NCBI GenBank assembly: GCA_964016885.1 | Contig: OZ024751.1 | Span: 48,050,001-48,114,000 of the forward strand | Source: Eledone cirrhosa | Taxonomy: Eukaryota | DNA: 64,000 bases | Direction: 5' to 3' | Shown: positions 1 through 64,000 of the stretch, piece after piece | Layout of the letters: every line of letters starts with the position of its first letter | Position numbering within the stretch: position 1 is the first letter of the stretch | Translations under genes and position numbers: made by a program | The notes under the pieces: generated by a model | The model's database searches: none | What the model was told of the DNA's origin: nothing | Seen by the model: the letters and a program-made list of their open reading frames with translations, nothing else

Positions 1-27
1 ATATATATATATATATATATATATATT

Positions 28-668
28 TATTTGAAACTTACACCATATATAAATATATATATATATATAAATTAATAAAAACAATGAAATAAAAACAAAG
101 AACAAATTCCTTATATTAAAAAATTCACCATTTTATATATATATATTTATATATATATATTTATTTATATATATATATTTATTGTTATACTTGGGGAGGG
201 TCATATTGTTGTAATAAGATTGCCAGAAATAATAACAGAACACACTCACTGTTTGGTTGGTTTTCGCTTCTGTATCTTTTATATCTCCACAGTTAATTCA
301 TTTGGTCCTCAATGTTTATCATTGACTGACAAACGGTCAATAATACAGATATAATATAGATATAAACACATATATATAGTCTAAGAAAGTTCTTTCGTTT
401 CACATCTGCAACATCATCTGTGGTACTATTATCTTCCTCCTGTTGTATTGTATGTCTACGCCATTTTTCAAAAGAAAAAGATACAGAAGCGAAAACCAAC
501 CCAAACCAAACAGTGAGTGTGTTCTGTTATTTCTGGCAATATTACAACAATATGACCCTCCCCAAGTATAACAATATTTGTTTCGACATACAATTTCATA
601 TCAAAAACCTCGCAAAACGAATTCATCACCATATATATATATTTATATATGGTGTAAGTTGCAAATAT
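28..668. mobile_element. Nested inverted-repeat element, probable Penelope-like pLTR fragment with an inverted partial copy, embedded in (TA)n
   Basis: Outer inverted arms about 28-58 / 639-668 (tttgaaacttacaccatatataaat vs atttatatatggtgtaagttgcaaa). Inner arms about 181-281 / 476-575. Degenerate hammerhead on the minus strand near 375-425. ATG-ACC-CTC-CCC-AAG-TAT-AAC-AAT occurs in both inner arms and is homologous to 26702-26780. Confidence 0.55.
375..425 (-). ncRNA. Degenerate minimal hammerhead ribozyme-like motif
   Basis: Minus strand reads CAGATGA-T-GTTGCA-GATG-TGAAAC-GAAA-GAAC-TT. Stem II and GAAA are present, but core U4 is replaced by A and stem I is poor. The 3' side resembles that of the 26517 hammerhead. 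Confidence 0.4.
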
Positions 669-1061
669 ATATAATATAATTTTTCCTGTCAGGGACCAAA
701 TTAGACATAACTTTGCAGCAGCCACCCCACCACCTACTCTTTCCTCTCTGGGAGGAATGAAAAAGCATTTTGTGGACTTCTCTTTCTCTTCCATTCCACC
801 ACACACACTTCCCTCCTCTGTCTCTTCTATTCCCCCCACACACCCAGTCCCCTGTCTCTGCCACACCCACACACCCAGTCCTCTGTCTCCTTCCTACACA
901 CATTCATCTTCAGTTTATTAGAAACCACTTCAGCTTCACCATTCTTCCTTACCATTTCTTGTAACTGTATATCCTTCCATTTGTCAAGGCAGACACAGAA
1001 AGGCAAACATAGAAACAGAGAGGGGGGGTTAAGCGTGTGACAGTGAGTGAGAGGGGGTTGT

Positions 1062-1066
<5 letters not shown>

Positions 1067-1119
<53 letters not shown>

Positions 1120-1226
1120 GAGAGAAAGAGGGACAGACAGAGAGAGAGTGAGAGAGAGATAGAGAAAGAGAGAGAGAGAAAACGAGAGAGACAGACAGAG
1201 AGAAAGAGAGAGAGAGACAGACTGAC

Positions 1227-1313
<87 letters not shown>
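1067..1313. repeat. (GA)n/(GACA)n microsatellite
   Basis: Directly visible. Confidence 0.97.
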
Positions 1314-1316
<3 letters not shown>

Positions 1317-1653
1317 ATTTCCATTTAACATGCATACTTGTTACTCTAACTGTTGTGTGTCTGCTGTGGGATATATTAATATTTGATATTCAATATCTTA
1401 TTTCTGTTATTTATTAAACTCCAATCTATGTCAGTGGCTGTGAGAGATATTGTAGAGAAATATAGAGTTGAAGACATCAAACTGAGAAATTCTGCCTATT
1501 AAGAATATGCAGTGTTTGTTGTTCTGCCTTCCTAGGTTTTGAAATACTTCAAATACAGTTTGTAATACTGCTGGGGCACCAGTGGGAAGTTATGTGTGTT
1601 TGTCTGTGTTTGTGTATATTCTGCACGTACATATGTAGATGTGTTTGTATCTA

Positions 1654-1840
1654 ACCTCCCTCCTATTAAAACATGTGACCATATTAAAATATGTGATTTC
1701 CCTCCCATTAAAATGTGTGACCTCCCTCTCATTAAAATGCATGACCTTATTAAAATCATCATCATCATTGTTTAACGTCCATCTTCCACGCTGGCATGGG
1801 TTATGTGACCTCCCTTCCATTAAAATGTATGATGCTCCTA
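1654..1840. repeat. Degenerate ~25-bp tandem repeat interrupted by a SINE 3'-tail fragment (about 1756-1802, minus strand)
   Basis: Recurrent attaaaatgtgtgacctccc. The insert tcatcatcattgtttaacgtccatcttccacgctggcatgggtt matches SINE tails elsewhere in the window. Confidence 0.7.
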
Positions 1841-1844
1841 TTAA

Positions 1845-2074
1845 CCCTATCATTACCATATTTCTAATAAAATACACTGTGTTTGAATTGATGTAGAACT
1901 AGAAAGGAACCTACCAAAATTATTATTCTATTGTTAAGACTGATTTGCAATACAACAAAAGGTTCTTATATAAAATTATGCTGGAAAATTTCCATTTAAA
2001 TGGGAAACCTTTAAAAGCGGGTGTTTTGTTCCATAGAACCTGAAGCAGTTTTAGGCAGATTGGTAACAAAAGGG
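1845..2074 (+). mobile_element. piggyBac-type MITE (family F)
   Basis: TTAA|CCCTATCATTACCA ... TGGTAACAAAAGGG|TTAA: TTAA TSD, CCC/GGG termini and an imperfect TIR. Related pieces at about 23047-23450 and 42289-42674. Confidence 0.8.
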
Positions 2075-2359
2075 TTAAAAATGCGTGGCCTTTATAGTTC
2101 TGTTAGAAACCAAACTGCCTTCTGGTGGCAAATTTGAAGAATATAGAATTGCAGTTTGCCATTTCTACAGGGCCAAGTCATTACACACATATTGGCTACC
2201 TAACATTTACCAAACTCTTGGGAATAGATATTCTACACATTCTGTTGGTGTAACAGAATAGGGGAGATTTAGAAGCAGAAGCAGGCAATAATTGTTGCCT
2301 TTCGTTCTTTCCTTTCTTCTTTGTGTGAAATGTCCTCTGGCACCATTGTTACGAGACTG

Positions 2360-2490
2360 GGAGAGAAAGGAGATAGAGGGGGCAGGACAGAGAGAGAGAG
2401 AGGGGGAACAGAGAGAGAGGGGGGACAGAGAGAGAGGGGGAGAGAGAGGAGAGAGGGAGAGAGATAGAGATAGAGAGAGGGAGAGAGAGA
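2360..2490. repeat. (GA)-rich microsatellite
   Basis: Directly visible. Confidence 0.9.
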
Positions 2491-2566
2491 ATGAGATTAA
2501 GTTTCACTAGTATTATTGTTACTGATCTCAAGTTTAAGACTGAATTTGAAATGTATGTGTGCATGT

Positions 2567-2567
2567 A

Positions 2568-2598
<31 letters not shown>

Positions 2599-2727
2599 CA
2601 CATATATATATATACATACATACATACATACATATATATATATACATACATACATACATATATATATATATACATACATACATACATATATATATATATA
2701 CATACATACATACATATATATATATAT

Positions 2728-2814
<87 letters not shown>

Positions 2815-3409
2815 CATACACACATATATATATATATATACACATACACACATATATATATATATATACACATACACATATATATATATATATATATATA
2901 CATACACATATATATATATATATACATACACATATATATATATATATACATACACATATATATATATACATACACATACACATATATATATATACATACA
3001 CATACACATATATATATATACATACATACACATATATATATATACATACATACACATATATATATATACATACATACACATATATATATATACATACACA
3101 TATATATATATATATATACATACACATATATATATATATATATACATACACATATATATATATATATACATACACATATATATATATACATACATATATA
3201 TATATATATACATACACATATATATACATACACATATATATATATATATACATACACATATATATATATATACATACACATATATATATATATATACATA
3301 CACATATATATATATATATACATACATATATATATATATATATACATACATATATATATATATATATACATACATATATATATATATATACATACATATA
3401 TATATATAT

Positions 3410-3440
<31 letters not shown>

Positions 3441-3491
3441 CATACATATATATATATACATACATATATATATATAATATATATACATACA

Positions 3492-3523
<32 letters not shown>

Positions 3524-3554
3524 CATATATATACATATATATACATATATATAC

Positions 3555-3607
<53 letters not shown>

Positions 3608-3664
3608 CATACATATACATACATATACATATATATACATATATATACATATATATACATATAT

Positions 3665-3695
<31 letters not shown>

Positions 3696-3726
3696 CATAC
3701 ATATACATACATATACATATATATAC

Positions 3727-3757
<31 letters not shown>

Positions 3758-3802
3758 CATACATATACATATATATACATATATATATATACATATATAT
3801 AC

Positions 3803-3839
<37 letters not shown>

Positions 3840-3840
3840 C

Positions 3841-3877
<37 letters not shown>

Positions 3878-3892
3878 CATATATATACATAC

Positions 3893-3925
<33 letters not shown>

Positions 3926-4381
3926 CATATATATACATACATATATATACATATATATACATATATATATATACATATATATATATACATATATATATAC
4001 ATATATACATATACATATATATATACATATATACATATACATACATATATACATATATACATATATATATACATTTACATATATATATATACATTTACAT
4101 ATATACATATATATATACATACATATATATATATACACATACATATATACATATATATATACATACATATATATATACACATACATATATACATATATAT
4201 ATACATACATATATATATACACATACATATATACATATATATATACATACATATATATATACACATACATATATACATATATATACATATATATATATAT
4301 ACACATATATATATACATACATATATATACATACACATATATATATACATACATATATACATACATATATATACATACACA

Positions 4382-4469
<88 letters not shown>

Positions 4470-4494
4470 CATATACATACATATACATACATAC

Positions 4495-4541
<47 letters not shown>

Positions 4542-4556
4542 CATATACATACATAC

Positions 4557-4645
<89 letters not shown>

Positions 4646-4654
4646 CATATATAC

Positions 4655-4705
<51 letters not shown>

Positions 4706-5415
4706 CATATACATACATATATACATATATATACATACACATATATATACATACACACATATATATATATATATATACATACACATATATATACATACAC
4801 ATATATATATATATATAATATACATACACATATATATATATACATACACATATATATATATATATATACACATATATATATATATACATACACATATATA
4901 TACATATACATACACATATATATATATATATATACATACACATATATATATATATATACATACACATATATATATATATATATATACATACACATATATA
5001 TATATATACATACATACACATATATATATATATACATACATACACATATATATATATACATACATACACATATATATATATATACATACATACACATATA
5101 TATATATATACATACATACACATATATATATATATACATACATATATATATATATACATACATACACATATATATATATATACATACATACACATATATA
5201 TATATATACATACACATATATATATATATACATACATACATACACACATATATATATATACATACACACACATATATATATATACATACACATATATATA
5301 TATATACATACACATATATATATATATATATACATACACATATATATATATATATATACATACACATATATATATATATACATACACACATATATATATA
5401 TATATATACATATAT

Positions 5416-5447
<32 letters not shown>

Positions 5448-6833
5448 CATACACATATATATATATATATACATACATACACATATATATATATATACAT
5501 ACACACACATATATATATATATACATACACATATATATATATATATACATACACATATATATATATATACATACACATATATATATATATACATACACAT
5601 ATATATATATATACATACACATATATATATATATACATACACATATATATATATATACATACATACATACACATATATATATATATACATACATACATAC
5701 ACATATATATATATATACATACATACATACACATATATATATATACATACATACATACGCATATATATATATATACATACATACATACACATATATATAT
5801 ATATATACATACATACATACACATATATATATATATATACATACATACATACACATATATATACATACATACACATATATATACGTACACATATATATAC
5901 ATACACATATATATATATATACATACATACACATATATATACATACACATATATATACATACATACATACACATATATATACATACATACACATATATAT
6001 ATATATACATACACATATATATATATATACATACACATATATATAAATATATACATACACATATATATATATATACATACACATATATATATATACATAC
6101 ACATATATATATATACATACACATATATATATATACATACACATATATATATATACATACACATATATATATATACATACACACATATATATATATACAT
6201 ACACACATATATATATATACATACACACATATATATATATACATACACACATATATATATATACATACACACATATATATATATATATATATATACATAC
6301 ACATATATATATATACACATACACATATATATATATACACATACATATATATATACACATACACATATATATATATATACACATACACATATATATATAT
6401 ATACACATACACATATATATATATATACACATACACATATATATATATATACACATACACACATATATATATATACACATACACATATATATATATACAC
6501 ATACACATATATATATATATACACATACACATATATATATATATACACATACACATATATATATATATACACATACACATATATATATATATACACATAC
6601 ACATATATATATATATACACATACACATATATATATATATACACATACACATATATATATATATACACATACACATATATATATATATACACATACACAT
6701 ATATATATATATACACATACACATATATATATATATACACATACATATATATATACACATACACATAATATATATATATACACACACATATATATATATA
6801 TACACATACACATATATATATATATACATACAC

Positions 6834-6864
<31 letters not shown>

Positions 6865-6925
6865 TATATACATACATATATATATACATACATATATATA
6901 TAGGCACATATCTATACACACACAA
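2567..6925. repeat. ~4.3 kb compound (TA)n/(CATA)n/(CA)n microsatellite
   Basis: Directly visible. It generates the spurious YI/HT ORFs. Confidence 0.98.
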
Positions 6926-7016
6926 ATAATAAAGATTCCTATATATGATACATGTCCCACCCTTGCAAGCAGGGAAAAGCAGACGTAAAATGATGATGAT
7001 ACATACATACGTTCAC

Positions 7017-7067
7017 ATATATATACTTTTATATATATAATATATATATATATATATACATACTACA

Positions 7068-7129
<62 letters not shown>

Positions 7130-7580
7130 TACAACACATATATATATATACACACACAACACATATATATATATACACACACACAACACATATATATATA
7201 TATACACACACAACACATATATATATATATACACACACAACACCTATATATATATATATACACACACAACACCTATATATATATATACACACACAACACC
7301 TATATATATATATACACACACAACACATATATATATATACACACACAACACATATATATATACACACACACAACACATATATATATATACACACACAACA
7401 CATATATATATATACACACACACAACACATATATATATACACACACACAACACACATATATATATACACACACAACACATATATATATATACACACACAA
7501 CACATATATATATACACACACATATACACACACATACATGCACACACATATATACTCTTACCAGATATACACACACACAC
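7017..7580. repeat. (TA)n/(CA)n compound array with recurring cacacaacacatata unit
   Basis: Directly visible. Confidence 0.95.
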
Positions 7581-7756
7581 CTAACTATGTCATGTGATTC
7601 ATTTACTGTGTTGACACTGAAATTTAATTTCATTAAATGTAGAAATACAGTTCAATGGTAGATTAGTCATCATATGTGTATATAGATGTGTGTATGTACA
7701 TATATGATGTACATGTGCATGTGTGCATGTGTGCGTGTGTGTGTGCGTGCGTGTGT

Positions 7757-8039
7757 AGGCACATGGCTTAGTGGTTAGAGCATTGGCCTTGCAATCGAAA
7801 GGTTGTGAGTTCAATTCTGGGGTCCCATTCCACTGGAAAGTGGTCGTGGAGGTGCCACGGCCAAAAAGCACCCAGCCCACACTGTAAAGTGAATGTGTAG
7901 GCACCATGTAAAAAAAAGCACCCAGCACTCACTGTAAATGAGGTTGGTGTTAGGAAGGGCATCCAGCTGTAGAAATCAAGCCAGAATCAGTACCCGTCCC
8001 ACCCTTGCAAGCAGGGAAAAGCGGACGTAAAATGATGAT
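7757..8039 (+). mobile_element. tRNA-derived SINE family A (internal deletion)
   Basis: A box TGGCTTAGTGG, B box GAGTTCAATTC, shared body (ggttggtgttaggaagggcatccagctgtagaaa) and (ATG)n tail. Near-identical to 12092-12483 apart from a missing central segment. Confidence 0.9.
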
Positions 8040-8091
8040 ATATATATATATATATACATATATGTATGTGTCTGTGTGTATATATATATAT

Positions 8092-8335
8092 CATCATCAT
8101 CATTGTTTAACGTCCATATTCCACGCTTGCATGGGTTTGGACGGGAGTTTTCCCACTTGAGGCAAGAGTGATTGTCTTGCTCGCATAGGACTGTCTGGCG
8201 GGTTTTCTACGCCCCTTCCTAACACCAACCACATTTACAGTGTGGAACTGGGAGGTTTTTACCATCTTACCTACACCGCCACATTGCAGCGTGGACTGTG
8301 TGTTTTTTTGTTGTGACACCTACACGATCTCATTT
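8092..8335 (-). mobile_element. Diverged SINE 3' portion related to family A
   Basis: (CAT)n tail, tttaacgtcc and cccttcctaacaccaacc motifs are reverse complements of family A tail and body. Confidence 0.7.
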
Positions 8336-8469
8336 GTTGCGGGCTGGATGTTGTGGTACCAACATAACTTTACATTGAAAGGGGTCGTGTGGATGGGGGT
8401 GTGGGTAGTGGGACGGGGGTGTATTTTGTTAGAGGTGCCTACTGATTGTAGTAGGTTTCACTTTGTACT

Positions 8470-8525
8470 TAGGTAAGGTGGGTCTTCTCTATTACTGTGT
8501 AGCACCAAAGATCTCGGTCCAGTGA

Positions 8526-8528
<3 letters not shown>
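8470..8528 (-). mobile_element. RTE LINE C-terminal remnant
   Basis: Minus frame [13 protein letters not shown] resembles the RTE ORF terminus (DRxxWRxxV), and is related to 56030-56238. Confidence 0.5.
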
Positions 8529-8573
<45 letters not shown>

Positions 8574-8618
8574 GTGTTTGTGTATATATATATATATCTG
8601 TGTGTATGTGCATGTGTG

Positions 8619-8657
<39 letters not shown>

Positions 8658-8662
8658 GTGTT

Positions 8663-8693
<31 letters not shown>

Positions 8694-8917
8694 CTGTGTG
8701 TATGTGCATGTGTGTATGTATATATATATATATATGTATGCTTGTATGTATATGTGTGCAATATACATCATATATAACAGTCTCTGAGGATTTTCAAAGA
8801 CTACCCTTAACTTCAATTTTATAATGTGAAGCTGATGACTGAAAGATATGCCCCTGGATAGGACACTGATCTTGCCACTGCAGTATTTATTATGTATGTC
8901 AATACAAATATAATGGT

Positions 8918-9049
8918 TACCGATTTAGGCACAAGGCCAGCAATTATCTCAGTGTATTACTGGTACTTTATTTTATCGACCCTGTAAGGATGAAAGGCAA
9001 AGTTAACCTCGACGGGATTTGAACTCAGACCTTAAAGGGACGTAACTCT
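8918..9049 (-). mobile_element. SINE family B fragment
   Basis: Reverse complement of gagttcaaatccc...gcctttcatccttacggggtcgataaaataaagtaccag. Confidence 0.85.
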
Positions 9050-9243
9050 TTAAATAAATGCAAGGCTGGTGAGAGTAAAATATTTCCCACTGGATATGAT
9101 AATATCAACATTGTTATGTCAGTATTACAACTTAGGTACACCGGAATTTAATCAATAAAGGAAAATCAGGTGAGAAAAAGATGCTAATTCATCTAAAATA
9201 GCTTTAGAAACACAATAGCAGTGACTATAAGGTTTGTTTGTGG

Positions 9244-10240
9244 AATTTCATCTGATAACAAGGCTTGTTTGTAGGTAAATTCATCTGATAACAAGGCTTG
9301 TTTGTAGGTAAATTCATCTGATAACAAGGCTTGTTTTTAGGTAAATTCATCTGATAACAAGGCTTGTTTTTAGGTAAATCTCAGTAGTGGGATTTCATCT
9401 GATAACAGGGGTTGTTGTGAGCGAACCTCCTTGATAAGATTTCATCTGATATCTGATAATAAGGGTCATTTGTGAGTGAAACTTCCCAATAAGATTCCAT
9501 CTGTCATCCAATAATAGGGGTTGTTTGTGAATGAAACTTCCCAATAAGATTCCATCTATCATCTGATAATAAAATAGGTGTTGTTATGAGTGAAGTTCCC
9601 TAAGAAGATTTCATGTCATGTGATAGCAGGAATTGTTTGTGAATGAACCTGTTTGATATGACATCATCTAAGAAATAGATTGGCTTCTTTGTAAAACACC
9701 CTAATATAACTTCATTCCATAAAAGGAGTTCAATGACAAAGATACCTCAACAATCATTTCATAAGGAATTTCATAAGCAAAACCTCACAATATGAGCCCA
9801 CCTGACAAGGGGTTTAACATGAGCAAAACCCAGCCCACATGACAAGGGGTTAGTTTATGAGCAAAACTCAGCCCACCTGATAAGGGGTTATTAGTTCATG
9901 AGTAAAACCCAGCCCACAATATGAGCCCACCTAATAAGGAGTTGTTAGTTCATGAGTAAAATCCAGCCCACAATATGAGTCCACCTGACAAGGGGTTAGT
10001 TTATGAGCAAAAACCCAGCCCACAATATGAGCCCACCTGATAAGGGGTTGTTAGTTCATGAGGAAAACTCAGCCCACAATGTGAGCCAACCTGATAAGGG
10101 GTAAGTTTATTAGCAAAACCCAGCCCACAATATGAGCTCACCTGACAAGGGGTTAGTTAGTTCGTCATCAAAGCCCAGCCCACAATATGAGCTCACCTGA
10201 TAAGGGGTTAGTTCATCATCAAAACCAAGCCTCCATATGA
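9244..10240. repeat. Graded minisatellite region: 33-bp units, then degenerate ~55-60-bp units
   Basis: tcatctgataacaaggcttgttt at 9248, 9281, 9314 and 9347. The later atgagcccacctgataaggggttag units retain the ctgataa core. Confidence 0.85.
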
Positions 10241-10439
10241 TCTGTAATTCAGTTCCATGTGACAAGATTGGCTGATTGTTTGTTCAAGGATGGGAAGGGA
10301 AGGAGGGGTTATCTTTCTTTTATGTCGTTTGTATTGTTTTGTTGTTTTGATAGATAAATCAGTTGATAATCAATTAACAAATATTGGAGAATGGTAGGGC
10401 GGGGCAGGGGATATGATGAATTATAGATTATATGTATTT

Positions 10440-11014
10440 AGTGTCTGTGTGTGTCTATGTATGTGTTTGGTGTGTGTGTGTGTGTGTGTGTGTCTATGTA
10501 TGTATTTGGTTATGTGTATGTGGGTGTGTCTATGTATGTGTTTGGTTGTGTGTGTCTACGTATGTTTGGTTGTGTGTGTGTGTCTATGTATGTGTTTGGT
10601 TGTGTGTGTGTATGTGTGTGTGTATCTATGTATGTGTTTGGTTGTGTGTGTGTGTGTGTGTGTGTGTATGGGTTTGGTATGTGTTTGGTCATGATTGATT
10701 TTAGATCTGTGTGTGTGGATGAGGGAGGGGTGTATATATATATTTGGTGAGTGTATATGTGTGAGTGTATATGTGTGTGTATATGTGTGAGTGTATATAT
10801 GAGTGTATATGTGTGTGTATTTGTGTGATGATGCCTGTGTGTGTGAATGTGTGTGTTTGGCCATGTGTATGTGTGGGAATGCACGTTTTCTTGGTCATTG
10901 TGTGTGAATATGTGTTTGGTCATGTGTGTGTGTGTGTGTAAATGTATGTGTGTGAATTTATGTGTGTGTGTGTGTAAATGTATGTATGTGTGTGAATGTA
11001 TGTGTGTTTGGTAA

Positions 11015-11046
<32 letters not shown>

Positions 11047-11135
11047 TATGTATGCTTGCATGTCAGGGGGGGGGGGTGCATGTATGCAAATATGTTTGAT
11101 CATATGTTTAAAGATGGGTGTGTGTGTGTGTGTTT
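10440..11135. repeat. (TG)n-rich compound microsatellite
   Basis: Directly visible. Confidence 0.92.
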
Positions 11136-11405
11136 CAGATTGTTATATTGGACATTGTATTGATTGATAGCTGACTATACTGATAATCAATTAGTACTGG
11201 TGGGGGAGGAGGAGGAGATACGTACTACATACACACATTATATATTTATGATATATACATATATATATATGCATATAAATTATGTATTTATATATATATT
11301 TACATATACATTTAGGTGTAAACACATATTTACATAACAAGATCTTTAAGTATATACAGAAACTGGAATCAATCATTATTTATACTTTGCCATACTGAGC
11401 TGTAT

Positions 11406-11550
11406 ATCATCATCATCATCTTTCCATGAGTGCATGGCTTGGATGGGTCTTTTTCAACACAGCATCTTTCCACTTGTTACAGTTCTTCATCTTCCATGAG
11501 ATTCACAGACTCGAGATCAGCCCTCACTACCTCCACACAGGTCTTCCTCT
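11406..11550 (-). mobile_element. RTE LINE 3' end remnant
   Basis: Reverse complement aligns by eye with 56085-56238 (aagacctg..gaggtagtgagggctgatctc) and has a (GAT)n tail. Confidence 0.6.
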
Positions 11551-12091
11551 ACTGCAGCTTATATAGAAATAAGATAGATTGAGGGGACGGGCAGGTTGGA
11601 AGTGGAAAAAAATGTCTTTAGATAAACATAACATGTCTATTCATGTTGACATCTCTCGCAAAACTGTTGGTGCTGGCGTTTTGTGTATGGTTAATAAATA
11701 ACAGAGATGGTTTCATTCGTACATCTTCATTTTATTACATAATTCTATTATAAGTATTTCAAAGATGTCAGAGTTGTTACATAAGAACCCTCTGGCATGT
11801 TCTCATCAGATAGTGTAAGATGTATTTTTCTATTTATTGATATGTGACTAGTTTCTCTAGGTGTTTACATTGCTGACCAGTACACTGCCTCTCTTATTTA
11901 TTATATTGAAACTGTATATGGTCACCTGACCAGTCAAGACTCTGTACATGACAGTCTGTCTAACCCCTACAAGTCAGGAATATAGACATGAAACAGTGAT
12001 GATAATGGCATATATATGTATTAGCAGGGAAAGCAGCTGGTAAGTGATGATGATGATGATGATGATGATGATATATATATATATATTAGAT

Positions 12092-12483
12092 GGAGACACA
12101 TGGCTTAGTGGTTAGAGCATTGGCCTTGCAATCGAAAGGTTGTGAGTTCAATTCTCAGACCGGGTGATGTGTTGTTTCCTTGAGCAAGACACTTTATTTG
12201 ACATTGCTCCAGTTTACTCAGCTGTAGAAATGAGATGATAGGGACCAGGGACTAGGGTCCCTATCATTCCACTGCAAAGTGGTCATGGAAGTGCCACGGC
12301 AAAAAAAGTACCCAGCCCATACTGTAAAGTGGTCGTGTAGGTGCCACGGAAAAAAGCACCCAGCACTCACTGTAAATGAGGTTGGTGTTAAGCATCCAGC
12401 TGTCGAAATCAAGCCAGAATCAGTTCCCGTCCCACCCTTGCAAGAAGGGAAAAGCGGACGTAAAAGGATGATGATGATGATGA
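12092..12483 (+). mobile_element. tRNA-derived SINE family A, full length
   Basis: tRNA-like head with A and B boxes, central ccttgagcaagacactttattt..cattgctccagtttactcagctg domain, RTE-like tail ending ggacgtaaaa(g)gatgatg. Confidence 0.92.
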
Positions 12484-12520
12484 TATATATATATATATTT
12501 ATCATTAGCACAGATTACTA

Positions 12521-12580
<60 letters not shown>

Positions 12581-12671
12581 CATACACAGACTTGTTTAAA
12601 TATACACATACATATAAATGTAGACATTTGATAATAAATCCACAGGGGAAAGTTTGAAAAGGAGACTGAAT

Positions 12672-12706
<35 letters not shown>

Positions 12707-13220
12707 ATCATACACACAGAAACAGTGACACACCTCCATACACATATATACACACCAACTGGCTCACAAACCTACCTCAGGAAATATAAGGGGGGGGGGG
12801 TATGAAAGTGGGGCAGGGTAGTCATGGTATGATGTGAGTCACATGACTGACTTTTGGATTGCTGGGGCAGGTTAGGAGTGGTGGTGGAGATGGTGGTAGT
12901 GGGGTGACACTAGTGGTGGAGAGGTAGTGGTGATGGTAGGGGGTGGGGTGACACTAGTGTTGGAGTGGTAGTGGTGGTGGTGAGGGGCATGGTGATGAGG
13001 GTGGGGGTAGTAGAAGTGATGGTGGGGGTAGTAGAAATGGTGATGAGGATGGTGTTGGTGGTGGTGTAACTAGTGGTGTTCTTGTTGTTGCTCCTTGTGG
13101 TAATAGTTTCAATTTCCATTATTTATTCCTTCCCTGGTGTATTGAAATATTGTGTTACCCACATAGCAAATGATTTAAAAAATTTATTTATAGTCCCAGA
13201 ATCACAATAAAATGCTCACA

Positions 13221-14620
13221 GTACATACTGTTAAGTTGTTGGCATTAGGAAGGGCATCCAGCCATAGAAACCAAGCTCCCAATAAATACTGTTAAGTTGT
13301 TGGCATTAGGAAGGGCGTCCAGCCATAGAAACCAAGCTCCCAATAAATACTGTTAAGTTGTTGGCATTAGGAAGGGCGTCCAGCCATAGAAACCAAGCTC
13401 CCAATACATACTGTTAAGTTGTTGGCATTAGGAAGGGCGTCCAGCCATAGAAACCAAGCTCCCAATACATACTGTTAAGTTGTTGGCATTAGGAAGGGCA
13501 TCCAGCCATAGAAACCAAGCTCCCAATAAATACTGTTAAGTTGTTGGCATTAGGAAGGGCGTCCAGCCATAGAAACCAAGCTCCCAATAAATACTGTTAA
13601 GTTGTTGGCATTAGGAAGGGCGTCCAGCCATAGAAACCAAGCTCCCAATACATACTGTTAAGTTGTTGGCATTAGGAAGGGCGTCCAGCCATAGAAACCA
13701 AGCTCCCAATAAATACTGTTAAGTTGTTGGCATTAGGAAGGACATCCAGCCATAGAAACCAAGTTCCCAGTCCATGCTGTAAAGTGGTTGGTGTTAGGAA
13801 GGGCATCCAGCCATAGAAACCAAGCTTCCAATACATACTGTTAAGTTGTTGGCATTAGGAAGGGCGTCCAGCCATAGAAACCAAGCTCCCAATAAATACT
13901 GTTAAGTTGTTGGCATTAGGAAGGGCGTCCAGCCATAGAAACCAAGCTCCCAATACATACTGTTAAGTTGTTGGCATTAGGAAGGACATCCAGCCATAGA
14001 AACCAAGTTCCCAGTCCATGCTGTAAAGTGGTTGGTGTTAGGAAGGGCATCCAGCCATAGAAACCAAGCTTCCAATACATACTGTTAAGTTGTTGGCATT
14101 AGGAAGGGCGTCCAGCCATAGAAACCAAGCTCCCAATACATACTGTTAAGTTGTTGGCATTAGGAAGGACATCCAGCCATAGAAACCAAGTTCCCAGTCC
14201 ATGCTGTAAAGTGGTTGGTGTTAGGAAGGGCATCCAGCCATAGAAACCAAGCTTCCAATACATACTGTTAAGTTGTTGGCATTAGGAAGGGCGTCCAGCC
14301 ATAGAAACCAAGCTCCCAATACATACTGTTAAGTTGTTGGCATTAGGAAGGACATCCAGCCATAGAAACCAAGTTCCCAGTCCATGCTGTAAAGTGGTTG
14401 GTGTTAGGAAGGGCATCCAGCCATAGAAACCAAGCTCCCAGTCCATGCTGTAAAGTGGTTGGTGTTAAGAAGGGCATCCAGCCATAGAAACCAAGCTCCC
14501 AGTCCATGTTGTAAAGTGGTTGGTGTTATGAAGGGCATCCAGCCATAGAAACCAAGCTCCCAGTCCATGGTGTAAAGTAGCTGGTGTTAGGAAACGGCCT
14601 CCAGCCATAGAAACCAAATT
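13221..14620 (+). repeat. 61-bp minisatellite (~23 copies) expanded from SINE body sequence
   Basis: Unit tactgttaagttgttggcattaggaagggcgtccagccatagaaaccaagctcccaataaa matches the SINE A segment ggttggtgttaggaagggcatccagctgtagaaatcaagc. The array is followed by a SINE tail at 14620-14706. Confidence 0.95.
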
Positions 14621-14734
14621 CGAAACAGAATGTGTGAGCAAGACATGATCACATGACAGCCTGTCTAACCCATGACAGCAAAGTAAATAGATGTTAAACT
14701 TTGATGGTGTTTATCATGACCATCATTATCATTA

Positions 14735-14968
14735 GGGCAGTGAATTGGCAGAATCGGTAGAGCGTGTCATAGAGTGTGACGCCGAGTTACGGCCCTTTAC
14801 GTTCCGAGTTCAAACCCCCCCCCCCTCTCCCTGCCGAGGTTAGCTTTGCCTTTCACCCATACGGGGGTCGATAAAATAAAGTACCAGTAACGCACTGGGG
14901 TCGATTTAATCGACTTTCCCCCTCCCCGCAAAAAATTGCTGGCCTTGTGCCTAAAGTAGAAACTATTA
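14735..14968 (+). mobile_element. tRNA-derived SINE family B
   Basis: A box TGGCAGAATCGG, B box GAGTTCAAAC, conserved gcctttca..ggggtcgataaaataaagtaccag core (resembles the Nin/Deu-type central domain as recalled), (ATT)n tail. Confidence 0.9.
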
Positions 14969-15711
14969 TTTTTATTATAAATTTCTGAGAAAACAATTTA
15001 AGCTGGCTGTTCTATTTTGATTTCAGTTGTAGAGAGGGAGTGGGGTGGGCTGAGGACTGGTGGGGGAGGGGTGGGCTGAAGACTGGTTGAGGTGGTGGGG
15101 TAGGCTGCGGGATGGTGGTGGTGGTGGTCGGGTAGGCTGGTCATAGGGGTGGAGGAGGGGTGGGTAATCTAACTCTACCCTTCATACAGTCTCCTGGATC
15201 TCCTACCCTAAACATGATAATCATACACATTCATATATATATACATGTATATATACACATGACACACACACATTATATATATATATATATATGATACATA
15301 CCCACACTCAATCCCTCACACATTCACACAGTTGCTCTCATATACACATATACATGTATAAACTCTCCCTCAGTCCCTCTCACATCCACTACACCACATA
15401 CACACATATAAACATGTATATATGCCTACACTTGGTACTCCCCCTCCACACATATGCATATGCCTACCCTCATTCCCTCTCACATTCACACACACATATA
15501 CACAACTTTGCTCTGCCTAAGTACGCCCCTCCACCACACACATAACCTTAATCATGTGACAAAAGAGAGGCTTCCATGCAGCCGCCCGAACTGCTAGAAA
15601 TAGCAGCCAAATCTCCCTCTCTCTCTCTCTATAGTCCTAGAATAAAACCCATAAGTTATGACTATTTTGTGAGAGTGGTGGTCAGGATACCTACACATGG
15701 ATAGTGTTTAA

Positions 15712-15908
15712 CCCTTTAGCATTCACATTACTCTATATATACTATTATATTTTCATGGTAAAGGCTTTACCTCACATAATATCGAATCTATGAGATTTTG
15801 AAAGTATTTATTTTGAGAACAATACCTTAACATCAGTTTGAGTGACCAGTTACAGCCAGTTTCAACAGAAAGAGTTAGAGAATTTTGGCCGGTTTGAACA
15901 TTAAAGGG
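15712..15908 (+). mobile_element. piggyBac-type MITE (family D)
   Basis: TTAA|CCCTTTAGCATT ... TAAAGGG|TTAA. Nine copies are visible in the window. Confidence 0.88.
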
Positions 15909-16170
15909 TTAATTAGGTTTTAACCCTGAAATGTAACCCACCACACACACACACACACACACACAATCATTGGTGTGTCAGCAGTGATGGTCAGATCACT
16001 ACACACTCCCATCTGCCCACCACCCATTGTTGAGACAGCAATTGTGGTCAGATCATTGCTTACACATTGCTGGGTCAGCAATGGGTGGTCAGATCATTAT
16101 CTACCCATAGCTGGGTCAGCAGTGGTGGACAGATCACTACCCACATCTTGCACCCACATACTTGTGTATG

Positions 16171-16695
16171 TGGGTGCAAGATGGCCGAAGGATTAAGAAG
16201 TTCAGTTCACAATCCTTGGGTCCCAGGTTCAATACCATGGTATGGTATCTTGGGAAAGAGTCATTTACCATAGCCTCATATCAACCAAAGCCTAGTGAGT
16301 GAAATTTGGTGGACAGAAACTGTTTAGAAGCCCATCAGATGGATTGTAACTGCAACTCAAAGGGACAGCCTTGTCCCACACTGTATTACACTGAATCTCC
16401 CTGAGAGTTTCGTTAATGGTACACATGCTCATGGAATGCTCAGAAACATGCACTTTAATTTCACAGGCAGGCAGTGCTGGATTTAGGACAAATGAGGCCC
16501 TCTGCTAGTTAAGTTATGAGGCTCCTTACTTGGGCCCTGAAGGAGGTAAAAACAAAATGTTTGGCAGGAAGATGGACCCCCCACCCCCCTTCCTGGCCAA
16601 CGGGGCCCTGTGTTTCAGCACACTTAAGCAGAATGGTAAATCTGGCAGTGCAGGAAGGCTGTTCCAAACAATCATCGTTGAAACCGATGGAGGTT
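16171..16695 (+). mobile_element. Old tRNA-derived SINE (family C head plus second-family tail), interrupted by a hAT MITE
   Basis: Head atggccgaaggattaag...ccaggttcaatacc. The tail is related to 51270-51410 (minus) and 57700-57815. Confidence 0.6.
16472..16650. mobile_element. hAT-type MITE
   Basis: TIRs CAGTGCTGGATTTA / TAAATCTGGCAGTG. 8-bp TSD caggcagg (16464-16471) / caggaagg (16651-16658). Confidence 0.8.
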
Positions 16696-16916
16696 CATTC
16701 TATGAGTGTAATGTATAAATCAGACCAGTAGATAAGTCACACTTCCATTTTATATGCCACATTTACAATGTAACATATATTCTGAATTGAAGTTTTGAAG
16801 ATAACTTTCAGGCTGGTTTTCCATGTATGCTGGGGTTATTTTGGTGGCGGGTTTTCTGGAGAAAGACTGTGACATATATAAATATAGGTTCATCTCTCTC
16901 TCTCTCTCTCTCTCTC

Positions 16917-16955
<39 letters not shown>

Positions 16956-16957
16956 TT

Positions 16958-17291
16958 GGACCGGGTGATGTGTTGTTTCCTTGAGCAAGACACTTTATTT
17001 CACATTGCTCCAGTTTACTCAGCTGCAGAAATGAGATGATAGGACTGGAGTCCCTATCATTCCACTGCAAAGGGGTCGTGGAGGTACCACGGCAAAAAAA
17101 AAAAAAAAGCACCTAGCCCACACTGTAAATGAGGTTGGTGTTAGGAAGGGCATCCAGCTGTAGAAATCAAGCCAGAATCAGTTCCTGTATGAGCAAGACA
17201 AGGTCAGCCGACCAGCTACTGCCCACAACAGGACAACCCGTCTAACCCATGCTAGCGTGGAAGAACGGACGTAAAACGGGGATGATGATGA
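16958..17291 (+). mobile_element. SINE family A, 5'-truncated, alternative 3' tail
   Basis: Body near-identical to the 12092 copy. Tail atgagcaagaca..cccgtctaacccatgctagc..ggacgtaaaa is shared with 28906-29093. Confidence 0.88.
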
Positions 17292-17716
17292 TATATATAT
17301 ATATATGGTGGTGGTGGAGGAAGTGGTGGGTGTCTACACAACTGGACTGGTTTCTACTAGTTTTCACTAACACTATATACCTAACTCACTCCCTTTGATT
17401 CTCTCTCTCCCTGTATATATAAATATATATATATATATAATATATATAAACACACACACATACATACATAAACACACACACATAGTAAGTCATGGTCCAA
17501 CCCATGCCAGCATGGAAACGTTGTCACAAAAATGATGATGATGATGATGTTTTTGTTTGATATGTATCATGAGTGAGCTCCAGTTTTTATCATTATACAT
17601 GCTTACACCCTGCACCTTAAAAGATACAGAGTCCTATCACTTATTTAGTAAGCGGGGTGATGCACTGACAGAAAGAACATCAGCGAGAACAGAGTAAGTG
17701 GATAGTGTAAAAATAC

Positions 17717-18720
17717 ACACACATGTACACCAGGTCCGAACACAGAGGAGCCAAACTCCCACTGTCCTGGCCTCTATCTCTCTCACCCTCCCCATCACAT
17801 ACATGTACACCAGGTCCAAACTCCCACTGTCATCTCCTCTGTCTCTCTCACCCTCCCCATCACATACATGTACACCAGGTCCGAACACAGAGGAGCCAAA
17901 CACCCACTGTCATCTCCTCTGTCTCTCTCACCCTCCACATCACATACATGTACACCAGGTCCGAACACAGAGGAGCCAAACTCCCACTGTCATCTCCTCT
18001 GTCTCTCTCACCCTCCCCATCACATACATGTACACCAGGTCCGAACACAGAGGAGCCAAACACCCACTGTCATCTCCTCTGTCTCTCTCACCCTCCCCAT
18101 CACATACATGTACACCAGGTCCGAACACAGAGGAGCCAAACTCCCACTGTCATCTCCTCTGTCTCTCTCACCCTCCCCATCACATACATGTACACCAGGT
18201 CCGAACACAGAGGAGCCAAACTCCCACTGTCCTGGCCTCCATCTCTCTCACCCTCCCCATCACATACACGTACACCAGGTCCGAACACAGAGGAGCCAAA
18301 CACCCACTGTCATCTCCTCTGTCTCTCTCACCCTCCCCATCACACACATGTACACCAGGTCCGAACACAGAGGAGCCAAACACCCACTGTCATCTCCTCT
18401 GTCTCTCTCACCCTCCCCATCACATACATGTACACCAGGTCCGAACACAGAGGAGCCAAACTCCAACTGTCCTGGCCTCCATCTCTCTCACCCTCCCCAT
18501 CACATAGATGTACACCAGGTCCGAACACAGAGGAGCCAAACACCCACTGTCATCTCCTCTGTCTCTCTCACCCTCCCCATCACATACATGTACACCAGGT
18601 CCGAACACAGAGGAGCCAAACTCCCACTGTCATCTCCTCCATCTCTCTCACCCTCCCCATCACATACATGTACACCAGGTCCGAACACAGAGGAGCCAAA
18701 CTCCCACTGTCATCACCTCC
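17717..18720. repeat. 80-bp minisatellite (~12-13 copies)
   Basis: tacaccaggtccgaacacagaggagccaaa recurs every 80 bp from 17871 to 18671. Confidence 0.97.
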
Positions 18721-18987
18721 AATTATCTCACCCTCCTCATCTCTCACTATTATGAGCAAATGGGGTCCCACGTGTTGGGCACCCCACGGCCTCAGTGGAC
18801 AGAATAGAGAAGGCATTTCCCCAGGGGATAGTGAGGGAGATGCACTGGAAGGGCCATTCTATCTTGAGAGGCTCACACCTGCGGCTAACCAGCTCAGCGC
18901 CTGTGGTGGTAAGTAGGGAGGTGGCCCTAAGGCCAAGGATACCAGAAGGCTCAAGCGCACTTACGGTATCATAATATATCTCCCTCC

Positions 18988-19031
<44 letters not shown>

Positions 19032-19261
19032 GTGTGTGTGTGTAGAATGGTATTCTATGCAGGAGGTTCATTCCATGAATGTATGTAAATATCCTGTTCC
19101 CTCAGTCATCAGGTCTCTCTAATGTATGTAGCTCTCTATCTATCTATCTATCTCTCTATCTCTCTATCTCTCTATCTATCTCTCTCCCTCCCTCTCCTTC
19201 CTTAAGTATCTCTCACTATCTATCTAACTCTCTGCCTGTTATCTCCATTCAGATATAAAAA

Positions 19262-19650
19262 TGACACACACAGCACACACACATACAGAGCACACACATC
19301 ACAAACACATACAGAGCACACACAGCACAAACACATACAGAGCACACACATCACAAACACATACAGAGCACACACATCACAAACACATACAGAGCACACA
19401 CAGCACAAACACATACAGAGCACACACATCACAAACACACACAGCACAAACACATACAGAGCACACACATCACAAACACATACAGAGCACACACATCACA
19501 AACACATACAGAGCACACACAGCACAAACACATACAGAGCACACACATCACAAACACATACAGAGCACACACAGCACAAACACATACAGAGCACACACAG
19601 CACAAACACATACAGAGCACACACAGCACAAACACACACAGCACAAACAA
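19262..19650. repeat. 26-bp CA-rich minisatellite
   Basis: acaaacacatacagagcacacac(atc/agc) units. Confidence 0.93.
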
Positions 19651-19829
19651 GATGTGTGTGTTGATTATTTAACTGTTTAAAAAGTAGGGAAGCAACTGTG
19701 CATGAGTGTCTGCACAACACACATATATATGCATGTATATATACATACATACATACATACAAATAAATACACATATATAGACATGCACATGCCAGCATGT
19801 AAGAACATGTATGATGATGCTATCCCATA

Positions 19830-22135
<2,306 letters not shown>

Positions 22136-22334
22136 CATATGTGCATATAGAGAGACATATATATGACAGGAAGTAAGCCACAAGCAAACCATATCAAGAT
22201 ATTTCAAACAGGAGGGGGGGGGGCAGAGTGAAGGGTTTAGGTTGGAGGAGGAGGGTGGAGTGGGGGATGGAAGGAGGTTTGGTGTTTACTAGCCTAGAAA
22301 TAAGGTCACTGAGTTCTAGTTGGGTGTGGTTGTC

Positions 22335-22960
22335 AAGGTCTACCATATCCTCACAACACCTCCCCATTTTACCCCAGATCTGCCATACCCTCACAACACC
22401 TCCCCATTTTACCCCAGATCTGCCATACCCTCACAACACCTCTCCATCTTACCCCAGGTCTGCCATACCCTCACAACACCTCTCCATCTTACCCCAGGTC
22501 TGCCATACCCTCACAACAACTCTCCATCTTACCCCAGGTCTGCCATACCCTCACAACACCTCTCCATCTTACCCCAGGTCTGCCATACCCTCACAACACC
22601 TCCCCATCTTACACAAGGTCTATCATACCCTCACTACCCTCACAACATCTCTATCTTACCCAAGGTCTAACATACCCTCACAACACCTCCCTCATCTTAC
22701 CCAAGGTCTACCATATCCTCACTACCCTCACAACACCTCCCCATCTTACTCCAGGTCTACCATACCCTCACAACACCTGCCCATCTTACCCAAGGTCTAT
22801 CATATCCTCACACCACCCCCATCTTACCCAAGATCTACCATATCCTCACTTCATCACCACCCTTACAACACCCCTATCTTACCCAAGGTCTACCATACTC
22901 TCACAACAGCCCCTATCTTACCCGAGGTCAACCATACCCTCTCAACCCTCACATCCTCCA
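22335..22960. repeat. 40-bp minisatellite degenerating rightwards
   Basis: tgccataccctcacaacacctctccatcttaccccaggtc, period 40. Confidence 0.93.
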
Positions 22961-23150
22961 TCCTGCCCATGTGGAGTTTCTTTTACTGTTGCTAAGTCTG
23001 TTTTGTTTGTGTAACCAACCTCATGTTATTTTGACCCAATTCTCCTTTAATCCTTTCATTAATACATTCCTATAACTTTCATATCATTCTGAAAATAATC
23101 CACAATTTGGAGGGGGTTTCAGAAGTATGAACTAACTTCCTCGTTATTAA

Positions 23151-23374
23151 CCCTCTAGCATTTTACATTACTCTATATATTTACTATTGTATTTTTGAGG
23201 TAAAGGCTTTATCTTACATAATTATCTCACATAATATCAAATCTACGAGATTTTGATATTATCTATTTTCAGAACAATACCTTAACATAAGTATTAGTGG
23301 TTAGTTACGGCTGGTTTCAACAGAAAGAGGTGAGAGAATTCTGGCCGGATATGGCCGGTTTAAATGCTGAAGGG
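23151..23374 (+). mobile_element. piggyBac-type MITE D, apparently inserted into a family F copy
   Basis: TTAA|CCCTCTAGCATT...AATGCTGAAGGG|TTGA. The right flank (aaggttcttacataaaatta) matches family F at about 1959-1978. Confidence 0.85.
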
Positions 23375-23454
23375 TTGAACGTAACTTAACAAAGGTTCTT
23401 ACATAAAATTAGGATGGAAGGTTTATACATAAATATAAACACTTGAAAATGCTC

Positions 23455-23642
23455 TCTGCCAACCATCTATGCCATCCACCTTCAATTTGCAGATCATGTC
23501 ATGAGAGGCAACGAACCCGTGACAAAACCTTTACTATGGGAGTTCACGAATGTGAAATACGAATGCAAAAGACCTTTCGAGACATGAATGAGAGTCATTG
23601 AGGAAGATACAGAACTATCTGGATCCAGTGAAGAACTGAAGC
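23455..23642 (+). mobile_element. Decayed RTE/RTEX-like LINE ORF C-terminal fragment
   Basis: Frame reads LQFADHVMRGNEPVTKPLLWEFTNVKYECKRPFET*MRVIEEDTEL, matching the recalled RTE-clade motif LxFAGHxxR...LLWEP...GRP. Confidence 0.6.
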
Positions 23643-23644
23643 AG

Positions 23645-23862
23645 TTTAGCATTTAAACCGGCCATATCCGACCAGAATTCTCTCACCTCTTTCTGTTAAA
23701 ACCAGCTGTAACAGGCCACTCATACTTATTTTGAGGTATTCTTCTCAAAATAAATGATATCAAAATCTCATAAATTCGATATTATGTGAGATAATTATAT
23801 GAGGTAAAGTGTTTATCATGAAAATATAATAGTAAATATAGAGTAATGTAAATGTTAAAGGG
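23645..23862 (-). mobile_element. piggyBac-type MITE D
   Basis: Reverse complement of 23151-23374. Ends AAAGGG|TTAA. Confidence 0.88.
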
Positions 23863-23949
23863 TTAATGTTGGATCGTGTGAGATGGAAAGGTTTTATCAT
23901 GTCACCACAGAAAGATGAATTTAGTAGTAGTTAGTAGTAAACTCTTTAA

Positions 23950-24148
23950 CCCTTTAGCATTGAAACCAGCTATATCCAGCCAAAATTCTCTCACCTCTTT
24001 CTGTTCAAACTGGTCAAAACCGGCTGCTCATACTTATTATGTTAAGGTGTTGTTCTCAAAATAAATAATATCAAAATCTCATAGATTCGATATTATGTGA
24101 GATAATCATGTGAGATAAAGTGTTTACCGTGAAAATACAATAGCATAT
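23950..24148 (-). mobile_element. piggyBac-type MITE D (one end lost)
   Basis: TTAA|CCCTTTAGCATT start, with the same body in reverse orientation. Confidence 0.85.
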
Positions 24149-24164
24149 ATTCATTTTCATACAT

Positions 24165-24278
24165 ATATATTCGCCTTCCTGACATTTGTACATTATTCTA
24201 TGTACTATACATGCACCTTTGATGAATTGTAGTGCAGCTGAGCACTGTATTAAATAATTTCATTATTATTATTATTAT
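24165..24278 (+). mobile_element. LINE-like 3' UTR remnant with (ATT)n tail
   Basis: cctgacatttgtacattattctatgtactatacatg...aataatttcattattatt. A second copy is at 26866-26973. Confidence 0.6.
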
Positions 24279-24280
24279 AT

Positions 24281-24469
24281 GGGGCGGTGGATTGGCAGTA
24301 TCGGTAGAGGGTCGGACACCATGCTTTGACGCATAGAGTTACGGCCCTTGCCATTCTGAGTTCAAATCCCACCGAGGTTAACTTTGCCTTTCATCCTTAC
24401 GGGGTCGATAAAATAAAGTACCAGTAATGCACTGGGTAATTTGCTGGCCTTATGCCAAAAGTAGAAACA

Positions 24470-24498
<29 letters not shown>
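24281..24498 (+). mobile_element. SINE family B, full length
   Basis: ggggcggtggattggcagtatcgg head, core domain and (ATT)n tail. Confidence 0.92.
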
Positions 24499-24501
<3 letters not shown>

Positions 24502-24808
24502 CCGAGATGAAAGATGGACTAGAGATATTAGCTGGGGGGGGGGGGTAGGAATATTGGGTGGAGGCAGGTACTGAAATATCTTATAGATGGTATAAGGATA
24601 TTTGGTGGTGGGGGTAGGGGGTAGTGTAATAACTGCTACAATCACACACACACACACATTTCTGCCACCACATCCATATACCTCTGCAACTGCACAAATA
24701 AACACATACACATACCCCTGCAACCACACACACTTCTGTAACCATTCACACATGCACATGCATACACAGAATTCAAACACATATCCATATTTACCTATGC
24801 AACCATCT

Positions 24809-24851
<43 letters not shown>

Positions 24852-24956
24852 CCGAAAGTCATGGGAGCTGTGCTGTATCCTGACTGTGGGCATGCCCACG
24901 TGTGTTAGACACATGGAATTCAAAAAGGTACTCAGGGTTGGTGTTGATAAGATGGT

Positions 24957-26252
24957 TATGTATGTATGTTTATGTATGTATGTATGTTTATGTATGTATG
25001 TATATGTATGTATGTATGTATGTATGTTTATGTATGTATGTATGTTTATGTATATTTATGTATGTATGTTTACATATATATGAATGTATGTTTATGTATG
25101 TATGCTTACATATGTATGTTTATGTATGTATGTATGTTTATGTATGTATGTATATGTATGTTTATGTATGTATGTATATGCATGTATGTATATGTATGTA
25201 TGTATATGTATGTATGTTTATGTATGTATGTATGTTTATGCATGTATGTATGTATGTATATGTATGTTTATGTATGTTTATGTATGTATGTATATGTATG
25301 TATGTATGTATGTGTATGTATGTATGTATGTATGTATGCTTATGTATGTATGTATGTATATGCATGTATGTATGTATATGTATGTATGTATGTATGTTTA
25401 TGCATGTATTTATATGCATGTATGTATGTATATGTATGTATGTATGTATGTATATGTATGTATGTTTATGTATGTATGTTTATGTATGTATGTTTATGTA
25501 TGTATGTATGTTTATGTATGTATGTATATGTATGTATGTATATGTATGTATGTATGTATGTGTATGTATGTATGTATGCTTATGTATGTATGTATATGCA
25601 TGTATGTATGTTTATGTATGTATGTATATATATGTATGTTTATGTATGTATGTTTATGCATGTATGTATGTATATGTATGTTTATGTATGTATGCATGTA
25701 TGTATGTGTATGTATGTATGTATGTATGCTTATGTATGTATGTATGTATATGCATGTATGTATGTATATGCATGTATGTATGTTTATGTATGTATGTATG
25801 TTTATGTATGTATGTATGTTTATGTATGTGTTTATGTATGTATGTATGTTTATGTATGTATGTATGTTTATGTATGTATGTATGTGTGTGTATGTATGTA
25901 TGTATATGTATGTATGCTTATGTATGTATGTATGTATATATGTATGTATATGTATGTATATGTATGTATGTATGTATGTATGTTTATGTATGTATATGTA
26001 TGTATGTATATGTATGTATGTTTATGTATGTATGTTTATGTATGTATGTTTATGTATGTATGTATATGTATGTATGTTTATGCATGTATGTATATGCATG
26101 TATGTATGTATATGTATGTATGTATGTATGTATATGTATGTATGTTTATGTATGTATGTTTATGTATGTATGTAGGTATGTTTATGTATGTATGTTTATG
26201 TATGTATGTATATGTATGTATGTATATGTATGTATGTATGTATGTTTATGCA
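24957..26252. repeat. (TATG)n microsatellite, ~1.3 kb
   Basis: Directly visible. Confidence 0.98.
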
Positions 26253-26359
26253 TGTTTGATAGTGACTTGAAGAGATCTGTTTATTCTCAAAGAATTTCTT
26301 CGTTTCTGCCACTGTCCAATATCTCTATCTTTCTGTTTCTTCTTTGATTTCTCATTCTA

Positions 26360-26397
26360 TTCTCTGATGAAGGACTAGAATCCGAAATGTCGAAACT
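26360..26397 (+). ncRNA. Minimal hammerhead ribozyme-like motif (degenerate)
   Basis: CTGATGA-A-GGA-CTAGAA-TCC-GAAA-TG-TC: both core boxes and stem II are intact. Stem III is probably CG>TG decayed and stem I is weak. Downstream sequence is homologous to 27345-27420. Confidence 0.55.
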
Positions 26398-26479
26398 ATA
26401 TCAAGCATAATATTAATATATTTCTTTATTTAACTGTGTTTGCTTTGTTATTTCTGTTTGCCTTTTGCATATATATATA

Positions 26480-26785
26480 TATAAGGAAAGGCACAGAAAC
26501 AAAGAAAGGAATCCCCAGTCACTGAAGAGGTCACAGAGTGTGTGACGAAAGGACTATGACTATATATAAACAACTATCTGGTAGTGGAACCAACCAACCA
26601 ACCAGAAATTTATAAATTTGTAGATTTGTAAATTTATAAATTTATAAATATATAATAAATTGAAGTGAAAGCAACTGGTGCGTGTGTTTCTTATTGGCAA
26701 CATGACCCTCCCAAAGTATAACAATATCGGTTTCAACACACGATTTCAGATAAAGAATCTTGCTAAACAAATTCAGAAACGAAAT
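26480..26785 (+). mobile_element. Hammerhead-bearing short element with truncated ORF start (Penelope-like pLTR candidate), flanked by (TA)n
   Basis: Hammerhead at 26517, then ATG at 26702 (MTLPKYNNIGFNTRFQIKNLAKQIQKR) homologous to 552-626. Confidence 0.55.
26517..26561 (+). ncRNA. Minimal type I hammerhead ribozyme
   Basis: Stem I AGTCA/TGACT; core CTGAAGA plus one extra G; stem II GTCACA-GAGTG-TGTGAC; GAAA; 2-bp stem III (A-U, G-C, GA loop); CUA cleavage triplet ending at 26556. Confidence 0.75.
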
Positions 26786-26865
26786 ATATATATATATATT
26801 ATATATATATATATATATATTATTATTATCCACACACACGCACACATGTATATGATGACTCATAC

Positions 26866-26973
26866 ACTATTCACTTCCCTGACATTTGTATATTATTCTA
26901 TGTACTATACATGAACCTTTGACAAGTTTTAGTGCACCGGAACACTGTACACAATAATTTCATTATTATTATT
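26866..26973 (+). mobile_element. LINE-like 3' UTR remnant with (ATT)n tail
   Basis: Homologous to 24165-24278. Confidence 0.6.
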
Positions 26974-26991
26974 ATATACATACATATATAT

Positions 26992-27317
26992 ATCATCATC
27001 ATCATCATTTTACGTCCGCTTTTCCCTGCTTGCAAGGGTGGGACGGGAACGGATTCTGGGTTGATTTCTACAGCTGGATGCCCTTCCTAACACCAACCTC
27101 ATTTACAGTGAGTGCTGGGTGCTTTTTTTCCGTGGCACCTCCACGACCACTTTGCAGTGGAATGATAGGGACCCCAGTGCCTATCATCTTATTTCTACAG
27201 CTGAGTAAACTGGAGCAATGTGAAATAAAGTGTCTTGCTCAAGGAAACAACACATCACCAGGTCTGAGAATTGAAGTCACAACCTTTCGATTGCAAGGCC
27301 AATGCTCTAACCACTAA
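26992..27317 (-). mobile_element. SINE family A
   Basis: Reverse complement of the 12092 copy. Confidence 0.92.
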
Positions 27318-27465
27318 ATATATATATATTAAGACCATCTTCCTGTTATATCAAGCGTTAACCTAATATATCCCTTCCATATACTGTACCGATTGTGTTG
27401 TTATTTCTGTTTACCTTTTACGTTATATATATTTTTCTTCCTCATAATCGTCTCTTTCTCCCTGT

Positions 27466-27513
<48 letters not shown>

Positions 27514-27515
27514 AT

Positions 27516-28212
27516 ATATTTATTAAAATAACAGATTAAAGTTTAAGCAAAGAATCGCTGCTTTCACCCTTAACGGGATCTTCTGAAACTAACAAAGTCA
27601 ATCTGTAAACGCAGAGCTGGATATTTCAAAAAACGTTGCAACCGGAGGAAGACAGGAAGACGATACTTTGGTTCGTGGTAACGTTCGCTGGCAAAGAACG
27701 GGAAAGAACGAATAATACGTCATTAATAGGAGCGGTGAAAAACAATTACGCGCAAAGACAGAACCACGTTTATGGTATAAAAGAGGTCGTAGACTAATGT
27801 TCTCTTAGGTGGTGCATAGAGACGTTCTCTGGCAATGAACGAAAAAACCAAGATAATACGTCATATGTGGAGCGTGGAGAACAATAGCACGCAAAGACAC
27901 AACCACGTAAATGGTATAGCTGAAGTCGTAGACTAAAATTCTAACTAGGAGACCAAATGAATCTCCGCTACAGAGTTAAGAACAAAGTAAATAAATACAA
28001 TACAGAAGTAATAGAAATAAATAAATACATACACGCAAACAAATACGTACATACACCAAAGTATCGTCTTCCTGTCTCCCTCCGGTTGCAACGTTTTTTT
28101 GAAATATCCAGCTCTGCGTTTACAGATTGACTTTGTTAGTTTCAGAAGATCCTGTTAAGGGTGAAAGCAGCGATTCTTTGCTTAAACTTTAATCTGTTAT
28201 TTTAATAAATAT
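27516..28212. repeat. Long near-perfect inverted repeat (~157-bp arms, ~380-bp spacer with two internal direct repeats)
   Basis: 27516-27672 is the reverse complement of 28055-28212 with about 3 differences. Spacer repeats at about 27681-27802 and 27823-27941. Confidence 0.93.
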
Positions 28213-28297
28213 TTGCTCTACGGTTCTTATATATTTGATATATATTTATCCTTATCGAGCCCTCTTTGGATTTTAGTCTTCAAATTTATTATTATTA

Positions 28298-28299
<2 letters not shown>

Positions 28300-28395
<96 letters not shown>

Positions 28396-28399
28396 GTGT
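28300..28399. repeat. (TG)n microsatellite
   Basis: Directly visible. Confidence 0.97.
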
Positions 28400-28404
28400 A
28401 AAGT

Positions 28405-28669
28405 GAAATAAAGACCCCCTTCAGTCAAGTATTTCCATGGGATTTGAACCTGGAAAGTTCTCCTCCGAGGCCCAATCTGGGGGGCAAGGTTGTTTACAGA
28501 AGACCATAAGTCACCCACGATATACTACCCTCTGGTCTCCCCACCATTGATGCTTTCAAAGAGAAAAGTAAAAGCTGATACAGTTAGGCACCATGTTTAC
28601 AGCTGAGTCAAATGAAGCAACATGAAATAAAGTGTTTTGCTCAAGGACACAATACATCGCCTGGTCTGG
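28405..28669 (-). mobile_element. SINE with family A central domain and a different 3' tail
   Basis: acagctgagtcaaatgaagcaacatgaaataaagtgttttgctcaagg is the reverse complement of the family A core. The adjoining sequence differs from the other A tails. Confidence 0.65.
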
Positions 28670-28697
28670 TTATATATATACACACACAACATATATA

Positions 28698-28781
<84 letters not shown>

Positions 28782-28905
28782 TACATATACACACACTCAC
28801 GCACATATATAGATATACACACAAACTCACACACATATATAGATATACACACACACAAACATACAGATATATATATATATATGCACAAACAACACGCACG
28901 CACAC

Positions 28906-29089
28906 ACACCCAGCACACACTGTAAATGAGGTTGGTGTTAGGAAGGGCATCCAGCTGTAGAAATCAAGCCAGAATCAGTTCCCGTATGAGCAAGACATGG
29001 TCAGCCGATCAGACACTGCCCACAACAGGACAACCCGTCTAACCCATGCTAGCATGGAAGAACGAACGTAAAACAGATGATGATGATGA

Positions 29090-29093
<4 letters not shown>
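28906..29093 (+). mobile_element. SINE family A 3' half (alternative tail)
   Basis: Matches 17110-17291. Confidence 0.88.
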
Positions 29094-29166
<73 letters not shown>

Positions 29167-29459
29167 ACTAGAACATGTACCGCCAATACAGAAGGCAAAG
29201 GTGATTGGCAGCTGGCCACAGAAACCTTGACCAAATTGACCAGTGGTTATGTATGGCAGAGGTCAGAGGTTATTGTGACACAGGTCAGTGGTTACTCTGA
29301 CAGAGGAGATGGTGATGATGGTGGTGGTGGTGGTAGTGATGGTGGGCAGTGCTCTTCGGAGAAGTGTGTGTGTGTATTTGTATGTGCATGTCTGAGTATG
29401 TGTGTGTATTTGTATGTGCATGCCTGAGTATGTGTGTCTGTATGTATGTGTGCATGCAC

Positions 29460-29537
<78 letters not shown>

Positions 29538-29989
29538 TAGATGAATAACGAAAGAAATTCAATTAAAATTGAAAAATGATTAATAGATAAAATGTAGCAG
29601 ACGCAACTCCAACAGTAACAACAACATCAACAATAAAACCACTAACAACAACAATGATAGCATCACCAGCAACAACAACCACATTAGCAATAATAACAAC
29701 AGTGGCAACAATAACAGTAACAACAATAGCAACAAATAACAACAACGACAACGACAACAACAACAGTAACAACAAAGCGTTTTCTTTCTCTTGTAGACTC
29801 AGTCAATAGTTCTTTCTCCTTCATCTCATAATCCCCACCACCGCCACCTCCACCATATTGACAATATCATCATCATCATCAGCTTCATCATCCTGCAATC
29901 CAACAACCATTATACCACCACAATTATCAAACTGACAATCACGCCATCATCATCATCATCATCACTACTTCAGACTCCAGCAATCCTCA

Positions 29990-32900
29990 TCACAACCATT
30001 ACAACAGCAACAACCACCATACCACCACTATAACCACTACTACCACCACGACCATTACTATTGCTACTACAAGAACTACCACTATACCAACAACCATCAT
30101 ACCACCATTATAACCACTACTACAACCACCACTATTACTACAACAACTACTACAAGATCTAGCACTATACCACCACTATGACTACAACAAGATCTACCAC
30201 TACAACCACCACTATTACTACAACTACTACAAGATCTACCACTATACCACCACTATTACTACAACAACTACTACAAGATCTACCACTACAACCACCACTA
30301 TTACTACAACAACTACTACAAGATCTACCACTACAACCACCACTATGACTACAACAACTACTACAAGATCTACCACTACAACCACCACTATGACTACAAC
30401 AACTACTACAAGATCTACCACTACAACCACCACTATGACTACAACAACTACTACAAGATCTACCACTATACCACCACTACAACCACCACTATTACTACAA
30501 CAACTACTACAAGATCTACCACTACAACCACCACTATTACTACAACAACTACTACAAGATCTACCACTACAACCACCACTATGACTACAACAACTACTAC
30601 AAGATCTACCACCACTATTACTACAACAACTACTACTACAAGATCTACCACTATACCACCACTATTACTACAACAACTACTACAAGATCTACCACTATAC
30701 CACCACTACAACCACCACTATTACTACAACAACTACTACAAGATCTACCACTATACCACCACTACAACCACCACTATTACTACAACAAGATCTACCACTA
30801 TACCACCACTACAACCACCACTATTACTACAACAACTACTAGAAGATCTACCACTACAACCACCACTATTACTACAACAACTACTACTACAAGATCTACC
30901 ACTATACCACCACTACAACCACCACTATTACTACAACAACTACTACAAGATCTACCACTACAACCACCACTATGACTACAACAACTACTACAAGATCTAC
31001 CACCACTATTACTACAACAACTACTACTACAAGATCTACCACTATACCACCACTATTACTACAACAACTACTACAAGATCTACCACTATACCACCACTAC
31101 AACCACCACTATTACTACAACAACTACTACAAGATCTACCACTATACCACCACTACAACCACCACTATTACTACAACAAGATCTACCACTATACCACCAC
31201 TACAACCACCACTATTACTACAACAACTACTAGAAGATCTACCACTACAACCACCACTATTACTACAACAACTACTACTACAAGATCTACCACTATACCA
31301 CCACTACAACCACCACTATTACTACAACAACTACTACAAGATCTACCACTACAACCACCACTATGACTACAACAACTACTACAAGATCTACCACCACTAT
31401 TACTACAACAACTACTACTACAAGATCTACCACTATACCACCACTATTACTACAACAACTACTACAAGATCTACCACTATACCACCACTACAACCACCAC
31501 TATTACTACAACAACTACTACAAGATCTACCACTATACCACCACTACAACCACCACTATTACTACAACAAGATCTACCACTATACCACCACTACAACCAC
31601 CACTATTACTACAACAACTACTAGAAGATCTACCACTACAACCACCACTATTACTACAACAACTACTACTACAAGATCTACCACTATACCACCACTACAA
31701 CCACCACTATTACTACAACAACTACTACAAGATCTACCACTACAACCACCACTATTACTACAACAACTACTACAAGATCTACCACTACAACCACCACTAT
31801 TACTACAACAACTACTACAAGATCTACCACTATACCACCACTACAACCACCACTATTACTACAACAACTACTACAAGATCTACCACAATACCACCACTAC
31901 AACCACCACTATTACTACAAGAACTACCACTATACCACCACTACAACCACCACTATTACTACAACAACTACTACAACAAGATCTACCACTATACCACCAC
32001 TACAACCACCCCTATGACTACAACAACTACTACAAGATCTACCACTACAACCACCACTATTACTACAACAAGTACTACAACAAGATCTACCACTATACCA
32101 CCACTATGACTACAACAACTACTACAAGATCTACCACTACAACCACCACTATTACTACAACAACTACTACAACAAGATCTACCACTATACCACCACTACA
32201 AGCACCACTATGACTACAACAACTACTACAAGATCTACCACTACAACCACCACTATGACTACAACAACTACTACAAGATCTACCACTACAACCACCACTA
32301 TTACTACAACAACTACTATAAGATCTACCACTATACCACCACTACAACCACCACTATGACTACAACAACTACTACAAGATCTACCACTACAACCACCACT
32401 ATTACTACAACAACTACTACAAGATCTACCACCATACCACCACTACAACCACCACTATGACTACAACAACTACTACAAGATCTACCACTACAACCACCAC
32501 TATTACTACAACAACTACTACAAGATCTACCACCATACCACCACTACAACCACCACTATGACTACAACAACTACTACAAGATCTACCACTACAACCACCA
32601 CTATTACTACAACAACTACTACAAGATCTACCACTACAACCACCACTATTACTACAACAACTACTACAAGATCTACCACCATACCACCACTACAACCACC
32701 ACTATGACTACAACAACTACTACAAGATCTACCACTACAACCACCACTATTACTACAACTACTACAAGAACTACCACTATACCACCACTACAACCACCAC
32801 TACAAGATCTACCACTATACCAACAACCATCACCACCACTACTGTTACTACTACAACAATACCCGTTACCAACCACTACTACAAGAACTACCATGATACC

Positions 32901-33300
32901 ACCATAGCAACAATCACCATACCACAATATCATCATCATCAACACCACAACACAACACAACACACTCATCACTTTATTAATACTACTATTATTATTACTA
33001 CATTTATTACTACTACTACTACACCACCACTACCACCACTACCACCACTACTACTACACACAAGTAATATACCACCACCACAACTACCATGACTACTACA
33101 AAGGTTGGAATCACCATTACTACTACTACTACAAAGACCAATACTATCACTAGGAACACAACATTACTATTACTACTACTACTACTACTACAATCACCTA
33201 TACTACTATACTATGACTATAAACACATTTCTATGCTACTACTACTACTACTACTACTACTACTAGCATTACAATAGTAGCAACACTAATACCACTACAG
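29990..33300. repeat. ACT/ACC/ACA-based minisatellite (42-51-bp units with AAGATCT marker) with a 391-bp higher-order repeat
   Basis: caagatctaccactacaaccaccactattactacaacaactacta units. The variant TAGAAGATCT occurs at 30840, 31231 and 31622. Confidence 0.95.
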
Positions 33301-33387
33301 CCACAACAGGCTCCTACTTTTGCTCTGTGGGAGTTGGTAGTAGCTATAGAGAGAGGAGGAGGAGAAGGGAATTCCCTTGTCAGTCAA

Positions 33388-34245
33388 CACCACCATCACC
33401 ACCACCACCTCACCCACCACTATCACAGGACCACTACCTCCACTACTACTATAGCCACCATCACCACCACACCACTACAACCATCACCATCACCATCACC
33501 ACTACCTCCAAAACCATCACCACCACCACACCACTACTACAACCATCATCATCATCATCAACCACTACCTCCAAAACCATCACCACCACCACCACCATCA
33601 TCACCCCACTTTTATCAGCAATACTAATCACACAGCACCACTAGCTGTACAACCATCACCTCACCATCACCACCACCACAACATCACTACCTCTACTGCC
33701 ACCACTAACATCACCACCACCACAATCACCACATCACAACCTCTACCACCAACACCACCAACATCACCACCACCACCATCACCACCTCCACCACCAACAG
33801 CACCACCACCACCATCACCACATCACTACCTCTACCACCAACATCACCATCACCACCACCATCACCACATCACTACCTCTACCACCAACATCACCACCAC
33901 CACCACCACCTCTACCACCAACATCACCAACATCACCACCACCACCACCTCTACCACCAACATCACCATCATCACCACCACCACCATCACCACATCACTA
34001 CCTCTACCACCAACATCACCACCACCACATCACTACCACCACCACCACATCACTACCTCCACCACCAACATCACTACCACCACAACCACCACATCACTAC
34101 CTCTACCACAGCCATCACTGCCACCAACCACCAACATCACTACCTCTACCACAACCACCACCACCACATCACTACCTCTACTACCACCAACATCACCACC
34201 ACCACATCACCATCACCACCACCACCATCACTACAACTACCTCCT
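33388..34245. repeat. (CAC/CAT)n low-complexity repeat
   Basis: Directly visible. Confidence 0.92.
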
Positions 34246-34519
34246 GCATCTAAGAAACTCACCTCGATCTGCCACAAATAACAGTCAAATCTCCTTCAAA
34301 TCACACAAGGAACACACTAGAGAGTCCAATGTACCCCCAAAAGCCTAGAATCATCGCCATTGGAATGTATTTGACCAGAGGTTTGCTCAGTCAAGGTTGA
34401 CCTGGGGTTAAACAGCAACAACAACCAAGATCACCACCTTTACTACTACTATACTACCATCAGTATAGATCTCTGTTTTCCAATAACTGTACAATCACTA
34501 CTACCAACACCACACCAAC

Positions 34520-34815
34520 AAGAACCACTATGCTAGAAATAGCACCCATGTTTCACACCAATCACAACCTCTATGCAACAAGGGACCTCAATGCTAGAAA
34601 CAGCAGCCAGGTTTCACTCCAATCACAGCCTCTAAGCAACGGGAACCACTATGCTAGAAATAGTGGCCAGGTTTCACTCCAATCACAGCCGCTATGCAAC
34701 AAGGGGACCTCAATGCTAGAAATAACAGCCAGGTTTCACTCCAATCACAGCCTCTAAGCAACAGGAACCTCTATGCTAGAAATAGCAGTCAGATTTCACT
34801 CCAATCACAGCCTCT
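34520..34815. repeat. ~61-bp tandem repeat (5 copies) derived from dispersed repeat family E
   Basis: atgctagaaa at 34530, 34591, 34651, 34713 and 34773. The motif tgctagaaatagcagccaaatctc also occurs dispersed near 15592, 51584 and 57303. Confidence 0.85.
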
Positions 34816-34929
34816 TCTGTCATTAAAACGATGAGATTGTTATGGTAGGAATGCCTTTGATCATAAATCTGCACAATCAGGATTGGTGGGGTGGGATCTG
34901 GGTAAACAACAGTCAATGCCACTGCAAAC

Positions 34930-36900
34930 ACCTTCACCACCACCACCGCCACCACTACCACAACCTCACCCATTCACACAGCCACCACTACTACCTTCAC
35001 AACAACTACCACCACAACACATACAACAACCACCACAACCATTCACACAGCCACCACTACTACCTTCACAACAACTACCACCACAACACATACAACAACA
35101 ACAACCACCACAACCATTCACACAGCCACCACTACTACCTCCACCACAACTACCACCACAACACATACAACAACTACCACCACAACACATACAACAACCA
35201 CCACAACCATTCACACAGCCACCACTACTACCTCCACAACAACTACCACCACAACACATACAACAACAACCACCACAACCATTCACACAGCCACCACTAC
35301 TACCTCCACAACAACTACCACCACAACACATACAACAACAACAACCACCACAACCATTCACACAGCCACCACTACTACCTCCACAACAACTACCACCACA
35401 ACACATACAACAACAACAACAACCACTCACACAGCCACCACTACTACCACCACAACACATACAACAACAACAACCACAACCATTCACACAGCCACCACTA
35501 CTACCTCCACAACAACTACCACCACAACACATACAACAACAACCACCACAACCATTCACACAGCCACCACTACTACCTCCACAACAACTACCACCACAAC
35601 ACATACAACAACAACCACCACAACCATTCACACAGCCACCACTACTACCTCCACAACAACTACCACCACAACACATACAACAACCACCACAACCATTCAC
35701 ACAGCCACCACTACTACCACCACAACACATACAACAACAACCACCACAACCATTCACACAGCCACCACTACTACCTCCACAACAACTACCACCACAACAC
35801 ATACAACAACAACAACCACCACAACCATTCACACAGCCACCACTACTACCTCCACAACAACTACCACCACAACACATACAACAACAACCACCACAACCAT
35901 TCACACAGCCACCACTACTACCTCCACAACAACTACCACCACAACACATACAACAACAACAACCACCACAACCATTCACACAGCCACCACTACTACCTCC
36001 ACCACAACACATACAACAACAACAACCACCACAACCATTCACACAGCCACCACTACTACCTTCACAACAACTACCACCACAACACATACAACAACAACAA
36101 CCACAACCATTCATACAGCCACCACTACTACCACCACAACACATACAACAACAACCACCACAACCATTCACACAGCCACCACTACTACCTCCACAACAAC
36201 TACCACCACAACACATACAACAACAACCACCACAACCATTCACACAGCCACCACTACTACCGCCACCACAACTACCACCACAACACATACAACAACTACC
36301 ACCACAACACATACAACAACCACCACAACCATTCACACAGCCACCACTACTACCTCCACAACAACTACCACCACAACACATACAACAACAACCACCACAA
36401 CCATTCACACAGCCACCACTACTACCTCCACCACAACTACCACCACAACACATACAACAACAACCACCACAACCATTCACACAGCCACCACTACTACCTC
36501 CACAACAACTACCACCACAACACATACAACAACAACAACCACCACAACCATTCACACAACCACCACTACTACCTCCACCACAACTACCACCACAACACAT
36601 ACAACAACAACCACCACAACACATACAACAACAACCACCACAACCATTCACACAGCCACCACTACTACCTCCACCACAACTACCACCACAACACATACAA
36701 CAACAACCACCACAACACATACAACAACAACCACCACAACCATTCACACAGCCACCACTACTACCTCCACCACAACCATTCACACAGCCACCACTACTAC
36801 CTCCACCACAACTACCACCACAACACATACAACAACAACCACCACAACACATACACCACTACTACCTCCACCACAGCCACCACCACAACCATTCAAGCAA
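34930..36900. repeat. ~57-75-bp ACC/ACA-based minisatellite, unit lengths multiples of 3
   Basis: ccattcacacagccaccactactacctccacaacaactaccaccacaacacatacaac(aac)n units. Confidence 0.95.
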
Positions 36901-38478
36901 GCATTACCACCACAAGCATCGCTAGAGCCACGACAAAAATCACCACACAAAACTACAACCACCACCACAACCACTACCTCAACCATGACTACAATGAACA
37001 CCACCGCCACCTCAACCATGACTACAATGAACACCACCACCACCACCACCACCGCCACCATCACATGTGTAACAGTTATAGCTTGTTACAGCAGCTCAAG
37101 CATATCTTAGCAGTAACAGCCTGTCCTCTCATCTCCCTCCCTCCCTCTCTCATTCTCATCTGTCTCTCTTTCTCTCTCTCTTTCTTGCTCTATCTGTCTC
37201 TCTCATCTCTATTTCTACAATAACAACAACAGTAGCAGTAATCAAGAAAACAGTCAGATGATAGTAGCGGAGGTGGAGGTGGTGGTGGTGGTGGTAGTAG
37301 CAGTGGTAATAATGGTAGAAGTGGTGATAGTAGTAGTAGTAATGGTAGAAGTAGTGGTGATGGTAGTGGTAGTAGTGGTTGTGATGATGGTATGGCGATA
37401 GAAGATAAGAGTGGTGGCGGCGGCGGGGGAGGAAAGATGAGGAGAGAAGAGGAGGTGTGATAGGAGACTGCACTTGCAACAGTTCCATAGATGGATCGAT
37501 ATCAACCGAAGATTGATGACGATGGAAACATGGAAAGCGGAGAGAATTTCTCACTCACACACACACACACACACACTTGTACAGATATAACACAAACACA
37601 CACATACTCTTGCATAGCTATAACACACACACGTGTGTGTGCGTGCGTGTGTTGCGCGTATGTACGTACGTGTATGTTGCGCATATATATATATATGTGT
37701 GTGTTGCGTGTATGTGCGTACGTGTATGTTGCGTGTGTGTATATATATATATATATAAATATATAAATATATATATATATAACATTTATACGCATATATA
37801 TCCATGCACAGCATACACATACGGACATACACGTAGATGCACACATTTATACGCATATATATCCATACACACAACGTACACACACCGACAATCCAACGTA
37901 GATGCACGCAATACACATGAACTGACACGTAATACGTACGTACACATGTTCATACACCATACACACAACCGCAACGCAGAAATAAATGCGCGCGTACACA
38001 CACGTACACACACGTACACACAACTGCAAAGCACAAATAAGCACCTATACACACACATACATAATAGACGAACAGTCTTTTATTCACAGGGATGGTACAA
38101 TGGTTGATAAGGATTGTACTGTTGTGAAGGCGGTTGTTGCTGTTGGTGGTGGTGTTGGCTGCAGTGGTGGTGGTGGTGTTGGTAGTGCTGTGAAGGCGGT
38201 TATTGGTGGTGGTGGTGGTGGTGGTGTTGTTGGTGGTGTTGGTGGCTGCAGTGGTGGTGGTGTTGGCTGCAGTGGTGGTGGTGGTGTTGGTGTTGGCTGC
38301 AGTGGTGGTAGTGTTGGCTGCAGTGGTGGTGGTAGTGTTGGCATTAATGTTGTTTAGCTCCAAGTCAGCTCAGATTAAGTAGACCAATGATCAAAGACTT
38401 TCCAGCCGTGACCATCCTGTCATTAGTGGTGATAGTAAACATTTTGAAGAGTTCGAAACAGTTATATAACCACAAGAA

Positions 38479-38860
38479 AGACCAACAGACAGTTAGCAAC
38501 ATAGACAGCCCTAGAGATAGACCAATAGACAGTTAGCAACATAGACAGCTCTAGAGATAGACCAACAGACAGTTAGCAACATAGACAGCTCTAGAGATAG
38601 ACCAACAGACAGTTAGCAACATAGACAGCTCTAGAGATAGACCAACAGACAGTTAGCAACATAGACAGCTCTAGAGATAGACCAACAGACAGTTAGCAAC
38701 ATAGACAGCTCTAGAGATAGACCAACAGACAGTTAGCAACATAGACAGCCCTAGAGATAGACCAATAGACAGTTAGCAACATAGACAGCCCTAGAGATAG
38801 ACCAACAGACAGTTAGCTCTAGAGATAAACCAATAGACAGTTAAATAAATACAGACAGCT
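38479..38860. repeat. 40-bp minisatellite (~9 copies)
   Basis: agaccaacagacagttagcaacatagacagctctagagat. Confidence 0.96.
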
Positions 38861-39084
38861 AAATAAATATAATTAGTTGGAAACTAACATAACCTAGTGA
38901 ATACCCACCTACAAATATATATATATATAATTTGATCAATACAAATTCCAACAGTTACAAAGAGAAAGGTCATTAGTGTTGATTAGAAATCCTTTCAAAG
39001 AAATGGGAGACAACAATGAGATCCAAATTGATTATTATATTAAATGGAGGAATGCAGTGGGGAGTGAATCTTATCTTAGACAAC

Positions 39085-39122
39085 TCAAGACAGGTTTCAG
39101 CCATATTATGCCTCCTCATTGA
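39085..39122 (-). ncRNA. Degenerate minimal hammerhead ribozyme-like motif
   Basis: Minus strand reads TCAA-TGAGGA-GGC-ATAATATG-GCT-GAAA-CCTG-TC-TTGA: stems I-III and a GUC site are present, core C3 is missing. It runs about 155 nt into (TA)n near 38928. Confidence 0.5.
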
Positions 39123-39169
39123 AACCTAGTCTTAACCATACTTAGCTGGCCTCACAATGTCTGAGTCTA

Positions 39170-39790
39170 CAATGCTGGGATTTTTATCTTAACTTGGTGG
39201 ATAACTGTTTTACAGATGGTTGATCTGGGTGGGATATTTGGGAGAAATTGATCCAGATACCCTTTACAGATGGTTGATCTGGGTGGGATATTTGGGAGAA
39301 ATTGATCCAGATACCCTTTACAGATGGTTGATCTGGGTGGGATATTTGGGAGAAATTGATCCAGATACCCTTTACAGATGGTTGATCTGGGTGGGATATT
39401 TGGGAGAAATTGATCCAGATACCCTTTACAGATGGTTGATCTGGGGGAGGGGGATGTTTGGGAGAAATTGATCCAGATAACCTTTACAGATGGTTGATCT
39501 GAATGGGATGTTTGGGAGAAAAGGATCCAGATACTCTTTACAGGTGGTTGATATGGAGGAAGTTTGAGAGAAACGAATCCAAAATACCCTTGGGATTGGA
39601 CAGAATCTAGCAGTCCTCTGGATGTGTTTCTCTCTCTTGTATGCCAAAGGTCGAGAATATTCCTCATATTCATGATGACATTGTTCCAAAGAGTGGGGCA
39701 ATGGATTTTCAGAATCATTAGAGCATTGAACAGACAACTGCATCTCTACTTCATCAGCCACTTTTGGCATGCAATTTCATGCATTAAAAT
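39170..39790 (-). mobile_element. Decayed CR1-like LINE ORF2 C-terminus containing a 54-bp tandem expansion (39208-39560)
   Basis: Minus frames give KIHCPTLWNNV..NMRNI and KGYLDQFLPNIP / DQPSVK, resembling recalled CR1-type GPxLWNxLP..IRN and FKxxLDxFLxxIPDQP. The 54-bp unit occurs about 6 times. Confidence 0.6.
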
Positions 39791-40100
39791 AGGATTGCTC
39801 TTTTTCTACTCTGTAGTAAGTATTGACGCTAGTAGTCTAGTTTGAAAACACCCTCCTTCCTCCCTACCTACCTCCCAGCAGTCTTACAGGTCACCAGCAC
39901 TGCCTGGGGCTAAATAACAGCAATAACCTCAACATTTATATATCTATATATTATATAATATATATAGACATTGTAGAAATTCAGTGTAGCCATATAAAGG
40001 AGTCACATGTGTTTACATCTACAAAACCATTGGTAATGCAGAAATAATTCAACCTGTCAATATAAATACTATACATACATATACTCTCTCTCACACACGC

Positions 40101-40135
<35 letters not shown>

Positions 40136-40144
40136 TACACACAT

Positions 40145-40177
<33 letters not shown>

Positions 40178-40449
40178 GTTGAAAATGAATTAACACAGGA
40201 AGCAATTGTACAGTTATATTAGGCTCACGCTTGGTGGAATATATATATATATATATATATGTACAATATATGCATACTTACACACTTACACACACAGATA
40301 TATATGCATAGATACGTACATAATTACATGTACGTACACACACACATATATATATATATATATACATACATGCTTATATATGTAACGTCTGTATATTGTG
40401 CACCGGTGTGCAGAGGAATGTTGAATTGCCATAAGAAAACGCTGGAAAT

Positions 40450-40532
<83 letters not shown>

Positions 40533-40679
40533 CACTCTCACTCATACTCAATTCCTCCCTTTCTTTCACTCACTCCTTGCACACATCTATACTCTCATTC
40601 TTTCTCTCACTCACTAAGGGCGGAGTGGTGGTGGTGGTGCATGTGTGTGTGTGGGGGGGGGGGGGGTTATAAACCTACA

Positions 40680-40722
<43 letters not shown>

Positions 40723-41094
40723 TCAGAGGGTCAGATATCTCTTACTCAATCTCTCCCATACTTTCACTCCCACACTCAGAGTACAGGGGAGGGGTCACAA
40801 ACCTATACTCTCATTCTCTCACTCACTCACTCAGTCCCAGAGTACAAGGGGGTGGGGGTCACAAACCTATACTCTCATTCTCTCAGTCACTCGAAAGTCC
40901 ACATACCTACACTCCCACTCACAGGCTCAAACCTTCCATACATACATATCTTTAAGATGGTATCATAGCATGAGCTGTCAATGGTGTTGACTAAATAAAC
41001 AAGGATGGGCTATGTACATATCAGTGTTAATCAAATTTGTGTGTGTTTTGTTGGAATTACCAAATGATGAAAATCACATGATTATATTCTTTCA

Positions 41095-41315
41095 CTGGCT
41101 TCAGACACGAAGCTGTGGCCATGCTGGGGCAGCACCTTAATTTAGTCAATCATATTTGACCCTGGGACTTATTTCTTTCAAGTCTGGTACTTATTTTATC
41201 AATCTTAATTTCTGCTAAACTGCTAGGTTATAGGACTGACACAAATACACACACACACACACACACACACACCACATCACATCACATCACATACAATGGT
41301 GTTCTGCAGTTTCTA
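41095..41315 (-). mobile_element. Old SINE (family C), leading into a SINE-derived array
   Basis: ggccatgctggggcagcacc..tttagtc..gacttatt..ctggtacttattttatc shares the gataaaataagtaccag core in reverse orientation, with an internal (CA)n. Confidence 0.6.
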
Positions 41316-42240
41316 TTGGTCAACAGAAGGCTATAGTTTATGACATATCATACCCAAGATGAGATATTGGTCAATAGGTGGCTATAGTTTATGACACATC
41401 ATACCCAAGGTGAGGTATTGGTCAATAGGTGGCTATAGTTTATGACATCATACCCAAGATGAGATATTGGTCAATAGGTGGCTATAGTTTATGACACATC
41501 ATACCCAAGGTGAGGTATTGGTCAATAGGTGGCTATAGTTTATGACACATCATACCCAAGATGAGATATTGGTCAATAGGTGGCTATAGTTTATGACACA
41601 TCATACCCAAGGTGAGGTATTGGTCAATAGGTGGCTATAGTTTATGACACATCATACCCAAGGTGAGGTATTGGTCAATAGGTGGCTATAGTTTAAGACA
41701 TCATACCCAAGATGAGATATTGGTCAATAGGTGGCTATAGTTTATGACACATCATACCCAAGATGAGATATTGGTCAATAGGTGGCTATAGTTCATGACA
41801 CATCATACCCCAGGTGAGGTATTGGTCAATAGGTGGCTATAGTTTAAGACATCATACCCAAGATGAGATATTGGTCAATAGGTGGCTATAGTTTATGACA
41901 CATCATACCCAAGATGAGATATTGGTCAATAGGTGGCTATAGTTTATGACACATCATACCCAAGGTGAGGTATTGGGCAATAGGTGGCTATAGTTTATGA
42001 CACATCATACCCAAGGTGAGATATTGGTCAATAGGTGGCTATAGTTTATGACACATCATACCCCAGGTGAGGTATTGGTCAATAGGTGGCTATAGTTTAT
42101 GACACATCATACCCAAGATGAGATATTGGTCAATAGGTGGCTATAGTTCATGACACAGGTGAGGTATTGGTCAATGGGTGGCTATAATTTAAGACACATC
42201 ATACCCCAGGTGAGGTATTGGTCAGAAGATGGCTATAGTT
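41315..42240. repeat. 49/51-bp minisatellite (~18 copies) derived from SINE C sequence
   Basis: Unit tattggtcaataggtggctatagtttatgacacatcatacccaaggtgagg aligns with the reverse complement of about 16244-16291. Confidence 0.93.
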
Positions 42241-42288
42241 GACAACATCATCACCACCAAAAGCACCATTAATGTGGTTATGTAGATT

Positions 42289-42674
42289 TAAACCTTTTGA
42301 TAACAAACCATCTTATCCTGGGACCAACTCCAGTTTTCTATATAACAAGAATCCTTCCATTTTGGAATAGACAGACCTTACCAAGACTAAATTTACAATG
42401 AAACATTTAAATTTCAAACAATCGCTTAACCCCAAGAATTGCTGGACAGATTTTTATGGGCAAAACCAGCCGGCAGGAGACCCAGGGGTAGACCCCAAAC
42501 AAGATAGTTGGGTAACATCCATGGACTTGGCTGATCTCGCTTTGGGATCCAGCTGGATCATTTGGAGACGTTTGCTTCTGACAGAACCCACTGGAAGGGG
42601 TTATGTTCAAAATTAATTAAGACACACACTCAAGCTCTGTATTTAATTAGATATCTGATGAAGAATGGGTTAAT
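42289..42674 (-). mobile_element. Old family F MITE with a probable nested TTAA-type insert (about 42430-42600)
   Basis: ttaaaccttttgataacaa ... aatgggttaa ends. The internal GC-richer block is bounded by TTAA|CCCC ... GGGG|TTAT. Confidence 0.5.
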
Positions 42675-42732
42675 TAATATAACCCAGACTAATTTAACTG
42701 AAAGATCAAAACTTAACTCTTCCTTTCTCACA

Positions 42733-43246
42733 GCACACAAACTTATGAGAAATGACAGTGCTCCAGCATGACAAGAGCACACAAACTTATGAGAAATGAC
42801 AGTGCTCCAGCATGACAAGAGCACACAAACTTATATGAGAAATGACAGTGCTCCAGCATGACAAGAGCACACAAACTTATATGAGAAATGACAGTGCTCC
42901 AGCATGACAAGAGCACACAAACTTATGAGAAATGACAGTGCTCCAGCATGACAAGAGCACACAAACTTATATGAGAAATGATAGTGCTCCAGCATGACAA
43001 GAGCACACAAACTTATATGAGAAATGACAGTGCTCCAGCATGACAAGAGCACACAAACTTATATGAGAAATGACAGTGCTCCAGCATGACAAGAGCACAC
43101 AAACTTATATGAGAAATGACAGTGCTCCAGCATGACAAGAGCACACAAACTTATATGGGAAATGACAGTGCTCCAGCATGACAAGAGCACACAAACTTAT
43201 ATGAGAAATGACAGTGCTCCAGCATGACAAGAGCACACAAACTTAT
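42733..43246. repeat. 44/46-bp minisatellite (~11 copies)
   Basis: gcacacaaactt(at)atgagaaatgacagtgctccagcatgacaaga. Confidence 0.96.
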
Positions 43247-43325
43247 AAATATATATGTTCTTGTCTGATGACCCTATGATAAACAGGCAATACTCCACAG
43301 TAAGGAGACTCACTGTTTAGCCTTA

Positions 43326-43673
43326 ATCATCATCATTTTACGTCCGCTTTTCCCTGCTTGCAAGAGTGGGATGGTAACTGATTCTGGCTTGATTTCTACA
43401 CCAACCTCATTTACAGTGACTCCTGGGTGCTTTTTTTTCCATGGCGCCTACACGTCCACTTTACAGTGTGGGCTGGGTGCTTTTTTTGCTGTGGCACCTC
43501 CACGACCACTTTGCAGTGGAATGATATCATCTCATTTCTACAGCTGAGTAAACTGGAGCAATATGAAATAAAGTGTCTTGCTCAAGGAAACAACACATCA
43601 CCCGGTCTGAGAATTGAACTCACAACCTTTCGATTGCAAGCCCAATGCTCTAACCACTAAGCCATGTGCCTCC
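43326..43673 (-). mobile_element. SINE family A
   Basis: Reverse complement of the 12092 copy with small deletions. Confidence 0.92.
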
Positions 43674-43680
43674 TTAATAT

Positions 43681-43753
<73 letters not shown>

Positions 43754-43920
43754 ATACCTCTTGCTTCACACTTCAGTGATTAGCAAGTGCAGGAATGCGT
43801 TAAGAATTTAATATATTAAATAGACACACACAACAAAAAGAGAATTTTTTAAATTGTAAAATGTCAGAAAAATAAATAAACAAACAACTCCAGTTGAAAA
43901 AATACTTTAACAGTAAAATG

Positions 43921-43966
<46 letters not shown>

Positions 43967-44278
43967 ATTTAAGAAATTATTTTTTTTTCTTATTTTGCTT
44001 TAAGAAAAAATACTTTTAAATAAAAAGAAAATTTGTTTAAATTTACTAAATTGGTTTTTTTTTTATGAAAATGTAATTTAGAATGAAAAAAAAATTATTG
44101 AAGGGTAAATTAAAAACATAAATAATAGAAATAAGTAAAATATAATTTAAAAAAAACAACTTATATGTCTATTTAGATTATAGAATTGAAGACAATTGAG
44201 ATAAATTGGTGAAAATTTAATTTCAATGTAGACAACTCAGCAGTTTTAAAAGAAATAAAATTTATAGAACTAACAAGA

Positions 44279-44430
44279 ATATCACACAGGAGAATATAGA
44301 GAACTAAACTAGTGGAATTACTATGTTGATATCACACAGGAGAATATAGAGAATTTAACTAGTGGAATTACTATAGTAATATCACAGAGGAGACTATAGA
44401 GAAATAGACTAGTGGAATTACTATGGTAAT
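44279..44430. repeat. 50-bp tandem repeat x3, followed by a ~65-bp segment present twice (about 44451 and 44580)
   Basis: atatcacacaggagaatatagagaa...actagtggaattacta; acaacaatctgtccaca occurs twice. Confidence 0.85.
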
Positions 44431-44650
44431 AAAGTGAATTTCAACAATTAGTCTTTTACTCTAATACTGTAAATTTTCACAACAATCTGTCCACAAGTAA
44501 AGAAATTATAAACATTTGAATCAACAAAACTGGTTTTTAGATAGTTTCTGCTAAATCATTACAGGATATTTTTTAAATGAGTCTTTTACACCAATTCTGC
44601 AAATTTCCACAACAATCTGTCCACAGGTAAAGACTATAGACATTTATTAA

Positions 44651-44826
44651 CTCTTTAGCATTTAAACCGGTCATATCCAGTCAGAATTCTCTCACTATCT
44701 ATTCAAACTGGCCATAACTGGCCCATCATAGAGATGTTAAGGTATTGTTCTCGAAATATATAATATCAAAATCTCATACATTCGATATTATGTGAGATAA
44801 AGCCTTAACCATGGGTTTAACAAGGG
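44651..44826 (-). mobile_element. piggyBac-type MITE D (internally deleted)
   Basis: TTAA|CTCTTTAGCATTTAAACCGG ... AAGGG|TTAA. Confidence 0.8.
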
Positions 44827-45029
44827 TTAAACAGATGTGCACAAATTATATTTCAGCACATGAAATTATAATGAAATTCTTTGTTGATTCATTAAACCAC
44901 ATTTAATAGCTATCAGTTACATACACCGTTTCAAAAGTGGCTTTTACCATAGCCTTGTGCTCACTCGTGTATTGTGAGAGGAATTTGGTAGTTGAAAACT
45001 ATGTGGAACCCCAACACATTATTTCATTT

Positions 45030-45346
45030 TCATTTTACGTCCACTTTTCCCTGCTTGCAAGGGTGGGACAGGAACTGATTCTGGCTTGATTTCTACAGCT
45101 GGATGCCCTTCCTAACACCAACCTCATTTACAGCGAGTGCTGGGTGCTTTTTTGCCATGGCACCTCCACGACCACTTTGCAGTGGAATGATAGGGACCCC
45201 AGTGCCTATCATCTCATTTCTACAGCTGAGTAAACTGGAGCAATGTGAAATAAAGTGTCTTGCTCAAGGAAACAACACATCACCAGGTCTGAGAATTGAA
45301 CTCACAACCTTTCGATTGCAAGGCCAATGCTCTAACCACTAAGCCA
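45030..45346 (-). mobile_element. SINE family A
   Basis: Reverse complement of family A, near-identical to 26992-27317. Confidence 0.92.
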
Positions 45347-45892
45347 TATATATATATATAAATTTATTTCATGATAAAATGCATCCTGTACACTCTGTAG
45401 AGTTTAAGGATCATATGTAAGCAAGGCGTGGCCCTCAGCCAATCGGATGGGTTTGTTGCCTCAACGAAATACTGCCTTGATCTGTGATGGCCCATGCATT
45501 CCTTGCTAGCAGGGAAAACATATGGATGATGATGATGATGCTGCTGAAAGTATATTTCACTAATGTACATCAGTGAAAAATATACATCAGTTAAGGAAAT
45601 GGGTTTTTGAACAAATAATCTTTTGTGACATTTCTCCCACCAGAGATACAGTGGAATGTAGAAGAAAAACTTGTAAAAACTGGCTCCAACCTTGACAACA
45701 TATCCAACACATGCCACCATGGAAATGGTTGTAAAACAATGATGATGATGATGATGATGATGATGGCATCAATGATGATGATGATGATGATGATAATGAT
45801 GACAACGACTATGATTGTGATGATGCCGCCAACAGTATTGATAACAATTACGATGATAACGATGATAATTATCATGAAGACAGAAGAATTTT

Positions 45893-46732
45893 AATAATTG
45901 TTTCTACTTTTGGCACAAGGCCAGCAATTACCCAGTACATTACTGGTACTTTATTTTATCGACCCCGTAAGGATGAAAGGCAAAGTTAACCTCGGTGGGA
46001 TTTGAACTCAGATCATAAAGGGACATAACTATGCTAGAAAGCATGGCGTCAGGCCCTCTACCGATACTGCCAATCCACCGCCCTGAGAAGAATTTAAATA
46101 ATGAGGACTACAATAATTGTTTCTACTTTAGGCACATACCAGTAATTTGAAGGGGAGGGGAAAGTCGATTAAATCGACCCCAGTGCATTACTGGTGCTTT
46201 ATTTCATCGATTCAGTAATGGCAAAAGGCATAACCTCGGCGGGATTTGAACTCAGAACGTAAAGGGCCGTAACTCTTTGCTGCAAAGCATGGCGTCCGAC
46301 CCTCTACCGATACTGCCAATGCATCAAATGTAATAATTGTTTCTACTTTTGGCACAAGGCCGGCAATTACCCCAGTGCGTTACTGGTACTTTATTTTATC
46401 GACTCCGTAAGGACAAAAAGCAAAGTTAACCTCAGCAGGATTTAAACTCAGAATGTAAAGGGCCACAACTCTACTGCGCTGCAAATCATGGTGTCTGATG
46501 CTCTACCAATACTATCAATCCACTGCCAATAATAATAATTGTTTCTACTTTTGGCACAAGGCCAGCAATTACCCAGTGCATTACTGGTACTTTATTTTAT
46601 CGACCCCGTAAGGATGAAAGGCAAAGTTAACCTCGGCGGGATTTGAACTCAGACCGTAAAGGGACGTAACTATGCTGGAAAGCATGGCGTCCAACCCTCT
46701 ACCAATACTGCCAATCCACCGCCAATCCACTG
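45893..46732 (-). mobile_element. Cluster of four head-to-tail SINE B copies
   Basis: Copies at about 45893-46083, 46112-46320, 46331-46529 and 46530-46722. TSD-like duplications agaagaatttWaataat (45882/46086) and caatccactgccaataataat (46516/46723). Confidence 0.92.
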
Positions 46733-47130
46733 CCAATAATAATATAATGATGATCCTTTGCCCCATTGGAAGCCATATAACCAATAACAACAACAACAAC
46801 AACACTGTTGTTCACAAAATACATCACAGTATAAAATAAGAGAATAAAAACGAAATTAGTGAAAGTTACAAGATAATACTGTGTATTGATAGATTTCATA
46901 GAAATATCCATTGAGAGATACTGAGGAGGAAGACAACGAAAGTGAATTATCTGCAGTTTGCAGATGAAATAGAAAAAAAGCTATACAGCGCATTTAACAG
47001 GGTTTATTTTAAGGAAATTTTAGAATTCTGCAAATCTTTGAAGCAAGTACCATCATGACTTAACATATTCTATGAGTATGAGAAGCATTTGTAATGTAAT
47101 GGCTATTCTTAATATTTTACGAGGGTTTAA

Positions 47131-47352
47131 CCTTTTAGCATTGACATTACTCTATAATAGACTATTGTATTTTTGTGGTAAAGGCTTTATCTCACATAAT
47201 TATCTCACATAATATTGAATCTATGAGATTTTGATATTATTTATTTTGAGAACAATAACTTATCACCACTATGAGTAGCCAGTTATGGCTGGTTTGAAAA
47301 GAAAGAGGTGAGAGAATTCTGGCCAGATACAACCAGTTTAAATGCTAAAGGG
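47131..47352 (+). mobile_element. piggyBac-type MITE D
   Basis: TTAA|CCTTTTAGCATT ... AATGCTAAAGGG|TTAA. Confidence 0.9.
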
Positions 47353-47384
47353 TTAAAGTCTTTTAACTGTCAAATGTACATGTA

Positions 47385-47632
47385 ATCCAATCCAATCCAG
47401 AGCTTTCTCACTCCTGATGGAGGAACGCCTCCCTGGGCTGACCTCCACTGGTTTCTGTTTGGTTTTAGTCATTTCTTCAAGGGTGTAGCTGACACACACA
47501 TACATACATACATACATATATATCTGTCCAATCTCATCCAGGGTCATCACACTCCTGTTGGAGGAACCTCTCCCTGGGTTGACCTCCTTCACTTTCTGTT
47601 TGGGTTTTGGTCATTTCTTCAAGGGTGCAGTT
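47385..47632. repeat. Diverged ~105-bp direct duplication
   Basis: cactcctg.tggaggaac..ctccctggg.tgacctcc...tttctgtttgg.ttt.gtcatttcttcaagggtg.ag at about 47408 and 47549. Confidence 0.85.
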
Positions 47633-47849
47633 GTAACCCACCACGCTTGGCTAATTGCAAGTTGGTGAGGCTATTTAACTCATAGTTGAGGTGGATAGCC
47701 ATTAACTCTGAGGAGCTCATCTGCCCCTTTTAACAGCTCTTGTCTTTTGTGCTATGGGGTTCCACTTACCCTCCTCACCAGACCAGGATCAAGTGGATGA
47801 GCCGGTTTAGTCACTGACCACTCAAACATGCTTCATTGTGGATCTCTTT

Positions 47850-48070
47850 GGTGTTCCAATGAGGGGAAAACCCAGTTCTATCATAGCTTAGATCTCTTGG
47901 GTGGTTTAATGAAAGGAAACTCTAGTTCTATCATTGTTTAGAAGGTCTGTTGGGTGTTTTAATGAGGGGAACCCTAGTTCTATCATTGTTTAGAAGGCCT
48001 GTTGGGTGTTCTAATGAGGGAAACCCTAGTTTTTCATGGATTAGAAGGTCCCCTAGGTATTTTAATAAGA
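47850..48070. repeat. Degenerate ~53-bp tandem repeat x4
   Basis: aatgaggggaaccctagttctatcattgtttagaagg recurs. Confidence 0.8.
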
Positions 48071-48339
48071 GGAAGGTCATCACCATTTTTTTTAGTGATA
48101 GGAGGTGGGATTTCAAAGAATATATACTGCAAGACATCCTGCCCAATGTTGTGTGGTGAGAGAGAGGGGGGGCAGACAGACAGACATGTAGACAGACAGA
48201 CATGGTCAAAACAGAAAACAACAACAATTACACTAATATCAGGCTAACGAGGGAGCCTCTTTACCATGATATTTACCAACAGGAAGTTGATTGTAGAGAG
48301 ACGGAGGTGGGGGGGGGGCAAGGTGAGAAACCATTTTAT

Positions 48340-49015
48340 GTAGTGATCTGGCTATGTTGGTGGTAGTGATGGTTTAAGTGGTGGTGGGGATGATGGTGTT
48401 GTTGGTGGCAGTGGAGATGGTGTTGCTGTTGTTGGTGGTGGTAGTGTCGTATGAGAGGGAGGGGGGGGGGGGGGTTAGTGCTAGTGATGGTTGTGGTCGT
48501 GGTAATGGAAGTGGGTGGTTGTAATATTGGCATGATGGTTGTGGCTGTAGTGGTGGTGATGGTCGTGATAGTGGTATGGTGGTTGTCGTAGTGATGATGA
48601 TGATGGTAGTGGTAGTAGTGGTGGCTGTGATAGCTGTGTAGTGGTAGTGGTGATGATGGTAGTGGTAGTAGTGGTGATGGTAATGGTAGTGGTATTGATG
48701 GTGGTAGTGGTTGTGATGGTGATAGTGTAGTGGTTGTGATAGTGTTATGATGGTTGTGATAGTGTTATGATGGTTGTGATAGTGATGATGGTTGTGGTAT
48801 TGATGGTGGTAGTGGTTATGATAGTTGTAAGACGGTTGTGATAGTGTTATGATGTTAGTGGTGATGGTGGTGGTAGCACTGGTGGCTGTGGTGGTGATGG
48901 TGGTGGTAGCACTGGTGGCTGTGGTGGTGATGGTGGTGGTAGCACTGGTGGTTGTAGTGGTGATGGTGGTGGTAGCACCGGTGGTTGTAGTGGTGATGCT
49001 GGTAGTGATGGCTGT
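48340..49015. repeat. (GGT/GAT/GTA)n low-complexity repeat
   Basis: Directly visible. Confidence 0.9.
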
Positions 49016-49088
49016 GCCAATGCACAACACTTGATTCCTTCAACGAAAATATCCATTTTTTTTACTACATTAACAACATCATATAACA

Positions 49089-49171
<83 letters not shown>

Positions 49172-50309
49172 ACACGCACTACACACCACACACACACACA
49201 CAGTAGAATGATTAAAATTCGGGTCTCTTGAACAGCAAAATCCAAAATCGCCAACACGCCCACACATTTCTACAGATGTATGTGTGTATGTATATATGTG
49301 TATGTCTATATGTCTATATGTGTGTATGTATATATGGGTGCATGTATATGTGTGTATGCATATATGAGTGTATGTATATGTGTGTGCATGTATATGTATG
49401 TACATGTGTGTATGTCTGTATGTGGGTGTGTATGTGGGTGTACACCTAAATTCACACACACTCGCACAAACATAAATGTATATGCATATATATACACACG
49501 CCCATTTTATGGATATATAAATACACACACATACACACACTCACATATGTATATACACACACACATACACATGCACGAGTTTAATGCATATAAACATAAG
49601 CAGATACATTTTGTATGTATGCATGCATGCATATATACACAGACGCATTTTATGCATATACTTATATACATACACACGCATATATATATTTATATATATA
49701 TATTCCTGATCATTTCTCCCGAATGAAACAGTTCTAGTCCTGTAGAAGCCATTTATATATATATATAAAATATATATATATATACACACACACATACATA
49801 CATACATACATATATATACGTACACACACGTGCGTGTGTGTGCGTGCGTGTATAATGGTAGTGATATATTAGTTGTGCCACAAACACGTAAGATTGAAGA
49901 CGCAGAAGTGGCGAGAACAAATATATTAATTTTATGTGTGGTCTATGTGTGTATAAATTATACATACATATAAATGTATGTATAAATGCGAGTATACATG
50001 GTTATGCAAACGAGGAAAAAGACATACGCCCACGCAGAGATGTGTGGTTCGCCCCCTCTCCCTCTCTCGGACTTGGTAGTTACAAAGATATAGTAGAAAT
50101 AATGATGTGTTTATTGAGAGAGAGAGAGGGGTGCCTCTACAGACGGCTTTGAGTGGGAGAAGGGGGGGGGGGCGTAATATATACACACATGCATACACAC
50201 ATATATATATATACATGCATATATACATATATATATATATATATGTATACACAAGCAAAGCATATATATATGCTTGTAATATATAATATATTTGGGAGAG
50301 GGTAGGCAA

Positions 50310-50690
50310 ACATGCAGACATATAGACAGACAGATATATAGATAGATAGATGGACAGACAGACAGACAGATATATAGACAGACAGACAGACGGATGGAGA
50401 TAAGCAGATTGTCAGAGACACATACACACTTAGACAGAGGGATAGATAGAGAGATAGATGGATATGCAGATAGATAGAGGGATGGATAGATAGAGGGATG
50501 GATAGACAGAGAGATAGATAGGTAGATAGACAGAGAGATAGATAGACAGAGAGATAGATGGATAGACAGAGAGATAGACAGAGAGATGGATAGACAGAGA
50601 GATAGATAGACAGAGAGATAGATAGACAGAGAGATAGATAGGCAGATAGTTAGACAGGCAGATAGTTAGACAGGCAGATAGTGATATGCT
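50310..50690. repeat. (GATA/GACA)n microsatellite
   Basis: Directly visible. Confidence 0.93.
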
Positions 50691-51269
50691 GATAGTCATA
50701 CAGACACACATAAACACATACATAGATATACACATACACATACATTATATATCGATATATTGAATCAGATATAATGTAGCTATTGCTGGAACACGTGACC
50801 ACAGGTGGTAGTAATAGTAGTAGCAGCAGCAGTGGACTAATAGTAGTAGTAACAGTGAACTTAGTAGTGGTAGTAGTAGTGATAGTAGTAGTGATAGTAG
50901 TAGTAGTGGTAGTAGTAGTAGTAGCAGCAGCAGACTAATAGTAGTAGTAACAGTGAACTTAGTAGTGGTAGTAGTAGTGATAGTAGCAGTGGTGGTGGTA
51001 GTAGTAGTAGTAGTAGCAGCAGCAGTGAACTTAGTAGTGGTAGTAGTAGTTAACTTTGTGGTGGTGGTGGTGGTGGTGGTAGTAGTAGTAGTGGTAGTAC
51101 CACCATTACAATCCCCACTCCCAAGAACAAAAGTGACAACAGAGGTACATCCCACTAACTACCACACACCTCATATACCAGTTCTGCCCAATACAGCAAT
51201 GCATGAACTCCACCAAATCTCCACAACTCATTTTGCTATTATCGGAAGTCACCAATGCTGACGAGTGTT

Positions 51270-51505
51270 CAAACTGTTCGATCCATGGAACAGCTTGCTT
51301 GTGAAATTAACCTGCAAGTGTCTAAGCACTCCAAAGATATGTGCACCCTTTAAGTAGTTCTCAGGAAGATTCAGCATAACACAGTAAGTAACAACGCTGG
51401 TTCTCTGAATTACGCAGTAATGTGAAATAAAGTGTCTTGCTCAAGAGATCAATGCACTGCTGCAAATCGAACTAAAACACCCTAACCACTAAGCCACATG
51501 TCTTC
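51270..51505 (-). mobile_element. Old SINE with family A core
   Basis: tgtgaaataaagtgtcttgctcaag and ctaaccactaagccacatg (A box in reverse). Confidence 0.7.
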
Positions 51506-51955
51506 ACATAGTTCAACTTACTTCCTCTTATATAATTATTGCTAATTGAACTACCAAGAGAGCCACTTTGTGATCAGCCAGATTGCTAGAAATAATGCTC
51601 CTATCCCTTTTAAATCTCACACATCACTTTAAAAAAAAGAACACATTAGATGTGTTCTTGGGTTCCTTAGACAAAGAAAAAAAAACAAACATGATGGTCA
51701 TGGCTGGAATGCCCTTAATCCATAGGGATACTTGATCAGGGCTCACCAATAAAATGACCCACAATGTCACACCACATCAACTAAATGCCTCTTAACAAAT
51801 GTTTCTAGAAAATTAACCATCAAATGCAAAACTACACTCCTTACACCAAGATCACAATTTTAACCCCTTCCTTCCATCAGACACTCAAACTGAAATACTA
51901 CACACCTTCCACTAAGATCACAATTTTAACCTCTTCCTTTCAACAAACACCTTAA

Positions 51956-52164
51956 CCCTTTAGCATTTATATTACTCTATATTACTATTGTATTTTCACA
52001 GTAAAGGCTTTATCTTACATAAATATCTCAAATAATATCGAATCTATGAGATTTTGATATTATTTATTTTGAGAACAATACCTTAACGTCAGTATGAGCA
52101 GCCAGTTACGGCCAGTTTGGACAGAAAGAGGTGAGAGAATTCTGGCAAGATACAGCCAGTTTAA
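51956..52164 (+). mobile_element. piggyBac-type MITE D (3' TIR lost)
   Basis: TTAA|CCCTTTAGCATTT start with a family D body. Confidence 0.88.
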
Positions 52165-52165
52165 A

Positions 52166-52890
52166 AAGCAATAAAGGAATCTTAAAGCACAAGCTCTCCA
52201 GAGCCAGACAAAAACACAAAGACACGCCTAAACCACCAAAGGGCTGAAGGAATCCTTGCACCTACCAATATTAACAACTAGCACCAAATTCTCAGAATAT
52301 GGAAACTGGACAATATTGTAACAATTGTAAAGACCATCGACCATCAAAGACTCAAATAAAGTCACATGATAGAACCCTTCAGAACATCTAGAAAAGTTAA
52401 TCCTTGACATCCTTAACCCTTTAGCATTTGCATTACTCTATATTTTGTATCGGTGGATTGGCAGTATCGGTAGAGGGTCGGACGCCATGCTTTGACGCAT
52501 TGAGTTACGGCCCTTGCCATTCTGAGTTCAAATCCCGCCGAGGTTAACTTTGCCTTTCATCCTTACGGGGTTGATAAAATAAAGTACCAGTAATACACTG
52601 GTTAATTGCTGGCCTTGTGCCAAAAGTAGAAACAATTACTCTATATTTTGTATTGTATTTTCGCAGTAAAGGCTTTACCTCACATAATTATCTCACATAA
52701 TATCGAATCTATAAGATTTTGATATTTATTTTGAGAACAATACTTTACGTCGGTATGAGTGGCTGGTTTGAACAGAAAGAAGTGAGAGAATTCTGGTCAG
52801 ATATGGCTGGTTTAAATGCTTAAGGGTTAATTCATGCATCCCCACCTCTAAATCACATGAATTCCAATCACTATACTCAACAACCCCACA
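52166..52890 (+). mobile_element. Decayed LINE reverse-transcriptase N-terminal fragment split by a MITE
   Basis: AIKES*STSSPEPD..TKTRLNH...IWKLDNIVTIVK, then LEKLIL, and after the MITE SHEFQSLYSTT. These match RT motifs APGPD, WKxAxIxPIxK, LEKxI and QxGFRxxxST in the expected order. Confidence 0.6.
52417..52826 (+). mobile_element. piggyBac-type MITE D containing a SINE B insertion (52451-52634)
   Basis: TTAA TSDs at 52413-52416 and 52827-52830. The SINE is flanked by the 19-bp TSD attactctatattttgtat. Confidence 0.92.
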
Positions 52891-52929
52891 AACTAAGAAA
52901 GGAAAGAAGGGTCATAACTTCTAGTGCAA

Positions 52930-53150
52930 TCGAAGGGACACCCTCTTGTCACACATGTTTTGGGCATTTTAAACCTGTTGGAGACCATCCCTCTCCAGGT
53001 TAGAACACAAGCGCTTTCTTTCAGAGAGAAAGGCAGGGTCTATGACTCTTTGCAGCGCCTTTATGACTGGGGAAAACAAGAAAAAATAAGGTATCCTCAA
53101 ATTAGAGACCTGGTTCAAATGTTTCCGATAGGCTTGGCTCCTCTAATGGT
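52930..53150 (-). mobile_element. Possible decayed RT fragment
   Basis: Minus frames give VIKAL, ESACVL..GMVSNRFK and gtg-tga-caa-ga-ggg-tgt-ccc, resembling a frameshifted GVRQGCP motif. An alternative exon reading is discussed in the findings. Confidence 0.35.
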
Positions 53151-53443
53151 ACACAAAAGTCAGTTGAGGAGCAGAGCGCACGGGGGGGGGGGGGGGGGGG
53201 TTAAACCTGATGACAGATTAAGTTTACCACCCAAGTAGGCAACAGTGATATTTAAATTCAGAATGCAAAGAGCCAGAACAAATACCACAAGGTACCTCAT
53301 CTGCTGTTCAAACAATTTTACCAGCACACTGCTCCTGGACAGGTACTTTATTAACTCAGAAACTCACCTTTAATGTCCACAACACATGTAGATGATATGA
53401 TAAAGAAAACAAAATGACACACTAACATAGAGCAGTTAGTCGT

Positions 53444-55072
53444 ACCATATTTGACCAACAGAAGCAATAACAGTGGTGTACCAACATATATACTGGTCAC
53501 AGCTACCATGTTTGACCAACAGAAGCAACAACAGTGGTGTACCAACATATATACTGGTCACAGCTACCATGTTTGACCAACAGAAGCAAGAATAATGGTG
53601 TACCAACATATATACTGGTCACAGCTACCATGTTTGACCAACAGAAGCAACAACAGTGGTGTACCAACATATATACTGGTCACAGCTACCATGTTTGACC
53701 AACAGAAGCAACAACAGTGGTGTACCAACATATATACTGGTCACAGCTACCATGTTTGACCAACAGAAGCAACAACAGTGGTGTACCAACATATATACTG
53801 GTCACAGCTACCATGTTTGACCAACAGAAGCAAGAATAATGGTGTACCAACATATATACTGGTCACAGCTACCATGTTTGACCAACAGAAGCAAGAATAA
53901 TGGTGTACCAACATATATACTGGTCACAGCTACCATGTTTGACCAACAGAAGCAACAACAGTGGTGTACCAACATATATACTGGTCACAGCTACCATATT
54001 TGACCAACAGAAGCAACAACAGTGGTGTACCAACATATATACTGGTCACAGCTACCAAGTTTGACCAACAGAAGCAACAACAGTGGTGTACCAACATATA
54101 TACTGGTCACAGCTACCATGTTTGACCAACAGAAGCAAGAATAATGGTGTACCAACATATATACTGGTCACAGCTACCATGTTTGACCAACAGAAGCAAG
54201 AATAATGGTGTACCAACATATATACTGGTCACAGCTACCATGTTTGACCAACAGAAGCAACAACAGTGGTGTACCAACATATATACTGGTCACAGCTACC
54301 ATGTTTGACCAACAGAAGCAACAACAGTGGTGTACCAACATATATACTGGTCACAGCTACCATGTTTGACCAACAGAAGCAAGAATAATGGTGTACCAAC
54401 ATATATACTGGTCACAGCTACCATGTTTGACCAACAGAAGCAAGAATAATGGTGTACCAACATATATACTGGTCACAGCTACCATGTTTGACCAACAGAA
54501 GCAACAACAGTGGTGTACCAACATATATACTGGTCACAGCTACCATGTTTGACCAACAGAAGCAACAACAGTGGTGTACCAACATATATACTGGTCACAG
54601 CTACCATGTTTGACCAACAGAAGCAAGAATAATGGTGTACCAACATATATACTGGTCACAGCTACCATGTTTGACCAACAGAAGCAAGAATAATGGTGTA
54701 CCAACATATATACTGGTCACAGCTACCATGTTTGACCAACAGAAGCAACAACAGTGGTGTACCAACATATATACTGGTCACAGCTACCATGTTTGACCAA
54801 CAGAAGCAACAACAGTGGTGTACCAACATATATACTGGTCACAGCTACCATGTTTGACCAACAGAAGCAACAACAGTGGTGTACCAACATATATACTGGT
54901 CACAGCTACCATGTTTGACCAACAGAAGCAAGAATAATGGTGTACCAACATATATACTGGTCACAGCTACCATGTTTGACCAACAGAAGCAACAACAGTG
55001 GTGTACCAACATATATACTGGTCACAGCTACCATGTTTGACCAACAGAAGCAAGAATAATGGTGTACCAACC
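53444..55072. repeat. 61-bp minisatellite, ~27 copies, two interspersed variants
   Basis: taccatgtttgaccaacagaagcaa(caacag/gaataa)tggtgtaccaacatatatactggtcacagc. Confidence 0.98.
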
Positions 55073-55597
55073 AACATACAATAGATCCACAATAGACTAT
55101 CCCAGTCCTACTGGGATACTTTGTCTCTCAACAACAAACTACAAAGAACACAACAGTATATTAGGTATCATTAATAGGTTGTTCACAGACCACCTTTATA
55201 ACATGTTGACAGAAGACCACACCCAGACCACACCCACATTCATAACATGTTGCTGATAGATCACACCTATAGATTTCCATTATAATAGGTTCTTCACAGA
55301 CCACACCCACAGACATTTTTCATAATAGGTTGTTCACAGGCCTTTATATCAGGCTACACACATACCACATCCACAATATGTTGTTTGCATACCACCCTCA
55401 GACCACCTTTAAAACATACTTCCAGACCACACCCACAGATTACCCTTAAAAACACAATGAAACAAAAATGCCTGGACACATATGGTGTACAGTTTGTGGC
55501 TGCAACAAACATTAATAGTTAAAGTCTTTGTTACTATATGAAAACCCACCTCCAAACACCCACACATATATACAACATCCAAATACATATACAACAT

Positions 55598-55658
<61 letters not shown>

Positions 55659-55701
55659 ACACCCTAGAACACTGTTACAACATGTTAATAACATTATCTC
55701 T

Positions 55702-55783
55702 CCATCCTTACGGGGTCGATAAAATAAAGTACCAGTAATGTACTGGGTAATTGCTGGCCTTGTGCCTAAAATAGAAACAATTA
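55702..55783 (+). mobile_element. SINE B 3' fragment
   Basis: catccttacggggtcgataaaataaagtaccag...gaaacaatta. Confidence 0.85.
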
Positions 55784-55899
55784 TCTCTCCTTCTTCCTAC
55801 CAGATAAGCATAAGGAAACAAAAGGACCCTTAACTCCTGATGAGGTTGTAAGGGCACTGTCCTGACATAGATTAGAATACAGCCAAGTTCTTCTAGACA

Positions 55900-55941
<42 letters not shown>

Positions 55942-56029
55942 CAACTGGACTGGTAATTCATTTATCAACCCTGAAAGGATGAAAGGCAAGGTTGACCGTA
56001 ATGGGATTTGAACTCAGAGTGACGCTTAT

Positions 56030-56238
56030 TGAGAGAAGTGCCAGGAAACCCCAGTGGAAGGAAGTCGCAGTAGAGATTGACAGAGAAAGACCTGGGCAGA
56101 GGTGGTGAGAGCTGATCTCAAATCGCTGAACCTTATGGAGGAGATGATGAAGGAATGCAACAGGTGAAGAGATGTGCTGAAAAGGACCTGTCCAACAGAT
56201 GCAATCCAAGAAAAACAGACGTAAAAACAATGATGATG
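56030..56238 (+). mobile_element. RTE LINE 3' end inserted into an old minus-strand SINE B (55945-56020 | 56240-56298)
   Basis: Frame RKCQETPVEGSRSRD*QRKTWAEVVRADLKSLNL matches the recalled RTE C-terminus VEGxRxRGRPRKTWxxxVxxDL. Ends gacgtaaaaacaatgatgatg, like the SINE A tail. Confidence 0.75.
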
Positions 56239-56464
56239 TCGTGATCCAGAACAAATACCAAGGCATTTCATCCGATGCCCTAACAATGTTGCCAATACAC
56301 AGCCTAAGAATCATATACACAAAAATAGTATTATTGGATCTAAAACCCTCTTCTGAATACAGATACTCAGAAGCTAAACAAGTTATGATTCTAAAACCCT
56401 GTCCTGGATATAGACAGACAGATGCTGAACAAACTATAGTTTAGGACCTCACAATCTTCTAGGG

Positions 56465-56752
56465 CAGCTGTTGCCAACCAGTGGTCCGTGAATCACTGGT
56501 GGTCCAAGAGAAAATTGTGGTGGTCCGCAGAACAATTTGAACACTATTTACTTTAAAGATTTTGTTATGATTACATAGGCATTTATAATTTTATTATATT
56601 TAATAGGTGCATTTCATATTAATATCATGGAAGTTCTCTGATCATAATTTTACAAATGTATTTATCTTTTTAAAAAAATTTTTATTAGTGGTCCGCGGGA
56701 TTTAAAATTATGAATTTAGTGTCTGTGAGGTCTGAAAGGTTGGCAACCGCTC
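56465..56752. mobile_element. hAT (Charlie-like) MITE
   Basis: TIRs CAGCTGTTGCCAACC / GGTTGGCAACCGCTC. 8-bp TSD ttctaggg / ttctaagg. Subterminal GTGGTCC repeats. Confidence 0.85.
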
Positions 56753-57369
56753 TTCTAAGGGCCTCAAAATAATTAAAAGGCATCTGTTTTTAATTTTTTG
56801 TGAGACATTCTGATGTAACCAAATTTTATGCAGCTTTGGGCCTCACTATGGCTAAATGCAACACAGGAGGCATACCACCAGCAATGAGGGCAGAGGAAGA
56901 ACAACTATAGTGCTCTAACTAAGTCTACCTTGACTACTTTCTCTGTGTTCACTCCCAGAATCTATGGAGATTTCAGAAATAGACTGGACAGCGGAAAGAG
57001 AGCAGTGTGACTCCATACTGTCACACTGCACTCCATGCGATTCAGCAGTCCATATTGGAGTGTGCAGCTAGGTGAAGATATTGTATATCAGGGAAGATGG
57101 ATCCACTTGTAAGAAATGGTAGTACAATTTCCTTCAAGAAAAATAGGGAGTATAGTCTGGATTCTGTCTTCCTAGAAGACTAAAACGCTGGAACACTTCT
57201 GATCATAAATCTCTTCAGTTAGAGCTAACCGAGGGCTAAACAACAGCAACAACAACGAACATCATGAACCAAGATAGGAGTCTCTATGTGGCCCCTCTAA
57301 CTTGCTAGAAATAACAACAAAATCTCATTCAAATCACATCGTTTGATTATATAACTATTTGACACATCA

Positions 57370-57543
57370 AATAATTGTTTCTACTTTAGGCACAAGGCCA
57401 GCAATTAACCAGTGCATTACTGGTACTTTATTTTATCGACCCAGTAAGGATGAAAAGCAAAGTCAACCTCGGTGGGATTTGAACTCAGATCGTAAAGGGA
57501 CGTAACTATGCTGGAAAGCATGGCGTCCGACCCTCTACCGATA
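57370..57543 (-). mobile_element. SINE family B
   Basis: Reverse complement of the family B consensus seen at 24281. Confidence 0.9.
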
Positions 57544-57575
57544 GGTTTATCTCTCTTACACGTGTGAGCTTGTAA

Positions 57576-57820
57576 AGACACGTGGCTAAGTGGTTAAGAT
57601 GTTTGACTCACGATCTTCCGATCGTGAGTTCGATTCCTGGCAACACGTTGTGTCCTTGAGCAAGACACTTTATTTCACATTGCTCCAGCTCGCTCAGCTG
57701 GCAAAAATTGATAGTACATGTAATTCAAATGGCAAGCCTTGTTACACACTACTTGAGCATTATTTAACGTTAGTTAAATAACTAGAACACTCGTCGTCGG
57801 AATCGACGGAACACCAACAA
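57576..57820 (+). mobile_element. tRNA-derived SINE with family A core and a distinct head and tail
   Basis: A box TGGCTAAGTGG, B box GAGTTCGATTCC, core ccttgagcaagacactttatttcacattgctccag. Confidence 0.85.
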
Positions 57821-58400
57821 TAACGACGTATTGAGTTCTTTAAAATACGTCTATATATGTTAAAAACTTAGAGAGAGAGAGAGAGAGAGAGAGAAGGGGG
57901 AAGTGGAGTTTCTCATAAATAAAAGAATATTTCAATATATTTTATATTCGCGAACCTGACAGAGTTTAGGAACAGGTGGTGTGAATGTGTGAGTGTGCGA
58001 ATGTGTGTGTGTGTGTGTGTGTGTGTTTTAACAGAGATATGAAACATCTGTATAAAAACACACATATATGCTGTTATAGAAATGTGTGTGTAGAAAGAAC
58101 TTAACGTGTTTGCTTGCAGCTGATCTATTCATGTGGCATAGATAAGACTCTTGGTCAGGTCAGGAGAGAGAAAGATGGAGAGAGAGAGGAGAGAGAAGGA
58201 GACACACGACACACGGTCAAGTGTGTGCGTGGGAGATTTTCTTTCTTTTTTTGTTGTTTCGAAGTGTGATCAGTGTCCATGACAACAATTTTCAGGAGAC
58301 TCTGAAACTAATGGGAGGAAGCGGGGTGTTCTTAAACCACCGGAAACCAATGCTTGTAACAAAGTGGACTTCGTTAAGGGCCGTCCAGTGATAACGGTTT

Positions 58401-58801
58401 ACCGGCCATATCCGGTCAGAATTCTCACCTTTTTCTGTTCAAACCGGCCACAACTGGTCACTCATATTGGTATTGTTCTCAAAATAAATAATATCAAAAT
58501 CTCATAGATTCGATATTACGTGAGTTAATTATGTGAGGTAAAGCCTTTACCTAAAAAATATAATTGTTTCTACTTTTGGCACAAGGCCATCAATTATTCC
58601 AGTGCATTACTGGTACTTTATTTTATCGACCTCGTAAGGATGAAAGGCAAAGTCAACCTCGGCGGGATTTGAACTCAGATCGTAAAGGGACGTAACTATG
58701 CTGGAAAGCATGGTGTCTGACCCTCAACCGATACTGCCAATCCACCGCCCTTTACCTAAAAAATATAATAGTATATATAGAGTAATGTAAATGCTAAAGG
58801 G
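58401..58801 (-). mobile_element. piggyBac-type MITE D containing a SINE B insertion (about 58565-58748)
   Basis: 21-bp TSD cctttacctaaaaaatataat at 58544 and 58749. The MITE ends AATGCTAAAGGG|TTAA. Confidence 0.9.
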
Positions 58802-59198
58802 TTAAATCTACCTACCACCCAAATAGCCACAGCGGAATGTTTAACTCGCAAGGCAAAGAATTGAAACAAACACTGCAAGGCACCTCGTTCAGTGTTCTGA
58901 CAATTCCACCAATCCAGCATCCTCGACTTGCTAATTTATTATTTTATATTATCAACCCTGAAAAGCAAAGATGACCTTTGACGGGATTCGAACTCTGCGC
59001 TCAATGTCGGAACAAATGTGACAATGTATTTTGTCTTGCACCTTACCAACTACTCCAAATCGCCGGTTAAAATTGACCGCCTAAATAGTCCTTGCTCTTT
59101 CACTCCTTATTTATGGCACTTATAGTCCTTTCCTTTACTTTCCTATACAACCAGATCTGCTTTTCTTTACCCCTTCCCCGACTTTTTTCATTATTTAA

Positions 59199-59366
59199 CC
59201 GTATTTCCCGGCGTCGGAGAGGCTACTATCCCCCTAAAATAAGTCTCAAAATCCAACTATGCGTCCTGGAGGCCGAACGCTGTTTATTATTTTTTTTCAA
59301 ATTTTTGGTTGTCAAAATTAGGGTGCGTCCTCGAGAACAAAGTGTCTTCGGGGCCGCGAAATACGG
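59199..59366. mobile_element. Tc1/mariner-superfamily (Tc2-like) MITE
   Basis: TIR CCGTATTTCCCGGC / GCCGCGAAATACGG (13 of 14 match). The expected TA TSDs are degenerate (AA, GA). Confidence 0.65.
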
Positions 59367-59475
59367 GAAATTTTGTTTTTATCATTTATATTTAAAATAT
59401 TTCCACCATTGTATAACTTCTGTCTGTAAAATATAGTTGACATAATAATAAAGCATTAGATTTAAATACCAGCAA

Positions 59476-59613
59476 AGAGTTACGGCCCTTTATGATCTGA
59501 GTTCAAATCCCGCCGAGGTTAACTTTGCCTTTCATCCTTACGGGGTCGATAAAATAAAGTACCAGTAATGTACTGGTTAATTGCTGGCCTTGTGCCTAAA
59601 GTAGAAACAATTA
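59476..59613 (+). mobile_element. SINE family B, 5'-truncated
   Basis: B box, core and tail match 24335-24475. Confidence 0.9.
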
Positions 59614-59745
59614 TATATATTTTCTGACCCAAGTTGACTGTTATTTCTGGAATGTCATGAGTTTCCACTGATCGGCCAAATCTGACCAGTTTACGTAACA
59701 ACTACCTACATACCTACCTAACCGTCTATATAACTATCTGTATCT

Positions 59746-60010
59746 GAGGAAGATGAAAGATTAAGGGAGCACCCCCTCTCTGTGCTCCTGAGGAGAAGGG
59801 TTGCACACTTTTTTCGGCGGGGGGGGGGGGTGCGACCCCAGAAGGCGCCTCGTCCCTATTGAGGATTTTGTTATTAAATTTATTTTTGTTATATTTTATT
59901 TTTTATATCTTGTTATTGCCTCCTCCTTATTGAGGACGCCTTTTTTATGTAAACTCCCTGCATTGTACATGTCCCACCTTTTGATGCCCTGGTGGCAAAT
60001 AAAAAGAAAG
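59746..60010 (+). mobile_element. Probable 5'-truncated LINE 3' UTR (structured, ends AATAAA plus A-rich tail)
   Basis: Ends gccctggtggcaaataaaaagaaa. Flanked by tatctgtatct / tatctatatct (TSD-like). Three internal stems. Confidence 0.5.
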
Positions 60011-60262
60011 TTATCTATATCTATCAGCCATTACATCTATCGATAGCTCTTCCCTTCTACCCACCTACCTACCTAGCCACCTACAGTTTTTAGTACCACA
60101 CCCCACACTTTATTTTTCGTCACATTCGAATTAACTACCGTGTCAACAAATATCTACCCTTCTAACATCTCCTACCCAGCCACCCGTCCATCCCTCTATC
60201 TGCACACCAATAGGCCTGTCCAACCAACCAGCCACCTTCCTATGCATCTATGTACCAACATC

Positions 60263-60523
60263 ATATATATATATATATATTTATATATACATACATACAT
60301 ACATACACGCACACATATATAATATATATATATATATACATACATATACACATATATATACATACATACATATACACATATATACATACATACATACACA
60401 CATATATACATACATACATACACATATATATATATACACACACACATATATATATACACATATATATATATATATACACATATATATACACACATATATA
60501 TACATACATATATAGATACACAC

Positions 60524-60556
<33 letters not shown>

Positions 60557-60757
60557 CACGCATATATGCATACATATACATACACACACGCACACACACA
60601 TTTAAATACATATATATATACATACATATGCATATATATACACACACACACATATATACATACATATGCATATATATACACACACACACACATATATACA
60701 TACATATGCATATATATACACACACACACACATATATACATACATATGCATATATAT

Positions 60758-60804
<47 letters not shown>

Positions 60805-61015
60805 GAGATACACACCTACATACCCATATATACATCTACCTACCTAGTCACTACTATATTTACCTACCTACCTACCAAGCTACCTACCTACCTTCCTAGT
60901 TACCTACCTACCTACCTAGTTAGTTACCTACCTACCAAGCTACCTACCTACCTACCTAGTTACCTACCTACCTACCTAGTTAGTTACCTACCTACCTACC
61001 AAGCTACCTACCTAC
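60263..61015. repeat. (TA/CA)n array followed by (TACC)n
   Basis: Directly visible. Confidence 0.95.
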
Positions 61016-61212
61016 CCGTCTTTCCAATTATCTACCCACTCCCTTCCCCACCTAACACACCCATCAACAAAGGAGCGGGGTGGTGGTTGTTGTTGAAACA
61101 CGTGGAGGAATAGACGAAAAAGTGAAAGAAAAAAGGGGCGTGGCAGTGTTTGATTACGATAAACTAATGACTGATTGACACTAATTAGTGATAGTGAGCA
61201 GTAATGTTTACA

Positions 61213-61620
61213 GTTAGTAGTAGTAGTAGTAGTGGTGGTGGTGGTATTGGTGGTGGTAGTAGTCGTGGTAGTAGTAGTGATGATGGTGGTGGTAGTAGTA
61301 ATAGTAGTGGTGATGGTGGTGGCGGAGATGGTGGTGGCGGCGATGGTGGTAGTAGTAGCAGCAACAGCAGTAGTAGTAATAATACTAATAGTAGTAGTGG
61401 TGGCGATGGTAGCAGTAGTAGCAGCAACAGTAGTAGTAACAACAGTAGTAGTAGTAGCAGCCGTAGTAGTAGTAGTAGCAGCAGCAGTAGTAATAGTAGT
61501 AGTAGTAATAGTAGTAGCAGCTGCAGTAGTAGTAGTAGTAGCAGCAGCAGCAGTAATAGCAGCAGCAGCAGTAATAGTAGTAGTAGCTGCAGTAGTAGTA
61601 GTAACAGTAGTAATGATAAT
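61213..61620. repeat. (AGT/AGC/GGT)n trinucleotide array
   Basis: Directly visible. Confidence 0.93.
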
Positions 61621-61719
61621 TAGACGCATATGTAAAATCAAGGCAAAAAAAAGTTAATCACCCTTAATAAGGAAATAATAACTACTACTACTACTACTGT
61701 GTCAGACAAAATGGTTGTC

Positions 61720-61915
61720 GGTTAGCAGACCCGGTAGAGCGCCAGACAAAATGACTGGCGTTGGTTAAATAACTTCCTTTCTACGTTCTGTGTTCAAATC
61801 TCGCCGAGGTCAACTTTGCTTTTCAATGCAACTGAGATCGATAAAATAAAGTACCAGTTAATAACTATTGTGTTCGATTTAATCTATCCATTTTTACCCC
61901 CGTATCCACCCCCAC
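61720..61915 (+). mobile_element. Diverged SINE family B
   Basis: gttcaaatctcgccgaggtcaactttgc...tcgataaaataaagtaccag. Confidence 0.75.
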
Positions 61916-62755
61916 AAAACCATGTCTAGCCTTCTCCAGTGATAGACAATATATCTACACCCACGGTAACCATTATTCGTTCATACATTTGTTGTTTACA
62001 GCTTTACGATAGGAGTTCGATTTAAATTCATAACCATGTCCTGGTATTCGCAATGTCCTTGACATAGAAATAGCATCCAATTTGCCCTTTATACTCATAC
62101 ATACACATATACAACGAATACATACAGACACAAACACGTACTCATACATACACATATACAACGAATACAGACAGATACAAACACGCACTCATACATACAC
62201 ATATACACACATATAGTGAATTCATACATACACACATATAGTGAATTCAAACATACACATACACACATATACAATGAATACATACAGACACAAACACGTA
62301 CTCATATGTGCACACATACATACACATAGTGAATTTATAGATACACATACACACATATAGTGAATTTATAGATACACACACACACACACATATATAGTGA
62401 ATTCATACATACGCATACACACATATTCAATGCATGCAGACACGCACGCACACACGTACTCATATGCGCACACATACTCACACGTATACACAATATATAT
62501 ACACATACAATGAATACATACAGATGCACACATATACCCATACATACACATACACAGATACACAAACGCACGCATACACTCACACACGCATTCACACCAG
62601 CACACAGATACACGCATTCACTCACACGCACGCACATACGTTCATACAATATAGATATATACATACAATACACATATACATTCATTCACATCCATATACA
62701 CCTCCCACACATACACACATTCAGTCACACCCACACATGCACGTTCATACAATTT

Positions 62756-62802
<47 letters not shown>

Positions 62803-62803
<1 letters not shown>

Positions 62804-62969
62804 CGAAGGAAATGTGGTAAGGAACCAGGTGGACCATAACGCATCAGAGTACTCAATACTTATGGTAGTAGAGTGGGTAATAGGAACGAGTAGGACCCCG
62901 ACGGCTGAGCTCAAGCCGTTTCGACGGCTAATTCTGGACTCTAATTCTGCCGTTTCGACGGCTAATTCT
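62803..62969. other. (TA)n-flanked CpG-rich structured insert with tandem TTCG-loop hairpins
   Basis: AGCCGT-TTCG-ACGGCT at 62914-62929 and GCCGT-TTCG-ACGGC at 62949-62962. (TA)n on both sides. Confidence 0.6.
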
Positions 62970-63151
62970 ATATATATATATATATATGTAGATAAATCTA
63001 GTTTGTATAATTCTGTATAATTTTGTACATAGATCTGTTGAATATGCATGCCAATTCTAACACATATATATCCTAGAAACGATCGTTAAATAATGAACTT
63101 TTTTTGTTTAATATAAGGAACTGTTTCATTGTTTTATTCATTATTTTTTTA

Positions 63152-63193
<42 letters not shown>

Positions 63194-63204
63194 CATATAA
63201 TAAC

Positions 63205-64000
63205 CACTACATATACACATGTAGATACAGTACATACGCACATATATACGTAGATACAACACAAACGCGTATATACACGTAGATATAGCACATACACATA
63301 CATATATAGACGTAGATATAGCACATACACATACATACACGTAGATATAGCACATACATATATACACGTAGATATAGCACATACACATATATACACGTAG
63401 ATATAGCACATACACATACATATATACACGTAGATATAGCACGTACATATATAGACGTAGATATAGCACATACACATACATATATACACATAGATATAGC
63501 ACATACACATATATACAGCACATACACATACATATATACACGTAGATATAGCACATACATATATACACGTAGATATAGCACATACACATATATACACGTA
63601 GATATAGCACATACACATACATATATAGACGTAGATATAGCACATACACATACATACACGTAGATATAGCACATACATATATACACGTAGATATAGCACA
63701 TACACATATATACACGTAGATATAGCACATACACATACATATATACACGTAGATATAGCACGTACATATATACACGTAGATATAGCACATACACATACAT
63801 ATATACACATAGATATAGCACATACACATATATACAGCACATACACAAATATACAGCACATACACATACATATATACACATAGATATAGCACATACACAT
63901 ATATACAGCACATACACATATATACAGCACATACACATACATATATACACGTAGATATAGCACATACACATATATACACGTAGATACAATCCACACACGT
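63205..64000. repeat. ~27-33-bp minisatellite
   Basis: acacgtagatatagcacatacacatatat units. Confidence 0.95.

What the first reader, a model, noticed from the sequence alone, without database searches (positions are those of the whole stretch)
26480..26785. Hammerhead followed by a conserved ORF start (MTLPKYNN...) whose copies show synonymous-biased divergence
Seen: about 145 nt after the hammerhead, ATG 26702 opens MTLPKYNNIGFNTRFQIKNLAKQI. The homolog at 552 reads MTLPKYNNICFDIQFHIKNLAKRI. Over 24 codons I count 7 synonymous and 6 non-synonymous differences and no indels. Both copies break into (TA)n after about 26 codons. A third, shorter copy (ATG 204, minus strand) lies downstream of a degenerate hammerhead at 375-425. 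Inference: these are terminal repeats of an autonomous ribozyme-bearing retroelement family (Penelope-like, where the pLTR carries the ORF start) that targets (TA)n, or a small peptide-coding retrozyme-like unit. The sample is small, so the coding signal is only suggestive.
Basis: partly seen in the sequence, partly recalled or inferred. Interest (0 to 1): 0.75.

Follow-up and report, generated by a model that had tools for sequence, protein, structure and literature searches.

The report
Penelope retrotransposon end, unnamed lineage
This is the cut-off end of a very abundant Penelope-type jumping gene whose intact parents lie elsewhere in the genome; the design of the end is known, but the family's copying enzyme carries a telomerase-sized extra segment and likely belongs to a branch that has not been named.

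Summary
Observation confirmed. Window 26484-26787 is the 3' end (pseudo-LTR with a type I hammerhead, plus 86 nt of ORF start) of a 5'-truncated Penelope-like element (PLE) sitting in (TA)n. The ATG opens a 1227-1269 aa RT + C-terminal GIY-YIG ORF in 12 of 14 copies fetched. The copies at 552 and 204 belong to a sister family (65% aa identity; dN/dS 0.13-0.22), and are the two arms of one inverted insertion. Copies end at two fixed sites: +26 (11,254 exact matches) and +86 (11,569); only 470 continue. 45 of 50 head-to-head pairs have one end of each kind. This is the known PLE "tail"; the scan noted paired ends before in other elements of this genome. No peptide-coding retrozyme. Less ordinary: the RT has a G[GA][AP]IG motif B' and a ~70-aa insert at the telomerase IFD position, which canonical C-terminal-endonuclease PLEs are reported to lack. 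Dozens of relatives share it and form a long-branched group. Whether that lineage is unnamed is open (about 45%): no named references were in my tree. Ribozyme cleavage, expression and priming mechanism are untested.

The parts
26484..26787 (+). 5'-truncated family A PLE copy: last 218 nt of the pLTR plus 86 nt of ORF start (long end)
   Evidence: 40 of 40 scored genome matches 99-100% identical over 302 nt, 639 candidates; parents extend upstream and, in 7 of 30 loci, downstream into the ORF
26517..26561 (+). Type I hammerhead with 2-bp stem III; predicted cleavage after 26556 (CUA); likely active only as a dimer
   Evidence: Sequence; compensatory stem II changes between families; same architecture as in PMC4209133. 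Cleavage not tested
26563..26570 (+). TATA-like octamer just 3' of the hammerhead (function inferred only)
   Evidence: Sequence; an AT run sits at the same place in family B
26702..26787 (+). First 28 codons of the 1230-aa RT/GIY-YIG ORF; short end site at +26 (26727), long end site at +86 (26787); both sites read AATATCG in the parent
   Evidence: N-terminus aligns with relatives P0024 and P0011
26469..26483 (.). (TA)n target, 5' side; it is also the 3' flank of an older repeat
26788..26820 (.). (TA)n target, 3' side
26258..26470 (+). Older, unrelated hammerhead-bearing repeat (core at 26364) whose (TA)n flank received the family A copy
   Evidence: 39 other scored matches at 76-81% identity, 2091 candidates; 12 of 20 loci followed by (TA)3 or more at the same end by a strict test
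180..468 (-). Family B arm with short end (+25/26); ATG at 204; degenerate hammerhead at 376-429
473..630 (+). Family B arm with long end (about +79); ATG at 552; head-to-head partner of 180-468

Best explanation
The stretch is the 3' end of a 5'-truncated copy of an autonomous Penelope-like retrotransposon, and the short peptide is the cut-off start of its 1230-aa reverse transcriptase-endonuclease. Shown: the unit is about 4.07 kb (ORF 3.7 kb, pLTR 0.39 kb); it forms tandem arrays; copies end at two fixed sites inside the ORF start, directly in (TA)n; most inverted insertions have one end of each kind; copies run through the hammerhead cleavage site. Inferred: the protein binds its own RNA near the ORF start, the GIY-YIG domain cuts both strands in (TA)n, and the two free 3' ends each prime reverse transcription at a different internal site of uncleaved RNA (+26 and +86 in family A, +26 and +69/71 in family B), likely helped by ATAT pairing with the target. 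The two cDNAs stop early and are joined head to head. The window copy is a single long-end arm whose 5' end was joined straight to the repeat. The hammerhead likely processes multimeric transcripts but is not needed for insertion.
For: ORF continues: 470 exact genome matches read on into the ORF; 12 of 14 fetched family A loci give 1227-1269 aa from MTLPKYNN, 6 of these 12 keep all eight motifs checked; 13 ORFs of 1210-1212 aa in 12 of 15 fetched family B loci. Fold: model pLDDT 89; the top 14 VIA rows are all telomerase RTs (Z 13.0-14.4) and residues 685-782 match I-TevI GIY-YIG (Z 10.1, rmsd 2.1, 88 aligned). Selection A vs B: dN/dS 0.21 (codons 1-28), 0.14 (N-terminal), 0.135 (RT), 0.22 (EN). 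Ends: 11,254 at +26, 11,569 at +86, control patterns 0. Pairing: 45 of 50 divergent pairs within 10 kb on the first 43.5 Mb of C1 are one short plus one long, P = 2e-9 against independence; 29 of 29 family A and 10 of 10 family B pairs in fetched loci (loci chosen by one end). Either arm can reach further 5' than the other, so neither is a copy of the other. 0 of 46 family A starts that keep the post-cleavage sequence begin at the cleavage site. In vitro precedent: PMC11167929 (both strands cut and extended; two internal RT start sites in the ORF start define the tail; hammerhead not required).
Against: No biochemical or RNA evidence for this family. PMC11167929 found initiation at a site not homologous to the cut DNA and no difference in start site between strands, which differs from the ATAT overlap and the one-of-each rule seen here. 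Family B's long site overlaps (TA)n by only 1-2 nt, so pairing alone does not choose the site. 5 of 50 pairs are long-long or short-short. Pfam scores for RT and GIY-YIG are below the curated cut-offs and absent for full-length proteins. Target-site duplications cannot be read inside (TA)n.
Confidence: 0.9

Rival explanations
1. Same element, different origin of the ends: a longer cDNA or a fold-back intermediate is made first, and the endonuclease or host repair trims it at two recognised sites.
For: PMC8557442 suggests the tail results from endonuclease-mediated resolution. Several pairs have both arms truncated at nearly the same 5' position, e.g. L161, L164, L208, as a fold-back would give. 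The first 26 nt are 24 of 26 identical between families against 94 of 150 further on, which could be a DNA recognition site.
Against: In other pairs the short-end arm reaches hundreds of bases further 5' than the long-end arm, and the long arm holds 60 nt that the short arm lacks. PMC11167929 mapped tail ends to RT start sites in vitro.
Confidence: 0.2
2. The lineage is not new: it is a divergent branch of a named clade (Nematis or the paraphyletic Neptune) or is already in Repbase/Dfam as 'Penelope'.
For: It has the CX2-5CxxC linker and C-terminal GIY-YIG of Neptune and Nematis, a hammerhead in the pLTR, and (TA)n targets. The lineage is widespread, so curators may well have met it; PMC13282606 lists 31 recently active PLE families in Octopus vulgaris without clade names in the passages read. 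Arkhipova 2006 and 2017 were not held.
Against: All Neptune, Nematis and Penelope/Poseidon rows in Figs S1 and S7 of PMC8557442 have GxAMG/GxPMG and no insert; the motifs searched are absent from that supplement; a branch of about 2.7 substitutions per site, SH-aLRT 100, separates the 44 rows of this group from 31 canonical-type rows.
Confidence: 0.5
3. The (TA)n next to each end is made by the RT itself, by telomerase-like slippage on the template ATAT, and is not a pre-existing target.
For: The RT is closest in fold to telomerase and has an IFD-position insert; family A ends overlap ATAT.
Against: The window copy has (TA)n on its 5' side too, and that repeat is the usual flank of an older element. 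Family B's long site has no ATAT to slip on. An empty site was not seen directly.
Confidence: 0.1
4. A small non-autonomous retrozyme-like unit that encodes a selected 26-28 aa peptide.
For: Short copies outnumber continuing ones about 50 to 1; the synonymous bias is real.
Against: No fixed 5' end or monomer length, no stop codon, the 'peptide' runs into (TA)n at 9 or 28 codons, and the same codons start the intact long ORFs.
Confidence: 0.02

Closest known systems
Poseidon_Ac (PAc) of Anolis carolinensis, PMC11167929 (parts 1-2 of 4 read: abstract, main text, start of methods)
   Same: Single ORF RT + C-terminal GIY-YIG, tandem units, pLTR hammerhead, AT-rich target, two end sites inside the ORF start that define the tail, uncleaved RNA as template.
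   Different: Here the sites are at +26 and +86 (or +69/71), 60 or 43-45 nt apart against a 30-40 bp tail; they overlap the target repeat; the two ends of an insertion almost always use different sites; the hammerhead lies 145 nt upstream of the ATG and does not overlap it; Zn-finger linker and RT insert present.
Neptune and Nematis clades (PMC8557442: passages, section 12, supplement parts 54, 57, 58)
   Same: C-terminal GIY-YIG with CCHH-type residues, CX2-5CxxC linker, hammerhead, microsatellite preference.
   Different: Motif B' is G[GA][AP]IG, not GxAMG; motif A Asp to motif B' Gly is 135 aa here against 64-67 in the figure's Neptune, Nematis and Penelope rows (my hand count); ORF 1210-1270 aa.
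Naiad/Chlamys clade and telomerase RTs (IFD carriers; PMC8557442)
   Same: Insert between RT motifs A and B'; (TA)n targets (Naiad). Hand counts from Fig S1: human TERT 122, S. pombe 117, Tetrahymena 156, Naiad-Amil 88, Chlamys-1_tObl 126.
   Different: Endonuclease is C-terminal, a canonical hammerhead is present, DKG reads DKSG. The insert is predicted as short helices and loops; structural or evolutionary homology with the TERT IFD was not shown.
Adineta vaga Pen2a-Pen4 elements, PMC3846280 (passages read)
   Same: pLTR plus tail carries the first 12-22 codons; inverted 5' pLTR; long in-frame Asn-rich insert in the ORF.
   Different: There the inserts lie between RT and thumb or RT and EN in Penelope/Poseidon elements; here 165-193 aa (28% and 50% Asn) lie between the N-terminal domain and the RT, where four aligned relatives have a linker of about 20-40 aa.
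Metazoan non-LTR retrozymes (preprint 10.64898/2026.07.22.740005, part 1 of 5 and passages read)
   Same: Type I hammerhead, relation to PLE pLTRs.
   Different: Retrozymes are non-coding tandem monomers; this is a truncated copy of a coding element.

Membership tests
Penelope-like elements (EN+) | RT most similar to telomerase RT | tested here: met
   Top 14 VIA rows and top 3 Foldseek rows are TERTs; profile match to canonical PLE-type proteins, probability 100, E 6e-57
Penelope-like elements (EN+) | GIY-YIG endonuclease in the same single ORF | tested here: met
   Pfam GIY-YIG E 0.0003, 21.4 bits, just under the 22.6 cut-off; I-TevI match Z 10.1, rmsd 2.1; one ORF of 1227-1269 aa
Penelope-like elements (EN+) | Tandem or partial-tandem units forming pLTRs, inverted 5'-truncated copies, optional tail | tested here: met
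   4.05-4.07 kb array on C4; inverted pairs and two end sites
Penelope-like elements (EN+) | Type I hammerhead with short stem III in the pLTR | tested here: met
   Motif and covariation; not called by Rfam; cleavage itself not testable
Penelope-like elements (EN+) | Retained spliceosomal intron in the 5' UTR (some families) | not tested
   No RNA data in hand
Penelope/Poseidon | No Cys-rich linker between RT and EN; no IFD | tested here: not met
   CX4CXXC linker and 70-aa insert present
Neptune | CX2-5CxxC linker before a C-terminal GIY-YIG | tested here: met
Neptune | No IFD; GxAMG motif B'; RT groups with Neptune | tested here: not met
   Insert present, GAAIG; groups away from the 5 rows labelled Neptune-like by motif only
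Nematis | CX2-5CxxC linker before a C-terminal GIY-YIG | tested here: met
Nematis | No IFD; GLAMG motif B' as in the three published rows | tested here: not met
   Compared by eye with Figs S1 and S7 of PMC8557442
Nematis | RT phylogeny | not testable with these tools
   No named Nematis sequence was available for the tree
Naiad/Chlamys | N-terminal GIY-YIG, no canonical hammerhead | tested here: not met
   EN is C-terminal; hammerhead present
Naiad/Chlamys | Insert at the IFD position | tested here: met
   position only, homology not shown
Hydra | Short element under 3 kb, DKT motif, no IFD | tested here: not met
   4.07 kb unit, DKSG, insert present
Non-LTR retrozyme | Non-coding tandem monomers each with a hammerhead | tested here: not met
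   Single truncated copy of a coding 4-kb element
Non-LTR retrozyme | Circular RNA | not testable with these tools
   No RNA reads available

The most novel reading that the evidence does not exclude
These two families represent an unnamed, widespread clade of C-terminal-endonuclease Penelope-like elements whose RT carries a telomerase-length insertion in the fingers (66 of 67 scorable 50%-identity representatives have a motif A to B' spacing of 130-149 aa). They insert by asymmetric two-ended priming, one DNA end at each of two fixed RNA sites. Near-identical intact copies (family B', mean 99.6% identity) give a ready enzyme for testing what an IFD-like insert does outside telomerase and how the tail is made.
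Probability: 0.4. Interest if true: 0.68.

Novelty: new variant of a known kind. Interest (0 to 1): 0.48.

Why it matters
The feature itself is ordinary PLE anatomy. Two things could matter. First, PMC8557442 states that canonical C-terminal-endonuclease PLEs lack the IFD and discusses the IFD as a link between PLEs and telomerase; a large C-terminal lineage with a telomerase-length insert bears on whether the IFD is ancestral or gained repeatedly. Second, the near 1:1 genome count and the one-of-each pairing give a sharp prediction for the unresolved PLE insertion mechanism (two different RT start sites for the two ends of one break), which the single in vitro system did not show. With at least 22,800 family A ends and 7,775 short family B ends by exact match, these families are also a sizeable and recent part of this octopus-type genome (host inferred from the nearest named protein, Octopus vulgaris, 67%).

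Tried and rejected
Rfam at gathering threshold: no hammerhead hit. Pfam on full-length proteins and phmmer against PDB: nothing useful; the alignment profile hit only two bacterial RTs weakly. Sequencing runs: no RNA holder listed; this says nothing on expression. An empty-site test with public contigs was not obtained, so a pre-existing target is shown only indirectly. 5' ends at the hammerhead cleavage site: none in family A; my family B pattern was mis-specified, but all 27 printed cases keep the core by eye. The family B long-end count (3,359) double-counts on one strand and is not comparable. The careful tree did not finish; only the quick tree is used. Dropped before the tree: 14 of 87 homologues (two fusions, rows without YxDD or too short). 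Literature searches for this lineage: and supplement search 59 found no description; Repbase, Dfam, Arkhipova 2006 and 2017 and bioRxiv supplements could not be seen and may hold one. The scan's own index had no note by sequence and none with the words IFD, GGPIG or GAAIG.

Full report
Observation. The sequence is as described. A type I hammerhead lies at 26517-26561 (5-bp stem I, core CTGAAGA, bulged G, 5-bp stem II, GAAA, 2-bp stem III with GA loop, predicted cut after 26556), 145 nt before ATG 26702. Rfam does not call it, but stem II shows compensatory changes between the two families: GTCAC/GTGAC in family A (67 motifs) against mostly GTTGC/GCAAC in family B (37 motifs). This is the short-stem-III architecture that PMC4209133 describes for PLE pLTRs and expects to work as a dimer (part 1 of 4 and passages read). 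The 7 synonymous and 6 non-synonymous changes are correct and depart from neutrality (P = 0.0056).

What it is. The window lies at G000:C11:48.05-48.11 Mb of a 3.0-Gb genome. All 40 scored matches to 26484-26785 are 99-100% identical. Of 30 loci, 23 (the window's own included) stop at the same base and run into (TA)n; 7 continue in frame. A protein search with the first 149 aa scored 150 places, several with open frames of 1238-1280 aa. Of 14 such loci fetched, 12 gave ORFs of 1227-1269 aa from MTLPKYNN; 6 of the 12 keep all eight motifs checked; mean pairwise identity is 96.6%. The unit is ORF plus a 0.39-kb pLTR, about 4.07 kb, and forms tandem arrays. The window copies at 552 and 204 belong to family B. 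A young B' subfamily has 13 ORFs of 1210-1212 aa in 12 of 15 loci fetched, mean identity 99.6% over 14 ORFs. A and B' are 65% identical over RT and EN, with dN/dS 0.21 for codons 1-28, 0.14 for the N-terminal domain, 0.135 for RT and 0.22 for EN; the Asn-rich region is saturated. So the coding signal is real but belongs to the parents.

Domains. Pfam scores are weak: RVT_1 19-19.7 bits and GIY-YIG 21.4 bits, both under cut-off. A model from a 48-sequence alignment has mean pLDDT 89. Its best structural matches are telomerase RTs (top 14 VIA rows, Z 13.0-14.4), and residues 685-782 match the I-TevI GIY-YIG domain (Z 10.1, rmsd 2.1). The profile matches canonical PLE-type proteins at E 6e-57. 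The start codon is supported by distant relatives with a homologous N-terminus. The nearest named protein is from Octopus vulgaris at 67%, so the host is inferred to be an octopus.

The ends. Exact genome counts for family A: 11,254 copies end at +26 into ATAT, 10,676 pass that site, 11,569 end at +86, 470 continue; reversed control patterns gave 0. These are lower bounds and use different pattern lengths. In fetched loci (a biased set), 54 of 55 non-continuing family A starts end at these two sites; family B ends lie at +14 to +30 (29 of 61, 20 at +26), +66 to +76 (25 of 61) and +83/84 (5 of 61); 7,775 family B copies end at +26. Using the 100 long and 92 short ends listed for the first 43.5 Mb of C1, 45 of 50 divergent neighbours within 10 kb are one short plus one long, against half expected (P = 2e-9); 3 are long-long and 2 short-short. 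In fetched loci 29 of 29 A and 10 of 10 B pairs are mixed. Window 180-630 is one such pair. Either arm can be the longer. None of 46 family A starts that keep the post-cleavage sequence begins at the cleavage site, and the window copy starts 73 nt upstream of it. The (TA)n at 26469-26483 is the usual flank of an older repeat, which suggests the target was there first; an empty site was not seen.

Mechanism. Shown: anatomy, end sites, pairing, copying through the hammerhead. Inferred: the endonuclease cuts both strands in (TA)n and each 3' end primes cDNA at a different internal RNA site, helped in family A by ATAT overlap (both sites read AATATCG). This follows PMC11167929 (parts 1-2 of 4 read), where PAc cuts and extends both strands, starts at two internal sites that define the tail, and does not need its hammerhead. 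It differs in that PAc sites were not homologous to the target and did not differ by strand. Family B's long site overlaps the repeat by only 1-2 nt, so position or RNA structure must also count. The tail 'present at one end' is already described (PMC8557442 and PMC3846280 passages), and earlier notes of this scan report two fixed, paired ends in retrozyme-like arrays and a Hydra element of this genome (unchecked notes, seen after my own count). The pairing rule is therefore a quantitative sharpening, not a new class of feature.

Lineage. Among 87 homologues, those above about 30% identity have G[GA][AP]IG at motif B' and a motif A to C spacing of 166-174 aa, against 96-102 in the GxAMG-type rows; the profile alignment places a gap of about 70 aa between motifs A and B'. 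Of 148 further representatives, 67 had both motifs and 66 had a spacing of 130-149 aa; family A has 135. By hand count from Fig S1 of PMC8557442 (TERT rows assumed to start three residues before the Asp), Penelope, Neptune and Nematis rows have 64-67, a Naiad 88, one Chlamys 126, human TERT 122, Tetrahymena 156. That paper says canonical C-terminal-EN PLEs have no IFD, and that IFD-like regions also occur sporadically in Coprina. A quick IQ-TREE run on 75 rows separates 44 rows of this group from 31 canonical-type rows by a long branch, SH-aLRT 100; rows were labelled by motif, the root is a midpoint, and no Nematis, Hydra, Naiad, Coprina, Athena or TERT sequence was included. The insert is predicted as short helices and loops; homology with the TERT IFD is not shown. 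My searches found no description of this lineage, but Repbase, Dfam, two key Arkhipova papers and preprint supplements were not seen. PMC13282606 (passages) shows that octopus PLEs are annotated in bulk.

Verdict. The element is a member of the endonuclease-bearing PLEs by every feature testable here. It works like PAc and Neptune-type elements but fails a defining feature of each named clade as published. The finding as written is known anatomy, correctly guessed. The open, more interesting claims are the unnamed IFD-bearing lineage (about 0.4-0.45) and asymmetric two-ended priming (about 0.7), both testable with intact young copies. Novelty: new variant of a known kind. Interest 0.48.

Noticed in passing
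window 26258-26470 and 27347-27419: An older hammerhead-bearing repeat family (76-81% identity, 2091 candidates) with a fixed 3' end followed by (TA)n or (CA)n; one of 19 loci gave a weak hit to a PLE endonuclease region (E 1e-4), so it is probably the end of another PLE.
   Followed up: partly
pLTR of both families, about 240-255 nt upstream of the ATG (window 459-468 minus strand; just upstream of 26484 in parents): Both families keep an AA(A/G)ATGGCG motif that resembles a YY1 site (label recalled, from no call). 5' junctions are mildly enriched around it: 8 of 38 (A, P 0.001) and 7 of 56 (B, P 0.04) against a uniform expectation, bins chosen after looking. It may mark the transcription start.
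   Followed up: partly
G000:C4:94.67-94.78 Mb (L031, L032): Long tandem array of family A units, 4.05-4.07 kb period; the units read carry frameshifts or stops near the ORF start.
   Followed up: partly
L097-L110, L145-L159, residues about 246-438: In-frame Asn-rich insert (28% and 50% Asn) that differs between the two families and is absent from four aligned relatives.
   Followed up: partly
window 25-53 (minus) and 631-668 (plus): A stretch of about 35 nt with a non-repeat core occurs in outward orientation on both flanks of the family B insertion; origin unexplained.
   Followed up: no
P0047: An Octopus vulgaris protein model named dynein regulatory complex subunit 6-like holds about 150 aa at 78% identity to this ORF; exonised element or annotation error.
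   Followed up: no
G000:C1:132947047-132947579 and C1:34853591-34855133, C1:42149461-42150346: A 46-nt tandem array built from the ORF start, and arrays of about 270-315 nt with family B ends that could be non-autonomous derivatives.
   Followed up: no
window 43607-43664 minus: Partial tRNA-like match (31.2 bits), probably a SINE head.
   Followed up: no
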